In this document: positions 1 through 50,001 of the stretch, in pieces
Layout: each line of letters opens with the position of its first letter
How positions within the stretch are numbered: the stretch's first letter is position 1
Assembly: GCA_000934665.2 (NCBI GenBank)
Contig: JYFJ02002837.1
Span: forward strand, 1-50,001
DNA length: 50,001 nucleotides
Origin: Catajapyx aquilonaris
Lineage: Eukaryota
Reading direction: 5' to 3'
Program-made: the position numbers and the translations under genes
Notes under the pieces: model-generated
Told to the model about the DNA's origin: nothing
The model's database searches: none
The model's input: only the letters and a program-made list of their open reading frames with translations

Positions 1-3000
1 ACAACACGCTTCATCTATGCAATTATGAACGTAATTGACCATCAAGTCCAAGAAACACACAATGGATGTCAGATTGTAAGCTCTGCCATGCTGGAGCTCA
101 CATTCTACATTTACTTCTACATTTACTGCACAACCTTCAATTTTTCATTACATACTTTTGCTGGATTTTGGAGGTGCATTGTGTATTACCTTACAATCTG
201 ACATCCGCAGTGTGTTGTTTGGACTTCCATGCACATGCAATATGCTCCATGTCACTGGTATGCCCACATTGTATAGCCATAATTATTGCAAAGGTTACTA
301 CTAAATCAATGAGTCACTCCTATGGAAAAGTCTTTCATAACCCGAGCAACGCCGGGTATCCTGCTAGTTACATCTAAAATGTAAATAATATTATTAAATC
401 GTGTGTATTAATATCATACCGTAACAAAGTGTACTCAGTGTGGCAGTGTTACAATTCAGTATAAATTAGCCATGATAGGCAATTATACACGCTGCCAAAA
501 TATTGCTCGAACCATGGATAAACAGGACCAATTCTGACCATTATCCCGCAGCCAGTGAAAATGTTTACGTCCAGTAAAGGGGATTCAATTATATGCAACA
601 GCTCCAATATCGGCCTCTGCCCGGTTTTTTAATGCTTCTATACCTCAACCACGCGAGGTAGATTTATCGATCAGGTGAGGTCCTAGATGTGCAAAATCCT
701 CATCAAAATGCAGCAAATGCTGGAGGAATCAATAAGTAATAATGCATGTACCCCGTTCAGATTCGGAAGCTGCTTCAATAGAGCTGGATGATTATGGCGT
801 TGACCCGACCCTCAAGTGTTGGTTTATCATTAGAGGCAAAAGTTGGCCCAAGCCTTATAATTCTCTAGGGGAGTGTTATTTGAAGACAGGCTATTTTGTG
901 GGGAAGAGATATGTGAGGTTATAACAGATGACCATATTATACTTGAGGGCTATTTGCGTCATTCATTCCTTTCGACCACAGCTGGGCGGCCTTTTCTAGG
1001 GGGGGTATGAGACCGTATAGAGAAAAGTCCGATACCATGCCCCATCGATTATCAAAACTTTTTCAATTTGTTCACCCTGAGGCACTCCCTGGCTAACCAT
1101 GTGCCAAGTGACAGATAAAGTATGGGAGAGTATTTGCACAATAGTCTTTCGTCGGGGGCTTTAAAAAGTTTGGCGAAAAATAAACGGATTTTAATGACGG
1201 TGCCTGGCGGAGTCTCGTGTTCCGAGTTGCACTTATGGAAATTGGGGAACCATTGAACCGCACAATGGCAGCCTATAAAGAGTAAATATGATAGCAGGTA
1301 TTGCCAGTTCTCTTCAAAAGTGACTATAAGCATATCAATTGGCTGACGAACTGAAAATTCGAGTCACGTTTATAGCTTCCATACTTCAATTTGCCGTACA
1401 GAAGGGGGGTATTTTAGGACTGCTCAATCGAATTCAAGGCCTTATTTTCAACTGATATTCTATGAAGGCAATAGTGGTACAAAATCCATGAATGTTCAAG
1501 GAGCACTTACGTTTCATAAAACCTTATGATCATCGTAAGGCATGATGGAACGTTCAGCACAACATTTTATTAATATTTATGACTAATTATTATAATGCAA
1601 AGTTTATGTATCATTCTTTTCTTGCGAAAATATAAATTATTATTGAGTATAGAGGCAATAGGCTATAAGTGCTCCAAAAACTTGGCTACAATATTAAAAG
1701 GTAATTATCGGTGATATGAAGGGAATGTGAGTGCAATATTTTACTTCAGCAGTAATATTCCAATTCTAAATACGATGCTGTTGTTTGTGCTAGTCGGTCG
1801 ATTACCGATTATAATTGAACATTTGCTTTGTGAATAACCACATCTTGACAAAGACGAAGGTAATTGCAGTAAGAGTTGCTCCATTGATCTTCAGGTTACT
1901 GACACACCGTATATCTACATATTAAACATGCAGCATGGAGTGTTTGGATTGGCTCTCTGAAGCAGTACTTGTCACATAGTTGAACAATTTTGATCTACAC
2001 TCTGTAAATACCACCTGACAGCCAGAGCAGGAGTTCCTCAGAATTTCAATTTGCATCAAGAATTTAAGACTACGAAGTGAAGAGGCCGGTTAAATATCCG
2101 CTCAGACAGTTGCCCCTGGTTACCCATTACAGCACGGTTTGGTAAACATGAGTGACTCTTCCAGCGGATAATTACCCGCGTACCATTCATTCTAGGTTAC
2201 TCAGTAAATGCAATTTTAAAAATGTAGCACAATGAAGTTTCTAATTTCTTCCAGTCAATTTCATTAGGATGTTCAACATTTTCCCAATAAAAAATACAGT
2301 GTCGTCATGACATGAGCCTATATAGAAAGACTCTCTATACATGAGCCATATATGCAACAAAAGGCTTACGATTTATACGAGCACCGGAAACACTAACCAA
2401 CCAAATCTAATAATAAGACCTGAATATATTGGCAAATGCAAAACCTGGAACATTTCCTGCTGAGATCCGGTTTCCTGTTTTATAAACACGTCCCAACTTC
2501 ATTAGCTACATTGTACCACAACCTAGCGTATACCGAACCAGAATGCATTTTAAACGCATTTAAGATCGCCCTGGAGTTGACGCGACATAAGATGCAACTT
2601 TCTGCTCGCCATTTTCCCCACCGATTTTTGAAATTTAAAATTCTCGTCCCACACTCCCACCACAGTTGAATAACTCAAAAGTTCAGGCAACTAAATCTGG
2701 ATTAGAATATTGATCGTAGTATATGTCCCCAGATAAACTTTTTTTCGCGATTGGATTGTCACAAAGGATATAATACAGTGTGTGAAGCGATCTGTGTATA
2801 TACATCTGACGCCTATAATTCTCATCCAGAATAGAACCTTCTGGAACTGTCGATAGTCCCCTATGTTAAGAAAGGCGATCGGCCGCAATCCACCTTTTTT
2901 TTGTCGGTTGGACAGAAGCAAAACGGATTTGGAAGAGACAGAAGAGGGGTCGAATGAGATTTTTTGGTACACCAGCCAGAGGCGAGAGTGTCGAATTCTT

Positions 3001-3197
3001 CTGGTAAAAGGAGCAGGTAATGGAGCTCCATTGGGATCAAATTCGTCCATGGCTGTTCTTTCTCTTTTCGAAAACTAATACCTTCCGGTCCTCCCAGATA
3101 GAAAGACAGTTTAGTAAGTGTATCTTGGCCTCGTTTTCTTCTTTCTGCTGGGATAGTCTTTTGGGGATTATAGGAAGGGGGGGGGGGGGAAGTTTAC

Positions 3198-3416
3198 CTC
3201 GAAAGTGACGGCGTCCTCTGACACCGAGGTCCTTCGTCTAAGTTCGGTCAAAAGGGCGCCGAATTCGTCCTTCAGAACTTGGAGGCGTTGACGTAACTCT
3301 GCCGCTTGTTGCTGGTTACTTTCGTCTTCTTCGTCGTCCTCTCCAACAGCCAGTTGGTCCAGACGCTGGCTCAGCTTCTGAAGCTCTTCTTGCACATAGT
3401 AGAGCTTCAAGTGAAG
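3198..3416 (-). CDS. WS/DGAT coiled-coil exon (73 codons)
   Basis: cttcAG|CTT ... GAG|GTAAAC, phase 0. Encodes LHLKLYYVQEELQKLSQRLDQLAVGEDDEEDESNQQQAAELRQRLQVLKDEFGALLTELRRRTSVSEDAVTFE, with heptad-like spacing. Confidence 0.7.
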
Positions 3417-6400
3417 CTGAAGTTGGGAATGGAGGGATTGGATTGTCATTTATAAGTTGGATGATGCGGGTTGTTGCCCGCATATGTACTTAATGTAAGT
3501 AATTAAGTCACTCTGGGAGATAGATGGTGCTATAAAGGTGGATATCGGGACTTGGAGAAAGTTTATGTCCTTACTTGCATCTAATTTGGGGGAAAGCAGA
3601 TGAGCAGATGACAGGAGAAGAATCTAATAGTCTTATTGAGCACTGAGAAATGTATCACGTAACTGCAGTAGCTGTACTTAAAAATTCCATTTATATGCCT
3701 ACTGTACTGTACGTATTAGACTGCACGAGCGCATTCAATTCCAGTCGGTTCTCATAACCTCATTAATATGGCATTGCACACAGAAAATTCACAAAGCTGC
3801 TCAAATTTCTGTAATAGTTTACTTATTCAAAAACCGCTAAGAAAGTCGTTGGAAGTTCACAAAATGTCGACCTGCATAAAAGTAATGTGTGCGCACCTAT
3901 ACAGTATACTAAAAAGTGGGACCCGTTATTAAATTTCGAGGCATGGTTACATCAAAATGCAAAGAGACCTGAGTTTGCACTGTTTTCGAACAATATAAAC
4001 GTCAGAAGACAAAAGCCGGTGTTAAAATACCGTGAAAACGTCGTCGGTTATGGAGATGCGCCAAAAGTGAGTCGTAAGGTGTGCGGTTTCCGTGTTAAAT
4101 TTTTGATATTTCAGCTGCACGCAAGGTGAAAACTTTGCGGTCGTTACTCCAAGAGCGAAACGAGTTGATTACCTTCCTAAAAGAGTATTAATTTCTTTGC
4201 CCATACTTCCATGCTCCAACAAGATCAAGCAAACTTTTTTTGTATGCCTTCTAGCTACAGTGTACCCTTCTGGGAATTTTCGCTCGCAGAATATTCGGAC
4301 CAGCCTCAAATACAAGGTGGTCCACAATTACATGTTGCTACTAGGACTTTCCATGTAAATGAATTTAATTATTAATTTATTTTTATTTAATTTATCAAAT
4401 TGGGTTTCTTGACAATGGTAAATGAAACGGACAACAATCGATGGCATTGTTGTCCTATTAGAGTCGCACCATGTCATATCGGGTTTGTCAGCCTCATTTC
4501 CCACTGCCCATTTAGAAAAAAAGTCTACTCAAATCACGCTCGCGTGTTTAAACTGGACACTTAGGTTCTGCACCACCCTGTGAAAATTTTTAGCGGCAAG
4601 TTCTTCTGACTCTCTGCTTTTCGAATTTTCAACTCAAACGCTGCTAGCAATGTGCAGGATGGATAAGTGAAGTTTGGATGTTCATTATTCGACTTGGTGC
4701 ACTCAATCATGATATTGGATTAGGTTTCTCCACGCATGAATGCTTGACCACTGGTCCATGCAGGATCGGCCGGAGGGGGTGGTGGGGATGGGGGTGCTGG
4801 GAGGGAACCGGACGAAGGAAACAAGATTTTGCGACACTGAAATTACAACTGATTTAATTGCTGCCACGTCCTGAGTCGGTTCTAGTGCTAGATTGGTTCA
4901 CATGCATGGTAACAGAAGCGGGGATCGATATCTCTATGTATTATTTCGGGCAATTACGGCCAGTGGTATACGGGAACTGTTTTTTTCTCTCTTTCTAATA
5001 AGCCACTTCCAAATTATGCAGCCCAACAGTGACCAGCACGTACTCATCGATCCTTTCAATACAAACAGTATACTTCCTGTGTGGGAAGTCAATTATGGGT
5101 TTTGATATTGATTAATTCCTGCATTTTTTGGGGTATCATGACCTCGGTAATTTTGGAACATGTCTATAGTGTCGAAATTGATATACCGACGGCTCTGATT
5201 TTTCCATGCCATACATGACGAATGTTCCGAAATTCCATTAACTGCTGCTTACAAAAAAAAATCGTTCAGTTATATACTATACCGTAACTTACTCTGGAAG
5301 CGATTTCTCTAACGAACAAGGTGAGCTGCAGCTGCTGAGTAAACTCCGAGAAATCACGCAATATTTCAGAAACTAATAAACGGAAGTTTCGGTCCCGAAG
5401 AGAAACTGGGCACGGAAAATCCGGGTCTCTAATGTATATATGAGCAAAAGATGACCGTCTGTCCAAACCGGGCCAATTTCGGAAGATATTAAGTAGGGCC
5501 AAGGGTGACATACTGCAAAAATTGTGGGTCCCAGCTACCGGGGAACTGCAATTCGTCAAAGGTACCGGGGTTGACAACCGGATTAAATCGTACTGTATAA
5601 CCAGGCATTGCTGTGCTGGGATGCGGAAATTTATTCGCGAAAAGGAATCGGCCGGTTCCCTGGACGCATCGATTTCAGCTCGTACAATAAGGAAAGTGCA
5701 CATATTTCATACGGGGGGTTCAAAAATGGCCTGCATATTTTTTTACCTTCCTTGGCATATTATACAAGGAGGATATGAAAAAAAGAATACAAATAACACC
5801 TTACAGGTTGGCGTGAAAGCCACTTCGATATTACTTTGGACCTCTTTCCTCAAATAGGCTTTTCCTGTTCGCGTAGAGTGGGTAGAAACACTAGGGTAAA
5901 GTGCCCTATTTTTGTGCCGTGGCCATAACTCGATTTATCTGCTCAGATCTCTCTGTTGGGCCAGGCTGAAAGGCTGAGATCTAAAGGAAACGCGACACAT
6001 GTCAAAACCAGGCTGTCACCGTGGACCACGTAATCTCTGCTACAGTAATAATTAAAATTTAAGCTTCTTTCGCAAAAAAAAGTAGACTAGTAACCAAATT
6101 AAGTGAAGTGTGAGTCTAGCTGAATGAAGTGCAAAGTTATTGAAATTGTTCCGCTACTTGCTAACTTCGTGGAGGTGACCGAAAACTGTTAGAAAATACG
6201 TAGTTCAGAAGGTGGAATTCATTATACAGTAGGACTAAGTCAGTCTCAGCTCTTTGAAGAAAGGTACCAGCTTTGTAGAGTGTGAAATATTTATTACGCA
6301 AGAGGGATTGAATTTCTAGCGGGGGGCAAAGTAATGCAAATTCTCCAGAAAATTGACTTGTAAAGCACACCCTTGTTATGCTTACAGTTAGTCTAGGATA

Positions 6401-8005
6401 TATAATTATATAGAGAGCAATATAAGCCTATCAAAACAGCATTACTTGATGTTGTTCCAACCAAAACACTAGAATAATATCAATATTTTGTTACAGTTAG
6501 TCATACAGAAGAAGCAAGTAGATTAAGTTACAGTGAAACGGAAACTTATTATTATTCGGATCGGATAGCTGCATTTAATTATTTCCATATTAAATTATTT
6601 TGCATGTCTAAGCCATATGCTTAGTGGAGAAGCGTTTCATTACATTCCCTGTTTGTATCTAGGACTATACCGTACACTGCAAGGCCGTACATGAACGCAG
6701 GTTGTGCGTGTGTAGATGGAAGTACAACCTTCATAAATTAGGCTGAAATTCAGAGTCTCGGGAAAGTCGATTTCAGCAGACTGTGAAATGTGCGCAGTCG
6801 TTATTTTAAAGGAGTCATACATGTTCCTGTGCCTAGATTTGATTAATATAATTTGGAGTTTGGAATAGCTTTTAGAGGAGTAAAGAAGAAGAAAAAAAGC
6901 TGGCGAGACTTGAAAACATTCATTTCCGGATTGCAGATCCCACCGTATCGAGCTCTTCCCGGAAGTAATCTATCTAGACTACCTTATATCTCTATAGATA
7001 CTTTTTATTGAAAAGTCTTGCTGGCGCCACATTGTCTTTTTACTGGACCCTGTAAGGATAAAAGTTTCATTACGTGTCGCACATTCTTTCTCTCTATCCT
7101 TCCTGACTACCATCGCAAAAAGGAATTTCCGGAAAAGATAGTGGCTCCATTCGCTTATTACATTTCGAGAACCGATGCCATAATTTCGCATTACGATCAA
7201 AATGACTATACGAACAGTCCTTTTTATAGTTGTGCTCTAAGTCGTAAGTATTTGCTACACATAAATTTTTTTCTCAGTCCTATATTGTATTGATCCCAAG
7301 CGTGCAGGTGAGAGACCATAAAATAAAGATAGAATCGTGCATAATGATAGCATATATTATTATGTCCATATTGTTCGAAAGCAGATTGCAATCAGCATTA
7401 TAATTGCGGGTATTGCGCGACATAAACAGCCGGGGAATTAATAATTATTGTCAATCACAAATATGTCAACTGCGTTGACAAGTGCAAGCTAAAATATTTA
7501 AATTCCTGTGCTTTAATAATGTTCCAGCAGGTTTTCATTTTGGCCTAGCTCGCATTCATCACCTTTTTCGAGCCTATTAATAAATGTGCTAGGAAAATTT
7601 CATTTCGTGCCGTCCACCCCTCCCCTCCCTCCCTCCGTGGCTGGTCCAGAAATTCCCAAAACATCATTCCACAATTCTGTCCCATTTGAAATCCACTATT
7701 TAAATTCACGCTACACAGTCCTCACACACCTCAATCCGGTACAATTTACATCATTGAATAGAAATACGGTAAACCGATTCGTTCCGCTGATAACACACAC
7801 AGGTAACGACCTCATAGAATTAGTGGATAAAGAAAAAAAATTAAATAGTTTATCATAACCATCCTTCAACCATGACAAAGAGTAATTAAACGCAATTGGT
7901 TTGTAATAAAAGCTGTGCGGTTAAATAGATAGGTCAGTCTGATTATGTCGCGAGGTTATTTGCTGATTTTGATTGGTACACGAGCTAATGATGACATTTA
8001 TCTGC

Positions 8006-8069
<64 letters not shown>

Positions 8070-11000
8070 CGTGAGTGGCAGCATGATTATTATTTACCCA
8101 ACTTTTAAAAGGGATATATGGACTGGAATAAATAGGCCACAAAAACCATCCGTTGTTAAGAGATATTCAGATAAATTATTTTCACTCGAGCCAATAATCT
8201 TTCCAATCCGGGAATCAAACTCTGGACCTCAGAGGCTGTGGCCATGTAAATAAAATATTTTCATTAGAACTACTGCATATTGCGGGCCAAATCTTCGCCT
8301 CACATCCAGTATGAACATCATTAATAGTTTAACCATTGAATTTTTGGGGGGATCATGCAATTTATAACCTAATTGAAAAGTAGCTTGACACGTGACACCT
8401 CTGAGATAAAACCAAGCCTCACAAAAAAGTGTCGCGTATCACAAACACACTGTCGTCCTGGAAAGAAAACCCCCTGTAGTTTCGACAAGAGTCCATAGTT
8501 AATTAAGTTCGGAAAGGCAGAGCAGAACAAAAATGCAGAGAAGAAGCACAAAGGCCCATGTAATTCCCTATAGGGAACATTATTCTGCAGTAGCGAATCC
8601 TTCCTCGGTACCAGACAAAAGCATCCTGTATTGGATTAGTTAAAGGAATTCTAGAGTGATAGAGCACGGTAATGCATTTTTAACGTCCATCGCCTTTTTT
8701 TTACCTTGCTTGTCGCGAAGAGGTAAAACGTCAGGCGTGATTGCAGAGTTTGCAAAATCGATACCCTCCTCCGCAAAATTACGCGTGTAATAATTGAATC
8801 CGTCGCAGAATATGAGCTGAATTATAAGCGGATGTTTTCAAAAGCAAGTCATCAACACGAGCGCCTGGTCGTTATTTTTTATTCGTGAAAAACGTACCTA
8901 TTCCGTTACACCAACAGTCGTTAAAAGCGAAAGTCAGGTTCGGTTCGTGACTAACCGGTATCGAATAGTAAATGCTCGCATTATTTAAATTACCAGAGCC
9001 CTGCTGTAACTGCTCTTATTTTCCTTTTTATGGCAACAAATGGATTGTGGAAACGTTTAGTTAAATTCGTTCTGAGGCATTAAGGGTGCTTTATAGCCTG
9101 TCATACGAGAGGTCGTAAATTCGATGTCAGACATCAGAGCATGTATTCATTCGAAATACACCCCTCTTTGAATTTGCCGTCTCTTAAAACTCGAATAAAA
9201 CCAGCTGCGGAAGTAAGGGCCGTTGAAGCTATGGGCTTATGTATAGGTAGATGTGGTCAGTGGAGGAAGAAAGCCAGGGAACATTAGCATGCAACTCACT
9301 GACCTCCTGGAGAGGCGGTCGGCTGAAATCGTCCCTTCGAGACGAAAGCACTCGACGAACTTCACCCGGAACACGACGATGGGCAAGAAGATCGGACAAC
9401 TGCTCGACCTGAAATCGAAAAGAGCACGCAACAAGTTTTACTTCGTTAATGTATTATGTAGATTGTGTCGTGAGAAATTTTGTGGCCACACTCCATAAGG
9501 CTAAGGGGGAGAGGATAAGTGATTGTTGTTAATGAAGACCTGAAAATTGAGGACGATTGTGGTCGAAATTGAAAAAAAAGCAATTTTTAAGATAGTGCCT
9601 TCTGCGTTTTGAAACACGTATTCATGAATAATGCCATTATAGTTATGCACATTTCTTATGGCGTATTTGTACCATTTGATTATAAAGTGGTAGCCCCAGT
9701 AACCGTGTAGAGCACGTATAACATTTTTTTCGTATTACATCGCAGATTGATCAACACGTTTGGCGGTATTAAGGTGGAAATGAAGCGACTTGCTAATCAA
9801 ATGAGAGTCTAGAATTGGAATGTTAATAAGAAGGGCTAAAATCAGGGAAACATGCGCAACCGATGCAGCAGGAAATGCTGTTCAATCCTATGCATTCCAT
9901 TCGAATCTGCGTTTTAAACTCGATTTAATATGGGCCCATTACCGGCTGCAAGTTTTTGTGCGCAGGCGCAATTGTCACGGCTGCCAACTTAAACATGGTA
10001 TTTGGAGGTGTGCTTAATATTTGTTATTTTTGATGGAAATCGATTTTATTCGGTCGTCAGTACGAGGTCCCAATTTGTCGAGGCATTTTTAAAAGTTTAG
10101 TTCCGAAAGGGGAGCCTGTAGCTCTTCATTTGTGTCGGATTTGGAACACGTTCAGTTGGTACGCGTGTGACAGGTAGAATCGGCAACGCAGCAAAGGTCC
10201 GGGTCAATTATCGCGTAGCAGTATGTGACGGCATTGCCGTGTGGATTCGAATGATTCGATTATTCTATTATAATTATAACTATATAAACCAATATAACGG
10301 TTCTGACGTCTGACAAACACCCCCGCCAAACGAAAATCCTGTGTGAGCCGTTGTAAAAACCATCATACTAACTTGCACTCATATTTCGCGGTCGTATGCA
10401 ACCGTATCTCGCTACCGTAAACAACGCAGTGTTGCCACTGCCTCACTCGACTGGAGCAAGGTGACGTCACTGGATCATTTTCGGATCGTTTTTCCGCAAT
10501 ACAAATTGAAAGAGCACGGTGAGGTAGAGTTTTCTTTTTGCGGTTGCGATCAGTATATAATTCCCGACATATTCCACATTTAATTTTAAAATTCTCATTT
10601 ACTTATGATTTTTTTGTGGACTATTGAAAATTCTGCCATAAGGGCCCATGTTAAATCGCGAACTTCTGAGCCCTCCAGTTCGCTAATTTGCACGGTGACG
10701 TGTATTTTTCTTTGCGCCATTGATAAGAGGACACAAAACTGCGTAACATATGTTTTTTTCATAAAATTCTCATTGAGTGACTCTAGCTTCATTTCCACCT
10801 TAAACTAGTGTCGCCAATAAGTCATGAAACATTTCAAGTCTTCCGGCCCACCAACCGATTCAGAAGGTGAAATCGTTTCCACCTGACCCTATACGTATAT
10901 GCCTCATCCGGATCCAATATCTACCGGCTCCTGCACAGTGAAAATGTTATTTTATGCTCCGAGGGATTGAAGTAGCCTCTTCCTACGCCCACCATTGATT

Positions 11001-14000
11001 ATGGCTACCCTGAGCCTGCTAGAAGCACTGTATACCCAGGCTGCATTTTTGCAAACTCCACATTAACCCTGTTACTATACGAAAGGTTGGAACAAAATAT
11101 TTTAACAAAAAAAAAAATCCCAGCCTGTGCTTTTAAAATCTGTGGATTACACTACAATTTTTTTTAAACGACCCAAACTCTTCATGGGGATAGGTGCTGT
11201 GGAAGACTGACTCGTTATAAACTGATAAATGACTCAATCTCTGGCCTCGTTCCAACATAAAGCTACCACTTACCATTCTAGAGCACTTGACTCTCGCCCT
11301 GGGGCTATATATCAACAATACAAGCGACGAGTTTGTAGTGTTAGAGTCTTTGCAATATTTCTAAAAACATATCACAAAGAACTAAGGGTATAGCTTTACA
11401 CAGGGAACAAGCCTTTAATTGAAAGTTTAATTGTTACAAGTCATTGTTGCCTTTGTGATGACAGTACCATTCTCTTGTTGCAGCAATATTATTTGTCACT
11501 CTTCTCTCATTCGCATGGAAGCCCCCACATAACCCTGTGCTCTCTCGCTCGTGGTATTTAAATATCAATAACACTTCTCCACGCTGTCTATGCAGAGAGA
11601 GGTACTTTAGCTACGGTCCACAAATAAATGTTTAAACACTGCATCGTCCCCTTGCGGTTGAGCACTGGGCGAATCCTGGGCCTCAAACAGCGTTAGTTCC
11701 CTCATTAATTTTGTAGAGTGGAGTTTCCTGGCGCTTCTGTTTCCATTTGGAGGACACCATATTTTGGATTTTGTTGTTGTTATCTGCCAAACCCACTGCG
11801 ATCCGGTGATTAAAGTCATTGGTTTGATTATTCAGTATGACCTTCATGCGCTGCATGTAACTCAATTTTGTCCGCCGACAAAGCAGCAAAAAACCCACAG
11901 ATAAATCATTCAGTTGATCTACAGTATTCATTTTTAGTTGCTGGTACAGTGCACTGAGGCAAGTAACAATACGGGGTTTGTTAATAGGTAAAGCGCATTG
12001 AAAATTGCTTAGTATATCCACCACAATCATGGCTACAAAAGTGCATTAACACCATCCAATCCAGAGGCGCTTCAGCACGTCTCCCAGAGTTAAGCTGCTT
12101 CAAACTGGATTTTGTTCAGAAAGCTGCTGGGGAATGGGTACAAGTTTTGCCTTTCAAAAAATTGTCATCTTGACTTGATATTCTACCACTTCCCTTTAAT
12201 CAATGAAGTCACGGTTTGCCTATATCCACACAGGGGAAGGTTGGGCAATGGAAATCAATCGTACTTAAATACGAGGGCTGAAAAGGGCTGCGGCAACATT
12301 TCTCTGTAGGCGTCAATGTGGCACATTATTTCACGAAAACCACTCTTTGCGACGACTTTTAGCTCGAATGGTATATTAGAGCAATTGTATAAAAACTAGT
12401 TAACTTTTACTGAAGTCTGAATGACGTCCCCATTTTCATTATTACTAATCAAGTCCGAATTATATTAAAAGAAACCAAATAATTATGCACTTTCCGTAGG
12501 AGAGGCCCAGTGAAAATATTGCTCCTACCCTGCTTATGATAACAAGAACCATCTTTACCGCCATACCGACATGAATATTTAAATACATGCAAAATTATTT
12601 AATACGCCATTACAAGCTGCCAATAACGATTACAGGATGAATAATTGCAGCCAAATTGATATCTTGAATCCGACTGGCTGTCACGCTCATAAAGCAACCC
12701 TCGTTAGTTATTTACCGGGTCGTTAAGTGCCCCGGATGAGAGAGGCCTTACTTGGGAGGGCAGGGCCACATTTGAATTTATCTCCATCTAGATTTTCTAG
12801 AACAAGCCTTGCAAGTGTAAAGCTTGTCCGTAATTATACGAGAGTTACGCCAACAGCATGGCTCTACAGGGAAACGAGCATATGATGTGCATTTTGAACA
12901 GAAACCTGTGACGCTCAAATAATTTTAGCCCAAAGACACAACATCCCATTGTCCCTGAAGGAAAATTTTTTTCCCACCGAATATTTTTGTCCAAATATAT
13001 GACTCCAATTGCGATTCTTATTTTTGAAACACTCAATAGGAAGGATAAATTTGGCATTCTGCTGTGGCATGGACATATTTTCTGAACCGAAAAAATTGAA
13101 CGAAATGTATTTAGTCACAATTTCATTGTCTTTGGGCCAAGTGGTATTATGTATGGGACCGGTTTTTATGTTTGTTTTGTTCCTTGGTTTGAGGTATACC
13201 ACATGTGCGGTACAGGCATTTGCAATATTTGTGGTGTCAATCTGGGCGCGACCCGAACCACCGACTCTCCTGTCATTTCTGGTCGAGATTTGGGCAAATG
13301 CAGCCTGTGGGAGATGGCGATCAATGAGGGGGATGGTATATCCCCCTATCCGGGGCGGAAAACGGGAAGGAAGGTTTGCCAGCTGGGGAATTGATTCCGG
13401 GAGGTTTCCACAACCCACACCCTTCCATCCTCCCCAACCCATGTTTTACTGGCGTGGGCGTCAGGTCCGTTCTGCTGTCAATTCGCGGGTGACGTTTTCT
13501 CCCCCACTTACAAGGGTGACAAATGATGGCTAAGGGTTTCTCTCCAAATTGAACATTTCGTTCCAGGGTTCAAATCAGGTCGAGTTGAAACACACCGGTT
13601 CTCAGAATGGCCTTTTCTCAGCCTGTATTTTCCAATCCAGACCAAGGACTTGATTGTTTCAAATTAAGTGAAGTTCGCGCATTTTGTCTTATAAAATGAG
13701 GTGGAATTAACTGAATTCAATATATTCATGCAGCTATAGGTCTAAGAAGCCTACATAACATTCATTAGATAATAATCTCCTCTCGTCATATGAATTCGAA
13801 AGATATAAATTGAATTTTCATTGCGATATGCAATTTATATTTTCGACATATGCAACAGTGAATTTCGAGGAATTTCGATATAAAAATTATGATTTCGCAG
13901 TCCTAAATGTAACCCAAGTTTATCCTGACTGGGAAGGGCTACCCATGCGCATCTCGTGTGCAAATGGAAATGTAACTTCCAGGATGAAATGTTAGTAATT

Positions 14001-17000
14001 TCGATTGGTTTATTTTACGAAGGGGTTTGACCTGCCAACTTGATAGTAATTTTGAGAAAATGTCTTGAATGCTGTAAGGGAAGGTTTTTATGTGTAAGGG
14101 TTGCACTGCCCAAGTCAACATTAGAGTAGGTGAATAAGTTATTACCATTCAACTCAAACAGCCAGAGCGAAGCAATACATTAGTAAGGAACATGCTGGAG
14201 TAAAATGGCCTTCCATTCCTGCTCTCGAACTGTTGACTTGGGCAAGGAACCTGCATAACAGCTTGTTTTTTTAAATGTCAGGACGGGTCAGGACACAATA
14301 TTTTGCTTCCATGTCATAGGTTATGTTCTCCCATGTGCAACAGAGTGGATTTTTTCCCCATGTTTGGAATCCTGTATTGTCATGTGCCAAACAAAATGGG
14401 CAGTATGGGAGAGGAATGTGTAATAGGATATGCACCAAGAGCATTATTTTTCAGCTGCAAACAGACCGCTCAATACTTCCGCTCATGTGAGCAATGGACA
14501 ATTTTTTAGCCTCTGAGGTAGGTGAATAGTCATATTTTACATACAGTGTAAATACCGCAGTAATTTATTTGTAACAGCCGGTGTGAATGGGCAGTAACTT
14601 TTACTGGTAAAGTGCTGTCAAATCATTGTTATAACTAATAACCTGTAGGCATGTTGAAAGCTAGACTTTGTGCAATTTAGCTAGTTTTGCTTGTTAGCAA
14701 ACTCAAACGCAAATTATTCTGTCATTTGCAGTGTGTATACGGCTGATTGTCCGCATACGTCGGATACACCTCAAAGCTCAGCATGAGTCGATAGGGCACG
14801 GAAGAAGGTAATTGCAGTGTAAAGGGTATGATGTTATCTATTTAGCAGAGACATTGTCATTAGCCCTTATCTGATTTATGTATATCTAGCCAATATTGTG
14901 CTCTAACGTGTACTGTACTCGATCGCATAGCAAAATAGTGCCTTGCGGTATCTCATTACCATAACACTTTCGAAGCACAAGTATTACAATATTGAATTCC
15001 GTTCTTTAAGAGGTTAATTGAGGAAATATTCAGCTTCAGAGCACAAACATATTGATTAGCCGAAATAAATCAATGAAATTCTCGGAATAGCAAATTATCA
15101 TAATAACACTCCGATTCCATCGGCGGCATCCTGAACGAATGAGATGATGTCGAAAATGACAAAGAGCGATTCGTGCATAGCGTGATATGTCGCATGAATC
15201 TCATCGGCAGCAAATCACGCTGTTTCTCAGCTACTTTTTGAACTCTCGCTTTGATAACAATGTCATTATCCTAATGGCAAGTGGAGCCAAATCCAATCGT
15301 GAGTGCGGCCTGGGATAGTTCAATTTGATTCAACGTGCTCTCTGTACAGTACTTGCGCTTGGGACTGACGAGGTATTTTACAAGGGCTGGAGTCTTCCGC
15401 AAGCCACATCAAAGGCTATACGTTCTAAAGTGTGCGGGTTAATGGAGAGGAAGTGATTAATGATGGCGATTAGTGCTGAATATTTTTTTTTTTTTTGCTC
15501 TGATGGGATGAGGCTTCCATGTCCATTGAGCCGAGTTTCTCAAAGTGACTTTAATGAAAGGAAATGGTGTATTCGAGGAAATTCAGTTTTCCTTTGAGTA
15601 GAACAGACACACAGGCAAGGGAGTCAGCGTCGCATCAGAAGGGTTTCGTCCTGTGTAATTGGCATAAAAAAGAGCCCGAGTCTTCTCCACTACACTTGGT
15701 CTCTACTATTTTACATAATCGCGCGTATAAGCTCCGAGGAACTTTACGACTCGTTACTAGGGAAGTGCTGACAGCTAATGAGAATATTGTGCTCCTATAT
15801 TTCAAAGCGTGAGGCGTCGCTCCCTAATTATATTTGCAATCTAAAATTCGAGGACGTGAGTAAACAACTCGGAGGACAGCATGTGTCTCTGATGACACGA
15901 CTCCAACGTTGTGTCATCCAAACCAATATTTGCAACGGCAATTGCCTGTGGGTTTTAGTCACTTTCCTTCGCTAGAAAAAAGAATCATTATTTTTTACCT
16001 ATAGTATAGTCTCTTGAGAAGATAAATGACTGAGCCAAGTACTGCATTTAAATTATGACTTTTCCATGGTTGGGTGTCCTCAAAAATTATCGTAAAACTT
16101 CATATCCATCTAGCCGACTCCAACAGTTGAATCGATGTCCTTCTGACTCTATAGGGCCTTTCCTCTGACCTTTGCACATCAATATGTCCGCACGCAAGCA
16201 CTGACCATTCATCATCGACTGTTGCCTCCTCCCTCTGCCTATATACAACATGCAGGCATTTGCCGCTTTCCAAAAGCACCTTCCTAATCTCCTCTGATCG
16301 CAGGAGAAATCATTTGGAAAGTCAGGCGTGTTCTTCCGAGAGAGAACATGGATCTTTAGATATTCAGGCTGAAAAGCTCGCCGTGTAGTCAATTAGAGAT
16401 GTAAAAAAGCACTCCGATGGATACGCGAGGCGTGTCCCATCAGCAATTCAGGCGACGGCCAAAAGCAGCCGGAATAAATATGAATTTGAATGGGCATTTC
16501 ACAGAGAGATGGGCAGTACCCAAGGGTGTGCCGTTTCATTACCAAAATTACGGCGCTTGTCCGGCATCCGTGGTTGAGTGTTTACGGATTCGGACGGAAA
16601 GTGCTTCATAATCCGTCACCATCTACATTAGAGCTGGCCTTTGAGAGACGCTGTTATTTTTGCTTCGGCGACGTCCAGTTTGAGCTGCACATGTTTGAAT
16701 GCTCCGTTTCAGAGCTTTCATGTTTGTATACCGTAATGAAGTATGTACCATTGACGGTGGAAAAATCTCAACTGTTACATGTAAGGAATCCTATTAGCTC
16801 TTCACTAATTAAAAATGTGAATATTATTGAGAACATCCACTTGCGTACTTTTCATCCTTGCATGATGCAACCCAAATTACACGGTGTTGCCATATCGTGC
16901 CAAATATTGCCGTTGATTCATAATGGGAGAGTTATCACTAAATATGGCAGCATTCGCCCCCATATTTTAAAGAAGTAAACTGACCTGCTGAAGGAAGGTG

Positions 17001-20000
17001 GCCAGAAGGAAGCGCGGTGCTCGAGAGCCTCTTCCTAGAACTGTGATATGTACTTGCTCTGCGTACGTGAAGACGGCTACTGCCAACGTTCTAGGTCCAG
17101 GAGGCGGAAGAATAGGATACACTGCCTTCAAAGGATGGCCTCCAACCAGGAGTGTTGACCCTGGTCCTGGCAGGCTGCTGAACTATAGAGGCAAACAGGA
17201 GCATTTTGTTAAAAAACAAGAGCATCCACTATACACGGTGCATGACCCTAATTAAATTCGGGCACCGTAATGAGATAACTCCATTACAAATTCACTCGCT
17301 TGCATAATTGGGCTATCTGACACTAATGCTTTTAATGATCTCCAGGGAGCCGGCATTTAGTGCGTAACTTTATACCTGGAGAGCAGAGACATTTCGAGGA
17401 GCTCCTAGAACAGCCTTGGCTATCCTGTGGGGCAGGATGGCCAGGAGGATGGCCGATGCCCCGTAGGCCACCACGGGGTCGGCTGACCCCCTGACCTCTT
17501 CCAGGAGGCGTCTAATGGCCCATAGTCTGGGCACGGCTCCTTCGACTCCGGAAGGCAGTGAGGCCAAAAGGGCAGACACTTTCCATCCGAGCTTGGAGGT
17601 GGACTTTGGCGAGGCGAGGTCGTTGCGCAGGTCAACCGGAAGCATCATCTAAGGGGGTCAAAGATAGCGAATTAGTATGCAGGTAGCCACAGAGAGTTAC
17701 GTTCCGGCGACTCTTTTCAACAGGCCAGTTACTTAACGCGGACTTCAAAGGACCGGCTGTGTATACGTGAGATCGGACTGGATTTTCGGGCCCTTTGTAG
17801 GGTCTGTGTGCCTAGAGCTAATTAGCTTACAAACACAATTAGTTGCATTTTGGTTTGTGTTACTCCGTGTCCTTAAGTATCCTACGAACGTAAGATGCAC
17901 TACGGAACAGTAAACCGAAAATGCATATTCGTTAATATTGTAACTCATCAGGAAAGTGACATTTTCGTGTTTCCTGTCCGATTTTTGCTTAAATCGTTTA
18001 TAAAGTACGTTTTGCTGGAAATGAAACCAAATCGGTTTTGTCGAGGAAAGACAGGAAAATGGGGGGAAAGGGGTTAATTCAACAACAGCGTTACTATGCG
18101 TGATATAGAGGTGGGAACGAAATATCTTAATACGAAATATCTTAATAAAGGCTATCCCTTGTCAATGCTCAGAATATTGTAGCCTATACTAAAATTGCTT
18201 GAATTTTTAACATATCAATGTTCATCATGTTCATAACTCAAATGTAGGCCACAGGAACTTTATGAGTGTCATCCTCACTCCCACAAAATTATTATTGACA
18301 AATGCTGTATTGTGATCCTACTTCCATTTCGTTCCATTAGCATCCTGCATCCCACGCCACCTGTCTAGCAAACAAGCTGCACAGGCTATACTAGTTAGTC
18401 AGGCTCTAACTTTGACATTATATGAACATATAGGATTTAATGGGATTACTATGTAATCCCAACTAATGACGCTGTTAATACGCGACATGGCTTTTGAAAA
18501 GGCATCGGGCCATCTGATTAAAACTGCATTGGCTCGCACTAAATTATGATGCAATTATTGAAGAAAAAACTTGCCATGATATTCAAACACCAATGCTACA
18601 CTCGACAATATGTTTGGGACATCTTAGTTTGTAAAATACCATCTCAAAAAGTAGGCCCCTCCTGACACCATTAATATCTGATTGGTGGAACAGAGGCCCC
18701 CCGCGCTCTGTTCCACCAATCAGATCGTCCTTAGGGTTTCAAGAAAATGATTTCTTTTGGACCGCACTGTAACCACCATTCTGATTGGTGGCGCACAGCT
18801 CGGGGGAGGGGGGCGCTCTGCTCCACCAATTAGAATGGTGGTTACAGTGTGGTCAATAAGAAATCCTCTTTTGACACCCCAGCGTGTATTGGTCGCAATG
18901 GCTTTTTTTGGTGTGAAGTTAGGCTGTGGGTACGTACCTGGAGATTGCATGGGTGCATGGTGCCCTTGACCTTAAGGTACTCTCTGACGCTCCCGGCCAC
19001 GGCAGCCAGCAGGACATCGTTGAGCGTGCTCCTGGTGACCTGCTTGACCCTGAGGACCTTAGAGAGCGTGAGTGCTGCTGACCAGGCGACGGCCCTGGGC
19101 TTGGACTGCCCCCCAAAGCTGGGCTGCTTGCTGACCCTCCTCCGCCTGACCAGGAGCCCCCTTCCCCACCAAGTGGCCACGGTGAGTGGGCCTATGAGCA
19201 AGGCGCGGATCACGTTCAGGGAGAAACTCAGCCCCGCGAAATGGGGCCGTTGCGGGATGTGCAGCACCTGAGAGCCGAGCAAGATCAGGAGGAAGGAAGG
19301 ACACGGGAAAGAATGGGAATCATGTTCAGATGAGAAGGAGACCAGGAAGGTGCGGGTTCAGGCCTGACACTACGACTGTTTCCCTACAGTTACATTGTCC
19401 GTCAGTGGTCGGAAAATTGGAATAATCAAGGATTGGACGTTTTAATTGGCATCTCTACTTGCCATGTTTGAGATTGAGCACTGACGGACAATCACTCTCT
19501 TGTGATTACAGGGAAACGGACGTAGTGTGCAATGCGCCAACTAAGCACTAATGCTACGCTAACATACTAAAGTGCAGGTCTCAGTTTGAACTACAGTAGA
19601 TGTGTTTGGAACCAGAGGCTTTACGGATTCGAAGAGATTAGTGCGATTTTACGCTCGTTTGATATACTTTTTTTATAGAGTGCCCTGGAAATGGCAACTG
19701 ATACTGATATGTATACATTTGTGAGGCCATGGAATTTTATTGAGAGGAGCCATGATAGGAAGAAGTATTATTATAATCTGCAACGATCCGCCTATAAGAA
19801 TCGGTATTTAAAGGGGTTTTAGGATAACTTGCTTTTCCCTATTCGCCACAATAACCTAGATACGACACACGATCCAGAGGATAAACTCAGAGCAATGTCT
19901 CGGATATCGAGCAAATAAAGTATCCAGTGATAGATGTTCCAAAGCGGCAAGGATTATTAGAAATCACATAAATGAAACAGCGGAAGCGCTTCCGGAAACC

Positions 20001-23000
20001 TAGAGGGAAACCAGTCATAAAATCGGCTGTACAATTTGCTCCAACCTCCAACCCATGTGAGCATCTCCAATATATTTTCCTCAATCCCTATCCCTGCAGA
20101 CACTAATAAATAGTGACAATCTCGTACAATCCAAAATCACCCATGCATTTATGCAATCGCCTCCGATTAATAAATGATTTCGAATCACTCTGACCAGGTC
20201 AAGTTAATTTTTTCTCGGAAATTCAATATCTGGCAAGATGTGCTGTTTTTAGCCCATATTGTTGGTATACGTCCAGTTATTAACTCCAAATCAACTTATG
20301 GGTGTGTGAAATGTTTTACAAGTAAATATTTTATGGCCTGAATTAGTAATAATAATAAACCAAAGCATAATATGCAGGAAAGGCCGCCACAGATCCGAGA
20401 GCTTTATTATTATTATCCTAAAGTAATTACGCATACTTTCACTACGTTCTTCTTGAGTAGTGGGCATTGAACTTTATTTTAATGATAAGCACCAGTCATC
20501 TTGCATCATGTTTAGGACGATGCGCTGTGAGAATATCGCAGTTTTTACTGGCGGACTCTTCATAATAATGGTGCCCTGAGGTGCGGAAAAAATTCAACCT
20601 TAGATGGAGTCGCCAATTATTCTCCCAGATCAATTTGCATAAGCGCAAAGTCATCAGGGATTAAGGGATTTTAAGAGCAGAAGAGATCGAGGGAAATCTA
20701 AATGTCCGTAAATTAAATTTTAACAGAAGGCTACTGTTTCCAGTGGGACGCCAAAAGCTCCTGGGGCCGCACGTGCTCTGGAGAAGGCCAGAAAAATCCT
20801 ATTTTTGTAGTGTATAGCCGGCATAGAAACATCGGAAGAAATCGCTTCCTTGATAGAATAGAGTAGATAGAGTTATGTATATGTTTAAATGGCCAATATT
20901 CAATTCGAAAAATTATGCAACCTCTACCATTGCAATAAAAATTTAATTAAAACTCTGAAAGATTCCTATAGCGCCTTCTCTTGCCATATTTCGTACATTA
21001 TAATGGTAAATTATCAACATTCAAGCCCAGGTATTCACTAATCAAATTACAAACATTTGAAAGCTGAGATGAAAAGATATACTAATATTGTTAGGAACAA
21101 TTTCCAGTAGAAGTGATCGTGTCTCATAACAAAAATCAATCAAGGAAGAGATCAATTATCTTCATTCTTTGGCATTATAGGTACAGTTGGACGAACCTTG
21201 TAAATTGTGCTTATGTTATCGTCACTGAATTGCAGGATATAATTTTTAATGAAATTTAATTGGCACCATCCGATGAAGCTCGGTACTTTTCGTGGCGCCT
21301 AATGTTTGGCCCACTTGCTTACTTTCGTAATGTTACGCACTGGATAAATTATACAGCACTCTGGTATTGTATACGAAGACATACTAAGGTGACGAGAAAT
21401 CAGCCCATGCCATTAATAATTTTTAGTGGCTTTTTGTTTGTTGTCATATTGCAAATTGTTCTCACGCTTTATTCCCTACATGAAAATTTGTCAATTTGGC
21501 ACCACTACATTAATATTTCGAAAAGTATGATTTGTTGCGAACTCAAATAATCCGGTGGATTATATTATTGACAGGCAGTGTGAATGGTACGAGCCGCAAG
21601 CCACAAATCCTCCCCACCATTGTTTTTCCCAACAACACGCGCATCAGTTACAGATTTTCATAATAAAGAAGATTTGATAGCGCTCATTATTTATCAGAGC
21701 CCATGTTTAGAACTACTTGAAATATGACCAAACTAGTGGACAAAAATGGGAGGCCCGATGTGTCATTGCCCTTTTCACGCACGCCCAAAAAAAATCGCTA
21801 AATCCAGCTCTGAATATTGCCTACCAAAAGGTCGAGTGCCGTTTTATAAGCCCCTTATGGCCATATGGAGTGGAATGGCGGGGCTAGACTCCGTTTGGGA
21901 TGTTTCAGCAATTTTGTGGCCCTTTTGGCAAGCTGGTGAGAAGGGATATGGAGGTTCCTACAATTTACGTAATATTACAACCAGCAGTTAAATTGAGCGA
22001 ATAGAACCAAATAAGGTGCCCAAGAATAAATCCCAAAATGCTTTACGAAAGTGCTAGCTTACCTTTGATTCCTTCAGTACAACTTCTGTACCAGCATCGC
22101 ACTGTTAATCACCAGCTTACCCTATACCTAGCAAAAAAATGCATAACTACAGTGCTTTTACACTATAAGGCAATCTAGTGATTAACAGCTTGATGTGGTA
22201 AGCCACCAATAGAAGAGACATATAAACGTGACGCACAACAGACATGGAGGGAATCACACGCACATCCACACACACCTTAGCGATACGCCTACGCGCACAC
22301 ACCTGCTGGTCCGCCAGAGAGTGGCACAGAATCCGCACTAGTGACATCCCGTCCGCCAAGCACTGGTGCACTCTCAGCACTACCACAGTGTCCCGATTTG
22401 GACCATAATTGTGAAGGACCCGCACTTCCCAAAGGGGCTTGCAGGTGGAGAGAGGCTCGGTCAGGAGGTCACCAACGTAGGCCTGCAGCTGGGCCTCGTC
22501 TCTCAGGTTGGGACCCAGTATCACGTGGTCACTTATGTTGAAAGCCAGGTATGGCTCCCAGCGGAAGGCGGATCGGGTCGACACAACCCGGTGGGTGAAA
22601 CGCGGGTAAAGTTTGCTTCCGCTGGGTCCCTCCGCCTGCACCACTCTGGAGAGCAACAGTTGACGGAATTGCGCAATGTCCATACCACCTTCGAACAGTA
22701 GCACAGCATGCATCACTGACGCCAACTCCTGAAATCAGAGACACATTGAGGAATTCACATTGTACCAACTGAAATATCTGCACTAGTGACGGATATGTAC
22801 ATTAAAGCAGCGAGTGTTATCAATAATTTAAACTCTGAAACGTGATCACATGTGCTATGAATAATTGAGGGAACATCACAGAAAATTTATGCAACAGTTA
22901 TGATGTGATGGCCAATTTTTTTATATCGCTTCGACACTTTTTGAACCCGTAAATTCCCACCGGATCAGCGTGTCAGCAGACACATATTGGTTCTGATAAC

Positions 23001-23889
23001 ATTTTCTGACAAAACCAGATCAATGTGATTGAATTCGTGGATCTGAACTGTTGGAATTCCCATCAATTTAGACCCTAGTATCTCATGGGTTTTTGGTGTT
23101 TCATATTCCTTTCAGTCAGAACCGGTATAAAAACACCCTTCATGGCTGAGCCGTATTCGTCGCCAAAGCTCATTACAGGCTGGGTGCTGGCCCACTATTT
23201 TATTCACACGCGCTTTTGTTGTTATCCACCAGCACACACTATTACGCGAACCGAAGGGCACTTGAGCGGTTGGGAGGGTTGTACCTGGGAGGACTCATCC
23301 GGATTAGCGAGCCACTGTGCGTCGTTGGGACAAACGAGGTTAAAATCCGGGTCACAGCCATGCTTGCAACATCGAGCCCGACTGCTGCCCAAGAGTTCGG
23401 CCATGTACCGGCAGACCCAGGCCAAAGGTAGAAGAAAGGCCAGGGCACAGAGCACGGGCACTGCCAGGGCCAGGGCTAAGCACAAGGTCACAAGGGCCGA
23501 GAAGAAACTCCAGAGCACACTTTCCTCCAGGGGGTGTCTGATGGGTGGAATTTGGCTCCTGCTTCGTCCCACTCGGCAGCACCGCCACCACCACGACGCT
23601 GACGACGACGACGACGATGACGCCGTTGGGGACTCTGACAAAGACACAAGTAGGACATCCCGTCGTCTGTTTAGATACAAGAAATGTACAGGGTGGCGCA
23701 CTCCTCAAGCTTCAAGTCCAATAATATTATATAGATAAGGACAGTCAAAATTAATATGATGGTACTTGGGTAATGCGTCACCCTGTACATCCGGAGATGG
23801 GTCTCACCGGCTGCCGGAGGTGTATTGGACAGGTCCGCAGTGGAACAGGCGGCGTCATACTGTGTGAATCCATCCTGCTTTGTTGCCAT
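3198..23889 (-). CDS. WS/DGAT (wax ester synthase/diacylglycerol O-acyltransferase) family gene, spliced, >=661 codons, 3' end unresolved
   Basis: Exons 23889-23808, 23634-23285, 22728-22303, 19267-18938, 17648-17376, 17182-16985, 9408-9304 and 3416-3198 all have GT-AG boundaries and join in frame (first junction phase 1, the rest phase 0). Family hallmarks: YPRF, KPLWE, RVHQCLADGMS (HHxxxDG position), TLNDVLLAAVAG, PVDLR, SSLPGP and AVFTYAEQV. Confidence 0.85.
8006..8068. repeat. (AAT)n microsatellite, ~21 units
   Basis: Directly visible. Confidence 0.97.
9304..9408 (-). CDS. WS/DGAT downstream exon (35 codons)
   Basis: GC-rich island in AT-rich intron; tttcAG|GTC ... GAG|GTCAGT, phase 0 at both ends. 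Encodes VEQLSDLLAHRRVPGEVRRVLSSRRDDFSRPPLQE. Confidence 0.7.
11350..12100 (-). mobile_element. Possible decayed MULE-type transposase fragment in WS/DGAT intron (boundaries approximate)
   Basis: Overlapping broken ORFs contain AHEGH, DR/QWV, GDDAVFKHLFV and NFQL in an order reminiscent of insect MULEs. Weak, recalled similarity only. Confidence 0.22.
16985..17182 (-). CDS. WS/DGAT C-terminal-domain exon (66 codons; absent from the ORF track because it lacks a start codon)
   Basis: Acceptor ctatAG|TTC, donor CAG|GTCAGT. Hand translation FSSLPGPGSTLLVGGHPLKAVYPILPPPGPRTLAVAVFTYAEQVHITVLGRGSRAPRFLLATFLQQ matches the SNVPGP...SY region of the family. Confidence 0.85.
17376..17648 (-). CDS. WS/DGAT exon (91 codons)
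   Basis: Acceptor cccttAG|ATG, donor CAG|GTAT. Encodes MMLPVDLRND...EGAVPRLWAIRRLLEE...SALQ. Confidence 0.85.
18676..18865. repeat. Two adjacent related hairpins (palindromic MITE-like)
   Basis: Perfect 20-nt arms at 18676-18695/18706-18725; 51-nt arms with ~6 mismatches at 18749-18799/18815-18865. Both share the core tctgattggtgg. Confidence 0.8.
18938..19267 (-). CDS. WS/DGAT exon (110 codons)
   Basis: Acceptor ctctcAG|GTG, donor CAG|GTACGT. Encodes VLHIPQRPHF...VKQVTRSTLNDVLLAAVAGSVREYL...NLQ. Confidence 0.88.
19367..19528. mobile_element. MITE-like element with bipartite inverted termini
   Basis: acactacgactgtttccct / agggaaacggacgtagtgt, plus an internal perfect 14-mer pair attgtccgtcagtg / cactgacggacaat. 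Confidence 0.55.
22303..22728 (-). CDS. WS/DGAT catalytic-domain exon (142 codons)
   Basis: Acceptor tttcAG|GAG, donor CAG|GTGTGT. Encodes ELASVMHAVLLFEG...LYPRF...KPLWEVRVL...LRVHQCLADGMSLVRILCHSLADQQ. Confidence 0.9.
23285..23634 (-). CDS. WS/DGAT exon: Ser-rich linker plus long hydrophobic (transmembrane-like) segment
   Basis: Encodes ESPTASSSSSSASWWW...VLWSFFSALVTLCLALALAVPVLCALAFLLPLAWVC...NDAQWLANPDESSQ; donor CAG|GTAC. Confidence 0.75.
23687..23787. mobile_element. Tc1/mariner-type MITE (TA-flanked CAGGGTG termini) in WS/DGAT intron
   Basis: atgtacagggtggcgca (23684-23700) and tgcgtcaccctgtacat (23774-23790) are inverted, with 1 mismatch. Confidence 0.6.
23808..23889 (-). CDS. WS/DGAT first coding exon (MATKQDG...NTPPAA), preferred model
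   Basis: ATG at 23889 has an in-frame upstream stop. Donor CCG|GTGAGA (phase 1) matches acceptor ctttgtcAG| at 23634. A pyrimidine-rich acceptor at 23940-23941 implies an upstream 5'UTR exon. Confidence 0.55.
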
Positions 23890-26800
23890 AGTCCGAGCAT
23901 GGGCTTCACTTTGGGGGGTCTACCTCTCTGCATGGCGACCTGTAAAAGGAAGGAAGGAAGGGGTAAGGTGATGAGACAGCAAGGGTTGGAGGCGGGGGCG
24001 GTGTAACAAAATGATGGGAATATAGACCCTGCTGCTTCTCAGCATCCCTTCTCATCAAGCACGGATTACTTGCTAATGGGAACTGAAGCCAAGGATAATA
24101 ATTCCTTCGTGCTGGCTTGGACCGAATCAGGAAACTGCGTACGCTTCGTTGGTCATTTGTTCGGAGGTGTTCTAGCCGCAGGGCTAATATCGTGTCTATA
24201 TTTAGCTCTAATTAGTATTAACGTGGAGGGAGCTCTTGCAGGAGCTTCCGTTTTCTTGGCCTCTGTTTTTTTGACGTACACGCTGACGTGAACGTGGTCT
24301 CAAGGTTAGTCGTGTGTTGAAGCCTATATCGTGTAATTACACAGGGTCCTCCATCACCCTCGGACTTATGTTACTTCCTAGATATTTTTATGGAGAAGCT
24401 AAAAGTTACCACTAAACTTGTACGACCTTACTAAAAATGAACCTGGTGGACATAACTTATGTCAAATTTTATATTGAGTTGAGAGTAGCGGTATATGTTT
24501 GGTTAAAAGCAAGAAAATGTTACTGGCGAATTCTTCATTTTCTCCCGCTTTTCTTAATTCTCTTCGGAAGCTGCGGGATTGAGATAAGAAGATGATGTAA
24601 TTATATCCGACCATGTACAGGACTACTAAACGGGTCAATAAGGTGCAACGTATTTTGCATGAGGGCAAGGCTTTCACGGCACTTTACTTGGTGCATAACA
24701 AGCTAAATTCAACGGTTATACGTATGTCAACAAGTCAGTTACAAATGGAATAATATTCCTACCTGCACTGCCGACAGAAACCGCAGTTTAGAAGCTGCAG
24801 CTCATGGTAACACCCATTGCTTTTAGCCTTGCTACAATCTAGGCACATGCAGGTGCACGAGTATTCATTTTGTACACGTACTGCATTTGCCATACAAGCA
24901 CCGGTGGCTTAAGAATATTCAGCACCAGTCGTACACCTGTTAAGGAAAAAAAGAAGGAAAAATGTCGTGGGTGTAACGTGGTTGCAAACAAACCTGCCCA
25001 TTGTAAATTATGCACATTCGGGGCTGCTGCATTGGAATTCGTTGTGGAACTTTGCGTGGGCTCTCGGGAAACAAAGCACCTGAAATCCGTCTGGTCTACT
25101 CGCATGTTGCCTTCACTAAACGAGACAAGCCTGCAGTTTGTCTGCTCACTGAGCTCAAGTTGCTACAAGTGCAAGACAGCTTAATATGTTGTTTGTATGA
25201 AGGAATGCAGATTAAAACGAAGGCTCTGAAGTATAGTCTACATACATATGCAGCATCTGCTTTCCATCGAGTTTTGCCCTACTTCAACAATAAGGCTGTA
25301 ATCTAAAGTAATGACGCGGTATTACTTGGTCGTTACTACAGGGACTGTAACATTGTGTACCGTATATTCTTGAGAGCTTTAGGCATTTCTTTTGAAGGAA
25401 GTGCCGCAATTGTACTGTAACAAAACACCAGGGCATTAATTATTTTGACGTATACATAGCCTCGAGTATCTCCCGAGCTCTGAAAGCAACTAATTCTGTA
25501 TTCAGCTGAAGGCAATATTAATTAGGTTCCTGTGTCTTTAGCTAAATGATGTTTCAGCGTCTCAAAATATTTCCGTCTTCATTTTCCGCTAGTTTCAACG
25601 AAGTTAGTTGCTAATTGGTACATCATCAGTAGGCCTACTTTCTGGTGTAAATACAGTGGAACTTCTGTAACTACACGTATAATCTCCAAGGGAGCAAAAT
25701 AATCTTGTGGATGCTCGGATGACATAATTTCACACAAAATGGGCTCATAAATCATTATTTTCTACCAGGCATAATCGTATTTAACAGAAGCATATACGTC
25801 AAAATGAAGAATAGATATTTGTTGGCATGTGATTGTTGTGCAGCAGGCATTATTAAATCAATGAGATATGTTAGAGTTAAGCCGTTTGCAAGAGGTCTGC
25901 CTGCAGAATTAGTGGTCTATGCTGGAACCAAATGGATTTCAAGTACTTACGAAAAGTAGCTAACCGGAAAGAGCGAAGGAGCAATTTTGTGTTTTCGATT
26001 GTGTTTGTGATGCCAAGCAGCTTTCGTTATATAGCCTGACAACCACGCGCGCTGTTTTGAAGTGGAAATAATTCTTATCTGTCATGGTGCCACAAGTACA
26101 CTGGACGGTCGTTAACATGCTATGAAATGTGTTTTAAAACCACTGCCTCTCTTAACTGCCGTTTTAAATAATAATTTAAATGAACGTTATGCTGGAACGT
26201 GTAAAAATAGCAAAAGAAGCATGCAGGATTATGTAACATTCAGCTTTCAATAGTGCCTCGAGCAACATTTCATTCAGTATTACAATATCACCCAACGGAA
26301 ATGAATTACACTACACCAAACAGAAGACAAGCTACATCTCCACAAATTACAGCCTTCGAGCATCAAAAAAAGGCAAAAAAAAAAACCCACTCTTTGCTCA
26401 AGTAATGAAACTGTCCGAGCTTGTGAGATCGATAAGGGTATGACAACTGCCTGCTTTTTTGATCCCCCAGAGAGAGAGTCTGTATATAGAGTCGAGAAAG
26501 TATGAATGGGTGTGGACACTGACGGGGCATGGAAGAGCCCTCGTCGGAAGCACGAACCACCACCACTCCTTTCATCACCTGACACTCCAATTCCCAAGTT
26601 GATGTCTGTTTGCACCTCAAATCCCCTGCAGCAAAAGGCGCTGAACTCTTGCCTCCTGTACATCATTACAAGGATGTCTATATCAGGCTATTATATGACT
26701 ATGTCTCGGGTTGCTTCCAAATGCACCAAAGTAGGAAACTCGAAGCCTGTGTCGTGTAAATCCTATCCGAATGTGTAGTTGTTGAGCATTGTTGTTCAGC

Positions 26801-29800
26801 AAAAGCAATGAGAGGGAAATGGGGAACATGTGCCAAAAAAAAGTTTATGACAACAATTATACAACTACACTGTAATGACTGTGGTTGTGTAGCGCCAGGA
26901 TATCATTGTCAGAATTTTTAAAAAAGACACATGGGGAAAAAAATTCCGAATTTAACAGCCCATTTTAGCATTGGCGAATTTATTTTTCTGTTTTCCGGCT
27001 CAGCTCCATTACTGCCAACGGTTGCGGTTAGGAAAGAGGATTGGGCAGTTTGAATGTAATCCGAGTTGAAGTGCTACCGGATATTAAAAAATCGATTGCA
27101 GTTTGCACTTTTAAAACAGAGTGGCCACTTGTGAAGAGCAAATATACATTTTTGTGCAAGAACATTTCCCCTCCCTTGTCCGTTGTATAACCTCTTTTGG
27201 GAGGTAAAGTCTTGGAAAAAGGCTGTGGAAAGAGTGTGTCGCCAGAAAAAGGAGACTAGTGAATCAAAAGTGGTCCCCGGAACTCAATGCGCAGCGCACA
27301 ATTTTCCTTGAGCTTCAAAAGACCTGGATCATCCTTTCTGAGCCACGGTGAGGAAGTCATCGGGAAAACCTCTGGGGTCGAACCACAGGCACGTGCTTAG
27401 TAGACTATATCTTTCCTCTGAACTTCACAGGAAACACTGTCTTTGCTAAATTGTATCCGTTGGAATGTAAGAGGGAGAAAGTCTTTCATGAAAGCATGCA
27501 AATCGAAATATTATTGTCCATATTTAACCTGCACTTTAAAATATACTTTACTATGTTTTTAAATGGAAGCAACAATTTCTCTTGCTAATTAGCATACTTC
27601 GGCTTTTCAAAAAACAAGGCGGCTAATGATCCAATTAGGATGCTAACATTGAGGCAGTGCACATATTTTTCTTAAAAACCAACTTTCTTATTTGTAACTT
27701 ACAGAAGTCAGTAGAGTCACGAGTATATGCCAAAATGTTTTTTCACATAAATATGCATCCATCGGGCAATCTTTGTAATTAATGAGGCACATATTAAAAG
27801 GCAGACAATAATATTTGGCATATGACACAGTGAATGCGACTCACTGTCCCATAAAAGTAACGTTTTAAAGTTGAATTTTGCCTCCCTTTTGCACCTGTTT
27901 ACGTCACCAGTTTGTAAATACCGTAGGATATAATATAATAAAACAGTACCTCGTACTTCGCTGCTATATGAAGTATTTTAAAATACGTCAATTAGGCTGT
28001 CTTGGCTCACAGCTGCAGTTAGACCGCACTACTAATTTGCACTTGTCCTTTTAGTATACTGTAAGAACCATAGCCTCCTATTTACGTTTCATGGTCGTAT
28101 CTATCACACTGATAAGTAATTTATTAATGCAACCTACACAGGAGCACTCCTACAATAATTGTGAGGCTGAAAATGTCTTTAGCTTTATTACTATTTAATG
28201 ACATTGTTAATTCATGCTTTACATGCCTGTTTGCCTTACATTACATAATTCATGCCTTCGTGCTTGTAACAACCTGAGCACCGTTCATTATTTTATTTGA
28301 CTTCACAATATTTTTACATGATGTATACAGTTTTCATTGTAAATGTGGATAAACAGTACTTGAACAGCAAAATAACACAATAATACACCCACGCGTCTTT
28401 TAAAATCATTCAACCTGCCATTACTTCTCGATAAAAATTACGACATATTCTGCACTTTAATTGCGTGTGACAGTTATTTTTAAAATGATACGGTATGGCA
28501 AAATGGTCATGATTTTAATATCTCTAGTCCCACGGCAATGTACTGTTGGAGAGTGTCATGTTAGCAATAAAAAAATTATCGTCTGACACAAACCTTCCGA
28601 TAACTGCACGCAGGCACATATTTTATGGCAAATGCGGACTACTTTAATGCTGTGATTACATTTTTTACATTATCGATATCAGTTTCAGTTGTCAACAAAT
28701 TGCCAACATTTTGCGCCTAAATGTCATGCGTCCCGCAGCACAACAAAGACACTTAGGTTGCATAGAAGTTAGGATAATGTCCATTCGTCCAGTAAACTAT
28801 GACGAAGTTGATAATGTTTCAAAGTTTCTAGAATATATTGTAATACCCCGTTATAGGGACTTGTTGTAATATTACTGCAGGGCTTACAAAGGAAGAACAA
28901 TGACACAAGCGAAGCAAGAATGGTCGGGACCTTACTTTAGGGCTAGTGTTCTGTACATGTGAGCATGTTTCTATTATACATTATTAAAGCATTTTTGGTA
29001 TGCAATATTATAGGTGGAATATTCTAAAGGACTTGATTCAGGCCAGACGTCCTTTCCAGAACACACTAATACTGTAGGTATGATACGTTCGAGGCGCTTA
29101 ATTAATGCTTAGTTAACAACTTTGGTATTTGATTTCCGCCTGCATTAATTTCCGTGAGTGGCTAAAATCTGCCTCTCATCCCAGGACGAATTTATTAGTA
29201 ATTAACCGCATATTTATTACAACTATGCAACCATACTGAATTCCTAATATCGTGACGGCAACCGAGACTTTATAAATGCCAAAAAGGTGCGAATTATGCA
29301 GTGCTATTCAGCATGATTTGCATTTCAAAACAGGCCTTGTATGCTTTGATTAAAATATAGCTGGCGTATTTTATTTGCCATCGGGTTGAATCAAATTTGC
29401 AGAATCGCCATTGATTTTGCTCGTAGCTGCTTTTATCTATAAAAAAACCGCCTGAACAACCCGTGTGATGACCTTACCTAATTTTCTTTCTGAATCTATT
29501 CAATCGCAGAAGTCTTTGATGAACAGACTGAAGGGGAAATCCACCAAACGCATTGAGCCAATCTGTTCTTTCCATGGTCTTCATGCATCAAACATGAAAC
29601 GAGATTTTCCCAACTGTTCGACAGGAAGTAAGAAGACGATCTCATTTTCATAGTGATAACATTTCTGGTATTAAAGGTCGTCGCATGTATGGAATCCCAT
29701 TAATAATGGAAAGGTCTTAACCCGAAATAATATACTCCTGGGAGTTATGGTCGTTATTATGAAGACTTTGAACAAGGAAGTTTGGAACCATTAAGCAAGT

Positions 29801-32800
29801 TGGCTCATTTTTATAGATTGTTGGCACTATCAACCGGTTTAACGAGCACCAACAATGACGACATGCGAATAATTCCCTTAAACAATTCATACCACTTTTT
29901 TTTCCATGTTCTACCTGAACTTTGGGTTTGTACGACAATTTCACCTACCAAGGAAGTTAAAGCGAAGGAATACAAGGTACGATGTAACACGAATTAACAA
30001 CAGCGAAAGCATGAATTCACTTTCCGTTCTGCCATAAGCTAATTGCGAAATTCGAGTTACACAGAGCTATATGCAATTGCAGAGAATTACACTGTTTCTG
30101 GGTAATGAAATACGAGAAGTGGCAACCTCAGTTTCGGTTTGACGCAATTTGCGTCGTTTCCTCGTCTTGGTTTTATTCAATTTCCTTCCATCCTCGGCTT
30201 CCTTCCTTCGCAACTGCTCCCCTGGAAATGGGGCTGCAATGGTTAGTATCCCCACTTCCTACTATTCTTGTCCTTTATGTAGACAGCATTTTGCGACAAG
30301 ATGAATGTCATGTCCGGAAACTTGAATTCATGGGGGAACTGTTGGGAAATTAATTAGAATGCTGTCCCGGTCTTCCTTCTGGAGACATCTGCGCAATTAA
30401 GAAGTTGAGGACACGGTACTCACCACAAGCATCGTTAAAAACTTAATGATTGTGTTTCGTACAGACTAATGAACGATACAGGTTTTCATAGCTTTCCAAT
30501 GCGAGCATATAATGTCGCGCACCATTTGGACGAGTTGAGATATACACGTGGGGGATATCACCTAATTAGGCCAAATGAGGTACCCCGACACTTTGAGCGT
30601 ATTAATTACAAGTCACATGACGCGTGGTTTGTTTATTGCAGGTAATAGCGAGCGTAATGCGACATTAGTAACAATCGGTTGATAATCGTAACCACAGTTT
30701 TGGGAGCCTCATCAGTGAAGTCGACTCGATGATAGCCGCTATCAGTGTACATTATTAATTAACTAGTTATTTGATTAATTCCGAATATGAGCGACTGATG
30801 GTGGAAAATGCACATCTCGATCGTACCTTTCAGAGTCACTGCAAAGTGAAGTTTATCTATAGTCGTAATTTATTCTGGAATTCATACTGAATAAATACAG
30901 AGGCAGGCACACCTGAGTGTCTAACTTTTTTGCAAAGGACTGTGCTTATCCATAAATATTCTTCTTTAATTGTCTGGCGGATCATGCTCGGCTGCGGTGC
31001 ACAGTGCATTTGAAAGTTTAATTACCTTGATTATGGAACCAAAATTAAAATGGAAAGGCAGCCTTTTATGCAGAGGGTCATTGCGAAGGATATTAAAACG
31101 TCACTTTAATGGCAGAAGTATTCCCGAGGTAACCTATTTCAACGGAATATTTTAACCTACTTAGCTCTGGGTCAAGTGTTTCGTAATGAATCACACCACA
31201 AAAGAAGAGAAGAGTTCTTACATTTTCTTTACGAATACTGCATAAATCATTAATTTTATAAATGCTTCTGAGGCTTTACTTTGCCTGCAATAAAAAGTGC
31301 AAACTCAGGTGCATTTCATATTTTCAGGGAATAATTACTTTAATGGGAAAACCCACATTAGCATAAAATGTGGCCTTGTGCTACATGTGTGCTTTAATTT
31401 CTAAGCAAAATTTTGTCTCCAATAGAACAGTTAACTGGTGCATTTTTTTTGCATTTTAAATGCCTGTTACATAAAAGCTTAATAATTCTGATTCTTCTTG
31501 TAACAAACCAGATGCTTACGGGCATATTCGTGTTGGTATCCATAGCAATGTTATCGAGGCACTTAAGCAGGATCGTGTGCGCGTCAGAAGGCCCATTTCC
31601 GCTATCTACATAAAAGTATACGATGAAAATATTCATGAAACTGCACGACAAAAGACGGAAGTTTAGGACATTTTTCAGAAAATATTTAAAAAAAACTAGC
31701 ATTATGACAATGACAGGTCTGGGAACTTGGCCAAAACGTCGATAGACTGGTCAAAGAGAGAAATCATACACAATGTTCACAAGCTACCAATTTATGAAAG
31801 CAAGACGTCACAGATAACCATCAGTATTAATCGATAAGAGTAGAAGTCGAAATAAATTGAATTAATGACATTAAAAGAAGAATATCAAATTTTTTGTTAT
31901 AAGGATTGTATTGTATACGCACTTGGACCTTGTGTATATAGGCATCATTATGCGATTTGTCACATATTTATAGAGTCTGTACTATTTTCTCTCGTTGCAC
32001 TGTAATTGTAATTGGGGTTAACAATGCTGTTCCTGCAGCAAATAGCGGCACAACCAGTCTCTCGTTTGCGAGAAGCATTTCGTGGCAGTCAAGGTATCCA
32101 ATTAGGTAAACACATGATTGGACATGTGCATGTCTTCATTACAACTGTTTCAGCTCATCTTCGTTGACATATATTCCTCCGCTTGTCATGCTTGCAGCTC
32201 ACGAATTCGTTGACGGCGGCACTATGTTAATATCAACGTTGCCTGTAATGATTACCTGGTTGAAAGTTTGCTCTTTTTTTTTTGCCTTGATACAGGCTTC
32301 CTGAAGGTGCCGTGCAAAATGTATGTACTGTATAACGAGAGTTAATCAAACTCCAAGTTTAGTAAAATTGTGCACATTCGTTTAATGCAACTTGGACAGA
32401 TTTGGTTAAAAAATTGAGTTACTGCTGCTGTGACCAGGATTTGCATGGCAAACCACCTTCAGTGGGAAAAAGTAATAACAAAGCCTAAAACAGTAATAGT
32501 CTACTTGTGTACTGCAACTTCCTCATATTTGGTGAGACAGGAGCCGATGAATTTTAAAATCGCGAATTTCGCGGATAACCATCCACCATTGCTTTTTACC
32601 ATAGAATCATTGCAATGAGATTGAACTGATAATCAAATCCGCGGATAGAATGATTAAATTAAGGGCCGTGAGACCCCGACTTTGCCTCCATTAAAAAGTG
32701 ATTGTCAGAATATTTCAGGCCGTCTGTAACGGCCTGTAATTGTGTTGAGTTACGCTCCTCGGCCACCACGCTGTAATTTATTTCTAAAAATCGACAGCAA

Positions 32801-33031
32801 GGTATCGCGAACCATAAGCTGCTGAAGCCTACAGTAAATCCGCTTTGAAGAAGTGCTGTCAGCTGAAGTATTGGATTAGAGGCTAAAAATGTCTAATCAA
32901 ATTAATAGTTGGTAAACTCTGAGGAAATGCAAGTGTCAGGAAGGTAATCTCTTCGGGATCGCAATAACGTCATACCAGGTGGTCTGCTGAACAGATACAA
33001 CCCGTTTTAGAATAGAGCTGCCCTTGGCTTG

Positions 33032-33068
33032 TACAGGGTGAGTCAGAACTGTACTGACTCACTCTGTA
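33032..33068. mobile_element. Minimal Tc1/mariner-type inverted-repeat remnant (37 bp)
   Basis: tacagggtgagtcag ... ctgactcactctgta: 15-nt arms, 1 mismatch, TA at both ends. Confidence 0.5.
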
Positions 33069-36000
33069 TATCAGCTTACTTTCATGCGACAGGCGTGGGA
33101 CACAAATTCATTAGCAATACGCTACATTAGCCATGATTACATCTGACATTCAATTATTTAATAGGTGGCGCCTCCAAAGTCGAAACATAATGAGGAAGTA
33201 GTTGCTACTATGCTTGTTCTATACGCAGCTCTCGTGCTCCTGTTTGCTGCCTCATGATAAATAAAGGCTTATGCTATATACTATGTTTCCTGCCTCAAGA
33301 AACAACCTTCGAGACACTTCCGTCGGACCTTATCGCTTTGTTACGTAAACATAAGATAAGTCACAAATGCGAAAATAGCGAACCTTTGAATAATTCTGCT
33401 TCAGACAAATGTACCTTTAGCCACGCAAGGCATCACTCATCCTCCCTGACCCCACTTCAGCATTCATGTCTCTCGGAATTTGGCCCCCCCTAGTATGTGG
33501 CTGGGACTGGAACGTTATTTGCAGGGAAAATATGGTCCACGATACCTGACGAAAAAATTAATAATCCCATTCCGACGCAGGATTCCTCTTGGTCGTAATG
33601 CAAAATGAAGCGGTCAAGAACCGCCGGCACTGCCATTAATTGCACCACCGTGATTAAAATCTCTTGGCTGGTTCGGTTTTCTGGCACAGACCAGCAGCCA
33701 GCAGCTGTTCCGGCTGAAGATGTAGAGCAGCATTAAAATGTATCAGCCTAACTACCATGGTAAACTTGCTGAGAAACCCCATGTTAGGCTTTTTATAGTG
33801 TTGTCTGAACACTGTGCCAAGAGTTTACAAATTGGGGTGTCAGACTGAGTAACATATTTATAAACCTGAAATTATGGTCATTAATTAATGTTTTGGTGTC
33901 ATCAGTGTCATTACAAGGTTTGAACCATATTGATAGTGGCAGCTTAATTCCACCTTTGAGGTCTTCGTGTCGGGAAATGATCGCAGATATTTCTTCCCGT
34001 AATTTCATGGGTTTTTCCGGAGTTCTTCAGCCTCCTCCCGACCTGTATAAAATGCATCGGCACATCTGATCGATAAAGTCAGTTAGATATACAGTAAAAT
34101 CCTTCTCGACTCTGAATAGCCGGCTTCCATCATATAGCATAAGGCCACACAGTATGGCTCACATGGGAAGTTTTATTCCAACATAAACAACAGTAACGTC
34201 TTGCACATGATGGTTTTGCCATACAAAACCTGGAGGCTCTTTCCTATATAACGTTTCCATCATACTTTGTTCTATAGCTAAGATCAATATCGAGCAGCTC
34301 CCTTTATACGATATCTTGTACACTCCACAGGAACAATGCCAGGTTCTGTCCAAAGTCCTCAGTTCAAGACCGGAGTATGTGAAGAAGTTGCTGATTACAA
34401 CAGTCACAAGTGTATTTTTAAACGAATTGCTAAAGTAACATTTACACTCGAGAGACTTGGAAAGTGCTTACATTTTTGCCAATGAATTTTTATGGATAAT
34501 AATGAGTCGAAAATCAATTCATGTAAGTGCACTCTCGAATATGATGCCCTGACAGCCAGGCAAAATATTATCTGGCCGTGATCCCCATTGCGAGCCTGCA
34601 TGGACCAAACCCCGACCCAAAATATGGAATGTGGATTTAACGCTCGACGACATCTAGCACCGACATCACTGCTTTTGAGTACCGGACCGAAGTACCGGAA
34701 TATGACAATTTATCCCTCGACAACATCGTTTGTGGAGGTGGAGTAGACGAGGAACTGAGAGTTATTAGGTTGGAGGCGTGATGATAGGCGGGTAACACGA
34801 AGCGAGAGGGAAATTGTGTTTTAGGAGGCGAATTGCTCCACAAGGAACCTCTTTGTAGCCATTCGGCAATACCTTCCATCCTCCATTCTAGCACTCACCT
34901 TGATCTCAGCGATTCTCATTTCGAAAGCAATTATGCCCGTATTCTAGGTCTCACTCCGGGGTCTGGAAGGGAAGATTCGTCCTGTTCCTTCGCCTCGACT
35001 AATTATTGCTCATTCATTGACTATATCTTGGCTTGAAAAGCAACATTCATTACGCTTAAGGCGTTCCTGTAAGACGATTCCTGTGTCACAGGAGAATGTA
35101 TTTCGCACCCAAACTAAACTGGAGCTTAGGAATATTTATGCAGGAAGATTTTTTTTTGCATATTAAAGAAAAACTGAAACTGACTGTACGTGAAGGATTT
35201 TAGGCTATAAGAGGATCTGGGGGGTTCCAAGCCTCTGACACAAAATCACTTCTAGGGCAGGTTGTAGTGCGTTACAGAGCCGTCGACTGTAATTCTAGCA
35301 GCTGTGATGAAACCTGCTCTTCCTCGTTGTGCAAAAAAAGGGCGAATTTGCCTTTGGGGAATGTGAGCGCATTGTCAGCATACGCCGTGTCTCTGTGAAA
35401 TATTCAAGACTGAAGGATTACCTGGTGAATCGATACCGAGTCAAGTATTAAGTTGAAGCTAAGGGACCCTTTCTGACTTTTTCAAATAAAACATTGTTCA
35501 TGTTGAATGCGCTCATGAATATTGACTAGTGTTGTCGTGAAATATTTGCCTTCAATACATCGATAGTGTCTCTTTGTAAAAAAAAATCCATATACAGTAT
35601 GCCCATTCATAATAATCTGACCGTTATATGAAATCCAGTTACCCAAACCAGTATTGACAGCCCTGTAATTCTTGTGCTGGCTACCTCTTTAAAAACTACC
35701 GGACTGTAATCAGATTACTATCTTGATTTTTATCCCACTGTTATCATGGTATTACATTGCGCCATATTTCCTGGTATAGCTCAAGCAGCGCAATAAATGA
35801 AATGAAATCGGTAACAGAGTACTACGTAATATGTTCCGCCCACCACCTGTACACTACGCGAAGGCCAAAGCGCCAGTAAATATTTTATGTTAATGTACAG
35901 GACTACAATGGTCAACCTGCGTCGTACCCTATTCATAAAGTGAGAAGTACTTGCACCACACCGTCTGAATATTTTAACACCATTTCCGTCTCAACAGTTA

Positions 36001-36999
36001 CTAATGTGTTCCAACTCCACATTCGTAAGAACCGGATCATATGTTATTCAGAGAGGGCATGTGGTTTTGACCGATAACACCCTATCAATGTTTTCTTTCC
36101 GGAAGAGGATACGGTGACAACGTGGCTAATGTTAGTTGACAAGAAGTTTGTTTCACGTGTTCATATCGCAAGGTATACGATACACTCTAATTAATTTCTT
36201 GAAGCTACATTTGCAGGTTTGCATGACCTTTCACTTCGCAGGTCTATTTTAAGATTTTGCAAAATACTGCCTTGTGTTAATAAGCACTGCCCTAGAAATT
36301 GGGAGGGTTTATTTAAGCCGCAGCCCAAAATTAGACGTCAAGTTAAACGATTTAATACAGTGCCACATTATCCTCGTGGTGCCCATCCAAAAAAAAATGT
36401 TAGTGGATGGGGCCATGGGTGCTCCACTGCATTGTTGAATAGACGCATTCGCATTCAGCTCACGACCTAAATTGAGTCGACCACTCCCACGGCGTCACAA
36501 TATTATTTCCACATCTTTTCATAACTCTGCTGCCAGGAATTCACTGACAATACAGCTGGCCAGACTTAAATAGTGCAATCAATCGGTAAGTTGCAAAATA
36601 TTTTTATAGTCTGTCAGAATAAGCCAATTTTGCAGCTTGTAATAGAAAATATGCTGCGGGCGCCATCATATTTACATGTTAAAAGCTAGTTAAAAAGCTG
36701 TCTGGCAACTTCCGCGCAAATATGATAATCTAGGAAATTGGATGCAAACTTCTTTTTTTTCACCTCGAACTACATTTTTTGCGCAATTGAAATAACTGGG
36801 TAGAAACTTGATCAAAAGAACCAGAATTAAGATCAGAATTGTTATGCCAGGCACGGAATGGCGTCACACTGCGCATGTTGTATACTTTACGGTCTTCATC
36901 TATGCAAATAATGCCAAAATCTGGCGAACTTTAGCAAATTGGCTTACTTTGTCACCAGGAGTGACTGAGTGAACAGCACTTAATAGAGTCTGGGCCTCT

Positions 37000-38500
37000 A
37001 ATGCATATCTCCAGCAGAGCCTAAACCGTGTGTGCGTCTTTCCTCGAGGCGGGTCCGGAAAGGCTTCAAAAAGGCCAAAATCAATTCTGAATATTGATAC
37101 TTTCGGGAAGCGTGGTTGCAAGTCTCGGCTTTTCTCCGCATGTTTGCATATTCCCATTTGCAAATACAAGTGGGAAAGGTGTGCGAATGGGTTTCCTTCA
37201 CACCCATTTTTGCTGTTCTCAAGAAACCGAGAGCGTCTTTTGCTAAAAGTAGAGGATTTGCAGGCAGCATGTATAAAAATGCGAAGAGTGTAAATAATGG
37301 CAACAGGCATAAGACATGTTCCGTATTCTGAACAATGCAGTGTCACTGGATCTACTCTGATGCCAGGACACGACCTCATATATTCAGGGCCATGGGGGCT
37401 CACAAGAATAAGCCATCGACTGCACTGTGTTGCGACAGAATTGCAGTTTATGTCAGGTCGATGAGTAGACATTTGTCATAGTTGTGCACACACAACATGT
37501 GCCAATTACATTCGCCTTGTTCAAGTCAGCGCATGTAGTCATTTCCGATTTTATGTACCGCCTTTTCGCTTCTGAAATCAAAAAAGCAACTGGTGTCACA
37601 TATGGATTTTGGAATATGTGTCCTGAAAGCAGCACGAGATCTCTCATAATGTAATCAATATCATCATAAGACTCTGATGTCATTGTATTACTATGCTAAC
37701 TTATCTTGCAGAAAATTTAGAAGATGTCATAATGCAATCAACGTAATGAACTCCGCTGTCATTGTACTAACTTGTCATCTTGGATTTAGACACTTATTCA
37801 CCGTTCAATTGGGATGCGACGCAAAATATTTCTACCAAGTATCCTGCGCAGCGTGAGGGCACAGGTCCAGTGTAATCATCCCAGATTGCTCCTTTCATCT
37901 GCCACCGTAATATCCCTTCCTTTTTTCCCGCTAGAGGCTAGATGAAGTGCGTTGGTCAACTTGTTCACGATATATCAGCAGTATCACGAACGTTCATCCC
38001 AGTTCTGTTTACATTCTTGTTCGTCGCTATTATATGGAATTTCCTCCCTGATAACTAGCATTATGTCACCCAATGAAACGCTTCTGAACACGACAATATC
38101 AAAACTTCGATTTGTGTGCTCGGGGTGGTTAAACCCGGAATTAATTAGCATATCTTTGGCATTGCTTATATCTTGTATGAAAAAGTAATGTGCAAAATGT
38201 GGCTAACGTTAAGTTTCCAACTGTGAGCAGCCTATAGTTTACGTTGAAAGGCCGAAAAGTCTGCCTATTCAGCAACCCTCCCTTAAAGTTTCTGCCACTA
38301 AAGATTGACATCACAATGGCGACAGCGGCTTTCAACAATACCGACACAAAGGGCTTGTGACGTTCTTTGGTTGCAGGAACCACACCTGCAACAGACTTTC
38401 GCGCACATTTTCCAGACTACAACACTCACCAAACAATGAGCCAAGTTTGCTAAAGTCTCTCCTTCTGTAAACAATGCAGAGCTAATGCAATAATTTTCTT
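37000..38500 (-). mobile_element. Probable heavily decayed Mutator-like transposase remnant (boundaries approximate)
   Basis: Frameshifted fragments in the expected order: CGSC...CRHC, FNVNYRL...LATFC, DIRV/SYD, CCVC, ICKWEYAN. They resemble recalled animal Mutator-like motifs (CxxC..CxxC, (Y/F)xVNxR, DIxVSxDGxW, KxECxxH). No TIRs identified. Confidence 0.35.
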
Positions 38501-40890
38501 TCAACCCCATCACGTGGTTCGTGCTCATTCTTTAATTGTTTCGCACATCTCGAAAGTCCCATTGCACTTTTTTTTTAAACTAAAAATGCCAAACTTGTTA
38601 ACTCACTGCCAACAATGCATTTTAATCCTCCACCATCGTTGAACCAACAAGAAAATGTGTACTCACCCATGATCCTCATAGTATGAGGTGGTCTGCCTCT
38701 GGGGCCGGTCCTCGCGCCACTGAAACCGACCAAAACTCCAGCTCCTCCCTTCCTTTTCCACCCCCCCATCAACCCAACGCCCCCCACACCACCCCCCCCC
38801 CAACCAAAAAGCGCCCCCCGTGCATTCAGGTGGAGAGACTAGAGCTAGCTGCTGGGGGCTGCACAACCCGCTTGGAAGTGGCGCCTCCACAGCGCCACAT
38901 CGATCCCCCCACCATATCCTACAAAAACCCTCTCCAATATTTTTTCAATCCAAAATTACACACTGTAGCATTTTTTCTAGGTGTATAACAATGTCTTATT
39001 GTTACCTGCGTATACAAGAAGTGATGCAAGGTTTTTGCGTGATTCGATGTGATTAAATGTGGGTGTAAAATAGAATGGGGGCGAGGTTGAAACTTTGCGT
39101 GAGGGATATCTACCCAAAATGAGGGTAGGGTAGGGGGGGGGAGGCCTTTTGTATTGGGGAAGCTTTAGATGGGCCATTAGCATCGGTATGGGGTGGTCAA
39201 TCTATTCGCGATTTTATTATAGACTCATTAGACTAACAATAGGCAAAAAAAGCAGACTCGCTAAAACCACACAATGACATGCTGTGTCATTACCATTGGT
39301 CGGATTAAAGTATGCCGTAGTGGACATGCTATTTTTTGGACGTATCGGTGTGTAATTATTGAATAATTAGTTGCTGTTAGAGATTTCCACACATTTCGGT
39401 AGTAAATTTACATACTGAAGTTATTTTTAAAAAACCATTTGAATTATCAGCAATGTTAGGTTATGGAAAATTATTCATGCTGACACTGACTTTCAATGGA
39501 TTGTAAAGAAATGTTTTCAGTAACTTAGTAGCAGTTTGCGTATATTTACTAAAAGTAGGTCTAAAGTTAGTTACTGCTGAAAAATAGTCTGAAAAAAGCC
39601 TCTAACTAAAACGCACTGCATGGAAAAATCACAGTGGAGGCCTACTGTGAATGTGTACACGAGTTTAAAATTTTACAATATTTGTTGAACAGTGTCAATA
39701 TCATTCAGAAAGTATTGCACGATCGATAATTTTTTTGTGCTTCTCCATATTTTGTTCAAAAGCAAAAATCTTCTTTGCAAAGGGCCCTGTACTGCGAGAA
39801 GATGATGGATGTCAATTAGGTTGATATGCACCTAAACAGCCACCGTCAACTGAGCAGGTTATGAATAGTTGATGGGTGTAAACTGCATTTCACCCTAATT
39901 GGCATGTACCCTTTTTGCAAAAAAAAGATTGCAACAGTGCAGCTTTCAGATCGCAAGTGCTCCATGCCCGGATATTATTTATGGACGTACGTATACATCA
40001 ATGACCGCTTCCGACCCTTCAGTTTATCAGACATCATAATGCTCACAACATACACTGATGATGCCAAAAAGTTGAAACATTAGACAAAGGGAAATAGTAA
40101 CGCCCACCCTGCAGTATTTTGCAGCACGCTGACTACAATTTGCATTAACAGTGGGAACCAAATTAAAAAGTTTGCAAGTGAAATGGATCCTCTTCACCAC
40201 TTTCCTTCTGGGTGTTCCTAAAACAACCACACTTCTCCCATTGGGTATTCACAACATTTTATAGTTTTAAAACATCCGCATGAGTGCCTCTGTGTGCCAA
40301 CATCCTATAGTGGTCAGCTTCATTCGTCGCGCTCTCTGAACCCAAAGCTCAGTCTTTTCCACAGCACAATCCCACAAAACTATTTCACTTTAGTATTTCA
40401 AGTGCAATTCGCTACCTCGTGAAATTAGGCTTGAATGTTTGTGGAAGTTGGGTTAAACTCTCTGCAGGGTTGGATCACACCTCAGTGCTCTCGGAATATC
40501 CTCCAGTGTCACACAACATGTGGAGGTTTTCCTTGTGTCCAATGGAGTGCTGCTATGGTATTGGCAAGGCGACCATCATCAGAGACATGGTGAGAGTTGA
40601 CGCACCTGGGGAAAAGGCGGGCACGTCGTATTCCAGGATAATTTTACGCTACCAAGTTTCCAGATTATGCATTAGAGAATAATTTCCCGCGGGATGATGC
40701 TGACTGCCAACTTGGCCACGACGCAAAGCGTATGAGCTTAATCATCATTTGGCTGCTGCCCTATATGACTCCGTGCCTTAATTCAAGCACTCCAAATTAT
40801 ACTGATGTCTCTTGCTGCTGTTTTGTGTAAAGTATTTATGTCACTTTGTAAAAACTCGGAATATGCAGACATTGCCGTGATGATATTTAC

Positions 40891-41270
40891 CACAATGTTC
40901 ATCAGCACGAAAATCAATTTTGCGGTACTGTTGGCCAAGAGCAACGTGCGTTCGGTGAGAACCAGATGCGCTCTCTCATGTAGACGCCTATTGGCCCTGG
41001 CCTTTTCCCAGTCGGAATCTCTCTTTTGCTTATAAGCGACCCAAAACTTCTCGTGCATCTTCACAGTCTTTTCGTTCAAGCCTTCTGCTCCAGAGGAGAG
41101 ACATAAACTGTAGTCATTGGACTGTATGGACGGTGAAATCCTAATCAGCAGTCCTAGTAATCCTAAGTCCTAATAGCGTGTTGATAAGCATGTTGTAAGA
41201 CAAGATGTCTCACTTTAACTTGGTTCAGGAGATCTCTGACTTCCTTCATCGGAGTCCAGTAGTTGCCAGT
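40891..41270 (-). pseudogene. Unknown-family paralogue A, internally deleted (exon-1-like segment directly next to exon-5-like segment)
   Basis: ~41270-41214 encodes TGNYWTPMKEVRDLLNQVK (B exon 1: TGEYWNMLKEASEILGNVR). After only 44 nt, 41169-40891 encodes LLIRISPSIQSNDYS...HEKFWVAYKQKRDSDWEKARAN...LMNIV. The upstream ATGs are out of frame. 40991-41056 is colinear and highly similar to 42541-42606. Confidence 0.6.
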
Positions 41271-42287
41271 ATACCGCCCTGGTGTATTTCCATCATCTCG
41301 TCAAAACTGTTACAACAGGTGTAAAGCAAAGTCGCCGATGGAACAACAACAGTTCCGACCGACCCTCACCCGAATATAGCCGACAGTGACAGTGAACGTG
41401 AAGGGAGAAGCTGGTAAATAAACAATTGCAGCCAAAATAAAAAGCAATGGGTCAACTGGGTTGCAGTGTATGTTGTGTAGCACATATTCTTTCACATTCA
41501 TCTGTAGAGGTCCAACTGATGCTATTTATATGCACTGGCGATTTGATAGGTAGCCTACACATTCTGGTGTCTGCTTACAGAATAGCCGGCTACTGTAAAT
41601 ACACTGCAGTTTATTTTGGTCCCTTCTGATGGGCAGCTATATAGGACACCTACAGTCTGACAGTGCGGAGTGTTTCCATCTGATTGAAGAACTTGTTATA
41701 CAGCGTGCGTGGAAATACAAGCGAAGCACTCACGAGAGAGAGGAAAATTACGTCGGGTGAGAATTACAAGGTTGTAACTACACAGGATTTTCATTGCAGT
41801 TACAACCATGTAATTCTCACCCGACGATTAGTTAATTATTTTTTGAAGGTGGTCACAGTTCTCTTCACCACATGACTGGTTGAATATATAACCTTCCTTT
41901 ATATCACGGCAGAGGAGTGTTAAAACACATCTTGCCCATCATGCTTATACTACTCCAATATACTGCTGAATAATAATTGTGAGTACAATACCACCGTTTA
42001 ATTGGAAGACTAACTCGTAAGAGAATGGATTCATATCACCAGCAGTGCATGTTTTCATAATATTGTTTCAAATACTTTTAGACGGTATTAATTGTACAGT
42101 ATTAATTTTTAAAGCACGCTACAAAATACGTTCGAGCTTATTTTAAACCAAGCCATTCACTGAGTGGTAACGGAGACCGAACGTAAAGAAAGTCTTCTCC
42201 TGACATAAAATGATAAGAGCAAATAAACAACATATGAGTGGTAAAAATAGCTGTAATTCGTATTAGGTTTCATTATTGTATGACTCT

Positions 42288-44304
42288 TCATTGAACTACC
42301 ATGTCGTCGTCCTTCTCTACACGCCTCTTCTTGGCCGGATTGGAGCAAACTGCCTTAGGCATTATCTGCTTCTGTGGGATGGAGACAATTTAGACACCAA
42401 TCAGTGTGAGAAACGTAACAATTCCTGTCGTGACACTCACCACAATGTCCATCAGCGAATCAATCACAGTTTTTATGTCTTCAGTCATGAGCAGGGAGTT
42501 TTCCACGTGAATCAAGTGCATTTTCTTTAGCTCCTCTCGGTTGGCCCTGGCCCTTTCCCAGTCGGTCTCTCGCCTTTCCCTGTAATAGCTCCAAAACTTC
42601 TCGTGCGAATTCCAAGTCTCTTCAGAAATTTCAGTCTTCAGAATGTCGGTTCCAACGGAGTAGTAGGCTTCACTGTAGTCTTTGGTCAGCATGGACCAAG
42701 AAATCAGAACCAACACGTCCGCATTATGTGGAGCGTTCAGCAGCTTCTCTTCGTAGATCTGTAGATACCCATCCTGAAAATGTTTGCAATCAACGTTTGA
42801 TTCGTGGACATGAACACAATTTTCAAGCAGGAGACTGTACAGTGTGTATTGTGTACCGGGTCGTAATATTTCTCCATATCCTCTCTGCAGGATGATAAAG
42901 CCAGGCGAGTGATCATCAAGTCGAACTCCAATAGAAATCGCTGTCGGAGCTCCTCGTTTTTCACCTCCTTCGCGCAGAGGTGTGCTGCCATGCACATGTC
43001 GTCGCCGAATAAAAAGTCCATTTCCTGTGTGACACCAATGCCGTTTAAATACTTGAATTTACACTCAATTGACGTGTCAGTACCTCAAGGAAATCCTGGC
43101 TCTCCTTCTCCCATGCGAAAAGCAATTCCCACTGCTGAGCGAGACCTGTCCGTACTCCTTCCATATATTTGGGATACAAAACGTCTCTGTAATGAGCGTG
43201 TTGATCGATGACATCCTGAGGCACCTTTTCAAAAAAAATATGTCAGTATGAATTTGAAAATCTTCACTTGTTTCATTGTGTGTGAGCGGTGAGAAATCTT
43301 TTGGTATATTTTGTCCTTTAATAATAATAATAATAATAATAATTCATACCCCGTTATCAGCCTATCGGCTCTTTAGGGGGGAAGTTTTTGTTTTGGCTGG
43401 AACTCTTTGCTTTCATTTTACTACGCTTTTTGGGATAGGATAGGGACGGAAGGAAGCGGCTGTGGCCTATTAATTACGGAAGCAACTCCGGAATTTTCCT
43501 GGAAGGACCGTGGGAAACCACAGAAAACCACGGTCAGAGTTGCCGGCACCGGGATTTGATCCCAGGACCTCCCGATTAGCAGTCGGACGCCTTATCCACT
43601 ATGCCAACCGGCTTCGGTGTATTTTGTCCTTTAATTGCACGCCAGGAGTTGATTGTTGATTTTATTTGATTGTTCCAACTGGTTCCTATAATTATGATGG
43701 TAGACCTGGAAACAGCTAGCCAATAGATTGCCAACAATCAACTAACAATCAACTAAAATCAACAATCGACTACTGGCGTGCAGTTGACGGAATAGTACAA
43801 TTTTTTTATAGTACTGATGATGAAAAGTGGAATTCAGGCGAAATAATTACTGATTAGATAAATTAACAAAATTGAGGTCAATCTCGAAGCATGTCAGCTA
43901 ATGAGCCAAGCAAACACACAGTACATAATTCATTCGATCCCAACACTCCGATACGCCCCATGTGAATGAAGTCTTACCTTTGCAAATGCTGACTCCGGAA
44001 TGTCTTCGTAGCTCGTATAGTGCAATTCCAAGCATTTCTCAATGCCGGTCAAAATTTCTCTTTGCTCGCGATAGACTGCCCTTATTGAGCGGTCATTATC
44101 TACGGTAATCATGAGCTCTAGTTCTTGGACTGTTACCTGGAGCTGCTGCAACCTCCCCTGCAATGATCAAAAGAATCTTATATTTACTCGTGCTTGCCCT
44201 TTCTGAAGCGCACTGGATAGATCACTTACACGAACGTTGCCCAGGATTTCGCTGGCTTCCTTCAGCATGTTCCAATACTCTCCAGTAGAAACTCGACGGT
44301 CCAT
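42288..44304 (-). CDS. Unknown-family paralogue B, 6 exons, ~326 aa, helical-looking, C-terminal NLS-like PAKKRRV
   Basis: Exons 44304-44230, 44157-43978, 43224-43084, 43024-42857, 42773-42441 and 42371-42288, all GT-AG phase 0 with no internal stops. Homologous to paralogue C exon by exon. Confidence 0.75.
43323..43619 (-). mobile_element. Full-length tRNA-derived SINE with (ATT)n tail and 16-bp target-site duplication
   Basis: Minus-strand head GCCGGTTGGCATAGTGGATAAGGCGTCCGACTGCTAATCGGGAGGTCCTGGGATCAAATCCCGGTGCCGGC has A- and B-box-like motifs. Tail at 43323-43343; TSD tattttgtcctttaat at 43307-43322 and 43620-43635. Lies in intron 2 of paralogue B. Confidence 0.88.
43636..43782. mobile_element. 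MITE-like element with 39-bp terminal inverted repeats
   Basis: 43636-43674 versus the reverse complement of 43744-43782: 3 mismatches in 39 nt. Confidence 0.65.
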
Positions 44305-45016
44305 TTCGAGCTCACAGAAACTGGTTTGATGCTCTGTAAAAAAAAAAATGCGTGTGGAACGTGATACGTTCCGTCCGACTCTCAACAGGCTAGAACTGAG
44401 ACTGACATGACAGTGAGTCTGTTGGTAAATAAACAAGGGAGCCAAATGTTATGCAGTCTTTGGTTGATATAGGCAACCGGGTTTACTGAAGAGAAAAATA
44501 TGCTCATAAGTTCCACATAAAAACGATCAGCTTACTAGAGCCCAGGAACCTGTTCATGCTGGCCATAGTATAGGTCAAAAATGATTATTATCAATGCAGC
44601 ACTTGCATTCCGAATTGTTTTTTAGTTACACTTACTGAATTTGTAATTACGTCGTATGTGACACAGCCTGCATACTTGCCTGTCTTTTGCTCATCTCCCA
44701 TGATGTTTCGCTGAGGTTTACGACAGTTTGTGTAATGCTAATAATTATCGAAAAGAGTTGCTCCAGATATTTTACCTGAAATTTTCCACCACCTCGAAGT
44801 CCTCCTGTTAGCTGAATACACAATCATGTAATTATTTGTTAGGATTGTACTAGCTTTTATTACGCATTTACAAAGCACTGCATTGCTTGTTGTAAACCAA
44901 GTCGTACAGGAGATATACCGGAGATAGCCGAATGCTATGTATAATGTAAAAAATGAAAGTAAACAAAAATGACGGCTCTACACATCGGAATACTCTGTGA
45001 CTCCTTCTTGAACGAT

Positions 45017-46829
45017 CTAGTCTTCGCCAGACATGTCGTGGTCCTCCACGTTCATCTTCTTTGCCGGAATTGGGCAGTCATCCTGCACATTCACACTCTT
45101 TTTTGGAATTGGACAGCAGTAGCTCTGCATATTACACAGCCTCTTTTCCGGAATTGGACAATCATCCGGCACGTGCATCCTCTTCCCCAGAATTGGGCCA
45201 TCGTCACTATGCACCACCGCCTTCATCTTCTGAGGTGAAAGAGTTACAGTCAGTAAACAACGAGACAACTGTGCACTATATCACATAGGGAGTAAAGTCG
45301 CATAATATTTACCGCAAGGCCATAGATGAAGTCCAGCTTTCTTCTCGCTGCCTTGGCCATTGATATGGTGTCTCTTATTCCAGCTATACTCTTGTCTACC
45401 ATCTTCCGCCTCATATCCCAGGCTTTGTTCCACGCAGAATCCCTCACTTCCTTGTACGAGTTCCACAACATCTCGTGCCATTTTGCAGTCCCTTCAGAAA
45501 AGTGCGGCTTCAGATAGCCACATTCAGAATCATAGACGATGCTGTAGTCGTGCTTCAGAAAGTGGGGGGAAATCGCCAGCAGGAGGGCATAAATGTGCAT
45601 GGCACTTCTCAGTTCCTCCTCCACGTGCTGCAGAAATTCGCGGAAAGAAAAAAAAATGGTATGAAAAGGGGAAACTCAGAATTTTATGCAACCCTCCCTC
45701 AGAAGGTTATGTCGCAGTTGTGTTATTCCAGACCTGTACATCGAAGTTCTGCTCCTTCCCGCGAAGTGATAGAAAGATGTGCCCGAATACTAATCGCAGT
45801 TCGATGAAAAAATTGGATCGCATTGGCTCATTTTCCATCTCTTCCCCAATCAAGTCATACACCGCCTGGCACATGTCATGGCTGAATTGATGGCTTATGT
45901 CCTATATGTGGGATTTAAAATATTGTTTACACACTACTTCTCAAACGTAATCCGTGGTTGATTATAAATGGCATTGAATATTGGTACAGTACAGCGAGAT
46001 TCATCTGGTGATCTGCCTTCATTCTAGCAGTGCGTTCCATCTCACCCAAGATGCACACAAATAAGTCAGTTAGGTCAGTATGCAGCGCGTGCATACTACA
46101 AAAACTCTCTGTCTGAAAAGTGGTTATAAAAATTATTATTAGTATTATTATTAGTATACTGCCAAAAAAAAACACCATGTGTTTACGTTGTGTATTCTGA
46201 GACAGGATATTGTGATGTCCTAATTTGATTGCAGAGTATGCATTGGGAGCACATAAGTCCTAAATAATTCTCAATTCAAAACGTTAATTTGAGTTAAATA
46301 CTTGTATGAAACATTATGAACATCAGGTGTAAGCAGTGCTGTTTAGGGAAAATAATAGGCAATCCATTTACTTTCACTTGTGCAACCAGACCTCAGGTAA
46401 TTGCATTCAAGCAAGCCTGTCAGTTTAACAACACTATTGACGATTGTTCTTCAAGTTGTTGAATAATAGTACTTCACAACTTTAAAAAAGTATTGGTATG
46501 ATCGTAAAACATACTTCTCCCCATGCTGATTGCGAGATGATTTGGAGGCTATCAATCTGCATAGTTAATGAATCCTTCAAGCGTGACAAAATCTGACTAT
46601 GCTCTTCAAGGATTTCCTGCACTTGTTGGTCTTTCTTGATGTCAATCAAGGTCCCCACTAGTTTAGCCTTCCTGACCAAGTCGGGCAGAATCACCTAAAA
46701 TGAACAAGCGCAATGTTTCTGCTTATATTTCAGGAGACATTCTGGACCATGACTTACAGGTAGACCGTCCAGGTGATTGTAAGCTTTCTTCAGCCGGTGC
46801 CAGGGTTCACCTGCGCCGTATTTGTCCAT
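45017..46829 (-). CDS. Unknown-family paralogue C, 6 exons, ~355 aa
   Basis: Exons 46829-46758, 46694-46515, 46112-45993 (donor least certain), 45901-45734, 45627-45313 and 45229-45017, all phase 0. Exons 2 and 4 are 180 and 168 nt, exactly as in B. FSHDMCQA aligns with FGDDMCMA, and HEMLW..Y...RDSAWNKA with HEKFW..Y...RETDWERA. Confidence 0.72.
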
Positions 46830-47615
46830 TCCCAGCATGTAAAAACTAATGACTGCCTGTGAGACAAAGTTTCGGATGGAAAGCAAAAAAGTTCAGTCCG
46901 TCTGAAACTCTCCAGCAGGCGACAGTGAAACGCGACGGTGTAACCATAGGAATCTATTGGTAAACAACTATAGCCAAAATCATCCTTTTCGAGTGCAAGA
47001 CCATATCCATGGTACGTACTTACCAAATGATTGAAGTGCACGAATGTCCTTCACCCCTCTTCACCAAGTACCTCAACAGCATTCTCTTGCAGTGAACAGT
47101 CACGACTCTCGAATTTCCAATCATGGCGGACATTCACTTCTGGGCTAAAATCCCGATGACTTACGAAAAGTGTTTTTTTTTTTTTAGTTCGACAAATTCA
47201 TACAAAGGTGGCCAGAAGCCTCCGCCATTGCCCTGGACCATTATTAGATCTTCAACACAGTGGAATATCAAAGAATTAAGCAACAACTTAGGCGTACCTC
47301 AGTAACAGGCTATACTTTCGCTGCCCCTTTATAGACACTGTGTAAAAAAAAATCGAAAAATTGTTGTCCCTTTCTACACTACTGCCACTCTTAGAGGGAA
47401 AGTAGTACTACATGCACGTTGGTGATGAGTCACCGCGCGGACGAAGCCCACCAGGGGGCTATAACCAGCACGTATCTCGCCTCCATTGAAGTGAGTCCCA
47501 CCCTCTCTGACCGCTATTATTATGTGCTCTAATTATTGAACGGGGAAAGTGAAACTGTAGGCCATGATCATTAGCACTTTGAGAATATATGACCAATGAG
47601 TGTGAGTCTTCACTT

Positions 47616-48959
47616 TTATTTCACCTTGTCGATTGTTGGAATGTTGTATGGTTTATATTGACGGTGTCGAGGCTGAGCTGCGACGTCATTCCTCTTGAGC
47701 AGACTTTTGGGCAGAGTGCTGGCCCTGCTGAACGTGTTGTCCAAACGGACGAAGACGTCTTCTCTTTGGTGCTGCATGGAGTGATGGACATGCACCCTCC
47801 ACTTCTTTTCACTCAACATCCTCCACTTCGTTTCACTCAACATCCTCTGATTGAACTCCTTCTCCTTCTCTATCTCGATGGTCGCCTCAAGTATATCCCT
47901 GTCCAGGAGCATCACCTCATTCCTCTTGCTCGTTACCTATACCCACGAAGAAGGTGAAAACAATTCAATTCACACGAACTGTCAAATGGATTTAAACTGC
48001 CTTTAATTCGACTGTTGTTCTCACCTGCATGCTCAGGGCGTTGATGGTGGCGTCGAGCTCCTTAGACCGTCGTTTTCTTTCCAGCTTCTGTGGGGTGCAC
48101 TCTTCTTCCTCCTCCTCCTCCTCCTCCTCCTTCTCCTCTTCCTCCTCTTCTTCTCCTGCTTCTTCTTCTTCTGAATCATTCTCGCGCTCGGTTTCCTGCA
48201 AGAGTAACTTCCTCTGTGCTTCGGCTTCCTCCAAGAGTAACTTCCTCTGTGCTTCGGCTTTAGTGAAGCCAATAGTACATGACATGCCTTTGACATTATA
48301 TTGCCAAGTGATATAACTTACCCAGAAGAAGCTCTTTGTTCTCCAGCTCTTTCTTCCGGATTTCCTTCGTGCGGTCGGCCTCGTAGGCATCAACCTTGAC
48401 CTTCAACTTCTTGAGGAATTCCTGTATGGCCCCTGGCTGTCCTTCGGCCAGACTAGTGATCATTCCCTCAGAGATACGGCAGTTGAACTTCCCCAGAACC
48501 TGCGAATTTTAAAGCTGCTGATGCCATGATTTTACACATTTGGTAATTTTGTGCTAAATGTGACATTTGGTACGCATCTTAGCTCGTGTCAAACTAAGAC
48601 ATATCTGCATCTCCCCATTTCAAAAGCGTCGAAGGCGACTCACATGTGTGTTGAGGAACCTCCAATTGGTCATCTTCCCTACGATGCTGTTCCTGCTATA
48701 ATAGTTGTTTAAATTCACGTATCTTGGGAAGATGGAGTGTATCAATTGGGAGACCAGGACTGTGGACAGAACATGACAGTGCTGAACAGACAGCTAAACA
48801 AAAGGCATTGTTGGACTCACCCGCGTCTGAAAATCTTGCCGAAAACTGCTTGGGAATGGTGCTGGACCGCTTGGTCCTTTTGTCGTATTCCTTCAGCCAA
48901 CGCTGAATGGGGCATTCAACATTATTGTGATCAATTTGGTTCGGTTTTACGGCATCCAT
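47616..48959 (-). CDS. SPEF1: SPEF1/CLAMP-like protein (N-terminal calponin-homology domain, acidic linker, C-terminal coiled coil), 5 exons, ~328 aa
   Basis: Exons 48959-48821, 48759-48644, 48499-48322, 48257-48025 and 47936-47616 (phases 1,0,1,0). Spliced RFSDAVLVSQLIHSIFPRYVNLNNYYSRNSIVGKMTNWRFLNTHVLGKFN...LAEGQPGAIQEFL matches the SPEF1 pattern as I recall it (DFSDGVLVAE..K.YFP..V..HNY...NS...K..NW..LN.KVL). Orthology is untested. Confidence 0.82.
48101..48172 (-). repeat. Coding GAG/GAA tract (poly-Glu) in the SPEF1-like gene
   Basis: Directly visible; translates as SEEEEAGEEEEEEEKEEEEEEEEE. Confidence 0.9.
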
Positions 48960-49385
48960 AGTTATAAAAGTAAAATATAATTATATGAGTCGCTTTCCTG
49001 AAGGAACTGCCCCTGTTCCGACAGATTACTCTGGCATTATTAGTTGGTTTCCACGGTGCCCTGTTGGGGACCTTGAAAGTGACACAATCATGCGTTGTTA
49101 AGTGGAATTGGATTCATTGCACACTCTAAAGAAAAATATCATGCACTGAATGTTTTACATGCTAATTGACGAATGAGCTATTTTTATCAGCCGGTTATTT
49201 TTATTCACATGCTACAATGTAGTACTCCCGGGAGTCTTGTAAACTGTCGTTCAAAGGAAGAATTGAGACCGAACGTGATTGTAAGTATCCGACGCGTTGC
49301 ATTACAAACAGCTGCTTAAAACAAGTTTTAAAAATATTGAATCGTGAATCAGGTCTCATTAATGCGTGACTCTTCGTTGAACGAC

Positions 49386-49532
49386 CTAGCCGGACATGTC
49401 GTCGTCCTTACGCATCCTCTTCTCCGGTATTGGACAGCAGTCCTGCATGGTCATCTTATTCTTCGCAGGTGTTGAGCAAACCACCAATGGCTGTACCATG
49501 TGAAGTTGAGGTAAGGCAGTTCTAACATCAGT
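49386..49532 (-). CDS. Terminal exon of a fourth paralogue D (remainder probably beyond the window end)
   Basis: ctcacAG| then TDVRTALPQLHMVQPLVVCSTPAKNKMTMQDCCPIPEKRMRKDDDMSG*. Matches the last exons of B (VCSNPAKKRRVEKDDDM) and C (CCPIP, CPIPEKR, DHDMSG). Confidence 0.65.
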   Translation of the reverse strand, partial: TDVRTALPQLHMVQPLVVCSTPAKNKMTMQDCCPIPEKRMRKDDDMSG

Positions 49533-49660
49533 CTGTGAGCAAAGTATGATGTAATAATATATATAATAGATGCCCAGTCACAACTAATGCCGTGACAGTC
49601 AGGGACGTCGGAAGTCATTTCTAACTGTGGGGGCGAACCTCAGAACTCAAAATGTACGGG

Positions 49661-49663
49661 NNN
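49661..49663. other. Assembly ambiguity (NNN) inside a poly-G run
   Basis: Directly visible. Confidence 0.99.
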
Positions 49664-50001
49664 GGGGGGGGGGGGGGGGGCTGGTAAGGAGGAACATACA
49701 CTGATCCGTGTTGTGGATTATCTGTGCATCGCCAAGAGGAAAAGTGAGAAATCGAAGTAGGAACGATGTACATATGTTTTGCAGAGAAAGAAATGATAGC
49801 ACACGGCAGGGGCGTAGCAAGAGGATTAGGCGGATTAGGCATCCCGGGCGACGGGGAATAGACGCACGCACCCCCATCATGAATGATGGAAGGCAAAGAA
49901 GCACCCCGCCGCAGGCGAAATTTTTTTGGGGTATAAGGTCACACAAACTTAGGTGAATGTTACAGTAAGTGTTACCAAGAGCTAATGGTGTTACCAATTA
50001 G

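Follow-up and report, generated by a model that had tools for sequence, protein, structure and literature searches.

A tandemly duplicated family of putative orphan genes in Catajapyx aquilonaris, predicted to encode soluble helical proteins with a C-terminal tail of variable length

Introduction

Since orphans are estimated to account for 10-30% of the genes in a genome (Wissler et al. 2013, PMC3590893), the assignment of a family to this category is unremarkable. Orphan gene families, as known from insects and other arthropods, have no detectable relatives, their origin and function are unexplained, and they include intact and decayed copies generated by local duplication. They constitute a general kind rather than a homologous family and the designation says nothing about function. 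Short sequence modules with known roles offer other points of comparison. Classical monopartite nuclear localization signals include those of the SV40 large-T and c-Myc types. Tail-anchored regulators such as the members of the Bcl-2 family and the SNAREs have a C-terminal transmembrane segment, and haem regulatory proteins, for example haem oxygenase-2, carry Cys-Pro motifs at the C-terminus outside the core (PMC2742820). Aliphatic residues are reported to precede about 87% of the haem-binding Cys-Pro motifs (PMC10377097).

Here we describe a locus within a 50,001-nucleotide window of the C. aquilonaris contig JYFJ02002837.1 that includes four copies, named A to D, of a protein-coding sequence. 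We consider it somewhat probable that they are a real, tandemly duplicated animal gene family coding for soluble helical proteins with a variable tail, with the functional roles suggested below included in that judgment.

Structure of the two complete genes

Copies B and C can be spliced in full into genes of six exons on the minus strand, coding for 326 and 355 amino acids respectively, with introns that, at the predicted junctions, are all GT-AG and in phase 0. The original prediction had proposed two complete six-exon genes with phase 0 introns and two exons of equal length, 180 and 168 nt, and all of this held: the frames are open, the sites canonical, and the equal exons are numbers 2 and 4. 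The exons are as follows.

44230..44304, minus strand: gene B exon 1, ATG at 44304, 25 aa, G-E-Y-W block, GT donor, phase 0
43978..44157, minus strand: gene B exon 2, 180 nt, 60 aa, AG/GT, phase 0
43084..43224, minus strand: gene B exon 3, 141 nt, 47 aa, AG/GT (GTACTG donor), phase 0
42857..43024, minus strand: gene B exon 4, 168 nt, 56 aa, blocks F..DMC.A and NE..R..F..E
42441..42773, minus strand: gene B exon 5, 333 nt, 111 aa, blocks IS......DYS and HE..W..Y...R...W..A
42288..42371, minus strand: gene B exon 6, 27 aa and stop, one C-x-x-P-A-K-K unit, basic stretch, D-D-D-M end
46758..46829, minus strand: gene C exon 1, ATG at 46829, 24 aa, G-E-P-W
46515..46694, minus strand: gene C exon 2, 180 nt
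45993..46112, minus strand: gene C exon 3, 120 nt, GTACTG donor like that of B, followed by an intron of 91 nt
45734..45901, minus strand: gene C exon 4, 168 nt
45313..45627, minus strand: gene C exon 5, 315 nt, 105 aa
45017..45229, minus strand: gene C exon 6, 70 aa and stop, about four diverged 13-14-aa units, ends D-H-D-M-S-G-E-D

A model of gene C with a 180-nt exon 3 ending at 45933, which would code for 375 amino acids, was dropped because the adjoining intron would be just 31 nt long. When B is aligned with C, each of the five introns falls at the same place in both, and intron 5 is 69-83 nt long. Intron 2 of B contains a tRNA-derived repeat that is present in this copy only.

The predicted B and C proteins are 25-26% identical. 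A blastp comparison aligned them over nearly their full length with an E value of 3.7e-23, and the Smith-Waterman score was 238 versus 37 ± 5.5 in 500 shuffles (maximum 68), which represents a z of 36. Taken together, the open frames, splice sites, intron positions and B-C similarity make the genes look real at the level of sequence. It is very improbable that the locus is non-functional, i.e. an array of decaying pseudogenes or chance open frames stitched together by eye. While A is clearly broken, D is a fragment, and the B-C omega of about 0.5 is a weak measure given that dS is saturated, the 326 and 355 codons of B and C are still open over six exons each at a dS of about 1.5, the splice sites are canonical with introns at identical positions, and the conserved blocks have survived 75% divergence.

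Organization of the locus

The two other copies are incomplete and were located as follows.

41214..41270, minus strand: exon-1-like piece of copy A, G-N-Y-W, GT donor at 41213, no in-frame ATG
40891..41169, minus strand: 3' part of copy A exon 5, open frame, 39% identical to B over 94 aa, GT donor at 40890
49386..49532, minus strand: last exon of copy D, 48 aa and stop, C-S-T-P-A-K, C-C-P-I-P-E-K-R, D-D-D-M-S-G

Copy A is a decayed remnant and not an intact gene, as had been anticipated in describing it as a deleted copy. It has no start codon, an ATG-ATG close to the exon-1-like piece being out of frame; exons 2 to 4 are absent; exon 5 retains its 3' three quarters; and exon 6 was looked for and not found. 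Copy D is seen as a last exon, as described originally, and lies next to an assembly gap. The beginning of its 3' UTR is 82% identical to that of B over 39 nt, and exon-5-like sequence was not found in the 469 bases upstream, which include the NNN gap at 49661-49663. A search with B using tblastn revealed no extra copies in the remaining 40 kb of the window. The locus had been interpreted as a tandem array of at least four paralogs; the four copies are indeed there, but they are not contiguous, as an unrelated gene coding for a CH_2-domain (SPEF1-like) protein on the minus strand (approximately 48959-47616) lies between C and D.

DNA repeats between copies are found almost entirely in exons 5 and 6 and the 3' UTR, a distribution that speaks for real genes. 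The exceptions outside exons are an A-B repeat extending for about 20 bases into intron 5, and a weak 30-nt pair in intron 2 of B. A base count showed that the A-B similarity over these first 20 bases of intron 5 is approximately that expected from the A-B dS. When calculated by the NG86 method for the same exon, omega was 0.83 for A versus B and 0.45 for B versus C. The presence of a decayed A, with its higher omega, beside intact copies fits the birth-and-death evolution that had been suggested for the family, in which growth would occur by local duplication and copies would be lost by deletion.

Divergence and conserved blocks

Over B and C, pS (0.65) exceeds pN (0.49), in favor of real genes, and omega is about 0.5, with a dS of about 1.5 or more, which is saturated and makes dN/dS uninformative as a test of the fast evolution suggested originally. 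The 75% divergence between both proteins may reflect age rather than speed. The original description of conserved blocks separated by strongly divergent sequence was accurate: all the blocks named are present, and the positions around the invariant columns vary freely. The blocks G-E-x-W, D-M-C, N-E..R..F..E, D-Y-S and H-E..W..Y...R...W..A are rich in polar and aromatic residues. The invariant columns are D, M, C, E, N, E, R and E in exon 4, and D, Y, S, H, E, W, Y, R, W and R in exon 5. The many invariant polar residues are compatible with an enzyme as well.

It could be proposed that the polar blocks form the active or binding site of a core that would be either an all-alpha enzyme or a small-molecule or metal-binding protein, as the invariant columns of exons 4 and 5 are mostly polar or aromatic and the residues around them are free to vary, at 26% identity overall. 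Plain helical bundles, with their buried networks of salt bridges and aromatic residues, give such a pattern of conservation too, and no match was found in Pfam or PDB using single-exon queries. We know of no catalytic motif of the known all-alpha enzyme classes in the family, and we regard the enzyme or ligand-binding explanation as improbable.

Searches for internal repeats in the proteins (24 cross-exon pairs) gave a best z of 4.1, from a single unreciprocated pair, and internal repetition was rejected.

Searches for related proteins

The queries in all homology searches were single exon peptides of 40-111 amino acids rather than the spliced proteins; a known fold may therefore have been missed, and a distant link could exist. 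With such queries no Pfam family reached the threshold for the 10 exact exon peptides or the ORFs carrying them, and below the threshold, at E values of up to 10, no family recurred between B and C exons. The Bcl-2 family and SNARE models were not listed for any exon peptide at E up to 10. A profile search of 1.84 billion protein representatives, mostly microbial, in which the E-value bar corresponds to about 40 bits, gave no credible matches with single exons. One match at E 6.6e-5, to a 1,737-amino acid repeat protein aligned in seven stretches on an H-x-x-L-W repeat, was judged spurious. Three word-indexed searches, one of them including 5.8 billion clusters, produced no matches to the single-exon queries. 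Profile searches of the PDB sequences with single exons gave nothing below an E value of 0.049 and nothing consistent. In the ESM Atlas, exon 5 of B had no usable match and exon 5 of C matched unnamed clusters only, with recognition below the mark.

These results agree with the original prediction, in which no domain had been recognized and the family was considered lineage-restricted: no relative was found with single-exon queries in Pfam, the PDB sequences or any of the libraries searched. A confident match to a characterized family or a transposon protein, which would have contradicted that view, was looked for with single exons and none was found. The family fits the category of orphans and would, as judged from sequence, be one of many such tandem families in animal genomes.

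Tandem, fast-diverging and unrecognizable ORFs can be derived from mobile elements, and the tRNA-derived repeat of B could be taken as a further trace of an origin in a transposon, an endogenous virus or a bacterial transfer. Against this, a set of 2.9 million viral contigs yielded 74 pattern matches that included no relatives by tblastn, metagenome contigs, prokaryote genomes and the protein collections, which are mostly microbial, yielded no relatives, and no transposase, integrase or capsid family was matched in Pfam. Furthermore, the genes are interrupted by five short spliceosomal introns whose positions are conserved, and the tRNA-like element is intronic and confined to B. An origin of this type is extremely improbable.

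Predicted properties of the core

The B and C proteins have molecular masses of 38-41 kDa and are acidic, with pI values of 4.88 (B) and 5.98 (C). Both spliced proteins lack a signal peptide and a hydrophobic leader at the N-terminus, and nothing resembling a membrane segment was found in them, the top 19-residue Kyte-Doolittle means being 1.03 (B) and 1.19 (C). In this they differ from tail-anchored regulators, whose C-terminal transmembrane segment they lack. AlphaFold2 modeled exon 4 of B as a helical hairpin (helices at residues 2-19 and 24-54) with a pLDDT of 81.8. In the model of B exon 5 a long helix occupies residues 51-110 (pLDDT 70-83), while residues 1-42 are below 50. The hydrophobic periodicity of this long helix peaks at 3.6, not 3.5, residues. 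As the beginning of exon 5 has such a low pLDDT and a crude Chou-Fasman count gave only 41-50% helix, the models cover helicity for about 110 of the 326 residues, and describing the protein as all-helical goes further than they do. An N-terminal W-x-x-L was considered as a possible LC3-interaction motif and set aside, as it is more likely part of the first amphipathic helix.

A Foldseek search with the exon-4 hairpin gave 21 rows, none at E ≤ 0.001; the best E values were 3 or higher and corresponded to MIT-type hairpins and similar structures. A very diverged member of a known helical family, such as a lipid- or ligand-binding bundle or a death-fold-like, Bcl-2-like or SNARE-type protein, might nevertheless have been missed by single-exon queries. 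The queries were short, only two short pieces were folded, and the bar of about 40 bits is to be compared with the 48.5 bits that B and C themselves give on exon 5. This is a serious explanation, albeit an unlikely one: B and C exons share no sub-threshold Pfam family, the PDB profile searches gave nothing consistent, the hairpin retrieved no significant structure, and the spliced proteins lack a C-terminal membrane anchor.

Returning to the preferred reading, that of a real orphan family of soluble helical proteins, we tentatively suggest that the core of about 300 residues would be an intracellular helical bundle, in which the conserved polar blocks might serve to bind a partner or a small ligand.

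The C-terminal tail

The last exon codes for a tail made of units of 13-14 residues with the pattern Cys-(Pro/Ser)-x-Pro-x-Lys-Lys/Arg, of which B has one, D two and C about four. The tails of B, C and D all close with D-x-D-M, and in their alignment C, K and D.DM are invariant. A repeat search identified diverged 44-nt and 77-nt repeats inside exon 6 of C, and a single copy in D; the repeats of the tail were not detected by Tandem Repeats Finder. The tail could be an exposed short-motif module setting localization or regulation, a suggestion made with low confidence.

The B tail contains P-A-K-K-R-R-V-E-K followed by acidic residues and resembles a classical basic signal for nuclear import; by this resemblance it may tentatively be taken as one, as it appears to share with the SV40 large-T and c-Myc types four consecutive basic residues preceded by a proline. 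The tails of C and D differ in that no unit has more than two basic residues side by side, and a short motif of this kind can arise by chance. A nuclear-import-like stretch is clear in B only.

Cys-Pro dipeptides number three in C, where three of the about four units carry C-P-I-P, one in D, and none in B, which has C-S-N-P. By their resemblance to known motifs, the Cys-Pro residues of C and D could conceivably bind metal or haem, or be redox-sensitive. The predicted C-terminal location of these motifs outside the core is shared with haem regulatory proteins such as haem oxygenase-2. On the other hand, B has no Cys-Pro, the core has no homology to those proteins, and the residues preceding Cys-Pro are D-D, Y-C and D-D in C and D-C in D, i.e. 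Asp, Cys or Tyr in place of the aliphatic residues reported in PMC10377097.

Read-through of intron 5 would generate a hydrophobic end, with 19-residue maxima of 2.05 (B), 2.03 (A) and 1.42 (C). The whole-peptide means for this read-through are 1.99 (B) and 1.26 (C), and those of the other nine introns go from -0.50 to 2.73. A tail-anchor isoform produced by intron-5 retention was rejected, as the hydrophobicity lies within the range of the other introns. A more elaborate proposal combines a new all-alpha fold of one arthropod lineage, a ligand-binding polar pocket, a haem-, metal- or redox-sensitive switch in the tail that would control localization or stability, and retention of the 69-83-nt intron 5 to yield a membrane anchor that toggles the protein between soluble or nuclear and tail-anchored forms. 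We find this combination distinctly improbable. Our best guess for the function is that the protein would serve inside the cell as a helical adaptor whose tail is regulatory.

Significance of the family

The locus had been put forward as a candidate for an undescribed system. This idea did not stand, as nothing links the genes functionally to one another or to their neighbors, or the family to a larger system or an open question. If expressed, the genes would represent an additional protein family without a name, recognizable by a clear conserved signature and a modular, length-variable tail, and the family would be a reasonable target for structure prediction and localization work. A new fold or a regulatory tail motif, if true, would be of modest general interest.

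Gene organization of copies B and C

The ORF map between 39.5 and 50 kb includes coding-like fragments on the minus strand. Genes B and C, two of four copies (A to D) of one paralogous protein family, were spliced by reading the sequence and with a coordinate-based script.

Gene B, minus strand: 44304-44230, 44157-43978, 43224-43084, 43024-42857, 42773-42441, 42371-42288; six exons, 326 aa
Gene C, minus strand: 46829-46758, 46694-46515, 46112-45993, 45901-45734, 45627-45313, 45229-45017; six exons, 355 aa

All introns are GT-AG and phase 0, and exons 2 and 4 have 180 and 168 nt, respectively, in both genes. These models agree with the original prediction of two complete 6-exon genes coding for 326 and 355 aa. 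A later donor for exon 3 of C, which would generate a 375 aa protein, was rejected as it leaves an intron of only 31 nt; the donor GTACTG at 45992, identical to that of B exon 3, yields the 355 aa product. The introns range from 59 to 106 nt with the exception of intron 2 (B, 753 nt; C, 402 nt). Intron 2 of B includes a tRNA-like sequence (43541-43612, minus strand; ARAGORN Ser (gct), Rfam tRNA 41.9 bits). Its continuation into a longer sequence without tRNA character suggests the head of a tRNA-derived SINE. This tRNA-like insertion makes up part of the B intron and is absent from C.

Incomplete copies and layout of the array

The features accompanying B and C are as follows.

41270-41214, minus strand: copy A, exon-1-like piece with its own donor
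41169-40891, minus strand: copy A, 3' three quarters of exon 5, 44 nt beyond the exon-1-like piece
About 48959-47616, minus strand, as the array: gene with a Pfam CH_2 domain, between C and D
49532-49386, minus strand: copy D, last exon, with a good acceptor

Copy A has an in-frame acceptor at 41169 and lacks exons 2 to 4 and an in-frame ATG (an ATG-ATG just upstream is in a different frame); a search for its exon 6 found none. It is a deleted copy, as had been proposed, and it lends support to the birth-and-death evolution suggested for the family. D was likewise correctly described by its last exon. No exon-5-like frame was found within the 469 bases upstream of this exon, which include a poly-C run and an NNN gap (49661-49663). 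The gap, 130 bases upstream of the exon, adjoins a 17-base homopolymer run (49664-49680). D may continue past the gap, in which case the assembly, not the genome, may lack the remainder; alternatively, D may be a remnant.

The predicted array of paralogous copies is not uninterrupted, since the CH_2 gene separates C from D. CH_2 is a CH-like domain of the sperm flagellar protein type; one exon matches it (31.5 bits against a cut-off of 27, E 1.8e-7), and the exon after that extends the profile (positions 62-95, E 0.0011). This multi-exon gene is unrelated to the array; two of its exons share the domain, and the Glu-rich coiled-coil part that comes after it carries tandem repeats of 33 and 24 nt.

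Relatedness and evolution of the copies

A tblastn comparison of spliced B with the whole window detected exon 5 of A (E 4.7e-14), exons 5 and 4 of C (E 6.9e-9 and 0.002) and weak matches to the short exons, with no credible match in the first 40 kb. Residues 4-325 of B matched residues 3-311 of C by blastp (E 3.7e-23, 25% identity), and the Smith-Waterman score was 238 versus 37 +/- 5.5 (maximum 68) in 500 shuffles; judged on sequence, the likeness is beyond chance. In the global alignment 82 of the 311 aligned positions are identical and all five exon borders coincide. Every conserved block originally listed, including the terminal D.DM, is present. DNA repeats between copies correspond to exon 5, where three copies share them at 66-78%, to exon 6, and to 39 nt (82%) at the stop/3' UTR of B and D. 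Outside these regions, one A-B repeat runs about 20 bases into intron 5, and B intron 2 contains a weak 30-nt pair.

Between B and C, dN is 0.79 and dS about 1.5; as dS is saturated, omega, about 0.5, can serve only as a rough guide. Two observations argue for constraint: pS is higher than pN, and the long open frames are kept at such divergence. The divergence itself may reflect either fast evolution, as originally suggested, or simply the age of the family. A is nearest to B (exon-5 dS 0.61), and the exon-5 omega of 0.83 for A-B versus 0.45 for B-C suggests that constraint was relaxed in A.

Properties of the putative proteins

B (38.7 kDa, pI 4.88) and C (40.9 kDa, pI 5.98) have no hydrophobic leader or membrane-like stretch, the top 19-residue hydropathy being 1.03 and 1.19, respectively. 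A crude Chou-Fasman count gave a helix content of 41-50%, and no internal repeat was found. Fold models covered the contiguous single-exon translations of exons 4 and 5. Exon 4 (B and C as an alignment) was modeled as a helical hairpin (pLDDT 81.8), with the D-M-C block on the first helix and the second helix opening with N-E..R..F..E. The exon 5 model (pLDDT 61.9 overall) has one helix at residues 51-110 (pLDDT 70-83), preceded by residues 1-42 with pLDDT below 50. The hydrophobic periodicity of this helix is strongest at 3.6 residues, not at 3.5, which weakly suggests packing in a bundle instead of a canonical coiled coil.

Exon 6 codes for a C-terminal tail with C-x-x-P-x-K-K units; B has one, D has two, and C has about four, of which three read C-P-I-P. 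The C and K of the tail do not vary, nor does its D.DM end. Classical nuclear-import signals have a basic run after a proline, and the B tail shares with them a four-residue basic run in that position. The C and D tails have Cys-Pro dipeptides like those of haem regulatory motifs, which are absent from B. According to a passage in PMC10377097, aliphatic residues precede Cys in about 87% of haem-binding CP motifs, while those in the C and D tails are acidic, Cys or Tyr. Because of both differences we do not claim membership in this class.

Reading through intron 5 in frame beyond the exon-5 donor was also considered.

42372-42440, minus strand: read-through in B
45230-45312, minus strand: read-through in C
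Below 40891, minus strand: read-through in A

In B and A the frame codes for a hydrophobic stretch that ends at a stop codon; this is less clear in C. The length of B intron 5 (69 nt) is divisible by three, and the resulting ending has a hydropathy of 2.05. However, read-throughs of other introns reach equal hydrophobicity and intron 5 falls within their range, so that a B form with this ending remains speculation; the hydrophobic stretch is probably due to chance.

Search for relatives

Every query was a single exon of up to 111 aa. No Pfam family reached threshold for the ORFs, nor for ten exact exon peptides (E up to 10). An exon-5 profile (A, B and C) compared with 1.84 billion representatives gave one match (E 6.6e-5), a 1737-aa repeat protein aligned through seven stretches on a recurring H-x-x-L-W, which was taken as spurious. 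In word-indexed searches of 5.8 billion clusters, B exon 5 had no match among longer proteins at E <= 0.01, and the profile had none at E <= 10 among proteins that were longer or of near length. PDB sequence profiles gave nothing below E 0.049 for exons 5, 4 and 2, none of the 21 Foldseek rows for the exon-4 hairpin had E <= 0.001, and the ESM Atlas had no usable match. Scanning of contigs by pattern plus tblastn (viral, prokaryote, and two rounds on metagenomes) found no relatives. The absence of a recognizable domain noted originally thus holds for the libraries searched with single-exon queries.

Other open frames in the window

Two further frames were noted.

22147-22734, minus strand: 195-aa frame that matches the catalytic domain of wax ester synthase / diacylglycerol acyltransferase (PF03007, 38.7 bits, E 1.3e-9), a family known mainly from bacteria and plants
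3168-3449, minus strand: 93-aa frame, heptad-like and Glu/Gln-rich, with no Pfam match at E <= 0.01; possibly an exon of a gene for a coiled-coil protein

Nature of the family

Copies A to D are a real, previously unnamed family. Our best guess, held with low confidence, is that its product is an intracellular helical bundle, in which the conserved polar and aromatic blocks would bind a partner or ligand and the tail would carry short regulatory motifs. According to the abstract of PMC3590893, orphans account for 10-30% of a genome's genes, so the family can be considered an ordinary example of a common kind, the orphan genes.
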